Origin: Perna viridis
Lineage: Eukaryota
Direction of reading: 5' to 3'
Assembly: GCA_037379345.1 (NCBI GenBank)
Contig: CM074512.1
Coordinates: forward strand, 59,417,597-59,481,596
Length of the DNA: 64,000 nucleotides
Part shown: in pieces, positions 1 to 64,000 of the stretch
How the letters are laid out: each line of letters begins with the position of its first letter
Numbering within the stretch: position 1 is the first letter of the stretch
Translations under genes and position numbers: made by a program
Notes under the pieces: model-generated
Told to the model about the DNA's origin: nothing
Seen by the model: the letters and a program-made list of their open reading frames with translations, nothing else
The model's database searches: none

Positions 1-1489
1 CTTGTTATTGTAATTTCAAACGTTACAAGATAATTTGTAGACAAGCCGTCAAATATTATGTGACTGTACTCATGCTATTTTAAGTTGTAGGATTTCAGCG
101 ACTGACACTTAGGAATTTGTTGTTAAACGACGAATCAAGTAAAAGCTGCTTAGTATCCAGTTGCGTCTTTACGGGAAAAGATGACTCCATAAAACAATAA
201 ACGACAAACAAACATGTCAAAAGCAGATTGTTTTCTAATCTCCATGTCATAAGTCTAAGCGAACGCGAAATGATATCTTACAATAGCAAGATTCAGTGAC
301 GCATTCCTTATGACAACTCGTATATTGTTTCTGATAGCTGACTGTAGGTTTCTATCCACTAATGAATTGTTGTGTATGTGCTGTCTTTAACTTCTATTAT
401 ATTATTGATCAAACAAGATTGTGCTCCATATAAGACTTAAATTAGAACAAGACTGCAGTTAAGAAAAATGAAACGTTGAGGTTAACACATCAGGACACCT
501 TTAACATGATACATATACTTTTGATTGAAACGTAGATTGTAATGATAGTAAATTAAGTTTTAAGATTTCAAAATTAAATATGACATTAAAAAATAATAAT
601 TGAAAATATGTCGCAGAATCAGCGTCAAATTGCAATTTTTAGTTTATATATTACATCAGGGTATTGTATGTTTGTTTATTTATGGATGGAGGTTACAATA
701 AAAGTATTGTTATTAACAACCATCTTAGGCAAGGGTTTCAGTTTCCATATTCGCTTTTTCAGGGAAAGAAAGAAAACAGATAACGGATAAAACAAGTAAA
801 TGTCACATTTTTGTCTTTCACACATACGATATTTCATTATGCGCATATTATAACTGTCACAAAAGAGCTACATCATAACTTCATTTCTAAGATCGACGGA
901 GCCAAAATATAGTTGAATTTTTTATATGAACAATCTAGATACTTTTAAATGCATCTAGAAACAAACTTTGTAAAACTATGGTGAGTGGCGATACACATAA
1001 AATGTGGACGGTTTTGCCTGGATGAACATTAAACATTTAGATGAGATTGAAATTTATTTTAAAAAAATGATAAAAATTTTTAATTAGAGTTAGATACTTT
1101 CACCTTTCGAAGAAATGCTGAAGACTGAAGAGAAGAATTTGTAAAGCATCTAGATAAAAGTTGAAAGTATGTAAGAGCAATTCTCTGTAAGGACAAAAAT
1201 TCAGGATACATTAAAAAAATGTAAGTGTCCAATATTGCTTGTTTAATGTATGAAGTCATCCTGGCTTGTAAACGTATAAACCAATAACATTTTTTGTAAC
1301 ACCATTGCCATGGTAAATATCCCATAAAACCCGAAGCGTCAGCAGTGGGATGATTTAAATACGTAAATATTCCGAAACATGACCGAAACGAGAACGCATG
1401 AAACAGAGACGATCTACTTACACAAGGTAGGGAACCAAAAAGTAAACCAAAATGAAAAAAAGGTTAAACGGACAACTGAAGATAAAGGA

Positions 1490-1800
1490 AACAAGACGTC
1501 ACACCAAAAAAGCACTAGCAATATAATCTCTTCCAAGAATCCGGGAGTGACATTAGGTGCTTCGGAAAGGTAAGCATGTCCTGCTCCGCCAGTGCCACAT
1601 GCCTTTTGCAAGTGAGTATAATCCGGTAATATTCTAGCAACAATAATGCAATTCCACGACAAGTGTCAAACGCTATTGACATTAGGGTGCAATCATTCAT
1701 TTTTAACCAAGAATCATGTTGTAAGCGTTGTAGAAATGCTATCAAACTGACTTCGCTCTGCTGCTATAGAGAGAGGTCATTCCAATGGTTCAATGGTTAT
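1490..1800 (-). mobile_element. Highly decayed 3' end of a Penelope-like (Naiad-type) element, family distinct from family A
   Basis: The minus strand at about 1545-1600 reads GGAGCAGGACATGCTTACCTTTCCGAAGCACCT, matching the GCTTACCCTACCGGTGCACCTG 3'-UTR core of the other PLE copies. Upstream sequence only faintly resembles the RT C-terminus. Confidence 0.4.
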
Positions 1801-3142
1801 GTTTCAATGCAAACCACTAATGAATGTATTTTCTCTATGATTACCTACTTTTTGGTAAAGTATACATATATTTGTCATAGTTTTAATTAAATAACATTAT
1901 AGCAATAAAGTTGAAAAGAGGAAACTTTCCTTATATTCCTTACTCATTGATTCCTTTTTTTTGAAACATGTTAATTTGAATGACTTAAAAACTGATCTTC
2001 AGTGACGCTACCACTCGATCTGTCGCACGTGCCAATTCACAAATTTTGGTTCTTTTGAATAAAGCCTATTGATATTTTAACGTTCTTCGCACTATATAAG
2101 GAACATCCAAATCGGGTCATAAAGTGGTGAATAAACTTTCGTGTTGTGTTTTGTAATTTGTGGTTCAATAGCTTTAGCCGTAATTTAGTAAGAGAGACCT
2201 TCTTTTATCGAAAGTTTTAAAAAATATTGATGGAATATCGACTCCAGTGTGGTACCCTCTTTCCATGTCGAAAGGAAGAGTTTGCGAAATAAAATTCTTA
2301 ATATTAACTTTTTTGCAAGTAGAAGTGAGTATAAAGAGCAGGTAATAAACTGGTGAATGTAACTTCCATATGTTTTTATTTGCGTTTCAATACTTAAGCT
2401 TAAATTGATGTAAATTTCCAGTAATTTGCCTTAAAAAGAGTAGTATGAAAGATTTAATGCTATACATCTTTACACTATTTAAAACACGCTTGTCAACATT
2501 TTTCTAACAAGTGAAAGAATTGTAATGCGCGGTACCCCCTCCTCATATCAATAGGAAGAGTTTAAAACAATTCTGTTTGGGATATGTAAACTTGCACTAG
2601 AGTTTTAACTTTGAAAAAAGTTTTCGTAACTGATAACGCACAATGATTAAAAATCTAAACATTTACATTGCACTAATCCTCAAAATCTTAATTATTAATT
2701 TATGTAGATCATTTTAAATTTTTGATGGAAAAAAATAAAATAAATTACCAAAAAGTTCGGTTGTAAAAAGTATTCAACATCCTATTAATATTGTTTTAGA
2801 CTCTTCCAGGAGCTACATGGCCTAGGTAGTTCTAAAAAATCTAGGACATCTTTTTTTAATTGTATATCATACGGCAGTTTGATGCTCCTGGAAAGGTTGA
2901 AATTCTGGCCTACACCTACAGGAAACAAATTTTCTAAGCTAAGTCAAGATCATACAGTGAAATGGAAATAAATTATCTTGTCCCGATGTGGTTGAAAATA
3001 AAATTTCTGACCCGCAAAATCAAAAAAAATAAATATTCTGACCCCACATCCTGCAGCACACATGACATTTTTACCATTTTTAAATGGTTATTAGATTTGT
3101 GGTTATTCAACTTACTGTATTGTTATATTGATAATTTTGTCG

Positions 3143-3708
3143 TACACTAAGACATCGATGGAAAAGAAAAACTATACGACATACGCGATGACTTTTCATT
3201 CCGTATTGTCTATATTTGCACATGTTATATCACAGTTGTTATATTACAACGCATACATTATGCCAGAGCTTGCAGTAATTACACAAACTTTTTGTACCGC
3301 ACTAGACTTCTTACAATCAGGCTTCTGGTACAGAGTTATTTCGCTACAAGATTGAAGTCATAACCACGGACGTTTTATGGTCGTCATCATGGATCATTAC
3401 GGTGTATCTATCTGCATCATGAGAACTGATTTGTTCAACGTGTCATAGTTTTCCTTTCCTCTTTCGTGTACCAAGAACAACATTTTATCAGCAACTCGAC
3501 GGATGTTTCTAGAAAAGCAGAGGACGCTTATCGTACCGGTCACCTGGTACATCCACTTTTTAGTGGAGTCAGAGTTGCTGATTTAGTTTTGTTACTTTAT
3601 ACGTTTTATTTTGGTTATTTTTGGTTATTTTATGTTCCTTGATGTGCGTGTCTGTTTTCCCTGTCTTGACTTTGTCCTTGAATATTGCATTTCCATATAA
3701 CTAGCTAA
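3143..3708 (+). mobile_element. Naiad-type PLE family A, 5'-truncated 3' fragment (RT C-terminus + 3' UTR)
   Basis: Aligns by eye with 37990-38630 (GACATCGATGG...GATGACTTTTCATTCCG...AGCAACTCG...AGTTGCT); frameshifted. Confidence 0.85.
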
Positions 3709-4699
3709 TTCACTGGAGAATAGCTAGTTTCCACAAATTCAGTTGAACAGTAGATGCATAGAGAATTTCTGTATGAGTGCAAAAACTTCAGTGATCTTTG
3801 CATTTAATTCGGAATTTAGTCATTCTGTGAAGTTTTTTTTGAAGCAAAAGTATAAATCATTTTTTCTCAGTAAATCGCTGACTGGGATTACCATGGCTGT
3901 GTATCATAGTCATATTTTCACTTACATTTTCATTTTTGTTTTATTAGACCATGAACACTCCCAACCTAACATGAATATTATAATACTCAATTTTTACTTT
4001 CTTTATCGGTATCCAAATTATGATAAGCACATGCATTGAAAGTACCTGCAAAATAATCAAATTTATTCATTTTTCATTTACCTCGAGTCAAATTAGCTTC
4101 TGGAGTCAAGGCATTTAATAACACAAAAACTCTTATAAAAAAATCAACAAAAAAAATAAACAACATTGAAAATGAGAGTGTGAACCATACTTCCATGCAT
4201 TCGTCTGCTTCGTATTTGGCCAAAAAAGGTTTAAGTTTACATTGGATGAATCAAAAGGCTAGGTAGGTAGGTAAAATTATTCAATTTTAAAATCAATTGA
4301 AATAGACTCTTGTGGGGGGATCTTTTGTTTTTCAAATTTTCAAATAAAAATATAGTTTAGAGGCAATTCATAAAAAATACCTATAAACCGTTCTAGGATG
4401 TGTTGGTAACAATTTGTTTTCTTTAGCCTTATACACATGTAACGATATATCAGTACACAATGATATTTTTCTTTATTTTCCAGTTTCTGAAGATCCAGTA
4501 TCTGGAACAAGGATGGAATATGCTGCTTAAAAATAATTAATTAATGCTTTCAAAATACAGGACTTAGTACCTATACTTACAACTATGTGTTTCCATCTAT
4601 AAATTTCTTTGCCTTCTTTCCCTTAAAGATTCAAAATATCAGACAAAGGCACCAATTTATCGATTTAAAGTTTTATGCAAGCATTTATGAGAAGTTAAA

Positions 4700-6260
4700 A
4701 TTTTCAAACTTATCAAACCATGTTCTATTTCTTAAAATGATAAATTTGACTACAACGATAACGAACCACATTGCACTATATAAAAATTAAATTAAAAATT
4801 GCAAAACATGCAACATTTTAAAAACCGACTCTTTCTTTACTAGTACCCTTACGAACAAAACATTTCACACAGAAAGTGATGATGACTTAAGTAGCAAATC
4901 GACAAACCTAATCTACAGATAAGAATGCAATTGATGCTATCTGGTGTATGTCGATAAAACACAAGAACGATTAAACAGCCTAATGTGCGGTCATCAATTG
5001 GAAATGAATAACACCAAATTCCCGACAGTTTATAAACTTTTGAATCAACAGGTTCATTCAATACTCTCTAGGAAAGTTCGTATGATTAAAAAAATATGCA
5101 TTCCAACGAATAAAAGCCGTTGTAAGGAAAGAGAGGAATACTAGATACGCAGAATAGGTACAACAAAACCTTATTGGAACAATGACAACATCAAAGGTAC
5201 AGGAAACCTTTCTAACCAATTAAACAATAACATACATGCGATGAATTTATTTGACAAAAATTCAAGACGAATAAGGAATCATGGTCATCGCCACTATACA
5301 CCACCTTAGATGCATGATGTCTCCATAGATGGTCTTCTTCCTTTCATAGGAAAAACCTCTTGGACTTCATCACATTCGAACAAAACTCTATTCTATACCT
5401 CTCACTCTACCACACTCCCTTTACAAAACAAGTCTTGACACTCTGATTCTGAACTTACTTCATCATTATACAGACTTGTGGCCTTCATTTTAGACACTGG
5501 TTTCCATAGACTCAGGTTGTGTAAAAGGTCGATGAAGAAAAACGATCATTTCTTTCCTGCCGTTTTCCAACAAAGGTATAGATGAAATTATTTTTGCTAA
5601 CACAAAAACGTCACGAATAAAATTTCACCATATTTCTAAGACAAATCAATACCGATTATTTCATATTTCTATACTTCACCTATTGCCTCCAAAATTATTA
5701 ATTATAAAAGGCTATTGCAGGACCTCGAGAATAAGGACTTCAACGCTAAACCACCTAACAATTCATGCAAAAACTATCCATTAAAATATGTCCCTTCTGG
5801 TCATGTCATTACGGGAGATTTAAACATCATCGAAAACGAATCTCTCCGTAAAGTCCTTTCTAAAGATCCCAAATACCATGAACAACGCTTCATAAATTGG
5901 AATTATGACTTTAAAGTTCTAATGGATACCGTGAAAGACTACGAAAGAAAATGAATAAAACAAGAACAAGAAGACATTGGTTCTCTGTCAGAGTGGGTAA
6001 AAGCTGTGAGGTATTTGATTTTGAAACTTAAGAAAGTTTTAAGTAGCTCAATGAGTGCCAATGTGACATCAGTTTTCAAAGACCCGATGAAGCAGCAACA
6101 TTGTCTATTATAGATGAAAAATATGTTGTCGTACCAGCAGACAAAGCCCAAAACAACATTGTTTTTGTCTGTAGAATGTATTACATCCAATGTTTATTAT
6201 CAGAGATAGATGTCGAAAATAATGGCAATAATAAGACCTATACTGCTAACATACTATCTA
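4700..6260 (+). mobile_element. Naiad-type PLE family A, 5' half (GIY-YIG endonuclease, linker, RT N-terminus), pseudogenised
   Basis: Decayed NLIY-ECN-C-LVYV-TQERL-MCGH, SCK-YVPSGHVITGDL, KYVVVPADKAQNNIVFVC; co-linear with 13719-15330 on the minus strand. Confidence 0.9.
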
Positions 6261-6261
6261 A

Positions 6262-8360
6262 TAAGGGTAACAACAAAATTACCGAACAATAATCCGATTC
6301 ATCATCATGTCAAGTCCAACATAAATCGGGAAAAATAGATATTACACCACCGCAGCAGCTGGTATTGCAATGGTCCTGAAGTGGAACAAGCATTTTAAAC
6401 GAAATGGAGGGTTAAATCTAGGTTTTACATTGCGCTAAACCTCTCTTCCATTGCGGCGAGAATTTTGTGATTAAAAAACATTTGGATGCTATTGTCGTGA
6501 TCGTTAAATCAGCGCTCACATAAGCAGAAAGACCAATTTACAAAAATAAAACAATCATTACTCGTTATTTTACAAGAAACAGTATTTTTCATACTGACAC
6601 TGACATATAAAAAGAATTCGGTAAGAGACATTTTAAGACACATTTCCTCATACCCCTGATTCAGGTGTCTGTATCATTAATCATGTATTTCTATATTTAT
6701 GGCGTTCCAGGAAATCAGAGTGTTAGTACTTGATCTAGTGTAGCAATCAATTGTGAAATATAAACACCGTATGCAGCAGATGAAGGAATATTGATGCACA
6801 GGAGAGAAAAATTTATGATATTAAAATTAAAGTCGTCTCTTTTATCATAAATCGTAGTGCTGAGATGACCACTGTTGTCAATGTAGAGATGTAGGTCCAA
6901 AGAAATGCAGATTAAGTTATTTCTGTAAGTTTCCTTTATCCCGAGATCTGGTGGATATATTGACAGAAACCATTTAACAAAAGAAAGGTAGTTGATGGAC
7001 AATACATCATCAATATATCTGTATGTAAAGTTAAAGGATTTAGCATCTTTTATTTTTTTTTTATTTTTTACGAGATTCTGATGTAATTCAGCCTCGTATG
7101 AATATAAAACAAATCGGCTAAGAGAGGAGCATAGTTAGTGCCCATTGAAATGTCAACTTGTTGTTCAAAATAATTCCTCCATATGTGACAATTTGTTTTA
7201 TCAATGGAGAAATCAAGCATATCGCAAACTCGTTTTTCTGTGTAGCACACTTTGCCCTTCTCTGATTATTTAGAAAAAATGTGGATTTGTAACCAAGAAT
7301 AACGTAATTGTTTTTTTAAGCAACAAGCAATTTACAAATAAGTCCTTTCAAACGATATTTCAATTTATCATATGGTAACTTAGTGTAAGAAGTTGATAAG
7401 TCAAAAGTTTGGAAAGAACTAATTTCCGTAAAGCTGTTGGATTATAGGTTTTGGAGTAAGCCTTCAGAATTTTTAAGTATCTACAAATGATTAATGCCAC
7501 TACGAGAGTAGGTGGTATTGCAATAAGCTTGTTGTCTATCTTTCACTGCGGACAATATCTTTGTAAAATGAATCGACATATCCATCGTAGAGCAAGTTGA
7601 AGATCCTGCTATATATCTTTCTTTGTTTGGATTCTTATGAAGTTTGGGAATTCAATACAAGTAAGGTAAGTCCTCACATTTTTTTCGATGTTGAGAGAAA
7701 TGCAGGACTTATGGCTGTTAAGGATTTCATCTTTGTCAAAAGTAGTACGTTTGTATGTGGCATTACCTGGGGTGGATGTTACTATCAATGCCCAATTCCT
7801 TAATAAGACAATTGAGGTAATGCGCTTTACAAACAAATACACTGTTGTTTGAAGCTTTGTCCGCAGAGATGATAACATATTTCTCATGTAATAAGGAAAG
7901 ACATTCAAGTGCTCACGATCGTTAAAAGATCTGGGCTCTCTTATTGACACATTTTTGGAGATTGTCAATATGAATCCGTCCCAACGATTTGATGGAACAT
8001 ATCCAATCTGAGAAGGACTCGATTTCTTGTTCTTGGTCCTTTTCTCTCTTTATCCATGATATGGCATAATCTTCAACTGCATCTATTATGGTTTCCGGTT
8101 GAGGCGCTGTAGTTCTCCGAAAACAACTTTTTATAGGAGTACATTCTCAATGGTATTCAAATCTCCACTGATGACATGACCAGAAGGGCTGTAATTAGAG
8201 AGAGGAGCACAGCCGCCGACTAGACTAAGTATTCCTCAATGTTTAGATTCTGCAATGTCTTTTTATGGTTGAAAATTTTACTATTCATTATCTCAGTGTA
8301 GCTGTACAAGACAATAGAAACAGATTGATTTTTTAAATATGGTGGAATTTGGGAAACTAC
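6262..8360 (-). mobile_element. Second Naiad-type PLE family (B), 5'-truncated and decayed, with linker, RT and 3' UTR
   Basis: Minus-strand peptides NYSPSGHVISGD (about 8160-8195), QQVDISMGTNYAPLLADLF, RYIDD (about 7005-7020) and IYDKRDDFNFNIINF...SAAYGVYISQLI. The 3' UTR is unlike family A. Confidence 0.85.
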
Positions 8361-8518
8361 CTCTTTAAAGAGAAGTAAAGAATATTACTGATGTTCATAG
8401 CATATCTTCCCTTGTTGGAAAATGGAAATAAAAAAACCGTAATCCAGGGACCAAGAATACAGAATGGAAAACCACAAATCTGTGCTATCCCCTTTTGGTA
8501 TTCGATGATTGTGATGAG

Positions 8519-9224
8519 TTTCGGGTATTTGATAAATCGCATCTCCCCAAAAGAACGAGAAAAAGGATGTTACAGACACTGTGAAGTCAGCTTCATATCT
8601 TGACCAACACTTAGAAATCAATGGTAAAGGAAAACTATTGACCAAACTATTCTACAAACGCGATGACTTTTCATTCCGTATTGTCAACTTCCCTTTCATC
8701 TGTTGCAACATCCCTTCAGCCTTGGTATGGAGTTTTAATATCACACATCACGTTATGCCAGAGCTTGCCGTAACTACGCAGACTTTTTGTATCGTGATAG
8801 ACTTCTTAAAATTAGTCTTCCGGATCAGGGTTATGTTGCTACAAGATTGAAGTCACCGCTACAGAAGTTTTATGCTCGTCATAATGAAATTGTGGATCGT
8901 TACAGCGAATTCATTTGCACCATGAAAACTGATTTGTTCAGCGTATCAGTTTCTTTCCTTTTTCTACCCCAGAATTAACTTTTTATTAGCAACTCGATGG
9001 GTCTTTCTAGAAGGGGCAAGGGACGCTTACCCTACCGCTGCACCTGTTCCATGCTCCTAGATTTTAGTGAATCCGAGTTGCTCATTTAGTTTTGTTACTT
9101 TGTATGTATTATTTTGGTTATTTTATTTCTTTGTTGTGTGTGTCTGTTTTCCATGTCTGGTCTTTGTCCCTTGATTATATTCTTTTGATTTCCACTAGAA
9201 TCGAGGTCCCCTTTATTACTCTTT
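8519..9224 (+). mobile_element. Naiad PLE family A 3' fragment
   Basis: KSASYLDQHLEINGKGKLLTKLFYKRDDFSFRIVNFPF; 3' UTR ends ...TTATTACTCTTT. Confidence 0.9.
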
Positions 9225-10767
9225 CAAGCACTTCAGCGTATATAAGTAGAAGAAAACGATTCTTAGAGAAATGGTGTTCTATGTTATGTTAAACTTTCAA
9301 CCTCTTGAATTCTGTTTTAACTCAAAGTCCTGTCTAGAAATAACACACTAACATTAATAAGAAAACGATTGTTCCTGAACATTATGTCCAGCAAAGTAAT
9401 GCACGCCTACAAAATAAAAAAAACCATTTTATACGCCATGTTTTGACTCTTCAACTACTGTTAAACTGATTGCAAAAAACTGCGATTGCTTAATGGTATG
9501 GTGCTGTTGTCGTCCAAAGATAAAGATAATTGGTTTTAATGATTGGAAAAGAGGCAGTGTCCATGAATCGTAAGCCTATCGAACTGAATTATTTCAGAAC
9601 CTATATGTTTCCTGGTGAATTTAGAGGTCAAGATCATGAGAAAATTGTATGTTTATTAAACATATATTATAATGATTGCCTTTTAAATGACCTCGAAATG
9701 AGAAAAATTTACTTTGAAGTTTTTGTGTTTCATGTTCTTTTGACAGTAAATATTTTGACATGCTTATTTGAAATGCTCGAAAGAAATACCCTGTTAAAAC
9801 ACTTAATATCATTGAAATTGTACAACAAAGATTCAACGTTTGTTTTGTTTTCCAATCATTTTTTATGATTTAATTTTAAATGAAATACTTAAGTTGTCTG
9901 TGATAAGTTCTTGTCGTATTAATGAATTTTTCTGTAAATATATCGGTTAGTAATCATCGAGCCATCGAGTGGTCGGCTGTTGTGTTAAAAATAGAAAAGA
10001 TATTTCTATGGTTTCAGAAAAGTACAAGCATGTTGTTTTCCTCTATTCAATTTAATTTCCTACCATAGTAGTTTATCATTCTTTTGAAAAATTTAAAATT
10101 GAAATTCGACACGTCTGTCTGTTTTCAATGATTAATACATTTGTATGCAATGAACGTAATACTGGTAATGTAGATTTTTTTTTACAAAAATAATATCTGA
10201 TTTGCTAATTACTGCGTGTTAAATATATTTCTGGTCATTATTGAAACATAGAAATTTGTGGTTGAACACGCGATCCCTTAAAGTAGTATATCTTAATTGC
10301 ACGGTTCATGCAGTACAAAATTGCTTCATTTTTCTTATTTCTTGGCGGTTTTAAACCTAAAATTGTTTCTTAAAACTATGTTTGTAAACATTATTTTTAT
10401 GTTCTTGTTTTGTATTTGTTTAATACTAATGGGTTGAGTGGTGTTTGCATTGAAAACTACAAGTGTTTATGATGTTCGTTTTCTTTCTTTGCGAGTTGTT
10501 TAAAAAATAAACATAAGTCTTTAATTCACTCCAGCATAAATCGATACGTTTTTGAATATTTTTTGCTATGTGCCTTTCACTTTTACAAGGTCTCTTAGAA
10601 ACAAAACTTATTTATGAAACCAGGGGCTTTTCGGAACATATTATAAAAAACATTTTTAACTCTTTTTTGTAAACATATAAGAAATTTCAAACATTCACTA
10701 CACTTATTTTCTTAAGACTGCACATGGTAATAGTCAGACGTTTAGAAATATTATAAAACATTCTTTT

Positions 10768-11379
10768 ATCGATGGTAAAGGAAAACTATTGACCAAACTT
10801 TACGACAAACGTGATGACTTTTCATTCAGAATTGTTAACTTTCCTTTCATCTGTGGCAACATCCCTTCGGCTTCTGCGTATGGAGTGTTCATATCACAAC
10901 TCATACGTTATGCCAGAGCTTACCGAAACTACGCAGACCTTTTGTATCGCGCTAGAAATCTAAAAGATAGGCTTCTGGAAAGGGTTGTGTTGCTACAAGA
11001 TTGAAGTCATCACTACAGAAGTTTTATGTCGTCATCATGAACTCGTGGATCGTTATGGTGTATCCATCAGCACCATGAAAACTGATGTATTCAACGGTTC
11101 ATAGTTTTCCTTTCCTCGTTGTCTACCCCAGACTTGACTTTTTATGAGCAACTCGGCGGATGATTCTAGAAAAGCAGAGGACGCTTACCGGTACACCTGG
11201 TCCATGCTCCCAGTTTTTAGTGGAGTCCGAGTTGCTCATTTACTTTTGTCACTTTGTATGTATGATTTTAGTTACTTTATGTTCTTTGTTGTGAATGTCT
11301 GTTTTCCATGTCTGGTCTTTGTCCCTGGATTACATTCTTTTGATTACCGCTATAACCTTGGTTCCCTTGATTACTCTTT
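10768..11379 (+). mobile_element. Naiad PLE family A 3' fragment (young)
   Basis: TKLYDKRDDFSFRIVNFPFICGNIPSASAYGVFISQLIRYARA; ends GGTTCCCTTGATTACTCTTT. Confidence 0.92.
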
Positions 11380-11699
11380 AAAAAAAATTTGGAAGAAAAA
11401 TGTTAAAAAAAAAACACTTTGTTGAAGTGTACCATGCTAAACGACGATCGATAAACACTGAAGTTGTTCTGTCTAATTCATGAAAAGATTAGACCAATTG
11501 CATCTCTGAAATTAAGCCTCAACTCTAATAAAAAAAATCTGTTATTTCCTTGATAATAGAATAGGATAAGCCGATGATTATAATGTATTGTTGGATGGTG
11601 AAATTGATTGCACAGAATTGTTGGGCTATCTGCTGACGAATATTTTATTTTATTTCATAAAGGATTATGTCAAGGTGGTTTTGGGTAAGTTAATTTGCA

Positions 11700-11989
11700 A
11701 TTTTTTCAACGTGTCATACATTTCTTCTTTCGTCTACCCCGGACTTTTTGAGCAACTCGACGAAAGTTTCTAGAAAAGCAGAGGACGCTTACACTACCGG
11801 TGCACCTGGTCAATGCTCCAAGCATTTGATGTAATCCGAGTTGCTTATTTACTTTTGCATCTCAGTACGTGTTATTTTGGTTATTTCATGTTCTTTGATG
11901 TGTGTATCTGTTTTCTCTTTCTGGTCTTTATCCTTTGATTAAATTCTTTTGATTTCTGCTTGAATCTTTGTTGCCTTGATTACTCTTTG
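11700..11989 (+). mobile_element. Naiad PLE family A 3'-UTR-only fragment
   Basis: GAGCAACTCG...GCAGAGGACGCTTAC...CCGGTGCACCTGG...CCGAGTTGCT; ends CTTGATTACTCTTT. Confidence 0.85.
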
Positions 11990-13718
11990 AAATCATATTT
12001 AATACCTTCTGGACTAATATCTATGAAACAGTTGAACTCTGTGCATGCTTTCGTCATTACATTTAGTGATATTGTAAAATTATAGAATAATATCGGGTGA
12101 TATGCACTATTTAAATCAAACAATAAAAATATAAGATCTTCCAACATTGTTTGTCAAATAATTCATATCATAATGTTTTAGGGTTGCGGGCATGTACGTG
12201 GATCTTTGTAAATAAACTCGTGGTGTTATACTTTTCATTCATTTTTATTGATATTTAGGTGTATATGATTGACCCGATCATGTAATGATTTTACCAGACA
12301 AATGAATTATTGATTACGTCATCTTTTGGGAAAAATATTAATAGTATTTTGTAAAAAATGAAATTAAGTCGTAATTTACTTGTAGTAATTATTACTTTTT
12401 TATCCTTTTGATTACCGCTATAACATTGGTTCCCTTGTTATCATGAAATACAAATAGTACTTATGTAAATAAATGTTGTATTTAATTTATGACAACATAG
12501 AGTGTTTCTATGTCTTTCATTGTTATCAAGATAAGTAAAGAAAAAGACATGATTTTGGTGTATTAGTAGTGCTTTGTGTTTCCATCAGCTTGCAGAACTG
12601 CCACGGTATCTATGCTTGTGTTTAAAGTGTTATTTAGGACAAGTGGCTGATTTGATCTCGGTATATAACATATATAGACGCGTGACTGACTTGATCTTGG
12701 TGCTTGGTTTTAAATGTTATCATTAGGTAGAGTAACTGTCAAGATTTTTATGCTTGGTCCGAAACGTTTTCACCAAGACGAATGACTGTCAATATCATTA
12801 TTCTTAGGCAAATTATTTAAGTTTCCACTGGCATAAACGTAATGTTCACATTTACGGTTTTTAGTTAAATATATAATATGTATCCCTAGCAAATTGTAAA
12901 TTCGTTTGAATTAAAATATTTTGCAATGTCTAACCCACAAGAGAATTTATACTTCTGTAAAGGATGGCTTAATTTGTATTTTCAGTTAAGTATGAATAAA
13001 AATACTTTCCAGGTTTCTTTTTTTATTTTACTTATAAAGATTTCCATATTCATAATCTGTTCAAAAACTCTACAAACTCTTTAATTCATTGCGCATAGAA
13101 AACGTTTTCAATTTGAGTATTTCACCTGCTCATTTAAAACTGGTCTCAGTATGAATAAAATGCTCATTCCCAACGTATCAAAACTGTAAAAAATCACTTA
13201 TTTGGTGAATACGGGCACTTGGTATATTGTTTTGCATTCATAGTTTTGCTAGTAAAAAAGTGAATTTACAAAAATTCAGTTTGTCTTTTTCATTCAGTAT
13301 TATTTTGTTTATAATACATATTCCATATTTTAAACAAGTTTTTTTGTCGACTTTTTGATATCATAGCCGAGAAATTTAAAAACTATACTGGAATTGTGTG
13401 ATACATAAATATCTTTAGTGTGAATGTTCACGTTGTATAAGTGGGTTAATTATTTTGGATAATTTAAACGCTTAACAACTAAACAACTGCTTGCATGAAT
13501 ATTGTCAATTTTTTTTAAATACCAATCACATGTGAAGATGAAGAAAAACTTTAATTCAGAAATTCACCTTTTTTCGCGTACGATAAGTAATTATCGTCAC
13601 TATATAATTGATACTCAAGCGACTTGAAAGAGTAATCAAGGGAACCAAGGTTATAGCGGTAATCAAAAGAATGTAATCCAGGAACAAAGACCAGACATGG
13701 AAAACAGACATTCACAAT

Positions 13719-15555
13719 TTTTATGGTCCACAATCTCTTCTTTGGAGAGAGTGGTAGCAGTGTAGGTCCTACCACTGCTATTATTTTCTACGTCTACCTC
13801 TGATCATAAACATTGGATATAAAACGTTTTGCAGACAAGAACAATGTTGTTTTGGGCTTTGTTTGCTGGTACGACAACATACTTGTCATGTATAGTAGAC
13901 AATGTTTTTGCTACATCGGGATCTTTGAAAACTGATGTAGCCTTGGCACTCATTGACCTACTTAAAACCTTCATTCGTTTCAAAATTAAAGACATCACTG
14001 CCTTTAACCACTCTGACAGAGAATCAATGTCTTCTTGTTCTCGTTTTACCCATTTTCTTGCATAGTCCTTGACGGCATCCATAAGAACTTTAAAGTTATA
14101 ATTCCAATTTATGGAGCGTGGTTCACGGTACTTGGGACCTTTAGAAAGGATATTACGCAGAGATTCGTTTTCGATAATGGTTAAATCTCCCGTAACGACG
14201 TGACCAGAAGGACCATATTTGAATGGAGAGGTTTTGCAAGAACAGTCATGTGGTTTAGCCTTGAAGTCTTCAATCTCGAGGTTCTGCAATAGCCTTTTTT
14301 AATTGACAATTTTAGATGCGATGGGTGAAGTATAGGAATATGAAATAATTGGTATGGATTTGTCTTTGAAATATGGGGGAATTTTGTTGGTAACGTTTTT
14401 GTGATGGAGGATGTTAGCCAAATTAATTGCATCTATACCTTTGTTGACAAACGGTAGTGGAAGAAATTATCGTTTTTCTTCATCTTGACTTTTCACACAA
14501 ACTGGTTTAAAGAGTCTGTGGAAACCAATATCCAAAATGATGGCAACAAGTCTGTATAATGATGACGTGGGGTCAGAAACAGGAGTGTCAAGACTTGTTT
14601 TTTAAAGGGAGTGTAGTAGAGTGAGAGGTATTGAATAAAGTTTGGTTCTAATGTGATGAAGTCCAAGAGGTTTTTGTATGAAAGGAAGGAGACCATCTAT
14701 GGAGACATCATGTAACTTAGGTGACGTATAGTGGCGATGACCATGACTCCTTTCCCGTCTTGGATTTTTGTCAAATAAATTCATCACATTTATGTTATTG
14801 TTATATTGGCTTGAAAGGTTTTCTATACTTTTGATGTTATCATTGCATCCGTAAGATATTGCAGTACCTAGTCTGCCTATCCAGTACTCCTCTCTTTCCC
14901 TACGATAGTTTTTACTGAGAACGGGACTGTTCGTAGGATGGTAAATTTTTTTTCTAAAATACGAACTTTCTTGTTGATTAAGTGTTGATAAATTGTCGGG
15001 AATTTGGTGGTGTTAATTTCCGAACGATGACCGCACATTCTTTTATTTAATCGTTCTTGCGTTTCTCCGACATATATTAAACCACATAAGTTGCATTCTA
15101 ATCCATATATTAAGTTTGTTGATTTGCAACTTAAGTCATCGTGACTTCTTGTGTGGAAGGTTTTGTTTGTAAGGGAACTGGACAAGTAAGGGTCGGTTAT
15201 AAGAATGTTGCATGTTTTGCAATTTTTAATACCACATTTTGATATGGTACAATGTGGTTCGTCATTGTTGTAGTCAAATATATCGTTTAAAGTGATGGAA
15301 CATGGTTTGATAATTTTAAAATAGTCAGAATTTTTGTACTGGAATAGATGGTCTGCAGACTGAACGTGTGTGGGTACTTTTAGTTGAATTGGTCGAGGCA
15401 CTTTCCATACCAGATTTGAGTGTGCTAAGATTCCCATCTGGGGACACCACATACTTACAAGACAACAGAGTGTCCGATCTGCTGTCAAGTTCGGACCTTT
15501 TTATACTGGGCAACGTCCGAGCCAGGGTTTCTTTCATTCTTCTTGTTAAAACCAT
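13719..15555 (-). pseudogene. Frameshifted Naiad ORF: N-terminal GIY-YIG endonuclease, CxC linker, start of RT
   Basis: Start MVLTRR at 15555; CKSTNLIYGLECNLCGLIYVGETQERLNKRMCGHRS...QH (GIY-YIG with CCHH-type residues); KPHDCSCKTSPFKYGPSGHVVTGDL; KGPKYREP; VVVPANKAQNNIVLVCK. Confidence 0.9.
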
Positions 15556-15574
15556 TAATTTTAAAAATTGTATT

Positions 15575-15636
15575 ACTGGGTTGATGATACCCTCGGGGAG
15601 AAAATCCACCAGCAGAGGTATCGACCCAGTGGTGTT
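15575..15636 (-). ncRNA. Putative structured cis RNA at the 5' start of the Naiad element (function unknown)
   Basis: Sense strand ACUGGGUCGAUACCUCUGCUGGUGGAUUUUCUCCCCGAGGGUAUCAUCAACCCAGU with stems ACUGGGU/ACCCAGU, GAUACC/GGUAUC and GGA/UCC; diverged second copy at 58915-58975. Confidence 0.5.
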
Positions 15637-17779
15637 AAAGAGTAATCAAGGGAACCAAGGTTATAGCGGTAATCAAAAGAATGTAATCCAGGGACAAAGA
15701 CCAGACATGGAAAACAGACATTCACAACAAAGAACACAAAGTAACTAAAATCATACATACAAAGTAATAAAAGTAAATGAGCAACTCGGACTCCACTAAA
15801 AACTGGGAGCATGGACCAGGTGAACCGGTAGGGTGAGCGTCCTCTGCTTTTTTAGAAACACGCGCCGAGTTGCTCATAAAAAGTCAAGTCTGGGGTAGAC
15901 AAACGAGGAAAGGAAAACTATGACCCGTTGAATACATCAGTTTTCATGGTGCTGATGGATACACCAAAACGATCCATGAGTTCATGATGACGACCATAAA
16001 ACTTCTGTAGTGATGACTGGAAACACTGGGATATTGAACTGCTTGGTGGTACCTATGTATAATGAGTTTCTTCATTTGAAAAATCTTACAGTAACTAAGA
16101 CGTTCTAACCATCTGAGTAACAAAAATCGGTGGAGTTTAAAAACGATAATACTGAGAAAGAATCTGAGATATTCCTTTCGTCATAAAATGGCTGATTGAA
16201 GTACAACGTAGAACCCCGAGTCTATTCGTTGCAGTCAAGTAAATAAGTTGTTTCTTTATTTACATTGTATATTGAATTATAACTTTACGTTGTTAAATGC
16301 AATTTATCAAATTTGCCTCTCGATTTTCTTTTGTAGTATTATTGAGCGTAATTTATGTGCGTTTCCCAAACTCGAATCGGTTTACACGCTCCTTGCCAAT
16401 TAATTTCAACGATTTGAGATGACCTTTGTATACGTGATGAATAGAAATTTCGGAAAAACTACTTTCTTAAGATGCAAGGAAGTAATTTCGAATATTAAAA
16501 TGCTGTAAAAAAGCGAGGAGGCAATTTAGTTAATGCAAAACAGCAAATATACAATTCTGGAATTAAAGTAATTGCTGCGGAAGATGCAATATTGTATCTA
16601 CTTTCATTCGGAACGATAATTCAACAATAAACTTGTTTGAGATGAAATCTACACAACAATTGCTTTGACATATCCTGCGTCTAGACCTCAATTATAGATG
16701 AATTATTGTACAGTGATTTCAACGATAAATAAGGGACTTTTAGAAATTCTTCACTTCTGTTCCTTAAAAGTATTGCTAAAAGCAAACTTTTAAGTGGTCT
16801 GTATGTCTTTCTTAAGCAGACAAAATTACCTTCCACAATATTAATGTAGTCTAGAATATTCAGAACAGCGGGTATTTTACTGATCACAGATGATCAGATC
16901 CTTCGAACAAGGTGAAGGTAAACTTTTTGAAATTTTAAGTAATACAGGTAAAAATAAAAAGTTGGATAAATGAGATCAAAGTAATTAAGAACAAAGGATT
17001 CATAATTAGAGCCTGTGTTAAGTGACTTTTGAAATATGACTACTCTTAAATAAACCGTGGATATTTTTCAGGATATTTTTTTTTCTGAACTTTTGAATAC
17101 ATGAAGTAGCCATCGAGTGTGATTTTTGTTTCATTTTCACAGATTTTTTATACTCTGAATACATGAGAGTAGTAATTTTGTATGATAATATTATTCTGTT
17201 TTTATTTGAATATTTATATGATGGTAGACTCGTATTTTTTTTTTTCATTTGTTCAGAAATTCCAATAGTGTGATCTTGGTAAAGTACTGTTTTTTTATAG
17301 TGACAAGGTCTTGTATTTTGTTTTTCCCTAGGCGTTTCTAGTTCTACCTTGCTGAATTCGCACTTGTTTAAATTCATTTTCCCCGTTTTTTTCCTCTTTT
17401 TTCTGGCATAAGCCACTCAATTATCTTGAAAGGAGTAAATTGTTTTGGGCTTCAAAAGAACAAAAATATTGTTCATATGTTTATTGTTTATTATTAAGCA
17501 TCATACAGCATGAAAATAACAATATACAAAACATCTTGAACACAAAAATATCAAACATTATCAGCACTATACATTGACACAAAATTTTAATACAATGTTT
17601 ATCCAAGTTTCAACAGGTGGGAGACTGCGTCAGTGTAGTGGTACACCTCGATCTGCCCTTGTTGAAGTATGTCTTTCAGCTGAATGAGTCGGTTGTCTAT
17701 GGTCCGGTGCTTGAGTTTCCTCGTCTTGTGTTTATTCCCTGCAGCATACTGTATCATGCCGATGAAATGTTAAACATTC

Positions 17780-19620
17780 CAAACAATGAGCCAAACTGGC
17801 GTGAAACGTATGATCCCATTTACATAGACCCATTCATCCAAAATACTAGCACAACGCAAAAATCTGGGACCAAATCCTAATGATTTAACTTCTTTAAATT
17901 ATTTTTTAATGATGAAATGATCCAAAACTTGGTAACTGACAGCAATGAAATTTCAGCGTCAATATGTAAAACAGCAATGGAATGCAATTCCCTGGCATCT
18001 ATTGTTGATGTTATTTAGTCTTTTATAGACAAAAAGAAACTGCCCCTTTCTACAGTCTTCACCCTTGAAAAACTTGACATAACAAACATTGAAAGTCTAC
18101 AGATTTGTCAATAAAAAGGAAAAGAAAAATTATCTTACCGTGTAAAAAATGAGACAATATGTCACAATAAACTTAATTGTGAATCACAACATCATATATT
18201 ATTTTAATCCTACAGAATAAGGTCCATTCACCAAATATTTTCTATAAACAAATGCGTCCGAGAAGTCAAGAACGCTTAAGCGACTTCGGAAAATTGGGTC
18301 AGGCGGTGGGCATCTGCTAGAGTTGTAAAATTGAAGTAAACGAAAAAAAAGTTAACTTCTGCATCTGGTGTAATTTTAATTAAGTAGAATATGTCTGCAT
18401 ATATCAACAGAAAAAACTATGCTCGGTTCGTCACTTTTATAACCATTTTCAAGTCTGCATAAAAAAAACTTTACAAACGTTTACGGATACTGTCAGCAAA
18501 AAATAATATATACCCGTGCGATTATTTTTAGACCTTTCACAACAAACATAAATATTCGGTACAAAATTACATTAAAAAAACTCCCATTAGATAGTTTTTA
18601 ATCATCACTATTCTACTTGACAAATGCGCACCACGAATCCAGAACGTGTTTGGTGACGTTAGAAAATTGAGTCAAACGGCGGGCACCTGCTAGATTTTTG
18701 AAAAATAAATAAATTCATTTTCATTATTTTCATTATTTTGTGTAAAAAATAATCAGTACATTTCTTTGTTTTTTTATTTTTTAAAAGATTTTAACGATGG
18801 GCGATTACATGTTTTCAAGCAAATATAATTGATTAACGTGCACGTATATCTCCAATCTATTTAGAATTAAATTCCGTTTTAATGACGCTGATCTTTTGTT
18901 GCAGGAATTCAAATACTTATGGGCATTATCAGGGTACCAGATTACTCCTCTTACTGGTCAGAATTTAAATACATAGGCAACCAAGGTTACAAAGAGATTA
19001 TGCCCGTTAAGCGTTACGAAAAGCTCAATCAGTATATTTATGCAAATAATTCCGAAACTGATGTGCCACATGACTAACCAGGTCATGACAAACTCCATAA
19101 GATTAGACCTCTTATTGATACTTCAGGTCGAAATTTCTCCGAGCAATATAATTTCAAACAAAAACCAATCAATTGATGAGGCTATGGTAGCGTACAGAGG
19201 TAAATATAGCGCAAAACAGTATATACCATCTAAGCCTACTAAATCTGGATGCGATACGACAGTAAGACCGGTTACTACCTTCATTATGATATATACATGG
19301 GAAAAGAAACTGGATAATAATGGTAAAGGACTTGGGCATCGTGTTGTCTCGAGAACTTGACCCAAGATTTACATAAGAGAAACAACCACGTCTACTTTGA
19401 CAGATGTTTTACATTTGTTGCATTAATACAGGATTTCTTGATTAATGGTGTATATGCCTGTAGTAGAGTTCGTCAAAACAGGAAAGAATTTCAACAGGAT
19501 CTAAAATCTGGGAATATACCAAGGCTACAATCTGGAAAATTTATTAGTTGACAAACAGATATCTGGTATCTGTCGTCCGGGTGGACAATAGAGCTGTTTC
19601 AGTCTTAGCATCAAAAGATT
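17780..19620 (+). pseudogene. piggyBac-family (PGBD-like) transposase relic, interrupted by about 0.9 kb
   Basis: FFKLFFNDEMIQNLVTDSN (about 17890-17945); GIQILMGIIRVPDYSSYWS...MPVKRYEKLNQYIYAN (from 18905); DKLHKIRPLID; SIDEAMVAYRGKYSAKQYIPSKPTK; HVYFDRCFT...VRQNRK; DNRAVSVLAS. Confidence 0.85.
18248..18704 (+). repeat. Two diverged direct repeats of about 85 bp, about 370 bp apart, inside the piggyBac interruption
   Basis: ACAAATGCG...AGAACG...GAAAATTG(G/A)GTCA...GGGCA(T/C)CTGCTAGA at about 18248 and about 18620. Confidence 0.6.
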
Positions 19621-20064
19621 CTTTAAAAGAGGTACCTAGATAATATAAATGATCATAATATCGCTCTGTTTAAAGACATTGTTTCTACAGTTTTATCTTG
19701 GTAAATAAATCATCTGCGATAAGCATGAATCATCGGAACATAACAGAACAAAAGGTTTATCGATACTGTGGTCCCACGATTAAAGTAGTTATTCAACTTG
19801 TAAAGAAGTCATGCCAACTTTGTATAAGGAGTCAAGAAACAGCATTTAGAAAATATCACGTTTTGTATAAGGCTTCCTGAATTACTTTTCTGATGTTCTG
19901 TATATGGTCACTATTTTTTTACGTTACAGCACGTAGCTAGGAATAGTCAGTACTTTTTAATTTTTCAATATACACTCATATAGTATGATTTCACGACCAG
20001 TGAATTAATTTTAATTATTTTGCTATTCGTATTTTAATGTGAAGCAATGGTATGATTCACCTAT

Positions 20065-20258
20065 TAGGCGCGTAGTTGCCGTTAGGCAAAAAAGCTTTTG
20101 CCTGCACTTATTTATTTTTTTTAAGATAAAATACATCCAGGAGAGGCATAAATGATGCTCTAAAACGCTATCTCCGCGGAGCTTCGGGGGGCTTCGCTCC
20201 CCTGGACCCCCTGTCGTAATTTTGCCTACACTTTAATTTGGCCTCAGCAACGCGCCTG
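20065..20258. mobile_element. MITE with imperfect TIRs and 5-bp TSD CCTAT
   Basis: Left end TAGGCGCGTAGTTGC, right end GCAACGCGCCTG; CCTAT at 20060-64 and 20259-63; a related right end lies at about 60900-60977. Confidence 0.6.
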
Positions 20259-21659
20259 CCTATAGTCCTCCTAGGGATGTAATATTATCGATGTTCGAAG
20301 TATTGAAAGTATACATCCATATAATTTGAATGGGAATATAAGTTGTACTAAATCTGCTAGACAGAAAAGAAATGTTTTAATTTCGCAGGCTCAATATTCT
20401 GTCGGTTCTTGTATCATCATCATGTTATAGTTTTGATAATTGTGGATAAGAAAACGTCAGTTGGGTTCAAATAGACGTCACAAATAATCATTAGCTTTTA
20501 CGATATATTTTCTTCGAATATCATGACTAGCTAAACAAATCAGAAATCATTGTGTGCATGATTATTTCAAGGTTCATTTGAGTTATGTTCGAAGATTTAT
20601 ATTTATTTGTATTCAATATTAAAAGAATGAGAATCATTGCATAGGAATGGGAATGGAACTTGTACTCTAAGACAGAAAACAAAAATTGTTTCATGTTCGT
20701 AAACTTAAAGTTAGGATTATATCTAACATTATCCTGTACCCAAACAGCATACATTTTCACTTTTGCTTGCACAAATTTGTCAAAAATCAAATTTTGACTC
20801 AACCAATACGAAAATTAAAACCTACTTTTAAGTCGCTAATATTGTTAGCAACTTCTTGCACTCGTAATTTCGTATTTTACATTCGCATATGCTTTGCTTA
20901 ATTATATATTACTATTCCACTGGATGTTGAAAGCAAACCAAAATCAGTGGCATAGAATATTTGACGATTAGCGACTTTGAAGACTTCTGTCTTTGTTTTA
21001 CATTTTAGCATTTCAGTATTAGTATTTAATACAAATATTCAACCAATGTAGTTTTGTACATTTTATTGTCAACCCAGCTACTACCTGAGTTGATGGTGAA
21101 TCAAATCTTGTTTTATTTATTTCAAATGAAATGTAAATGTCCCGCATGACAAAAGATGTTTACGTTATAATAATTAGAAACACATCTAATCTATCAAAAC
21201 GTCTTTAAATAATAATAAAGTTGTCAATCATTTTTTTTTACATTGTACATGATTGAAATTTGCATGCGCAGATTAAATATGCCTCAAGTGAATAAATTAC
21301 ATGTTGAAATGTTTTATTACTTTTACCCGCAACAAGAGGTTAATTATAAACAATTAGGTACATTTTCAAGATAAACATTGTGATTGTGATATTGCATTTT
21401 ATATGAAGGATACAATACTCAGAAACAACATCAAAATTTTAAGAAAATAATCTGACGGTCATGAAAGTAATGTTACCACTGGACAGAATATATGAACTTG
21501 TCACATTCCTGTAACAGTTACGATTCAGAAACTGTTTGCAAATACTTTACGATAATATTATCCCTGCGGTGAAAAACAATTTTCTCTGTCATGGTATTCG
21601 ACAATGTACATTCTACATAACCCTTTTGTTGTGAGTAAGAGCACGACCATAAGAACGAT

Positions 21660-21689
21660 ATGGCATGGACTAATCGTTATCATGAAAAG
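21660..21689 (+). CDS. Type II mucin-like gene, candidate first coding exon (MAWTNRYHEK)
   Basis: ATG at 21660 and donor AAG|GTAGG, phase 0, in frame with the next exon. That exon's acceptor is a weaker AAG. Confidence 0.5.
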
Positions 21690-22068
21690 GTAGGAAAACA
21701 TTTTAATGGTAATGATAAGAATTATTTATTGAGAAAGTTACTGCACAAAAACTACTATCCAGGGAATGTGTCTGTTAGATCAATTCAAATTATTTTTTAA
21801 ACTCAAGGTTGTATATAGTAAATTCATGGGTACAAAAACATGAAAGTAAATATAAAAGTAAAAATATAACAATTCTTATTCGCTAAAAAATATTTTGTAT
21901 AATTTTAGTGAATAAGCACATTCGTTATATTTTGTTCTTTATCAACTCGAAATGATGGAATAGTTTTTAATGGATAAAACAATTCGATTTTATTTAATTT
22001 TAAAAATAATACATGTATATATACAACATCAATAAATGATTTGCACTGGATATTTTTATCTGTTTAAG

Positions 22069-22366
22069 TGGCCCCGTCTGACTGCTCTTTATCATATTGA
22101 GCAAGATAAAGCCAAAACTGAAAAGCAAGACATATGTCGTGGTGGACCTACCATTGGAGAAGATGTTCCGGAAAATTCAGGATTTTATAACTATTATGTG
22201 CACCCAGATGACATAAGATCAAGATGTAGTGCTTACTCTATGAGCCAACCATCTGTAGACCATGATAATAATAAGGAAACAACATTGTGTGGGATATGTC
22301 TCGGAACAATGCTTATCTTTAGTTTTGCTGCTGTTATATCTGTAGCAGTTGTGCTATCGATCATAT
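22069..22366 (+). CDS. Type II mucin-like gene, exon with cytoplasmic region and TM helix
   Basis: Open frame ending LCGICLGTMLIFSFAAVISVAVVLSII; donor T|GTAAGC at 22367 (phase 1). Confidence 0.8.
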
Positions 22367-22679
22367 GTAAGCTCGATGAACCTTGTAGTTTTAGTTTTGG
22401 GTTATACTGACAAAATGTTTCATTCACTAAAACTTTTAAAGCTAGAAATAATAATATTTGTATTACTTAAATTCAAACAGTCATAACAAGAATTCTTTAT
22501 GACAATAGAATGTACATAGAAAACACTGGATTGCTTCTTTTTTAAATGATATGTCCATCATACAAATAAAGATATTTTCTACGGTTTACGCAAATGTTTT
22601 ATTTCCATAATTAAGTTGAGTAAAAGTGTCTCTTTCTACATATATTTTTAATTTTATTAAACCAATTTTTCTTTTTTAG

Positions 22680-22712
22680 GGACTGAGCCGAATGCTTTAG
22701 CACATTTTAAAA
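22680..22712 (+). CDS. Type II mucin-like gene, 33-bp exon (WTEPNALAHFK)
   Basis: TTTTCTTTTTTAG acceptor and GTAAGC donor, phase 1 to 1, open. Confidence 0.75.
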
Positions 22713-23184
22713 GTAAGCTTTTGCATGAATAGTAACATTCACACCAATCATATTATGTATCAATTTATATTAGACTGGAACAGTACATTTTGCATGGGTT
22801 TTTTTATGACCACCTACAGCGATTACTAAACATAATGCAGAACCAATATCAGTGTCGCGTAATATTTTCTTTAGTCAGCTTACATTCATGACGATTCCCA
22901 TAGCATCACATGCGAAATATGTTATGTGATATTATGTGGTAATTGTATAGATTTCTTTTTGCATGTGACAATTGCTAGAGACAATCAAAATGCGTATGTA
23001 CTATCATTTAGGATATGCGTGGTTTTACTTTATCCATGCATTTTTAAATAAGAAAATATAAGTGACAAATGTTTAATGCTTAAAGTTCTGCTGATAACAT
23101 TCATGAAATTTCCGTGTTAACTTGATATTTACTAATTACAATTACAATATTATTGAAAGTAAGTTAATAACTCAATCACATCAG

Positions 23185-23256
23185 CTGTTCAAATACAAAT
23201 GTTCAACTCTATCGTTACAAAACAAACAAACGGAAGTCGAATTCAACAATACAAAG
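23185..23256 (+). CDS. Possible optional 72-bp exon (TVQIQMFNSIVTKQTNGSRIQQYK)
   Basis: CAG acceptor and G|GTTCTG donor, symmetric phase 1, open; both splice sites are weak. Confidence 0.35.
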
Positions 23257-24143
23257 GTTCTGTCAGATTTGAATGTATTACCCCTTTTTTATACATCAAC
23301 ATATAAATTTAGCTGAACTAAATCCATCTGTGGCTATATTATGATATTGTGTTAAGTGTTCTTGTTGACTTAACTAATAGTGGTTCACCGATCATGTTCC
23401 AGACTGAGAAAGTGATAAAAATGTCTTCTGTTTTAACTACGGTTTACTAGTTTTTGTCATGATTTATATAAAAGTTATCATTTATGTGTGTTATGAGTGA
23501 TGTTGATGTCAGATCGTAACTTTACATGACCTACCAAGACCTTATGTGTTGATATTTTTGACACATAATTATTACTCTTATACCATTCATTATTCTGAAT
23601 AACAATGTCATAATGTTCATACATTACATATGTTTGAACATATACATCTTTTCCTTTCACTTTGTTTTGAGTCCAAGAAATGTTTATCTCGAACAATCCT
23701 TTAATTGTCACATTATTAATTTTCTACCAACACTAACAAGAAATAAGTTTAACTAGAAATAATCTTTTATGACTTGCTTTCAAAAGATGTATGATAAATG
23801 GAAATTTTATTCATTTTCAAAACTATATAAGAGTCAGTTTGTTTAAAGAGACTAATACCAAAAACTAGCACACAACAAATACAGATGAAACAAGTTACAA
23901 ATTCATGTATACTAAACAAGTTAAACAATCAGCAACTTATACTATACAAATAATGATGAATGGTATTCTTATCTTGAATGCCTATGATTTGTTAATTTAT
24001 TGCAAAAAAAGGAAAGTAAAAGCAACCGACGAATTCATACAAAATTACATTTCAATGACATATATGCAATAAAGTAATTCATATGAATAATAAATATTGT
24101 CAGCATTTTGTAGTTTTACTACAATTTATTTATTATTTTTCAG

Positions 24144-24211
24144 AAAACAAAACATCTCTGATAGTCCCAGATAAAACACAAATGGAAATTTCAAAAGAAA
24201 TATGCAGACTG
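24144..24211 (+). CDS. Type II mucin-like gene, exon (NKTSLIVPDKTQMEISKEICRL)
   Basis: TTATTTTTCAG acceptor and CTG|GTAATT donor, phase 1 to 0, open. Confidence 0.75.
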
Positions 24212-25708
24212 GTAATTGTTATTAGTAACAACTCATCTTAGTGAAATTCATATCTTATACAACTGAAATGCAAATGATAAGGAGCGATTTAAAACAAGAT
24301 ACAGTGTAATAAATGTTAATTCCGTTATCCAAGCAAGTCCTAATATTAAATACCTTTCCAAATTAACAAAGAAGTAAAATTAAGTACCAAAGAACGAAGC
24401 AAAACTTGTTTTATGTTTGATGCAATAATAATTTCTTCTTGGAAAAAAATAGTCCATTATCTTTGAAACTTGTCATGTAATTCTACTGGTATACAGAATG
24501 ATATAAATTTTGAACAAATATGTGAAGTTGCATGACATATATTCTAGCTATGATAAAACTATGGTTTGTTTCTACACTGTTAATATTATGATGTGTAAAC
24601 GTTGGAAATATATGATTGATACGGTTGGTCATAGTTAAACCACCTCTGGCATATGTAAACGCTTGCAATACTATGATTAAGTCAAACCATCATTGACATA
24701 TATGTGTATACGCTGGCAATATCTTGTTTGGCAAATCTCAGTTAAGACATCTTTGTTTTGTGTAAACGCTGGCTAAACCATGATTTATATGTTAAATCAT
24801 ACTTTTGACATCGGTAAAAGATTGTGATTGTAAATCTTAAACTGTGAACGCTAGTAGCACTATGACAGACACATGTAATAATTTGATTGTATACGTGCTC
24901 GCTGGTAACATTCTCACATGCAACTATTAAAGCTTGTGAATAAGTTGTTAATAGGCGTAAAAACTGTTCCATAACATATGTATCCGCTGGTGATATCATT
25001 GTTTATTTTATGTATTTCGGAATATTTGTTATTGTATATTGTTGTTATGCCAAGCCTTATATTTATTTAGGCTGCTTTCCTAACGGGTTTTATCATTTAT
25101 ATTGCAAAATATTATACTTCATACAAAAATCTTGAATTCTGATTGGTTAATGGGTGATGAGTTATTTTAGTCTATTCCCTGCACATCCTTACTTGCCCCG
25201 CCCCAACTGAACAGTGATTGGTGGATCAATATATCAACCCCGACGGCAACGATATATCACCCTCGACGTCACGATATATCACACTCTCGTATTCAGTATA
25301 ATATAACACATACTGCCTGTAGTAGACGGTGTTACACCCGATTGCAGAAGAACGCCTTGATTTAATGAGTGTGTGGAACTAGTTCCGCGCACGAGTTAAA
25401 TCTTAATGCGTTCTTCGTGATTATATTTTGGTTATTTTTACGATAACCGATTGATTATCCAATTTATTATATAGATTTGCTCTCTTTTATGTAGCTATTG
25501 TCCACAAAATTCAAATGTAAACGGCGGATTGATATGCATGTTGTGATGCATTGTTAAGTTTTGGCGAAAGTGAAATTACCGAGTCTATTTTACAGTGTGA
25601 ATTAGCGAAAACATGTTCAGGGAACATTTGGTAAATCATAATTATCTATATATATAATATATATCTATATATCTATATGCAATGATGTTTTTTTTTTCTC
25701 GTTTTCAG

Positions 25709-25788
25709 ATTGAAACTACTTTACATCGAATAAATTTAACTGCGTCTGATGATATTACAAACAGCTGCAATATTTCATTTACAGCAAA
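25709..25788 (+). CDS. Type II mucin-like gene, exon (IETTLHRINLTASDDITNSCNISFTA)
   Basis: Long polypyrimidine tract plus CAG; donor AA|GTAAGT; phase 0 to 2, matching the next exon. Confidence 0.8.
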
Positions 25789-26957
25789 GTAAGTGAATAT
25801 TTGTTCTAGACTTGTATTTCATATTTCCCATGGAAATTATTGTCCCTTTAAATGAATAATTAAACAGGTACACCCAAAAAAATGACATCGAATTATTATG
25901 ATGTTGAAACTTAATGAAACTATCGTAATAAAACTTTGTACCTATAGAGTTAGTTTCAGTTCATCAAATGTTAGTTTGAAACAGGGTGGAATATTTGTGA
26001 GTACACTACCTAAATATGGCAGTTTTTACTTGATTATAAGTGACCTTTTTGTTAAATCTACTCGGGCCTTATTGATAAATCTCTAGGCCAAAGTCAAGGT
26101 CAGGCTTGATGTATTTTTTTAAATTGTACATTCTTAACGGGTGTTGTTGCGTAATTATTCAACTGTCCGAAAAAAGTATGATTTTGGTTTTTAAAAAAAT
26201 GATTTTTTATAGCAGTTTTTTTTTTAATAGTTTTAAATGCACATTGTCTAAACCATGTGGATATGTTTATGTTAAAGTATGCACTCTCATGAAAACGTCT
26301 AAATTCATCTACCAGGAATAAAGACGAAATCCCTTGTAAATTATAATACATCGACTTTAAAAATAAGTCGTAATAACGAGTCAATATTGCCGTATAACGC
26401 AAAAAAAGTTATAATGAGACTAATCAACTTTCGTTCAACAGACAAAAAAAAATGTTTTCCTCGGTTTTTTTTTCATGAATGGGGTTTAGAAAACATATAA
26501 AAGAATATAATAAATTGCTTGTTAACAAGATAAAGCATCGACAAAAAGCTCAGCATAGTTATAGTGGAAGCAATCTGAATATTTATGATCAGGCTTTTTT
26601 GGGGATTTGAATAGACTTCTCCAAGATAAGATGTTTTGGGTGACAACATTGTTAGTACAAAACTAACTTCAAGTATAGGTGCGCTTAGTTCAAGGTTTTT
26701 GTTTTGGTGTTATTGAGCAAAAATGCTAAAATTTTTGTTGTCTTTTCAATAACTGCAGTGTCAGCTCATAAGTGTTTTAATAAGGATCGATGTTCTGAAA
26801 ACGTACTTATATTCTCTACATTTGCCTCAGAAGGTTGACTTGTTAACAAAGAAGAATAGCTTTAATGGCATTTATGATAATTTGTCAACACTCTTTCAAA
26901 TGAATTATTACAAGGCTCAATTTAACTTTGTAATTAATATATGTGTTTATTTTATAG

Positions 26958-29900
26958 AAAAGGTTTTCTTCGTGTAAATCTACTATTTAAACATGGGGCA
27001 CAGGTGATGAGGGGTGATATCAATGTTTCAAAGACAGTGCCAAACTTTCAAATCATGGAGGAAAAGAACAAAAGTATGCAAGGAAATCGGCAGACAACGC
27101 TTATAACAGCAACATTACAAACCGCTGATATAAAAGCTGGAGTAATAGTCATGTCCGAAAACGAAACAGATACCCTAACTAATATATTTGATAAAGCGCT
27201 GGAACGTAATATTTCTGATTACCAAGAGAAAGATCATACGGTACCAGGTGACAAATTCTTAGCCCAGTTCAACTTGTCAAGGGTTGATTTTAGATCTATA
27301 TCGATAGACCAAGAGGGAAATTCTTCCTCTACATACGATGCACCATTTCCAGACAATGAACGTGATACACAATTAATGGATATAAAGCAGACTAGAAATT
27401 CATCGATATTTCACTACTTGGATCTCGACTTCGATCTAGATAATAATGACACAAGTCAGAACTTATCAACAAAATTTCTAGAGAATTCTTTTTCAAAATC
27501 ATATAATGCAACAAAAAATGCAGCGAAAAGTTTAGATTTGAAAGACATAAAACAAAATGTTGCCCCTCTTGTCAAAGGTTCTTATTTTGATATGAACTTA
27601 TCCAAAATTAAAAACAACTCCTCATTAAACATTTTTCAAAAGATACCTAGGCGATTGACTAGATTAAAAGACGCTTCCATCGGTTTAAAAAGAAAATCAC
27701 TGACGCACAACAACAGTGACAATTTTGAAGCAAAAAACTGGTTATTGGATGGTGTATTGGAAAACAAAACAAAACATAATAGTGATAGTCTTGACGTTCA
27801 TGTTTTGTACAGCAATAGTAGACTGGAATTAGGAGACGGTGAAACAATTGAAAATGTAGTCGAGGAGAATGGGACCAAAACTTTTTCATCCCGTTTGTCG
27901 AAGGATTTGAAGAAAAGTGGCAAAACAAGTTTTACAAATCCAGCGATAAAAACGTTGTTTGTGTTGAACAAATCAGCAAATTTCAATGCAGAGATTAAAA
28001 GTTCGAAAAGACTATTTCAGAATATGTCGGAAAAAGGGACATCAAATTTACCATCAATCAAACTAAATAAGGAAACAAAAGATTCTAAACCTGAAGACAT
28101 GTTTAATGTAACATTTTCACAACCGTCTCGTTTGTTAACAATAACCAAGGAAATATTTCCTGTGTCTAAAGTCATGAATATAACAAATCAAGAACTATTG
28201 AAAAAGACACGTACAAAAACGTCCGATAAAAGTGGAGGGTTTTCATTACTTCAGAATTTTAGTTCTTTAGCTTCGTTGAAATTGGATAATGTGGCAGCAA
28301 TTGATAATGGAACATTAATGAGCAGTAAAAAAATAACGAGTTTTGAAACTAAAAGTGACAGAATTAAGACCGGGAATCAAAATTTGACTTCTTCGGAGGT
28401 TTCAAAACATATATATTTGAATACAACATTAAAAAGTGGAGAAGTGTCGCAAACAATAGCAAAACCGGAAAATGGCAAATTTGAGAAAAACTACATCTAT
28501 AGAGAAGTCTCATTTGTTGCTACTCCAGATGAATATAATTTTATCAAAAATGTTATCGACAAGAACCTGATTGACACTGCAGAGAATATTGATTCCAATA
28601 CTAATTTCGGTAAGGTTACCAACAAATCAAACACTTCAGAAAAAAATATAGGTGATAATTTAATCATTAATACGACCGTAACTGTGAATTTATCTGAAGT
28701 TAAATATCTAAATGTCAGTAATACGAGTACATTAGCGTCGGATTCCTTAAACACATTGACCTCAGATACATTAGGTGTTGTTGAAATTGTAAACGCATCA
28801 ACGCCAAATGAAACCAATTATATGGCTTCTCAGTTCGTCTTAAGGGAAACAAATGCTAGTGATGTCAAACAAATGCAAAATTTCAACGCATCACATGCTC
28901 CTCAATTTTTGAAAAGTGAATATAACCTAGAAAAAATCGTCAACAATAATACTTCCAATGTTAATGCAACATCCATCGAAAACGAAAATGAAGTTAATAA
29001 TACAAATATTTCAAAAATAGACGTTAAAAATGTGATAAAGAATCGGTATACAGGGACTTCAACTCTGCAACATAATATATTACATGCAACTTCAAATCCT
29101 GAAAATATTTTATCATATGATATGCTAAAGCAACACCATAAGATAAAAGTGGCAGTATCATCCACCAACAAAAGGAATTACAATTCAACAAAAAATCCTG
29201 TTGAAACAACAAAATATGCTTTGTCAAATGAAATACCTCTGATAAATTTGAGAACAAACGTTTTGTCATATGATATGAATTCTCCAAGCATGCTGATGAA
29301 TGTTACAACAAATGATGACAATATTTCTTATACATCAGGTGTAACAAAAACGGATGTTACTCACTTCAAAACTGCAATAGATGATCAGGCCCTGAATATC
29401 ACAACAACAAATGTGACGGCATTTGATTCAAGTCAAAATATCACTTCAACCAACAACAGAACCAATGATGTTACTCATTATAACATCTCAACAAAGATTA
29501 CTATAAAGAATATACAACATTCAGCTGGTGCAAACATTTCAATTAATTCCAGGGATGGGTATCTTCATAATACCTCAAGAAACAAAACAAAAACATATGT
29601 GACTCTTGAAAGTGCTTTAAATATCACGCCCAAGGTCGTAAGCGCTGCTTTCACTGCATTATACGTTACGACAAATGCCGTGACCGACAAAATCAATTCA
29701 ACAAATGTCACGTCAAATGATGTGAACTTAGTTAACAAATCAACAAACGTGACATCTAATGAAGTAATTCATGCTATCACTTCAACGAAGGACATAACCA
29801 AATCTATGACTCTTGATAATACTTCGAGAAACGTAAGTACGAATGAAGTAACTTTAAAAAACGTTACAGGAAATGGTGTATTGGGTCTTGGAAACACTTC

Positions 29901-31911
29901 CACAAACGTTCCGACCTATGATTTACCTTTTAATTTCACTATACCCAAGCAAACAACAAATAGCGTGAATCGTGATAATAAACAAATAAATGTTTTTGGA
30001 AGTGGCAAGAGTCTGTCTGACAGTATGATAAACATGACTGCATCCGATGTTTCTTACTTTACAAAGAAAAGAAGTGAATGGAATGCCACATTTTTAAAGA
30101 CGTTGACCTATCAAAGCAATGCAATCAAGGAAACAAAAAATGATGTTTTCTATGACAACGCTTCGACAAACGTAACTACGGATGATATGATTTCTGTTAA
30201 CACTGACGCAAATGTTTCAACAGATGATATTCTTATCAATAACACTTCAACGAATGTTACTATGATACTTCTAAGCAATTCAACAACAATTACAGAGCAT
30301 GATGATATGATTATTAAATCTTCAACAAACTTTACAACAAATTATATACCTCATGAAGGCACTCAATTAAATGTTACGATAGAAGATATGCTCTTGCAAA
30401 AAACTTCTACAAACTTAATGGCAGATGATGCGATTTTGAAATACCCTTCTACAAACATTTCCAGAGATGATATACTATTAACAAATATTTCTGCACAAAG
30501 TGCAACGGAATATACAGCAACTGAAACCATAATGTTGAATGGAGTTGTTGGTGTCAACTCTACAACGACCAATACGTCGAACAATATGTTTATAAACTTC
30601 ACCACGGGTAACGAAACATCAAATGGTGTGTCTCCGTTTGAAACTATGTTTAATATTACATCATATAAAGATGATATGGTGAACTTTTCTGTACAACCGA
30701 CCAAAGAAATACATTTGTTAGCAAAGAAAAAACATTCAATTGATACATTAGTTAATACTGTACTGGTAGCTGCTCCAATCGATAAGATAATTGCAGCAAA
30801 TGTTGGATGGTCTGACGATCATGGAAATAATTCAAGTCTTTTTAACTCAACAGAAGCAAAAGGAAAAGATATTTCTATCACAGAAAATACGAATGCAATG
30901 GAAACACCTACTCACATAACAAGAGAAAGGGGAAGCGATTTAACGACTGGAGGTTCATTAATAACAGCTAGCACTACAATTATGGGTAATTTATCTGTAA
31001 ATACTAACACTTTAACGGATGAAACAACAATCGATGGAACTAAAGGGAATGCATCATTCACAACTGAAGTCCCTACAAATATATGGTCATTCGTAACAAC
31101 GACAGCTGCAAAGAAAAGGAAGCCCTTTATAACTCAAATAACGGAAGGACAATATCTTGTTACAAAACCTCAAACGACAGATAGATCGTCGGTCACGTCA
31201 AACACACAATCGACAAATGAGGTGTCTGAACCATCTGTTACCACTAAAACATATTTGACAGGTGGCCAATATGTCACAACAAACGCCCCAACGAAAGGTG
31301 TATCATCTGTAACAACAAAAACTCCAGTGACAGATGGGTTATCTATCACAACAAACACGGTAACGACAGGTCGATCGTCTGTCACAACAAACACTGCAAG
31401 GACAGGTTGGTCATCTGCTACATCTAAAGAGTTTATGAATGTTGAGTCATCTGTTATATCTAAAGAGTTTATGAATGGTGAGTCATATGTCACAACAAAC
31501 ACTCCAACGAAAGTTGTGTCGTCTGTCACAATAAACACTCCATCGACAAACATTCTAACGACAAGTGGGCATTCTGTCTCAACAAACACTCCCAAAACAA
31601 GTGGGGCGTCCGTCACAACAAATGGTGCAATGACAGGTGGGTCATCTGCATTAACTAAGACTTCTATGACAAAAGAGTCATCTCTAACGACTAAATCTTT
31701 TAAGACAAAAGGGCATTTAACGACTAACGCTTTATCGTATATACAGCCAACAGAAACTAGCATACTACAAGCAACTTTATCTAGACTAAATGCCGAAGCT
31801 CTCCAGTCATCTAACGTAAGAGGATTAAATTCTGGAACTAATAGCTTCTTTCTGTTTGATGTCAATTTACTGGGAAAACATGGCTTACCCTTAAATTTCG
31901 AACAAAAATAG
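26958..31911 (+). CDS. Type II mucin-like gene, giant terminal exon: about 1650 aa Asn/Thr/Ser-rich ectodomain
   Basis: A 4.95-kb open frame in AT-rich DNA; acceptor TTTATAG|A is phase-compatible; no Cys; dozens of N-x-S/T sequons; 14-aa and 12-aa degenerate repeats; AATAAA at 32193. Confidence 0.9.
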
Positions 31912-33619
31912 ACCTTTGAAGGGATAATAGTTATTTCTGATGTAGATAATATCAATGCAGTACGTGTAATATTGGCATAGTTTCTGAAGCCTGAACTTAT
32001 CTACTTTATCTATTTAATTCATTAGTTACTAGTTTGAATTTATCTTTTGTATTGTTCACTTGTATTACCCGATTAAATACTCAGATTTAAAATGTCTCCT
32101 CGGAATCAAATATATTAATATATGCTATAATTATTAAACAGTACCTAGTTGTCATAAACGCAGCATTAGTACTTTAAATGCAACAAGTATGGAATAAATA
32201 TTAGCCCACAAGGTAATTCCTTGACAAAACTTGGTTATGGATTCAGAAGATATATAATAGTGTTTTTATTGTAGAGTCTAGGATTATTTTACGTCTCGTT
32301 GACATTGACATTCAAAAAGGCGGACGGTAGCACTTCTTTAAGGGGAATATATATGGTTTGAATGTTATGTGTCCAAATTTTGTTAAAAACTGGAGTCGTT
32401 ACGATGTCGCATAAGAAAACTGACGTGCGACCGATTAAAATGTCTGGCACCAAGGTATTTTCTGTAGTTCAAGATATTTTTTAAAAAGGATCATAACAAA
32501 ACCAATACTTCTACGATAAGTCAAAAGCTTAAAATCAAGCCGATCTTATTTCCCTTTTTAATGGCGTGTTATAAAGATGCAGAAATTGTTTTGCAGCATT
32601 ACCGGAAAATTCCTGACATTCTTGTGTATATAATGTATGCAATGTAAAGTAGAGTCTGTGGCACTCTGCTGCTAAATTCAGTTAGTGATTTCAGTGAGTG
32701 TTTCGGCCTTGCACGGCTATATACCGTCCTATATCAAAGGCATGATTGGCCAGATTTGTCCTTTTTGCAATAAATTCGGAAAATGATACCGAGTGTTTTT
32801 CAGACATTCTTGGATGTATAATTTTGTATACTCTGTTATACTATGTTAAACAGAATTATACGTCGCTGTTGAATTGGTTTCAATCAATGACTTCAGTGGT
32901 TGTTTCGGACATGTTGGCCTGTGTAGCGCTCTCGTTAGAGGGCATGATAGACCATGTGCGTCTGCCTCAATTTTCAGAACTAGATCAATTTTCGAAACCC
33001 AGCAAATTAGAATTACGAACACGTTTATTGTACTAGTAGATGTTTTATTTCATGGATTGTTAAGAACACAATGTTTAGTACATGTTTCATCCATTTTTCT
33101 GTATTGATGTAATGCACATCAGTTTGGACAGAATGCGTTGTAAACTTTCCAAACAAAATCCGCAGGTGAATAGATGGACGGGCATATAAAGAGATGGATG
33201 GTAGCGCTTCTTTTCTTTTGTGAAGTTTACATACAGTTAGAGTGGGATCCAGGAATGTTACACCTGAGCGTACTCTGTTCACCGATAGCTTTTATTTTGA
33301 TATCCTTAAATAATTTGAATATTCATTGAATAGAACATACCTAATAAATAATTTATTATTTCCATTGATTTATATTGATTCACAAGAACATACATAAGAG
33401 AAAAGGTAAAACAAAAATTTGGACTCCAGATGTTACGTGAAGGTACTTAAAGTCTATACAGTTAGGTCACTTTTTGTTAGAATGTAGAGAAATGTCTGAG
33501 AAAATCAAAACATAAATTTCAAGTTTTTTTTTTGTTTTTGTTTTCGTTTTTGTTTTTGTTTTTTTTTAATAAAAAGTACATACAGTACATATCATTCACT
33601 TACAAACTACCACAGGAAG

Positions 33620-34315
33620 AAGGGTAATCAAGGAAACAAGATTATAAAAAGAATGAAATCTAGGAACAAAGACCAGACATTGAAAACGCACACAGCAAAG
33701 AACATAAAATAACCAAAATAATACATACAAAGTAACAAAAGTAAATGAGCAACTCGTACTCCACTAAAAACTGGGAGCATGGATCAGATCAACCAGTAGG
33801 GTAAGCGTCCTCTGTGTGTTTCTAGAAACACCCGCAGAGTTGCTCATGAAAAGTCAAATCCAGGGTAGACAAAAGAGGAAAGGAAAACTATGACATGTTG
33901 AACAAATCAGTTTTCATAGAGCAGATAAATACACCGTAAATATCCACGAGTTCATGATGACGACCATAAAACTTCTGTAGTGATGATTTCAATCTTGTAG
34001 CAACATAACCCTGTTCCAGAAGCCTAATTGTAAGGGATCCAGTGCGATACAAAAAGTCTCGGCAAGCTCTGGCATAACGTATGAGTTGTGATATGAAAAC
34101 TCCATACGCAGGTGTTAAAGGGGTGTTGCCACAGATGAAAGGAAAGTTGACAATACGGGAAAAGTCATTGCGTTTGTCGCATAGTTTGGTCAATAGTTTT
34201 TTACCATCGATCTCTAAGTGTACCTCAAGATATGAGGCTGACTTCACAATGTCTGTAATATTCTTTATCTCAAGTTATTTGTAGATGTGATGTATAAAGT
34301 CCCCGAAACTAGGAT
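33620..34315 (-). mobile_element. Naiad PLE family A 3' fragment
   Basis: KSASYLEVHLEIDGK...AYGVFISQLIRYARAC...LKSSLQKFYGRHHELV followed by the family 3' UTR. Confidence 0.9.
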
Positions 34316-34572
34316 AGGCAATAGGTCAAGTGGGTCAAGTTAGGAATACGTCATCAGTTTTGCAGTTTCTTGTTGAGTTAACAGGCTATTTATTGAGGTT
34401 ATCCTAATTAGTGTTTTCTTTTAAATTTTCTATTTTTCATCGGATATTTAACGTTGTACCAATTTATACTTATATACAATGAATTCTATTCTTGGATTTA
34501 CATGAATACATTATAAAAGAGATGTTATCTTGAACTTTTGGATGTGAACCTCGACCTGGACTTAATAATAAA

Positions 34573-35958
34573 ATGGCGACTAGACGCCGTAGAAATATTG
34601 GATTTCGTCTTGACCCGACAAATTGGACAACAGCTGAATTAAAAAGTGAATTGGAAAAGATCGGCATAAAAATAACAGCTAATCTTACAAACAATCAATT
34701 AAGAAGGATTTATCTAGATAATAAAAATCTCTTCAAGATGTAACTCCCGAAGCCATGCAAGACGAAATTTGTACGTCAGGAACTTTTAATAATGCACCAA
34801 TTGGACAAGCAACCTTGAGTCATGACTTAAATTCTAATACAGATAATATGACTGACAGTGAAATTTCGCGGGACAATAATGTGTATAAAGCGACTCCGCC
34901 CAGGTTACAGGAAGTTTCGAATGCGCATACGATTTTTCGTCAAATCAAAACAATGATAGTTCAGCTTTACGTGTTGATCAAACTTTGTTAGCAAATACTT
35001 TGGCGTTGTGTCAGCAAGCCTTAGCTAATTCAAACAACCAGAAAGAGAAACCAGAGAAATATAGTCTACGAACTGCAATGAGTATGCCAAATTTTCCGCA
35101 TCCTATTTCGGCTTTTCCACATGCACATCCGACCATAGTCTAGCCTAATCCAACCATGCATCACAAGCCCTCCTAATGCCGATTTATACGGCCACTAATT
35201 CTAGTCAATGCAGAATTGGGTTCCCGGCGTCTAGTTTTTCTGATGTGGACTTGGTTTCTCCAGATATACGAGCCCAAATTATTGCAGGTAATGACATTAA
35301 TCTTAACATTCTCTATGAGACACCTTCAAAAAAGAAGATTAGGGAAAATGATGACAGGTTGATGAGAAATTTTAGTCTTAATGAGTTCATCATTGCTTTT
35401 GGTCGTTATAAAAGGATCATGCGTTCAGCATTTCCCCAAAGAGCTGAAGAACTAAAGGCTTATTTAGCTCGCATTATAAAAACTGCAAATTTGTGGCCTG
35501 CAAAGTTTTATGAATACCACAAAATGTTCAGCGCGAAATATGCCATAATGTTATTAGAACACAACATAAAAATTGACTGGTCTATGGGTGATCTCGGGCT
35601 CCGCCAACTCGTGTCTGCTGGATCATGAGTTAATTCATGCAGTATTTGTAACTCAAATTTACATGCTACAGCAATGTGTCCAAGAGCAAGCCAGTTTTCC
35701 CGTAGCTTGTCAAATAATCAATACCACGATCGGTATGGAAGGGATGTTCTGATGCATGAGGGTAGTCAAATTTGCAATAATTTTAACAACCCAAGGGGAT
35801 GCAATAAGTCTATGTGCAAATATTTACATGTGTGCAAAGTATGCAAGAGCAGTAACCATAGTAACTTTCAGTGTACTATTAAAGTGCCACAACATAAACC
35901 ATTGGAAAGTAATAGGTCAGGTAACAATACCAAACAAACAAATGCTAAACAGGATTGA
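34573..35958 (+). pseudogene. Gag-like ORF with N-terminal LEM-like helix pair and C-terminal zinc knuckles
   Basis: MATRRRRNIGFRLDPTNWTTAELKSELEKIGI...; VSPDIRAQIIAG...FIIAFGRYKRIM...FYEYHKMFSAK...IDWS; CSICNSNLHATAMC; CNNFNNPRGCNKSMCKYLHVCKVCKSSNHSNFQC; frameshifts and stops. Confidence 0.85.
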
Positions 35959-35964
35959 CTATCT

Positions 35965-38900
35965 ATGCCTAAAAGTTTATGTAGTAGAGCTTACTATGAA
36001 CCATCAACTCCTATTAATGTTGATCATTTAAGAGCGGAATTAACTAATCATCCAGGTAAAAAATTAGTAAATTATCTATGTGATAGTTTGAACTATGGTT
36101 TTGATATGCTTGTATCCAATAGTATTCCTACTTATGAATGTGAAAATGCTTTATGTGCAAGGAATAATCCAGACATTGTTTCAAAATTATTACAAGAAGA
36201 AGTTAGTAAAGGTTTTGTTACAGGGTCTTTCTCTAAGCCCCTTTTGATTCACACAGAGTGAGTCCTTTAGGTATAGCAACTCACAAATATTCACAAAAGG
36301 AAAGATTGATTTTAGATTTATCATCTCCTCATAAGAATGATCATGTTAGTATAAATGATTTAATTGATAAGGAATTATGTTCTTTGACATATATAAAAAT
36401 AGATGATGTTATTAATGTTATTCAAAGATATGGAAAAGGTAGTTTATGCTGTAAGGCGGATATCTCGGATGCTTTCAAACAACTTCCTATTGCAAAGGAT
36501 CAGTGGCATCCGTATTGTGTTAAGTGGACAATCAGTATTATCATTATGTACGTTTGCCTTTTGGTTGCCGATCAAGTCCACGTTTATTTGACACTCTTTC
36601 CTCCAGCATATGCTGGATTGCTCAAGAAAAGTATGATATTGAGGTTATTTTTCATTTGCTTGATGACTTTCTTACAATTGATAGACCAACAGAAACTGGA
36701 GAACTATGGCTTTATTAAGTTTGATAATTAACAAACTACGAATCCTCTTTCGGCGAAAAAGACCATTGGTACAGTATGTGTGTAAGAGTATCTTGGAATT
36801 ATTCTAGATACAGTTAGAATGGATTGTAGATAAAATTAAAAGAATAACAGACTACATTTCTGTGATACTTTCTAAAAAATCTTGCACTAGAAAGGAGTTA
36901 GAACAATTACTTGGACATTTGAATTTTGCATCTCGTGTTATTCTTCCTGGGCGTGCCTTTGTTACCTACTTATACAAGCTCATGTCATCTGCGAAGGAAA
37001 GCTTTCATTATTTACATTTGAATAAAGAATGTAGATCAGACCTTAAAATGTGGCTTCAGTTCTTATCAAACTGGAACGGAGTAAGTATGTTTTATGAACT
37101 AGACTTAACATCTATCTGACATGCATCTATTTACAGTTGCTTCGTCAACGAAAGGTTTTGGTGTTTTCTATCAAGGACATTTCTTTTATGATACTTGGCC
37201 TGAAAATTTACACAACATTACAGACAAGGCTTTATCAATGACATTACTTGAATCCATACAAACAACGTTTCATAGCTGGATCTGCAAAATGTACCACCAA
37301 ACCTCTTTCAAAACTTTTAACTTCTATACTCACAACTGTCAAAGAGGGTCTACAGTCCTACCACAACACTTGTTACTCCCGTAGTGGTATTAATTCAATG
37401 TGGATCCTGAAAAATTCGAAAGATCTTTTGGAGACAATCAGTTCAAGACTATTATCTGAATATAATACATTAAAACCTATGATTTTTCAACACTGTATAC
37501 TTCTATTCCCCATACTCAGTTAAAATCCCGACTTAAAAACATTATACATCGTTGTTTTTCCAAAAAAGATGGTACACCTAGATACAAATATATAGTTCTT
37601 GGTAGAGATTCCTCATACTATGTAAGAAATAATTCCAAATTATCTTCTAAATATACAGAGGAAGATGTTTACAAAATGCTGGAATTTTTAATCGACAACA
37701 TATTTGTCCAGTGTGGTGGACGTGTTTTTCAACAAACGGTCGGCATTCCAATGGGAACAAATTGTGCTCCTTTACTTGCTGACCTATTCCTTCACTCTTA
37801 TGAGGCTGACTTTATAGCTAATCTGATCAGAAAGAAAGAATATCGTTTGGCCTGATCCTTCAATCTCAGTTTCCGCTATATAGATGACGTATTATCTTTA
37901 AACAATCCTAATTTCGGGGATTTGATACATCGCATATACCCAAAAGAACTTGAGATAAAGGATACTACAGACACTGTGAAGTCAGCCTCATATCTTGACC
38001 TACACTTAGAAATCGATGGTAAAGGAAAACTATTGACCAAACTTTACGACAAACGTGATGACTTTTCATTCAGAATTGTCAAATTTCCTTTCACCTGTGG
38101 CAACATCCCTTCATCTCCTGCGTATGGAGTGTTCATATCACAACTCATACGTTATGCCAGAGCTTGCCAAAACTACGCAGACTTTTTGTATCGCGCTGGA
38201 ACTCTAACAAATAGGCTTCTAGAACAGGGTTATGTTGCTACAAGATTGTAGTCATCACTACAGAAGTTTTATGATCGTCATCATGAACTCGTGGATCGTT
38301 ATGGTGTATCCATCAGCACCATGAAAACTTATTTATTCAACGGGTCATAGTTTTCCTTTCGTCGTTTGTCTACCCCGGACTTGACTTTTTATGAGCAACT
38401 CGGCGGGTGATTCTAGAAAAGCAGAGGACGCTTACCCTACCGGTGCACCTGATCCATGCTCCCAGTTTTTAGTGGAGTCCGGATTGCTCATTTACTTTTG
38501 TTACTTTGTATGTATGATTTTGGTTACTTTATGTTCTTTGTTGTGTATGTCTGTTTTCCATGTCTGGTCTTTGTCCCTGGATTACATTCTTTTGATTACC
38601 ACTATAACGTTGGTTCCCTTGATTACTCTTGAACTATATCCGATAGTTGTTGCTGCAGTTTTATGGAGGGGGGAAACTGGTCAGGGAAACGTATTTTATT
38701 TCACTGTGACAATGAAGCCACAGTACAAATTTTAAAGAAAGGACGCTCTAAGGATCCAGACATTATGAGGTTTATGCGCCAACTTGTAATGTGTGCTGCC
38801 ACTTATATATAGCGAATATGTACCTGGAAAAATCAATGTTATTGCTGATAGTCTTTCTCGTTTTCAGTTAGAGAAATTTCGTCGGCTAGTTTCAGATGCG
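35965..38900 (+). pseudogene. Ngaro RT/RNase H, interrupted by the Naiad insertion
   Basis: SPLGIATHKYSQKERLILDLSSP, KADISDAFKQLPI, RLPFGCRSSPRLFD, HLLDDFL, LLGHLNFASRVILPGRAF, SMTLLE|LYPIVVAAVLW, HCDNEA, VPGKINVIADSLSR. Confidence 0.9.
37253..38630 (+). mobile_element. Young 5'-truncated Naiad PLE family A insertion inside the Ngaro RNase H
   Basis: NPYKQRFIAGS...QQTVGIPMGTNCAPLLADLFL...FRYIDDVL...YDKRDDF, complete 3' UTR; CTTGAA at both junctions (37247-52 and 38628-33). Confidence 0.95.
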
Positions 38901-38939
38901 GACAACCCCACTCTATGTCCGTGCATTCAAGAGATTATC

Positions 38940-39743
38940 TGGATGTCGCAGTAGACAATATAAAAGCTAGTGCAGTTGCCAGCACGACCAAATAAAATGA
39001 CCAGTATATCAAGTTCCTATTACTTCAGGGAATTACATGGTTGTCTAGTGTACCACCAATATCAGAAACACTGTTATCCAGATTTATAGCTTAAATGGGC
39101 GTGAACGTTTACCTGTGACTTTTGACCTTTTATATCAAAAGTGCTTATTGTTACGTAGAGGTGTATTCAATTATTTTGTAGATATATTGTTAGAAACGGC
39201 ATGTATTATTGCATTTTTGGGGTTCCTTAGATGTGGCGAATTTACTGTTTTGGATAGTTTTGATCCCGAAACAAATTCATGCCTTAATGACATCACTTTA
39301 ACTACTGAATGTGTACAGATTTTATTAAAGAAATCTAAAACTGATCCTTTTAGATTCGGCATAACAATTCCACTTTTTAATAATGGTTCAGAAATTTGTC
39401 CTCTTCAAATAGTACAGAAATATTTATATGCTAGAAGCCACTTAAATCGCTGCACTCAATCATTTTTTGTTACAGATTCAGGAAATCTTTAATCAAGACA
39501 TTTTTTCATTTCCCATGTCAAATTAATTTTAGAAAAACTTGGTTTGAAAAGTAGCAATTACAATGGTCACATCACACTTTTAGAATTGGGACTGCTACCT
39601 CAGCCCATGAAGCTCGTTTAGAGGAACATTTGATACAGACTTTAGGACGATGGTCCTCAGATTGCTATACATGATATATTCAAACTTCTCCAGATGTCTT
39701 AAAACAAGCACAAACTCAACTTGTAGCAACAGTTAAAAGATAA
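38940..39743 (+). pseudogene. Tyrosine recombinase (YR) of the Ngaro-like element
   Basis: AFLGFLRCGEFT, LKKSKTDPFRFG, NGH...FRIGTATSA, IQTLGRWSSDCY; stops and an apparent internal deletion. Confidence 0.9.
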
Positions 39744-42700
39744 ATTATTGTACTGACAACAGGTGATGGTCAAAGGTCCTTTTTCTCCAACTTCAACTTG
39801 GAGCTACAGCTGCAAGCATCAGTATTTGGCTATGTCGATTCAAAATTTTGGTAATTATTAAAAAATTTTTCTCTCATTTCCAAGTTTCATAGTTAGTTGA
39901 GTTGTCTCCCTTTCAAGAGACATTATATACATTGTATTTTCAGCTGCAGTCGTGTAATTTCCCATTTGCCAAAATGTAAATTTTGTAAATAAATAGTTTA
40001 CTTTAATCTGGTTTGTTATTCTATAAGTATAGTGTCATGAAGTTCATTGAATATAAAGGTTCATACATGTACATGAGAAGAAGTTATGGGCTTGGTTTAG
40101 TTTCAGGTATTATTTTGAAGGTACACTGTGTTCGGTCATTTATTCATCACAAAACAAAGAGCATTGTCGAAAAACATAAGTTTACAATGGCGATTTACAG
40201 TATTTGAAACTTTAGGTGCTTTGTGTATTCATGTTTATATATGTACATGTTGTACATGTAAATATGAGATTTGGGTGAAATATGGTATGGCAATGTTGTT
40301 TGTTCTTTACACAGAAATAGAGTAATAAAACTGGACAAATATGTTGTCATTCAAAAATTCCAGCATTTTGAAAACATGTTCTCCGGTATATTTGGAATAT
40401 CTACCTGATAAAAATCTTGAATTGAGTATAATGACTTCTGTCAGTTTTGAAGTGGAATAGCCCAAGGTAATACCATTTATGCTGTAATACTCAGTGTAAA
40501 TTCTAGTTCAACCAGGCCGTAGGTCACAGTCAACTAGCTGTAAATTGTTACTTACACGAGTGTAGAGTTAAAACCAATGCCATTTCACAGAATCGGTGAA
40601 ACTAATATTATCCCTAAAGCTTACCGACTGCTAAAAGTCACTACGCAGACACATTATTTTTATCATCAGCAAAGCATGACAATACTCAAATAAAAAATTG
40701 GCATTTTGTTCAATACAAATTTGTAATACAAATTAACATTTTATGAAGAAACAGAATACACTGAACTTATGTTACAATGTTCATAGGCTCTATAGCTTAA
40801 AATGGAGATGCTTCCTTAACCAGTGATCAAAATGAAAACATAAATATTTAAATGGTGAAAAGCGTGATTCTTCTAAGTTAAATATTGTTTCCCCTCTCTC
40901 TTCCTTACCTGTCTTTGTCCCCTTCCTTTTCTACCATGTGTTTGATTTACAAAAAATGTAATTATATCCAATTACGTCCTAAAAAATCAAACGTGCAATA
41001 TGTTCATACGACATATATAAACACAATTGATGTAGAGGGTGTAACACGCATATTGACACACACACACACTATCATTCTTGTATATGCGCGCACCGCGAAA
41101 CGGTGTGAGCTCTATGGTTATTACATGTACTTATGGCAAACCAAAGTGGACAAAAATGAGTGTTTTCTAGAATAAAAAAATGATTGAAAACGTGGATGTA
41201 CGTACGTGTAACTCCGATGTTCAACTGTTGCGGTTGTCAAGAACCTAACCCGCCTCGACTAAAAAAATATTATCAAAATCGAAGCATGGCTTTTCTAAGT
41301 TAGGAAAGACAATCATTTTCTTTTGGGAATTTGCAGCTGTCAGTTGCGTCTGAATTTTGTTTACGTCACATGATAAGTCAAACTCCGGAGCATTGGTCTC
41401 TTCCATGCCGGCACTACTTTTGCCATTCCATTAGTGGTACGGAACTGGAGCTGCTTTGGAGTTTGGTGATAGTGTAAATTATAGTCCCACCATCCATGGG
41501 GAACTGTAATATATCCGATATTGTACAAATTAAGCTGACCCGCTAAAACTGAAAAGGTTGTTGCAAGAGGAACCTTTAAGGTTTAAAATTGTAAAGTATG
41601 GCGAAGTGCTACAAAGTTATCAACCATTGAAAGCAAGGAGGAAAAGGTGGCTGTGGCTGAGATTTTGGAATAAAAACATTTTTTTTTTCATTAATTGAAA
41701 AAAAATCTCCCAATTATTCAACAAGGCAGATTTTCACATAAAAATATTGATTTCGTTTGTGGCTGAAATATAAACAAAAATATTACACTTGCGAAACAAA
41801 AATTCGCATCCACCCCAACCTATTTACATGTCTCGCACAGACGGTACACGCATGGTAAAGCTCACAGTGCTTGCTGATAAAGGCTATGCCTACTCCATAT
41901 CAATTGTTTTGTTTTATAGTATTATGTATGTACATAATTATTTTAATGTAACTTTTTAAATTGCACCGAAGTGGAGAGAAATTATAACTATGTCCAGTTG
42001 GTATTATTTATCCAACTTAAAAAAAAATATAGAGTTATCCTTCTTTGCATTTCGTGTAACAATGAATTACCTAAAATTGTATTTAGCCTTTGAATACCTA
42101 AACATTGCTTATTGAGAATTGATTATGCATTCTTTGACACAATGCACTTATTTCATTTAATTACACGCAGAAGAGATTTTCTTATAGCAAAATTAGAAAA
42201 CCCGTTTTCAGCAAATATTGATCAGTGTTTCACAACCGGAAGTAATATTGTTTATATTTAGTGTTGACGTAGACCGAAGGCAAAACCGTTACTTAAATCC
42301 ACTTATTTCCTTATGACCTCAAATATGTGACTCAAAATCTGTACAGTAAGTATCATCATAACTATTTTTTAATTTTAATTTTAACTGAAATCGTTACCGT
42401 TAACACCGTCGAATGACAATTTTTTTTAAAGATATTATACATGCATGTATTGCTATACATGGCGTCTTAAAAATTATCACTATTTTCTGTTTTCGTACGA
42501 ATGTGTTCTAAGGTCTTTCTATCCACAGTCCAGTGGGGAGTCCCCTTATGCTCGAAAAGTTAAGAATGGGTCAATTCTTGCGCAAGTTTGATTTAGGAAT
42601 TTCTGGATCGACCACTGCATTTGTATCATTGATAACGAAACAGGTTAACTTTCATGTCACCTCTGTACTGTGATGGATTTCAATTTCAGACGCAGTGGTC

Positions 42701-43305
42701 GATTGTGCTCGCGTACAAAGATTTATTACACGCCTATCCGTACATCAACCGATCATGCACAGTTACTGTTAAAAATATCTTTTTAGTAGGAAATTACCCT
42801 TTGTGATATAAAATAAATATATGCTACATTCCATCCTACCATCCACTAAAACAAAGTTTTTCAGCCAAACTTGGGGTGACCATAGATATCTATTTTAAAC
42901 TCTATTGATTTTCTTTGTCGCGTCAACGGTCAGCGCCAATGACTATGACTTCCCAACATCAACAATAAATTATAGGCTTTAAGGTTGATGAACGATTAAA
43001 AAAAATGCCGTATAAATAATGGTACATAAATTTTGGGTTATAACAAACTATTGTACCTAATGATCAAGCATTTTTGTATTCCAATCAGGATTAAAAAATA
43101 CCGAGATATCACAGGTTTGTACACAGGGAGAGCTGCGACCTCACTTCCCCTTTTTGAAAATCAATAAACACTATAGTAATAAAACACGTCGTGACTATTA
43201 AAGTCGACATAGGAGCCCCCAGACCGCGGTCAATTAAGTTTCCACCCCTATGGAAAATCCTGAGTACGAGCATAATGGAACAGAAAAGTCCAAATACATA
43301 ACGTG

Positions 43306-44330
43306 AAAACATGAAATCGAGACTTTCTACATACAAAATCCGGCAAAGTACATGACCAAACCATGAAAACATGAAACCGAGCCTTTCTACGTACAAAATC
43401 CGGCCAAGTGCAATGAAACTTCTCCAAACCGGATCCTGAGAAAACCGGTCTTCCCTCCAAACCGGCCGTTTTCAAAAGTCCCGGCCGATATACATTAAAA
43501 CCTGTGTGTTTTGTATTCAATAGACCGGCCACCCCTTAAAACCGTACATCGGCCGGTTTTTCATAGTTTTAGATACATATTTCAAATAAAAACAACCTCT
43601 CAATTTCGGCCGCCCGGTTATTGTTCACCTGTAATAGATGTGTCAACAAAACTAAATGATTACTTAATATTACGTAATTAATAATTCATTCATTGACCAG
43701 TTTACATTTCATCAGTGGACAGATGATAACTGAAGGGGACAGTAGTTTTAACAACAAATTTAATCCAGACATTATTTTGTTTTTCACTGGTTGGCTGTTA
43801 AATTGGTGTGTACACACGTCAGGCAACCGGGGTCATTTAATAGTACGATCTTTACCATCTTTTAACTGTCAATTAATGTGACCTGTACCCAAGCCAAAAC
43901 AACATAGGGGTGAAATTATTACACTTTGTTTATAGGTAATTTACGAAAACAATACAAATAATTAATTACCATCAATAGCCCTTTGATCTTTAATACACAT
44001 TCTTTCAAATCCGTGAATATTATTTTGTCGGCAGTACCGTTTGTAAAATCAAATCATTTACAAATGATGCAAGCTTTGAAATGTAATAAAAGGCCAAAAG
44101 TTCTGAATTGGCATTAAACATGTCTCGACTGACAAAATGTAGGGTTGTTGAACACATTACTGGAAACAGCTCTTAGAATACATTGCTATTTTTCACAAAA
44201 CCGGCCATTTTTTCTAGTCCCAGTGGTAGCCGGTTTGGAGAAGTTTCACTGTACACGACCAAACCATGAAAACATGAAACCGAGACTTTCTACATACAAA
44301 ATCCGGCCAAGTACATGACCAAACCATGAA
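43306..44330 (+). repeat. 60-bp tandem repeat (about 3.5 units) split by a MITE
   Basis: Unit AAAACATGAAACCGAGACTTTCTACATACAAAATCCGGCCAAGTACATGACCAAACCATG at 43306 and 43366, resuming at 44252. Confidence 0.85.
43411..44251. mobile_element. Tc1/mariner-pogo-type non-autonomous element (TA target)
   Basis: TIRs CAATGAAACTTCTCCAAACCGG / CCGGTTTGGAGAAGTTTCACTG; flanks TG (mutated TA) and TA; removing it restores the 60-bp unit. Confidence 0.85.
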
Positions 44331-45675
44331 GACTATATACTCTGCAAGGTGCATATGTAACAATAGAATAAAATGCAATTACATGTACATATTTAAAACT
44401 GTAGATAAGGAAAACAAGACAAGGGAGTCCTATAACTATTTCAATCCATGTACATTTAATAACTTATTGTGTGTGAAATGACAATTATGTTGCAGTGGTT
44501 TTAATTAAGTCTAGAATACGAATTTAGTATACTGCAGAGATGAGATTTGATGGAAATGTGTAATATAATTGTAACATAAATGCATGTAAGATATATCACC
44601 GGACATTTATTTGACTTACTTGAAGAACTTAGGTGAAATATTTCTGGATTTCATGCACAGCTTTATGAAACACTTGGTGACTTTATTATTTTTTTTTAAA
44701 TTTTCAAGACCGTAAGCCTGTACGTATATGAAAGTTATCCCAACCCCCATTTACTATATGTACACAAGAAACATCTACTGGAAGGATGCTACTACTGATC
44801 AGTGGCTATGTTCACTCTAAGATCATAGAAGTATTTTAATTTGTGAATTCTCCTCGGGACAATTGTTTCTGGAGAGGCAAGGAAACTTACAAATGTAAGC
44901 CTTATACACTCTTGGTGTGCACCAACCATGAAAATTGAATATAATGTGTTGCATCTAAAAAAGTGAATAAAAAAAGCCTGAAAAAAAACGTACAATTATC
45001 GACCAATATACATGTACTCCATGATTCATAGTATGACTGCATGAATGTGTGTCTCTTTCTAGCGGCTATATATACATGTAGATGTCTGGTTTTTATTATT
45101 TTTTTTTGTTTTTTGTTTGTGTTTTGTTTTGCTTAGTTGTTTTTTGTTTGTTTGTTTGTTTGTTAAAATGAATATGATACTGTCAAGTTAATTATTGATA
45201 TAAGTAATTTAGATGTGTTTTAAAAAAATGATTCAATAGGCTGATTGGTGGAATTATCTTCCTTTAAGTGTTTTATTTTTAGCATGTGCTTCATATTTGA
45301 AATTTTATCAAAAATATTATTTTTCTCCATACAATAATCTTCTCGCTCCTTGTGAGCTCAAGACTGTTCATGTTTATGATAAGATGGCACATAAATGTTT
45401 GATGTAATCAACAAAATACATGTAGTGTTAAATTTATGGATGAGCATTTCTTGTAAATATTGGTGTCTTTAAATTATTTTTTTTCCACTAATTATTCTCT
45501 TTTTGGAAGGAATAAGTGATTCGTTTCTATATCTGTTTGTTGCTCTGTTTGATTTTGTTCTATTGCAATGCAGTCATTTTTTTCATTTCTCCCAGTTTCA
45601 TTCTCAGCTTATTGTAACATACATGTACCGTAGATGATCATTCTATATTTCTATTTTTTTATTTACAGGTATAAA

Positions 45676-46737
45676 ATGGGTGCGTTGCTAAGTACTGGTA
45701 TAAAACATGATCGAACCACCTATACTGATAGAAAGAAAGAAACAAGCTCTGCGGAATGGCCGACTGACAAGTGCATAACTTTGACACTCGATTTGTATTT
45801 CCCTAGAAAGTCTCTGTACACTACAAACACATACTACCAGTATTATATCGGACAACTCGGTTATTATCATTTCTTTGATTTATATCTTGAATTATGCGGA
45901 ATACTCATTGGCGGGCAGTGTGATGTTGAAGATGAATGTGATTTTGAATGGAATTCGTTCCGCAATTTTCTTGGAAAAAGCTATAATCATGTAGATATCT
46001 TAACATCAAAAAACTTCCTTGAAACAACTGTAATGCGTTATGTTCGTGTTGGTATAAATTTTGGAGAAGATCTCGACGAATTAGTTTTTCGTAACGACGA
46101 GGAAAAACGACGATTAGAAGAATTTGGAAAAATAGGGAGCAAACTCTTGAAGTATCCAGTTCATGGACAGCAACTGTTTTGTACAATAAAAACGGGTGAT
46201 ATGTACACTGCTACATTTATGAAGTTTCCTTTTATGACAGAGGTATTTAATCATTTAGGCCTCTCTACCAAGTCATCAATTATGTCGACCATGGAGGCTA
46301 GACTTAAAACTTGCAAACGCTTACAGAATACATACGATGCCAGCGTTGAAGACTTTGCCTATAACTTGGCTGAAGCTGGGTTGTATTTAACAACTGATGA
46401 AATTCTTTCTCAGTGTTTCGACTGTGGGGGACTTGTAAATATAGGAAAATGTGATTTTGATCCATGGAAGGTTCATGCTAAATATCACCCATGTTGTCCT
46501 TATTTATTGAAAATGAAAGGTCAAGATTATGTTGATAGAATTCGAAGAGATTTCAAAGAACAAGTAGACATTAATCCACGGTGTATTCTACAGTTCGACA
46601 ATCGGTGGCATGCACCAGACACGGAAGATGACGATTTAGACAGTAACTGGACGGAGTCAGCATCAGATTGCAGTGATTATTATTCCGAAAACGGTGAAGA
46701 CGATGACGACGAAGACGATCATGATGACGAGTTTTGA
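45676..46737 (+). CDS. Single-BIR IAP-family protein (353 aa) with N-myristoylation motif and acidic tail, no RING
   Basis: Acceptor TTTACAG just upstream of the ATG; MGALLS; EARLKT...LAEAGLY...C-x2-C-x16-H-x6-C (CFDC...DPWKVHAKYHPCCPYL); D/E-rich C-terminus. Confidence 0.88.
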   Translation: MGALLSTGIKHDRTTYTDRKKETSSAEWPTDKCITLTLDLYFPRKSLYTTNTYYQYYIGQLGYYHFFDLYLELCGILIGGQCDVEDECDFEWNSFRNFLGKSYNHVDILTSKNFLETTVMRYVRVGINFGEDLDELVFRNDEEKRRLEEFGKIGSKLLKYPVHGQQLFCTIKTGDMYTATFMKFPFMTEVFNHLGLSTKSSIMSTMEARLKTCKRLQNTYDASVEDFAYNLAEAGLYLTTDEILSQCFDCGGLVNIGKCDFDPWKVHAKYHPCCPYLLKMKGQDYVDRIRRDFKEQVDINPRCILQFDNRWHAPDTEDDDLDSNWTESASDCSDYYSENGEDDDDEDDHDDEF

Positions 46738-47019
46738 GTGATATATTTATGTTATACTATCAAATCATCATGATTTCGATAAATCGGTCTTAAAAATTGT
46801 TTATCATTCCAATACTTCAGAACTTATAGGGGTTAGAAAAAAGTTCTGAAGTGATTTAAAGATGAAAGCTCCAAGGTTGTGAATTTATGATGGATGAAAC
46901 TTTTTGAAACTTTAAAGTCATTAAGGTATGAGATGAAAACAAAATATTCTTTTAGTATGCGTCAAACGAAAAATTTAACACATTAGTCTCATAGTACAGT
47001 AAGTGACATGTATTTGTTG

Positions 47020-47900
47020 TTATACTCCCGTCTTTCAAGAGGGGGCGGTTCATTGTATACCGGTGTCCGTCCGTCCGTCTGTCTTTAACACTTCGCAGAA
47101 TAATTTAAAAGTGCTGCCACTTTTTTCTGCGAAACTGGTGAATAGTTTCTTTCTATTGATGTGAGTTGCGATTTGATTTTTATATATTTCCAATTTTTGT
47201 TTTTTAGACGACTGAAAACAAATTGCGGTCGTATGATGGTGTCATGCTGTTGTTTTCGTCGTCAATGGCCTCGTCGTTCATTGACAATTTTGTTTCAAGA
47301 CAATAACTTAAATTTAAGTATACGGATCTTCATTAGATTATACCACAAGGTAGCATACCGATAGGAAGGCCGGGATTGGTTTAGGGGGTTGTGACTTAAA
47401 CTGTTTAAAAGTGACTGGCCTAAAATATGCCATTTTGATTATGTTCAAGTTTTTATCTTGTAACAAATATTTATTCGGCTATACATGTATCAAGCCTGGG
47501 TGGTCTGTCCAAATACTTTTTGGTGCCTGGACCTGTGACTGCTTTAGGAGTTGTGACTAAAATGTTCAAGATTGAGGGCCGAAAGGACCTAAGAATAAGC
47601 ATTTTCGTTATTTCCGGACAATAGGAACGCAGGGTTTGATTTAGGGGTTATACCTTGTACCAACTAAGGGACCATGAGGGACGCAAACAAACACTTTCCT
47701 GATGTCTTAAAAGGAAGGCATAGCGATTTTAGGGATTGTGACTGGAACCGTACTGTAATTAGGGACAAAAGGGTATCATTTAGATTTTGGTCAAACTCTT
47801 ATCCTATGTTAAACATTTAATCACATTCAAAATTCCAAGCTGTATGAAGCTTGAACTGGCCGAAACTGTTCGGAGTTCGACGTCTGCGAAGCATTTTCAT
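47020..47900 (+). repeat. Probable non-autonomous Helentron-associated (HINE/DINE-like) repeat
   Basis: (GTCC)n/GTCT microsatellite near the 5' end and recurrent internal units (TTAGGGGTTGTGACT...); related pieces at about 50480-51020 and 55450-55620. Confidence 0.5.
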
Positions 47901-48764
47901 TGAGTTACGGGACTATAACTAAAACCATTGCAGTTATGTCCACGAGACTTTGGTGAACAAGTTATTAATATTTAATCATGTATACGCATGCAAAATTAAC
48001 TGGACACTTATATGAACACATTGAAGCATTATTTTAGAATGCCACCGCACTGTAGATAAATTATTGGTGAGCTGTCATTAAAACTGTTGTTATTTTAAAG
48101 GAATCAATTTTAAGGTTTGCGACTTGTCATTTACAATCCAATAAATCTCTTTATTGCTATTTATTATTTATTTATTTTATTTATTCATTGTATTGTTAAA
48201 ACTAGGGTACTTTAATTAGAGTCTTTTCAGAATTGGGTGATAATTTTGTAAAGTTAACACTAGGGAAAGAACATTTTCAAGATTCAGAAAATCTTTTGTC
48301 CCCAATGCTTGCATGTGTCTTTTTCAAGTTAAAAGTACATAATGCTTAGTATAAGGTGCTAGATATTTAATGGTTGAAATTGCGTTAGACAGTCTGAGTT
48401 TTGATAATGATGTAGCACAGGTGTATACTATAGCTTAAAACTTTGTTATTTTCATTCACATATTGTTATTGTTTGATTATTGCCAATAAAACATCAAAGG
48501 TGTAATACTACATTACTTATATGTTCCCATCTAATAGATACAGACCACAAGCAGTGACGTAGCTAGGGTTAATATATTTGTAAGCGATTGGTCTGGGTGG
48601 TGGCAGCCCCTTTAAAGCTGAGCATAATTTGCAAGTAGTACAGTAGCACATCAATAATCTTTCCTTCTGGTAATAACTTCTACATCAAAATTACAACTGG
48701 GTTAAATTTTAAATGTACAGAACAAGCGCTTGGAAGTACAAAATCACAGCCAGCTTTGGTATTT

Positions 48765-49290
48765 TTATTTGCAAAGGAAGTTTATGGATATATAGGGTCC
48801 TCACCGTCCGTCTGTCTGTTCGTGTATCCGATATATTTTATAAGCAGCTTGCAGCATTGTAATGAAACGTTGTGGGTTGTAATATAATAACACTGAGATG
48901 TGCATACAGGAATTTAAATTTGAACAAAAATTATAGACAAACATTTTTCAACAAAAATGGTCTGATGCGTTGTCCGCAACCAACTTCTCCTTAACGACTT
49001 GCATGGGTTTTTATGAAACTTAATTGGTTATTAATTTACCACACCGGGATGTGCATGTCAGAAATTTATGTTTGGGCACAACTTGTAGAAATGATGACCG
49101 TTTTTCAGTAAAGTTTGGTAGATGGGTTGTCCACAACTTCTCCTTAACCACTTGCAGGAATGTTATGAAACTCCATGGAGTGTTAGATTACCAAATGGAG
49201 ATGTGCATATTGTCAGGGCTAGTCATATTCTGTTATTGTGTTGGCAACAAAAATATAGTAATGATTGCCGTTTGGAGATGGGTGTTTTAG
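48765..49290 (+). repeat. Probable HINE-like repeat with about 150-bp internal units
   Basis: CCGTCCGTCTGTCTG head; CAACTTCTCCTTAAC(G/C)ACTTGCA repeated at about 48981 and about 49134. Confidence 0.5.
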
Positions 49291-49599
49291 AAATAGCAGC
49301 AAATTGTGTGTCAAAAAGCTTAGTCTGTACACCATAAAAATTGTGTTCAGTATCAATTGTATGTCCATATTGGGCTTCAAATGTACAGGTTGCAGGCAGG
49401 TATTAGTCCACAACAAGATTGCCAATGTTGCAATATGTCCCCCACCTCCGCAAAAAAGTTGAAGTGCAATGTCTAGGTTTGTTTTGTTTTTGTTGTTTTT
49501 TTTTTTTCTTCTTCAGTAAAACAAGAAGATAATTATTAAAACAATTAACAAAGAATCGATTAGAAAGCAACCTTGAATGGTTAGTTTCAGTTGTTTGGC

Positions 49600-50250
49600 T
49601 TTTCTATCACATCTTGTACCGACTAACCGAGGTCATCTAACGTGTCAACGATTAAAGCATGAACAGATTTGAATGTATTTAGTGCATCAGCCCCTCATTC
49701 CTTTTATTTTTTGTCGACCGTCAAGAGCCTTTTTCTGCTCTTGCGCAGCCTGATCCAGCATTCTTTAAAACCTCCCTGTCCTTTTAGTATAATAACTGAA
49801 GAGGCAAATGAGACATCCTTCGCTGTATCAACTACATTGCGAGTAACAGAAAGCTGTTATGACTTATCTATCATGGCTGAAGTTGCATCCGCAAATCCAT
49901 CCAACGAACGACTCTTTTAACACACAAATCACCGTCACTACCAGTATCAACATAACGGACACATAGAAAAAACTGTTCTGTAGTAGAAAGAAACGAAACG
50001 TCGGTGGTTTCATCTGCAATTATCCTGAAGCAACCCTGCTATACGTTGATGCAGCTATTGGCCACAAATGTATCAATTTTAGGTGATAAATTATCGCGCG
50101 TTTGGGTGTCTACTTTGTAAATGATCTGCCAATATTTGATCAGTTTCGGCTCTAAATTTGATGAGAGCAGCGAAATAACGGTTTCCATCGGTATGACCGC
50201 GAAAGGGGTATTCTGCTTCCCTCACAAATAAATAGTAATAAGCTAATGTA
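49600..50250 (-). pseudogene. hAT-superfamily (DUF4371 / ZMYM1-PRKRIR-like) transposase relic
   Basis: Manual minus-strand translation: KQNTPFRGHTDGNRYFAALIKFRAETDQILADHL, NLSPKI, IIADETTDVS, TTEQ-LCVRYVD-ESFVG. Confidence 0.8.
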
Positions 50251-51229
50251 CGGTTATACTTGTATAAATGGTACGGTAATATTGCTGGTCGTTTTCATCG
50301 TCCGTATAAAGACATTTGGTTACTGAACATTTAAATGAAATTTTAGGAGAAGTTAATTTCCATACCACAAAAGGGAGTTTGTGATCGGTTCTGAAAATGG
50401 CAACATCATCTAAGGCTTCATGGGACGCATATGGTGGAACAGAACATGGCGAACTTTTATAAAAAATTTTAAAAATTTTGCGGTCGTAATATGATCGTCA
50501 GTAGATACTTGGTTTTCTAGCATTAACTTTTAAATTAGCTGGCTGATCTTTATAAATTTTACCAGGTTTAAAACCACCAAAAGGTGGTTTGTGTAGATTT
50601 TTAGGGTAATGGCTCCAACTGTTTTGGAATTACGGGCCACTAAGTGTAAAAAATACAAGAATATTCAATTATTATATACATGAGTTGAATTCGATTTCTC
50701 TTCGATTTATTATTTCCCGGAAACGGCATTTTTCCGTCATCCGTTTTTGTTTATGAGTGCTTGATGTGTGTCGTCAGTGAAAGTAGGGGTTATATCCGTT
50801 TTGGAAGGAGGGCCAATAAAAGGAACAGAAAGAAGCATTTTCATTATATCTGGACGGTAAGTTAAGTACATGTGAATTTATCTTGTACAAGGTGCTATAT
50901 CATCAAAGGAATGGTGGGATTGATTTAAGGGTGTTGTGACCTGAACTAATTAGGAATTCTTAGGTACCAAATACGAGTCAAAAACAGCATTTTTCTGATA
51001 ATAACGCGTAAAAGGGAATGGAAGTTATACCACAAAGTTTAACGAGATTGCCATGCATAGCCATATGTTGCATAGCCATTTTTCCCGCCGCAAAAAAAGT
51101 TGAAGTGCAAAAGCACAATAACTTCTGTAAAATTTAAAATTTGTCGAAAAAAAATTACGGGGCAATATGATCAACCAAATATGGTGACTATCAATCCTAA
51201 AAAAAAAATGAACAATATCTGTTGTTCTG

Positions 51230-51957
51230 ATGAGCTGGTCCAAAAAGGAGTAAGACCTCGCCATCAGTAAAAATTTTCAAAACTCATCTCGAAAATGAGG
51301 TAGTCAAAAAACCAATATATCACTATTGCGGATCACGCAAAGGTCAAATCATACATGCCCGACTTCGTCTTCGGTGTAGCGAGCTACATAAAGATCTTTT
51401 CGACAAAAAACATTATTCCATCCCCATAATGCCAATGCGGCGAAATAGAATCTGCGAATCACTTCTTACTCCTTTGTCCATTATAGGAATCGCTTAGGAG
51501 ACAACATATCTCAGCACTTAAACTTCCTGATCACCTGAATTCAAATATTCTCCTATTTGGATCAGATGAGATGTCTAATGAGTATAACGTTGAAATATTT
51601 ACCAAAGTTCAAAACTTTTTGATACAGAGCAAACGCTTCAGATTAAAAACCTAAATTACAAAGTTACTTCTTTTGAATAATTTTGATAATTCCTTATGAT
51701 CTGAGTAAATACATAGAGCATTTAATATCAACCTCTTCGCTTTGCACCTAACTCACCAAATGCACGTTATAAGCACTAGAGCACTACTTCCTTGAGCTAT
51801 GCTATATGATATAACTATTATTCATGATTTCAGGAGATATAAGACTTTAAGTCTTGTTTCTGAATCCTGTGATTAATTTGCTATTGTTCGTCTAATTCTG
51901 TTGTTTTGGTTTGATGTTAAAATATGCAAATTACTTAATAAATATGTTTAAACTAAA
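51230..51957 (+). mobile_element. 3' end of a non-LTR LINE (CR1-group-like)
   Basis: GSRKGQIIHARLRLRCSELHKDLF...CQCGEIESANHFLLLCP (CCHC), LLFGS...FLIQSKRF; 3' stem-loop CAGGA...TCCTG and an AATAAATATGTTTAAACTAAA tail. Confidence 0.8.
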
Positions 51958-52518
51958 GAGTTCCTATAGTGTAATACAGTATGTATTTATAAATTCAATA
52001 AGTCCATTAACTTCTGTAAAATCTGGCGAAATTAAAATGGCGGCGCAATAAGATCAAGCACATATGATGACTAACAATCTTACAAAATTTGAACAAAATC
52101 CGTTGAGCAGTTTGCGTGTAGTTGCCCTAATGTGTAGAGAGTAAAAAAAATCATCGAAGTCCAATAACTCCTGTCAATCTGGAGGCGCAATATGATTAAC
52201 TAACAATCCTACAAAATTTGAACAAAATCCGTTGAGCGGTTTGCGTGGAGTTGCCCTGAAGTGAAGAATGCAGTAGGATCAACTAACAATCATATAAAAT
52301 GTGAACAAACCCGGTTTCCGAGGAGGCGCATAATTCTGGGTCCGCCATAAGCCTTGGTCCGGTCGGATACAGAATGTTAACATTCAGAATCACGATAATC
52401 CGCCTACCTATAATTCTCTATGCCCCGTAAATTTAAAGTCTGGGTCCGGCCTGGTTGACATAAGCTTAAACCAGTAATGATTATAATATAACAGTGTCTA
52501 ATTTGTACATATATATAA

Positions 52519-52670
52519 GGTCTGAAAAATTCCCAACGATGTTAGAACTGTCAAATTTGCAATTGCAAATGTTTGGTCGTTCCCTCCGCGGGACTCGAAC
52601 TCGTACCGCTGTGACATCTGTGGCAACACCGCCTGTACAAAGTCCAGCGTCCTAGACCACTCGGCCTAGC
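52519..52670 (-). mobile_element. tRNA-derived SINE embedded in (TA)n
   Basis: A-box-like TAGGCCGAGTGG and B box GTTCGAGTCC, followed by a non-tRNA tail; (TA)n on both sides. Confidence 0.75.
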
Positions 52671-52688
52671 TTATATATATATATATAA

Positions 52689-52763
52689 GGGTCTGAAAAA
52701 TTCCCAACGATGTTAGAACTGTCAAATTTGCGAAGCAAGTTTTTGGTCGTTCCCTCCGCGGGA
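52689..52763 (-). mobile_element. 5'-truncated tandem copy of the same SINE
   Basis: Near-identical to 52519-52593 and flanked by (TA)n. Confidence 0.75.
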
Positions 52764-52911
52764 TATATATGTATGTGTGTGTGTAATTTCAGTAGTTGCA
52801 AACCTACTCCATATTTACCTGTGCACATCCGCTGTGGAGCTGTAAATTAATATATATGGAGACAGCTTTATAACTCTTGTCTTTTGTGGTTCACCATGAC
52901 CATTAAAAGTA

Positions 52912-53289
52912 AGGCACGCCGTATTTATTTCTATTCCACTTAATATATCTGAATATATCTTATATAATTTATGAGTTATCTTCTATATTTGATAAGGTAT
53001 CTTACAAATTTTTATCAGATATTTATATAATGTACAGTTAACAAGATATCCGATTAAAATATACGAGATATCTGATAAAGTTTATGAAATATTTTATATA
53101 TATGTATAACATATATGATATCTATCTTATACCTATATAAGGTATCTTCGTATCTTCGAGATATCTTATAAAGAATTTAAGATATCTCATAAATTTTGTA
53201 AGATATCTTATAACTTTTATAAGATATTTTATAAAGTGCAAAATATACATTTATCTCGAAGATGAAATAAATATAAATACGGCGTGTCT
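52912..53289. mobile_element. MITE with TA flanks and an AT-rich AGATATCT-type interior
   Basis: TIRs AGGCACGCCGTATTTAT / ATAAATACGGCGTGTCT with TA on both sides. Confidence 0.75.
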
Positions 53290-53740
53290 TATAAATGCAC
53301 ATTAAATGACCACCAATAGATTAACAATTTGATATGCACGTAATTTTATGTGCATCGATGATCACGCATGTGTTTTTTTTAAAGCATAGATAACATACAT
53401 TTATAATGCATACAATTAGATATGCTTCAAACAGGGACCACATGGGATTGCTCGCACTCTCAAATATGCATCCCACTAGTATATCCACGAAAGGTGTGAT
53501 CCCAGATTGGGGATGCCTCCGTCTAACTCATTTAAAAAAAACGCAGATTCATGTATCACTATTTACTGCTCAACAATCACCTGATAAATGACGAATCTAA
53601 TGCATAAACACATGGATCACCATCAAAGATTTCTAGTTAAATCAACACAATGATTTGAACATTCAAACTCCATATTTCCACACTCGCTTGGACCGAAAAT
53701 GAAACAAAATCGATCTTGACATCGCAAGACAGACAATAGA

Positions 53741-54525
53741 AAAAGTAATCAAAGGAAGCAAGGTTCTTGCGGAAATCAAAAGAATTTAATCCAGGGACAA
53801 AACCAGACATGGTAATCAGTCACACACAACTAAGAACATAAAATAACCAAAATAATACGTATAAAGTAACAAAAGTAAATGAGCATCTCGGGCCCCACTA
53901 AAAACTGGGAGCATGAACCAGATATGCAGCGGTGGGGTAAGCGTCCTCTGCTTTTCTAGAAACACCAGCCGATTTACTCATAAAAAGTCAAGTTCGGGGT
54001 AGAAAGAGGAAAGGAAAACTATGACACGTTGAACAAATCAGTTTTCATGGTGCAGATAGATACACCGTAATGATCCACGAGTCTATGACGACGACCTTAA
54101 AACTCCTGTAGTGGTGACTTGTAGCAATATAATCCTGTTCCAGAAGCCTAATTGTAAAAATTCTAGCGCGATACAAAAAGTCGGCGTAGTTACGGCAAGC
54201 TCTGGCATAACGTATATGAAAACTCCATACACAGGTGTTAAAGGGATGTTTCCACAGATGAAAGGAAAGTTGACAATACGGAATGAAAAGTCATCGCGTT
54301 TGTCGTATAGTTTGGTCGGTAGTTTTCCTTTACCATCGATCTAGAGATAGATCAAGATATGATGCTGACTTCACAGTGTCTAGTATCCTTTACCTAAAGT
54401 TCTTTTGGGTAGATGCGATGTATCAAACCCCGGAAATTAGGATCCTTCTTTTGGATCAGATCAGCTATGAAGTTAGACTCGTAAGAGTGAAAGAATTGGT
54501 CAGCAAGTAGTGGGGCACAAATTGT
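53741..54525 (-). mobile_element. Naiad PLE family A 3' fragment
   Basis: Reverse complement of the RT C-terminus and family 3' UTR (GGTAAGCGTCCTCTGCTTTTCTAGAAAC). Confidence 0.88.
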
Positions 54526-56190
54526 TCAAAGTTCAAAGGGTAGGTGCAGATGTGCGGTACATATCGCTGTACTTTTTATGATTAGTGATATATGAAAAGG
54601 GTAGGCATTTTAGTTGCAGTAGTATATGTGATTGGGGGTAACATTTACAAATAGCCTGTGTATTTACACATGGTTATTGATTAGACATCAATTAAATCAT
54701 CCTTAAAATCATCAAAGTAGGTGAAGATTAACACTTGACTGAAATTAATGGGTTATATAAATGTATTGCATATGTATAAATGGATGTCACTTTTTCTTTG
54801 ACAGAATATAAAAATGGGTTGGGTAAAAATTTTCGGGGCCGCACACCAGTACCCATATACCCGTTAAGTTACCCCCAATAAAAGAAATGTGGAGTTAGAA
54901 TGTTTAAATCATTGTGTTGGTCACCCTTTTCGTAGTTATACAGCAGTGGGGCTGTATATTGGATAGTGGGAACAAGCTCCTCCGCAGAGACTATATTATA
55001 CTAGTATTATACAGTCTCTTCTCATAACCACTAAAAGGTTACTACTGACATATTACTATTATTGTTATTATTATCATATACAACTTTTATATAGCGCCAA
55101 TAGTAAAATGTTCCAAAATTGGAATGTGTATGAAAGTCGCATAACTTCTGTAAAAATGGAAGCGCAATATGATCGTCTATATAAGGTGACTTTACATCCT
55201 ACAAAATATGAAGGACATATCCGTTTATAGCGGTTTCGAAGGAGAAAAACATCGCTTCAAACCCAATAAAACTTCACCAATATAAAAACATGTACAAAAG
55301 CAGATTTCTATTAGACTGTGAGAAAAATTCAAATATCAAATGAATATCTGCAAGCATGACCAAAAAGGGGGAAAACTGGTTTGCTGGACTGATGGATGGA
55401 ATAACTGACATCTGGAACCTTTAGCGATTCACCCTTGGGACTGTTAAGCTAAGCTAGGATTTAAGGGGTTGTGACTGAAAATTTCAGGAATTTGGGACCA
55501 AGCAGGTCCCACTCTTATTCTGGTCAAATTCTTATTTTATGTCAAAAATTGAATCACAATTAAAATTAAGAACAGTATCAAGCTTGAATGCTGTGTGAAT
55601 ATACTTACCTAAACTGTTCAAAGTTTATTGTTGATTCCTTAACAAATTTTTAATTAGTTGACTTTGTTAGTGTTGAATTCTTTAACCTGTTCTAAAATGA
55701 TCTGCATACAATGTTTAGCTATTAATAATTTGAATGTTTTACCATGATAGGTAAATGTCCAAGTTCCTTGACAACAATCATAATTTCTGCATCAGAAACA
55801 TATGATATGCTATTATGTTATTTAACTATATTATCCAAGTTCTTAGCTGTAATGAGCTTGAACGCTGTGTTCACAATTGCCCTAATTGTTCAGGTTTGGA
55901 TCGTTTTAGATTGTGCCCTATGTTATATCAAGTTATAATAGTAATATGGTGTCTTACTATGATCAAAAGTAACGAGTTTTGTTTTCAGACTTTCTGTTTT
56001 ACATCCTTATGAAAATTTTTAAAGTCCCTTTCTATATCATGACAAGGCTGGACACTGGTCAAAATGAATATACCCCTTTCTAAGCACAAAGTATACAATG
56101 ATTATAAACCAGGTAAAAAATTTTTTTTTACAAATGTAGTATATTAGGCTTGCCACTAGGAAACTTGTTCGTCAAAGATACATGTACTAT

Positions 56191-56607
56191 AAAGAGTAAT
56201 AAAGGCAACCAAGGTTCAGCACACTTTACAAGTTGACGTACTCCCAAATAGAGTGGGGAAATGCTCTCAGACCCACGTGGGTCTGGGAGTAGGCCTTAGC
56301 GTCAACACAGCAGCCCAGCCACTAGTAGGACATACTCTGACTGAGTTCTTTGGTCAGGTATCCCAAAGGCTGGGCTCCACTACCTTCTACTACTTAACTG
56401 ACATCTACTAACAGGATCTCTGTAAGGGGCCGTCGTGCAAGATCTGTAAGGATATTCAAGACCGTAAAAACCCCCATCATCATCCAAGATTCAGCAGTAA
56501 TTAAAAGAATACAATCAAAGGATAAAGACAGACATATGCAACGAAGAACAATAACCAATATGTACAAAGATGCAAAAATAATTGAGCAACAGAGACTCCA
56601 CTAAAAA
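56191..56607 (-). mobile_element. Old Naiad family A 3' terminus, split by a retroposon
   Basis: AAAGAGTAATAAAGGCAACCAAGG...; resumes CAGTAATTAAAAGAATACAATC...GAGCAAC...ACTCCACTAAAAA. Confidence 0.7.
56222..56483 (+). mobile_element. 262-bp structured retroposon fragment with (CAT)3 tail and 13-bp TSD
   Basis: TSD CCAAG(G/A)TTCAGCA at 56209-21 and 56484-96; several strong hairpins; tail ACCGTAAAAACCCCCATCATCAT. Confidence 0.8.
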
Positions 56608-58272
56608 GAATATCAAAATATTTAGAATTAAATTAATACCTAAACTTATATAAATAATATATGCTGTCAACCTTAACCTGTATGTAGAGCTGCAATATCT
56701 CACTATAATGTTAAAAATTCTATTTTATAATACATGTAAAGCCAACCTTTGTTTTTATTTGTCGTTATAGTATACCTGTCACTATTTAATTGACTTTTTG
56801 AAAACGATTTTTTTTCTATTTTGCTATCTGGATAGTTTCTATGTAGAAATGAAACAAAAAAAGTGGTGGTGACAAAAAATATGGGTTAAAAAGAAAAAAA
56901 AACAATAACCATACAATTTTATTGGAAGTATAAAAACAGCTTAAATAAGGGCGGTATTTTCAATACAAGTATTTTTTTAAACAGCCACTTCTCAGAACTA
57001 TTTTTCATTATAAATGGAAAGTAAACATAAATATCTTACAAGTTTAAAGGATAAATAAAGGCATTATCCACCCAATTTTTTGTTCTACTTTCTTTATATT
57101 TTAACAGTCCATAGTTAAGTCTTGTTAGTCAACCAACTAAACTGTTTTTGCACCATGAATAAGTTCCATAGGAGAGTTCCAAAACAAGTACAGGTTACAG
57201 CCTGCCAAGCAGCTGGTTTTAAATGTTTTCATACTTTCTGATACCATCCGATTTATTTTATTTACTTTCATCAGTCTTAATGTGATTTTAGGGGTCAGTT
57301 ATCTAAATACAACAAATTAAAAAATATATGGTCTCATGATTAAAAAACCAAGCAACAAAAATGCTAACTGATTATTGTACATCATCCTTACTGAACAAAT
57401 AACACCTGCATCGTCATGAATTTGCAAGCAAAACCTTCTGAAAATGAGGAATTATAATCTCATCATATCAGAATTCAACGATAATCTGTTAAAGTTTGAA
57501 AGTCAGTGCATTTTATTGACATACAAAACTACAATAATGTAAAAAAAAAATGTATTAACAATAGTTTAAGTGACACCTTTCTGTTGTTCAATTCTTATTG
57601 CAATATGCTCCTTTTTTCATTCCAGAAAGCTTCACTGCCAAAGATATGCTAACTGGAGAGAGTTATTACAAAAGCTTACAGGCTGATTTCATTCATCAAA
57701 TAACTATAGTTAACTGTTGTAGGTCATTTAGTACTTCATTCATCATAATTCCTGCTAAAGTTGGTGATAATCTCTTAACTCTGAGAAGATTCCAAAGAAT
57801 ACAAAACATAGCAGCTAAGAAATTTAAGTTAATGAGGCTACAAGTTTATTACAACATCAGTCTTATGAAGTAAAGATTTGTTACTTTGGTTAAATGTAGA
57901 TTTCAGCCCAAAACATCTAAGTTGAGTGTTAAAAAAAAAACACAACATGGATGTAATCCAGGATGATTCATCACGTTATGTAAATACAGTTACAATTCAT
58001 AATTTGTGAAAGTTTTAAACCAAACTAAAGACTAAACAAATATAAAACACATAATTAAAGGTCTGCTAAAAAACACATGGACTTCAGTTATCATTACTAA
58101 ATGTAAACCAGTCTTTATTTCTTTGGTACTGACAAATTCAAGAAGGATGTACCAGTACATGTTTTTCTAGAAGGCATTTTAAAACTTATACACAGATAAA
58201 TCAGAAGGCAGTGCCTCTCTTGACCTAATGATCAGGTGACTTGTCCTCAGCCTTCATATCAACACAGATAAA

Positions 58273-58427
58273 TCAGTAGTCAAGACTCATAAGAAGGGCA
58301 GTGCCTCTCTTGACCCAATGATCAGGTGACTTGTCCCCAGCCTTCATATCTACACTGACAACAAATGATGACCTTTCACCTGTACCAGCTCTATTAGGGT
58401 AGTAATAACAAGGACATGTATAAATTC
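58273..58427 (-). CDS. DNAH2: Axonemal dynein heavy chain 2, last coding exon
   Basis: GIYTCPCYYYPNRAGTGERSSFVVSVDMKAGDKSPDHWVKRGTALLMSLDY*, matching the DNAH2-type C-terminus (CPCYYYPNRAG...DHWIKRGTALLMSL); CAG acceptor, phase 1. Confidence 0.92.
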
Positions 58428-58477
58428 CTGAAAAGATATAATACAATCAAAGTAAAATTTGAAATATAAATTTTTTG

Positions 58478-58615
58478 GGGGTATCACATCAATATGTTTG
58501 GGTAACGCATCAATATGTTATGGTATCGCAACAATATGTTAGGGTAACAATCAATATTTTGGGGTATCACATCATTATTTTTGGGTATCACATCAATATG
58601 TTTGGGTATCAAATC
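58478..58615. repeat. 21-bp minisatellite, about 6.5 copies (intronic)
   Basis: Unit GGTATCACATCAATATGTTTG with variants. Confidence 0.9.
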
Positions 58616-58914
58616 CTGACATTGATACATTGAAATAATTAACAAATCAAAAAAAAAAAAAACAAGCATAGAAATATTGAAAATTTCAATATTCTGTACA
58701 CCTGTTTCAAGGAGTAACCTCTTATTAGTTGCTTTAGAATAAAATTTGTAGGAAGATCTAAATCCAAAAACTAATTATATAAAAGAAGTACTCACAACCG
58801 AAGCTATCATATTAAAAGGTCAAATCCATCCCATATTCAGTACAAGGAATGAAGCCTCAGTGTTTTTTTTTCAAATTTTGATTAATAATTTATGATACAA
58901 ATCAGGGTCTGACT

Positions 58915-58975
58915 ACTGGGTTGGTGAATATACCCTTGGTGTCCTTTGATCCACCAGCAGTGGCATCAACCCAGT
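58915..58975 (-). ncRNA. Solo diverged copy of the Naiad 5' structured motif, in a DNAH2 intron
   Basis: ACUGGGUUGAUGCCACUGCUGGUGGA...AGGGUAU..UCACCAACCCAGU aligns with 15575-15630. Confidence 0.55.
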
Positions 58976-59056
58976 GATTATTAAGCATTAAAATAATTTA
59001 CACACAAGGGTAAGTTCAGTATCTACAAGGGTTAAGTCCAGAAACTGTTCTTGTGA

Positions 59057-59873
59057 AACAAGAGGCTTCCAGGAGCCTGAATCACTCACCTGTTTAAATT
59101 TTTGTCTTTCAAGGGCAATAACTTTAACAAAGAGTTGTCTGACAATTTTACTCAAGAAGACTTATCAAAAGGATCATTTCATCAAGTGAAAGTTTCATTC
59201 TAACTGTTACAGTTTCCAATATATTGACTGAAAACTGCTAAAAACAACAAGTAGTCTGACAACTTTGATCCCCACAAACTTTTGTAGGCCTAATCATGAG
59301 GATCATTCTATCTATCACAGTTTTCAAGATATGGACTTAAAACTGTAAAAAAAAAAAAAAAAAGAAGTCATTTTTCACCTGTCAAGGGCAATAACATTTA
59401 AAAGGAGTCATCTGACAACTTTGATCCTTGGAGACATTCGTAGGACTTATAATAAGGATCATTTCAGGAAATGAAAGAATTTGACTAAACCTAATGGTTT
59501 TGGACATATATGCAAGAAACTACTGTCTGACACCTACAAATGTATGTTCTACTTTAGTAACAACTGCCATATTTTTTGATGGATCAAAAACCCCCATGCC
59601 TGGGTTCTATGCATGATATACCAAGGACCAGGTTTGGTTCCAATAGGTCAAGTAGTGTCAGAGCAGAAGATTTTGGAAAGAAATAACATTAAAACTAGCA
59701 AAAAAATGTTGAAAAGGGTAATAACTCCAACATGGCCTTACAGATTTTAACAAAAATTTGGCAACAGATGGATCTCAATCATGCCAAACACATTAATCCA
59801 TGTCAGAATTTGGCTAAACCTAATGGTTTTGGATGGCAACAGCTCACATGGCCTTTGGCAATGTGAGCTAAAA
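59057..59873. repeat. Probable HINE-like dispersed repeat in a DNAH2 intron
   Basis: Begins AACAAGAGGCT...GAGCCTGAATCACTCACCTG; internal units AAGGGCAATAAC...TCTGACAA; ends in the stem-loop AGCTCACAT...ATGTGAGCT AAAA. Confidence 0.6.
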
Positions 59874-60172
59874 TTGGAATGAGAAACAAAAGTAAACTAT
59901 GCACTACAACCATTTGTAGCTTGAGTGGTATTAACAAGATTTAGTAGAGTATTAAGCAATGATAGCATTGTTCTGTAACACTATAATTCTCCCCAATCAG
60001 AATAAGGATTAAATACACTTTCCTAAATGTAACATGCATACTACATGTATTTCCAATGTTATCAGATTACTATTTCTCAAAAATGAGGCCTCATTAAACA
60101 CTCATCTACCACAATCCTTTCAGTCAGGTTCCATGTATTTATATAAAGTTAAGTGCTCAGAAAGGATACTAC

Positions 60173-60323
60173 CTTTAGCAGCCTTTTTCTTGCTCTCCAC
60201 TGGTTTGAAGTGAATAGTTGGAATGGGACAAACCAACTCCATAGGTTTAGCCTCAATAAGACAAGAGTTCTTCATATCCCATCCGGCTCCTTGTAAGAAA
60301 AGACCTTTAACATATACACCATC
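60173..60323 (-). CDS. DNAH2: DNAH2 exon
   Basis: DGVYVKGLFLQGAGWDMKNSCLIEAKPMELVCPIPTIHFKPVESKKKAAK; canonical AG/GT, phase 0 to 1. Confidence 0.92.
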
Positions 60324-61435
60324 CTGTAAATAAAAACACTTCAACAGTTATGAATCCAATAAGGTTGATGTGACCTTTAACAAATACATTAGAGTGTAGA
60401 GGAAAAGAGACACAGGACTATCTTGAAATAAGATTTCAAATTAATTAGTGAAATTCTTTGTCTTTTCTCACCCCAGTTGCAAAGTTCAAATCATTATTTT
60501 ATGGTGAAATGCACAAAACATATCATGTCCTAACTACTCACAAAAGTTTCATGAAATATAGTACAGTAGTTTCCAAGGTGTTGAGCTTACAACAGTGTTA
60601 TGGACAGACAGACAGTTTATTGCTGCACCAGACTCATCCACCCTTTATATACAGGATTTCTAATTTGCTCCAATTTGATCTAAGTTAATATGATTAATTG
60701 CTGTCTGTAGTTTCCCAAAAACACACAGGGGATTTGCGTACTTTTGGAAAAAGTAACAAAAATAAAAACACACATTTTAAAGATGAAATAAAGGTTTTAT
60801 GCAATGACAAATCCTTTTTAATACATAATGATACTCCAATATACACCATAAAGTAATTCACGATATCAAAACCATCAATTCCGGAAATTTTGTACTTTGC
60901 CTTGAGCGATCCCCCCCCCCCCAAGACCCCTCGCCGTAATTTTGCGTACAACTAAAACAGGCCTAGCTACGCCCCTGACACACCCTGTGCCCATGAAAAA
61001 AATACCTGTATGTTACTCTTATAATGAAGATGAATTATAGGCAGAAGTTAACCAATGAGAATTCTCATGATTATCATTAGCAATCTAGGTCCCATTTACA
61101 GTAGAAAGTTGTTTTTTTTTTCAGCAGCACCATGTATAATAAAATCTGGAAATCTCTATCATATATGCCAGCACTGATATAATTATATCATATATTGTCA
61201 TGTGTTGTGTCAATCAAGATATGTATTATGAATTTGCTTTTGCTTCTGTAAATCATAACTTCTTTATTCAACACAATATATCTAATCATACAATATCCAT
61301 GAAAAGTATCAAAATTACAAAAAGAGCAAGTTACCTTTGATAATCTGCCTTCAATCATCCTGGTATGCTTTCATCACTAAAACATAATGATCTTTAGTGT
61401 ACCTAGTATATTTCCATTACTAACATAGAACTTAC

Positions 61436-61510
61436 CTTTGGTGGTCCTACTATGTTTTCATCACTAACAGTCAAAATGCTGAACTCCCACGACAATGTAT
61501 CTATTGATAC
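61436..61510 (-). CDS. DNAH2: DNAH2 exon
   Basis: VSIDTLSWEFSILTVSDENIVGPPK; TAG acceptor and GTAAG donor. Confidence 0.9.
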
Positions 61511-62165
61511 CTATAAAATAAATAAAAAAATATAGGACATTTAATGGGATATGAAATGGTACGCTCTCTGTTGAGGTACAATATACCATGCCTAAAACAA
61601 ATCAAAAAGTTAAAAACAGCATAAACTTGGAAGACTACAAATAGGATGGTCTTAAACATAATCTGTTTAAAAATCTCTTTGTGTACATTTAAATATGATG
61701 CCTCACTTCAAGTGAAATTTCATCAAAATAAATTGAATGGACTATAGGAAGAGTTGCATTTACATGTAACCCTGAATTATGATTATCACTCTTCATACGA
61801 TGATTAAAATACTGCATAATCAGTGTTTACTAATGACATACCTAAGTGAATTATATGATACTTAAAATTTTTTCAAGAAAATCAACCTTTACTGCATGGA
61901 GAAGCAACTGATGTTCGATTCTGAAATGAGGGGCTGGGTTTAATCTAGTTTGCATAAGACCCCACAGAGGAACTTCAATTAACTAAAATTATAATGATAT
62001 ATTTTCATTTAATTAGACAGATATTAGACAGTACTAAGACAGATGCACAGGTATTCAAGTTACAAACATATATTTATCATATAAACATTCATAAAGGCAC
62101 AATATACATAAAATACTCAATCAAAATAATTATAGACATAATACTTAGATTACATAAAGTCTTAC

Positions 62166-62342
62166 ATTATTTTGTCTAGCTGATGTTTGTAATACTGCAG
62201 TGAGGAAGCCAGTAGGGAAAGTAAAACCTGATATCCAGTAAATCAGTGGTGGTTGGGCTTTCTTTGACCATTTAGATAGCTGTTCAACTCTTGCTACCAA
62301 GTCCCTGGTCCATGAGGCAAGGGGCTTTAGGGAAGGATAGGC
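62166..62342 (-). CDS. DNAH2: DNAH2 exon
   Basis: AYPSLKPLASWTRDLVARVEQL...WISGFTFPTGFLTAVLQTSARQNN. Confidence 0.93.
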
Positions 62343-63192
62343 CTGAAATAAAAACATGACTTGGAACTTTAAACATCCTTGTCAATATGTACAAACATTT
62401 AAGTTAATATAATCACCATTACTTTAAACCTTTCTGTTTTATGTTAACCCCAAGCAACAGCACATGGTAAAAAGAATGACAGAAACATATACTTAATCAT
62501 ACATTAGACAGTATTTTTTTTATTTATTTTTTTTTATTTTTATTTTTATTTTATTTTTCAAACAGTTCAGTTTTGGTAGGAAGCTAGTGTGTTAGTATTG
62601 ATAATAGTCCTGTGTTTGTATTTAATTGTACAAAATATGTTGTCTGATTTATTTTATGTTCCCTATTTTTACATGTGACTCATTCTCAGACCTCTTTTGA
62701 ATTCAGCTTCATCATGATTTACTGTGTATTCTATCGTCTGCATTAAATATAAGTAGGAGGGAGTTGGGGCCTCATCAAAATATTCGACACATCTTATCTT
62801 TTTCACTCCTCCCAAGTCACAATCCTCTAGTCTTTGTTAATCTTGTGTGATTTTAAATTTTGTTCTTTTTGTTTTAAATGTTAAGGATATACGGTAATGA
62901 GATGCCCATTTCGCTCAACTGGTATATCTGCTGTTTCAGGGGTCAGTTGAAGGCACACTCCAGGAGAGAAAAAATTTCTCACCACTCATTGACTCAAAGA
63001 CTGCCTTTGGCTTCTTTTTTTCACTGTTTGGTAAGATTGTTGTTTCTTAGAAACAATCCTTATTTCTGTTTTCTTCTGTAGTCAAGTCCAAAGTTACATA
63101 CATGTATTTTTAGTGCATCATATTTAGTTATGTTATTCAGCAACATTGTCCTATTGTATTTATATCTTTATAATTCTTCCTGATTGCCTTTA

Positions 63193-63495
63193 TAGGTGAA
63201 ACCTTATAAAAACCGAACCCAGAATAATCGGAAAACCTGTCTAAACCAGTTTCAGAATAATCTGAAAACCTGTCTAAACCGACTCAGAATAGTCTGAAAA
63301 CCTGTCTAAACCAAACCCAGAATAATTCAAAAACCTGTCTAAACCAAACTCAGAATAATTCCAAAACCTGACTAAATCAGACCCTTTTTAAAATCCCCTT
63401 TTTATCATTTATATGTATTTTTAACCTTTGAAAATCAGACAAATGTCTAAACACAACCAATTCTAAAGTCCACAAGGGTTAGACAGGTATTATTG
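63193..63495. mobile_element. Decayed pogo/Tigger-like MITE with about 33-bp internal tandem repeats (5 copies)
   Basis: Ends GGTGAAACC.../...GGTTAGACAGGTATTATTG TA; unit CAGAATAATC(T/G)GAAAACCTGTCTAAACC at about 63220-63380. Confidence 0.6.
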
Positions 63496-63554
63496 TATAT
63501 ATAAATGACCTGGATGTTGAAAATTTCTTAATTATGTGTGTCAAGTATTTTTAC

Positions 63555-63704
63555 CTTAAGCCACATTGGAGGCACTCTTCCATCATATATACATTGAAAT
63601 GTATTTTCTAACTCTATTGTCATGACAATCAAACCCTTTATCCCCTTCTCTAGGTTCTTCAGAGCTGTTCTTATCTGTCCCATCAAGATGTTATACCTCT
63701 CAAT
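63555..63704 (-). CDS. DNAH2: DNAH2 exon (gene continues beyond the window end)
   Basis: IERYNILMGQIRTALKNLEKGIKGLIVMTIELENTFQCIYDGRVPPMWLK; TAG acceptor and GTAAA donor. Confidence 0.92.
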
Positions 63705-64000
63705 CTAAAAGGACAAATTTAAAACAAAAACAAATAATTTAACTTCTAAAGCAACACACTTTTGTGTCCATCACTGATTACCTCATTGACAACCTTGTTA
63801 TGAGACTGTGAACATCATCAATCGTTTCTGATGATCTCTGTTGAATTTGATACTAAAATTGAATTATAACAATTGAGTGCTACATTTTTTCTGTGCAACT
63901 ATCATTGTGGTTGGTCATCAATCTGTCAAACCAATCTGTTAAACTGGTAATCACATCACATGACCACTGAGTCATAAGTATATGTTACAGATTCCGTCAA

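Follow-up and report, generated by a model that had tools for sequence, protein, structure and literature searches.

A 56-nt nested stem-loop lies on the minus strand at positions 15575-15630 of the window (the whole 64,000-nt stretch of Perna viridis DNA that was analysed), at the tandem junction of a decayed Naiad, a Penelope-like element. The evidence supports this motif as a conserved sense-strand RNA structure, absent from Rfam and tied to the positions where Naiad copies end, which supports the end-defining role suspected in an earlier note on this DNA. By analogy with a better studied Penelope-like element, the motif probably recruits the Naiad reverse transcriptase by binding it and fixes, just upstream, the internal point at which target-primed copying starts. 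Penelope-like reverse transcriptases are the sisters of telomerase, and the sole in vitro study of how they select a template and a start site located a region and no conserved fold; a 56-nt structure with natural compensatory variants is a directly testable candidate for the start signal. The proposed role would account for the sharp ends of Naiad copies and for the occurrence of full copies as partial tandems, and would name Naiad as the likely helper of the abundant ribozyme circles of bivalves. The motif would also allow an inexpensive cleavage assay of what may be a new ribozyme.

The motif at the Naiad junction

In order, the window locus has a pseudo-LTR of 385 nt followed by the motif; then come the first 1945 nt of the Naiad unit, a deletion and the last 91 nt of the unit. 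The features are as follows.

15637..16018, minus strand: pseudo-LTR, a 5'-truncated upstream copy holding the last 385 nt of the 3409-nt unit, 94% identical to the L061 unit
15631..15642, minus strand: U/AC-rich junction; insertions of the family end in the zone 15642-15635
15575..15630, minus strand: motif, from sequence and folding, with pairing across species judged by eye
15630-15624 with 15581-15575, minus strand: motif stem P1, separated from P2 by a small internal loop
15622-15617 with 15591-15586, minus strand: motif stem P2, followed by a variable bulge and a 2-bp CU/AG
Motif core, minus strand: conserved loop GCUGGU/CCG, then P3 (GGA/UCC) with a variable apical loop
13720..15555, minus strand: start of the decayed Naiad ORF, with ATG, Zn finger, N-terminal GIY-YIG, CxC and DKA; the unit is deleted after about position 1945
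13621..13717, minus strand: Naiad 3' end after the internal deletion; the motif does not follow

The sequence quoted in the earlier note corresponds to 15575-15636 on the minus strand and adjoins the family end ...TTACTCTTT at 15637, and the Naiad ATG at 15555 lies 20 nt downstream of the motif. The motif is thus present at the tandem junction and folds as nested stems, as had been claimed, with a z-score of -2.92 on the sense strand; since the antisense strand gave -4.78, the strand is not decided by folding energy alone. AACACC does occur at the junction in the window, but it and UUUUCUCCCC are private changes: 59 of 81 junctions read CTCTTTCACACCA, and the TAA form was found in only two. 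Nor is the tandem copy a single one, as was first thought, for the genome has many, including arrays with a 3409-nt period. One such region of genome G000 (contig C3, 46.03-46.08 Mb; L061 and L062) holds at least 16 full-length head-to-tail units of 3409 nt with frameshifts common to the units.

From its sequence, the host element can be assigned to Naiad as the clade is defined in the text of PMC8557442. The 3409-nt unit of the array copy has a GIY-YIG domain at the N terminus with an upstream Zn finger and CCHH, followed by CxC, DKA and a C-terminal reverse transcriptase; its length falls within 3.4-4.4 kb, and partial tandems are formed. All these features are shared with the described clade, as is the lack of a canonical hammerhead, which the earlier note had rightly stated: CUGAnGA occurs on neither strand of the 3409-nt unit. 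The Pfam GIY-YIG match of the window copy (E 0.0076) is below the cut-off, and that of another copy (L011) is at the cut-off.

A 24-nt pattern of the motif gave 186 matches in genome G000 versus none for the reversed control, so the motif is not due to chance; such copy counts are based on sequence patterns and may miss divergent copies. The Rfam comparison proposed in the earlier note assigned the motif to no known family: in the window no match reached the gathering score, and only chance-level matches appeared at relaxed E-values (up to 10). No description of the motif was found in the literature, although the supplements of PMC7229834 and of a 2026 bioRxiv preprint could hold one.

Some further pieces of the element were observed. 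A second conserved stretch, CGGGUG ... GCUYAC ... CACCUG, lies in the pseudo-LTR at about 15815-15875 (minus strand), some 200 nt before the 3' end, and by eye recurs in bivalve and hemichordate Naiad 3' ends. Three end fragments in the window (8519-9224, 33620-34315 and 53740-54443) are 84% identical and have nearly the same 5' boundary (unit positions 2682-2689), which suggests an older non-autonomous subfamily. A 36-nt end fragment is located at 12402-12437, and a 38-nt repeat of the terminal tail is present in contigs of four sequencing runs (L003, 1597-1634).

Conservation of the fold and comparison with known RNAs

A by-eye comparison took in the opening 200-280 nt of each of the 54 Naiad consensus sequences given in the PMC8557442 supplement. 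A strict form of the motif begins 13 of them, from bivalves, hemichordates and a fish (CGi, Sglo, Olur, Tgra, Pmar, Mcor, Mgal, Bpla, Mphi, Skow-1, Pfla-1, Pfla-2 and Cmel), and looser forms were seen in seven more (three near-identical Acropora sequences, Bfor, Chem-3, Scon and Ppla). No recognisable motif was present within about 200 nt of the start in the other 34, several of which are marked incomplete. The main text of PMC8557442 names no 5' structure ("stem-loop" and "hairpin" have no occurrence in it), yet the motif starts many of its consensus sequences.

Among the 13 strict carriers, pairing holds in 72 of 76 cells for P1 and in 72 of 78 for P2 (144 of 154 together), with both-sided changes at 9 of the 12 P1 and P2 positions; these are by-eye counts on sequences that are kin to one another, whose cells are non-independent. 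In P1, for example, ACUGGG/CCCAGU is replaced by ACCGAA/UUCGGU, ACCAAG/CUUGGU or ACUACG/CGUAGU. The two outer stems covary in this way around a nearly fixed core, CU-GCUGGU-GGA...UCC-CCG-AG, four of the 13 have an inserted hairpin at the bulge, and recurrent G-U pairs are workable on the sense strand only. In an alignment of 33 motif copies 93.8% of positions were paired, but 494 of 500 shuffles scored as high, and no covariation above shuffles was obtained; these copies are too alike for covariation, and the covariation claim is therefore based on the by-eye count of the consensus sequences. An alternative fold from RNAalifold, in which the core pairs with the 3' strand of P1, fails in homologues with a different P1.

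The search was extended to other variants and other sequence collections. Patterns for other Naiad motif variants gave one and zero matches in genome G000, so a further Naiad family carrying a divergent motif did not emerge. Viral contigs contained no match; a looser pattern left 4 of 120 after a crude stem filter, and these were not motif-like. Among the matches listed from metagenomes and prokaryote genomes most were due to chance, and the true motif was recognised in at least six AT-rich metagenome loci and in at least one genome-bin contig. One contig in a mussel-symbiont genome bin (L262) carries a tandem array, of about 74 nt per repeat, of the motif alone; it is probably host DNA and possibly an assembly artefact.

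Several pairings and likenesses raised in the earlier note did not survive the comparison. The proposed pairing of CACCA with UGGUG shows no covariation, ACCA/UGGU breaks in about half of the homologues (by eye), and only the AC just 5' of P1 is kept from ACCA. For the pairing of GAUUACUCUU with GAGGGUAUC, the upstream partner is by eye absent in other families. The twister-like UAA...GA pattern depends on a private change and, with the TAA form in only 2 of 81 junctions, is not a family feature; the antisense hammerhead-like UUGAUGA with GAAA likewise rests on private changes and occurs in 11 of 154 motif rows, duplicates included.

Known ribozyme classes were considered in turn and set aside. 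Twister ribozymes have conserved UAA/GA loops and two pseudoknots; here the UAA form is confined to the two junctions mentioned, and the Rfam twister model has no match. HDV-like ribozymes fold into a nested double pseudoknot whose P1 begins at the cut; the covarying helices of the motif are simply nested, the ACCA/UGGU pairing breaks as described above, and Rfam again gives no match. A hammerhead in any permutation contains a CUGAnGA block plus a GAAA block (PMC10085705), and the motif core reads CUGCUGG and CCGAG within a unit free of CUGAnGA. In twister-sister and TS-like ribozymes a conserved internal loop, 5 by 6, carries CA at the cut (PMC11620745), and the motif has a variable P1/P2 loop of about 2 by 5, a conserved GCUGGU/CCG without CA, and no Rfam match. 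An antisense SECIS or kink-turn reading is not kept in the sequence of the second motif-bearing family described below.

The motif could also act as DNA, either as an internal promoter or as a DNA structure read by the GIY-YIG nuclease to resolve the insertion end. The majority junction has TATAA 30 nt before an initiator-like TCACACC, and the second family has TATAAAA about 30 nt before P1; for the nuclease, PMC11167929 reports that the D. virilis Penelope nuclease needed the tail for recognition. However, the compensatory stem changes, and G-U pairs that form on the sense strand alone, speak for a folded single strand, by eye there is no TATA at such spacing in the oyster, ark-shell and pearl-oyster consensus ends, and inserted copies do not start at the motif. 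We consider a role as DNA unlikely.

A retrozyme family with the same motif, and predicted pseudoknots of Naiad

The second motif copy in the window belongs to another repeat, with the following features.

58649..58982, minus strand: decayed full-length copy belonging to family B, a retrozyme family with a 376-nt unit, at 69% identity to L344
58915..58975, minus strand: motif at the start of the retrozyme copy, with GAUGCC; model R1 included this copy when it was built
58697..58728, minus strand: remains of the type I hammerhead core, altered here and intact in other copies

The copy at 58915-58975 with GAUGCC exists as previously reported, but it heads a separate non-coding family and not a Naiad. 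Family B has a 376-nt non-coding unit, partial tandems and a type I hammerhead whose predicted cut lies 54 nt upstream of P1, and so agrees with the description of non-LTR retrozymes as tandem-forming non-coding units of 170-400 nt with a type I hammerhead. Its hammerhead core and stem I were identified by pattern and folding; Rfam did not detect this minimal hammerhead. The intact core pattern has 242 matches in genome G000 versus none in the control. The sequences of Naiad and family B are otherwise unrelated, the motif being their sole common part. In two metagenome loci (L118 and L169) hammerhead, tail and motif follow one another as they do in family B. Contigs of presumed RNA runs cover the 376-nt unit, though contigs cannot show circles.

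In the retrozyme literature, mussel retrozymes of 350-390 nt, similar to family B in size and ribozyme, accumulate as full circles (PMC7229834), and animal non-LTR retrozymes in general are tandem-forming and non-coding with a type I hammerhead, as family B is (PMC7229834; bioRxiv 10.64898/2026.07.22.740005). These papers propose Penelope-like elements in general as helpers, from pLTR likeness in frogs, whereas family B shares a specific cis-element with Naiad, and from this shared motif Naiad may be the helper of the family B retrozymes. A separate locus of genome G000 (L649-L657, contig C1, 47.448-47.450 Mb) is a 45-nt tandem array of the minimal hammerhead alone.

Downstream of its motif the Naiad has further predicted structures.

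15491..15525, minus strand: predicted pseudoknot 1, 15525-15522 with 15509-15506 and 15520-15515 with 15496-15491
15442..15486, minus strand: predicted pseudoknot 2, 15486-15478 with 15469-15461 and 15475-15470 with 15447-15442
15398..15441, minus strand: possible third pseudoknot in this Naiad family only, a weak prediction of 6 + 4 bp

Pseudoknots 1 and 2 lie inside the first 120 nt of the coding sequence and by eye covary in bivalve, hemichordate and fish Naiads, the stem variants of pseudoknot 1 being ACUGG/CCAGU, AGUGG/CCACU and UAGAG/CUCUA. As they are missing from the retrozyme, their role more likely lies in translation or in binding specific to Naiad. The last pseudoknot of several Naiads finishes at an in-frame CCN codon, the point from which protein likeness sets in, a geometry that resembles the dicistrovirus IRES, and several Naiads have no start codon.

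This arrangement bears on the possibility that the motif binds the Naiad protein for packaging, or serves RNA stability or translation, with the start site set by something nearby. Its place 20 nt before the ATG, ahead of the coding-start pseudoknots, and the Naiads without a start codon would fit such a function; against it, the non-coding retrozyme retains the motif without the pseudoknots, and its insertion end is separated from P1 by the same short distance. We regard this possibility as unlikely.

Copy ends and the proposed start of reverse transcription

Naiad ends had been described as sharp and free of poly(A), and all 30 unselected ends indeed stop 4-11 nt short of P1. Exact counts in the genome decrease from 11,391 for a 29-mer near the end to 8,622 with four more bases and to 71 when the sequence is extended up to P1; genomic 3' ends thus map immediately 5' of the motif, the pattern of internal initiation in Penelope-like elements. 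Retrozyme ends behave similarly: 27 of 30 stop before the motif and three run through it as tandems. Among 21 dispersed retrozyme copies picked by the hammerhead core, with nine rows from one 45-nt array omitted, none terminates at the cut, and 20, read partly by eye, extend into the tail of about 47 nt. Contigs of sequencing runs, which are uninformative on RNA ends, have loose ends 3-7 nt short of P1 that are interpreted as insertion ends.

For 5' boundaries, 60 copies were picked by the GIY-YIG region and two mis-anchored rows were dropped. The boundaries of the remaining 58 are smoothly spread; 15 copies reach P1 and one stops at its edge, which is the background level. Junction length is constant in 79 of 81 cases. 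With no pile-up of 5' ends and a fixed junction length, the inserted templates were continuous across the junction. The hammerhead site in family B also shows no sharp pile-up, so this continuity is also compatible with cleavage followed by ligation, but a circle made in that way would still need a start signal at the junction. Six independent motif-bearing copies (L045, L053, L057, L371, L380 and L400/L401) begin 29-31 nt before P1, just after TATAA (rough Poisson probability 6e-6, before correction for window number); this cluster, absent from the smaller set picked by GIY-YIG, is possibly a 30-40 bp tail or an RNA start.

The closest experimental parallel is the Poseidon element PAc, for which PMC11167929 describes an internal start in an AC-rich stem-loop at +111-118, a requirement for RNA up to +172, and no need for hammerhead cleavage. 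PAc, like Naiad, is a Penelope-like element with genomic 3' ends at an AC-rich site, it requires about 55-60 nt of downstream RNA, and hammerhead cleavage does not set its end, as appears to hold for the motif. It differs in belonging to another clade and, in that account, in having its region inside the ORF, two start sites and no defined conserved fold, whereas the Naiad motif is discrete, covarying, placed before the ATG and common to a non-coding repeat; the two are likened by geometry and not by sequence homology.

On this analogy the following mechanism is proposed. In tandem Naiads and retrozymes the motif stands at the junction, and their free 3' ends fall short of it. An RNA that is circular or results from read-through would keep end, junction and motif in one piece. 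The Naiad protein would bind the motif and nick AT-rich DNA, and cDNA would begin in the U/AC-rich stretch 5' of P1, with the zone 15642-15635 as the putative start zone in the window; the motif would consequently be left out of the insertion end. In the genome pattern, most copies truncate early, giving more than 11,000 end fragments, and the few long ones continue through the next motif into a pseudo-LTR. The hammerhead retrozyme may borrow the Naiad protein through the same signal.

The earlier note had instead proposed that the motif replaces the hammerhead by releasing unit-length RNA. This is not supported: a type I hammerhead coexists with the motif in retrozymes, only one of the 15 copies that reach the motif starts at its 5' edge, and the junction length is fixed; the motif beside a type I hammerhead is not simply a hammerhead replacement. 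In a broader form, the motif would be a new self-cleaving ribozyme, perhaps protein-assisted, with a cut close to its 5' edge, after which the unit RNA would be circularised or copied from the cut end. Several observations agree with this: an internal loop fixed between covarying stems, which is also typical of ribozyme cores; the conserved AC just 5' of P1; ends clustering 4-11 nt before P1; and the hammerhead flags, since none of the 13 strict carriers is flagged for a hammerhead core versus 18 of 54 overall, in keeping with replacement. Two of the 13 carry the annotation "no pLTR". In addition, PAc hammerhead cleavage required protein, as described in PMC11167929. However, the family B motif coexists with a hammerhead cutting 54 nt upstream, two looser-form Naiads (Bfor and Chem-3) are flagged HHR_core, 5' ends do not pile up at the motif edge while junctions are precise, no Rfam ribozyme matches even at E up to 10, and the mussel retrozymes cited above, which may carry the motif, accumulate as full circles. 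A self-cleaving ribozyme therefore seems to us to have a low probability. The HDV-like ribozymes of R2, L1Tc and RTE, as presented in PMC6765202, are likewise structured RNAs at a retroelement 5' start, downstream of the boundary; unlike them, the motif has no nested double pseudoknot and is preceded nearly always by element sequence instead of varying host DNA. The most far-reaching idea, quite improbable in our estimate, is that the motif represents a novel class of RNA, self-cleaving and religating and retained from ctenophores to fish, which circularises Naiad RNA, also places a telomerase-related reverse transcriptase in position, and heads a multi-pseudoknot RNA domain.

Apart from these repeats, the window contains on the plus strand, at 45634-46737, an open frame of 367 aa that includes a single BIR (inhibitor of apoptosis) domain, and a Thr/Asn/Ser-rich open frame of 1657 aa at 26938-31911, by composition a mucin-like exon.
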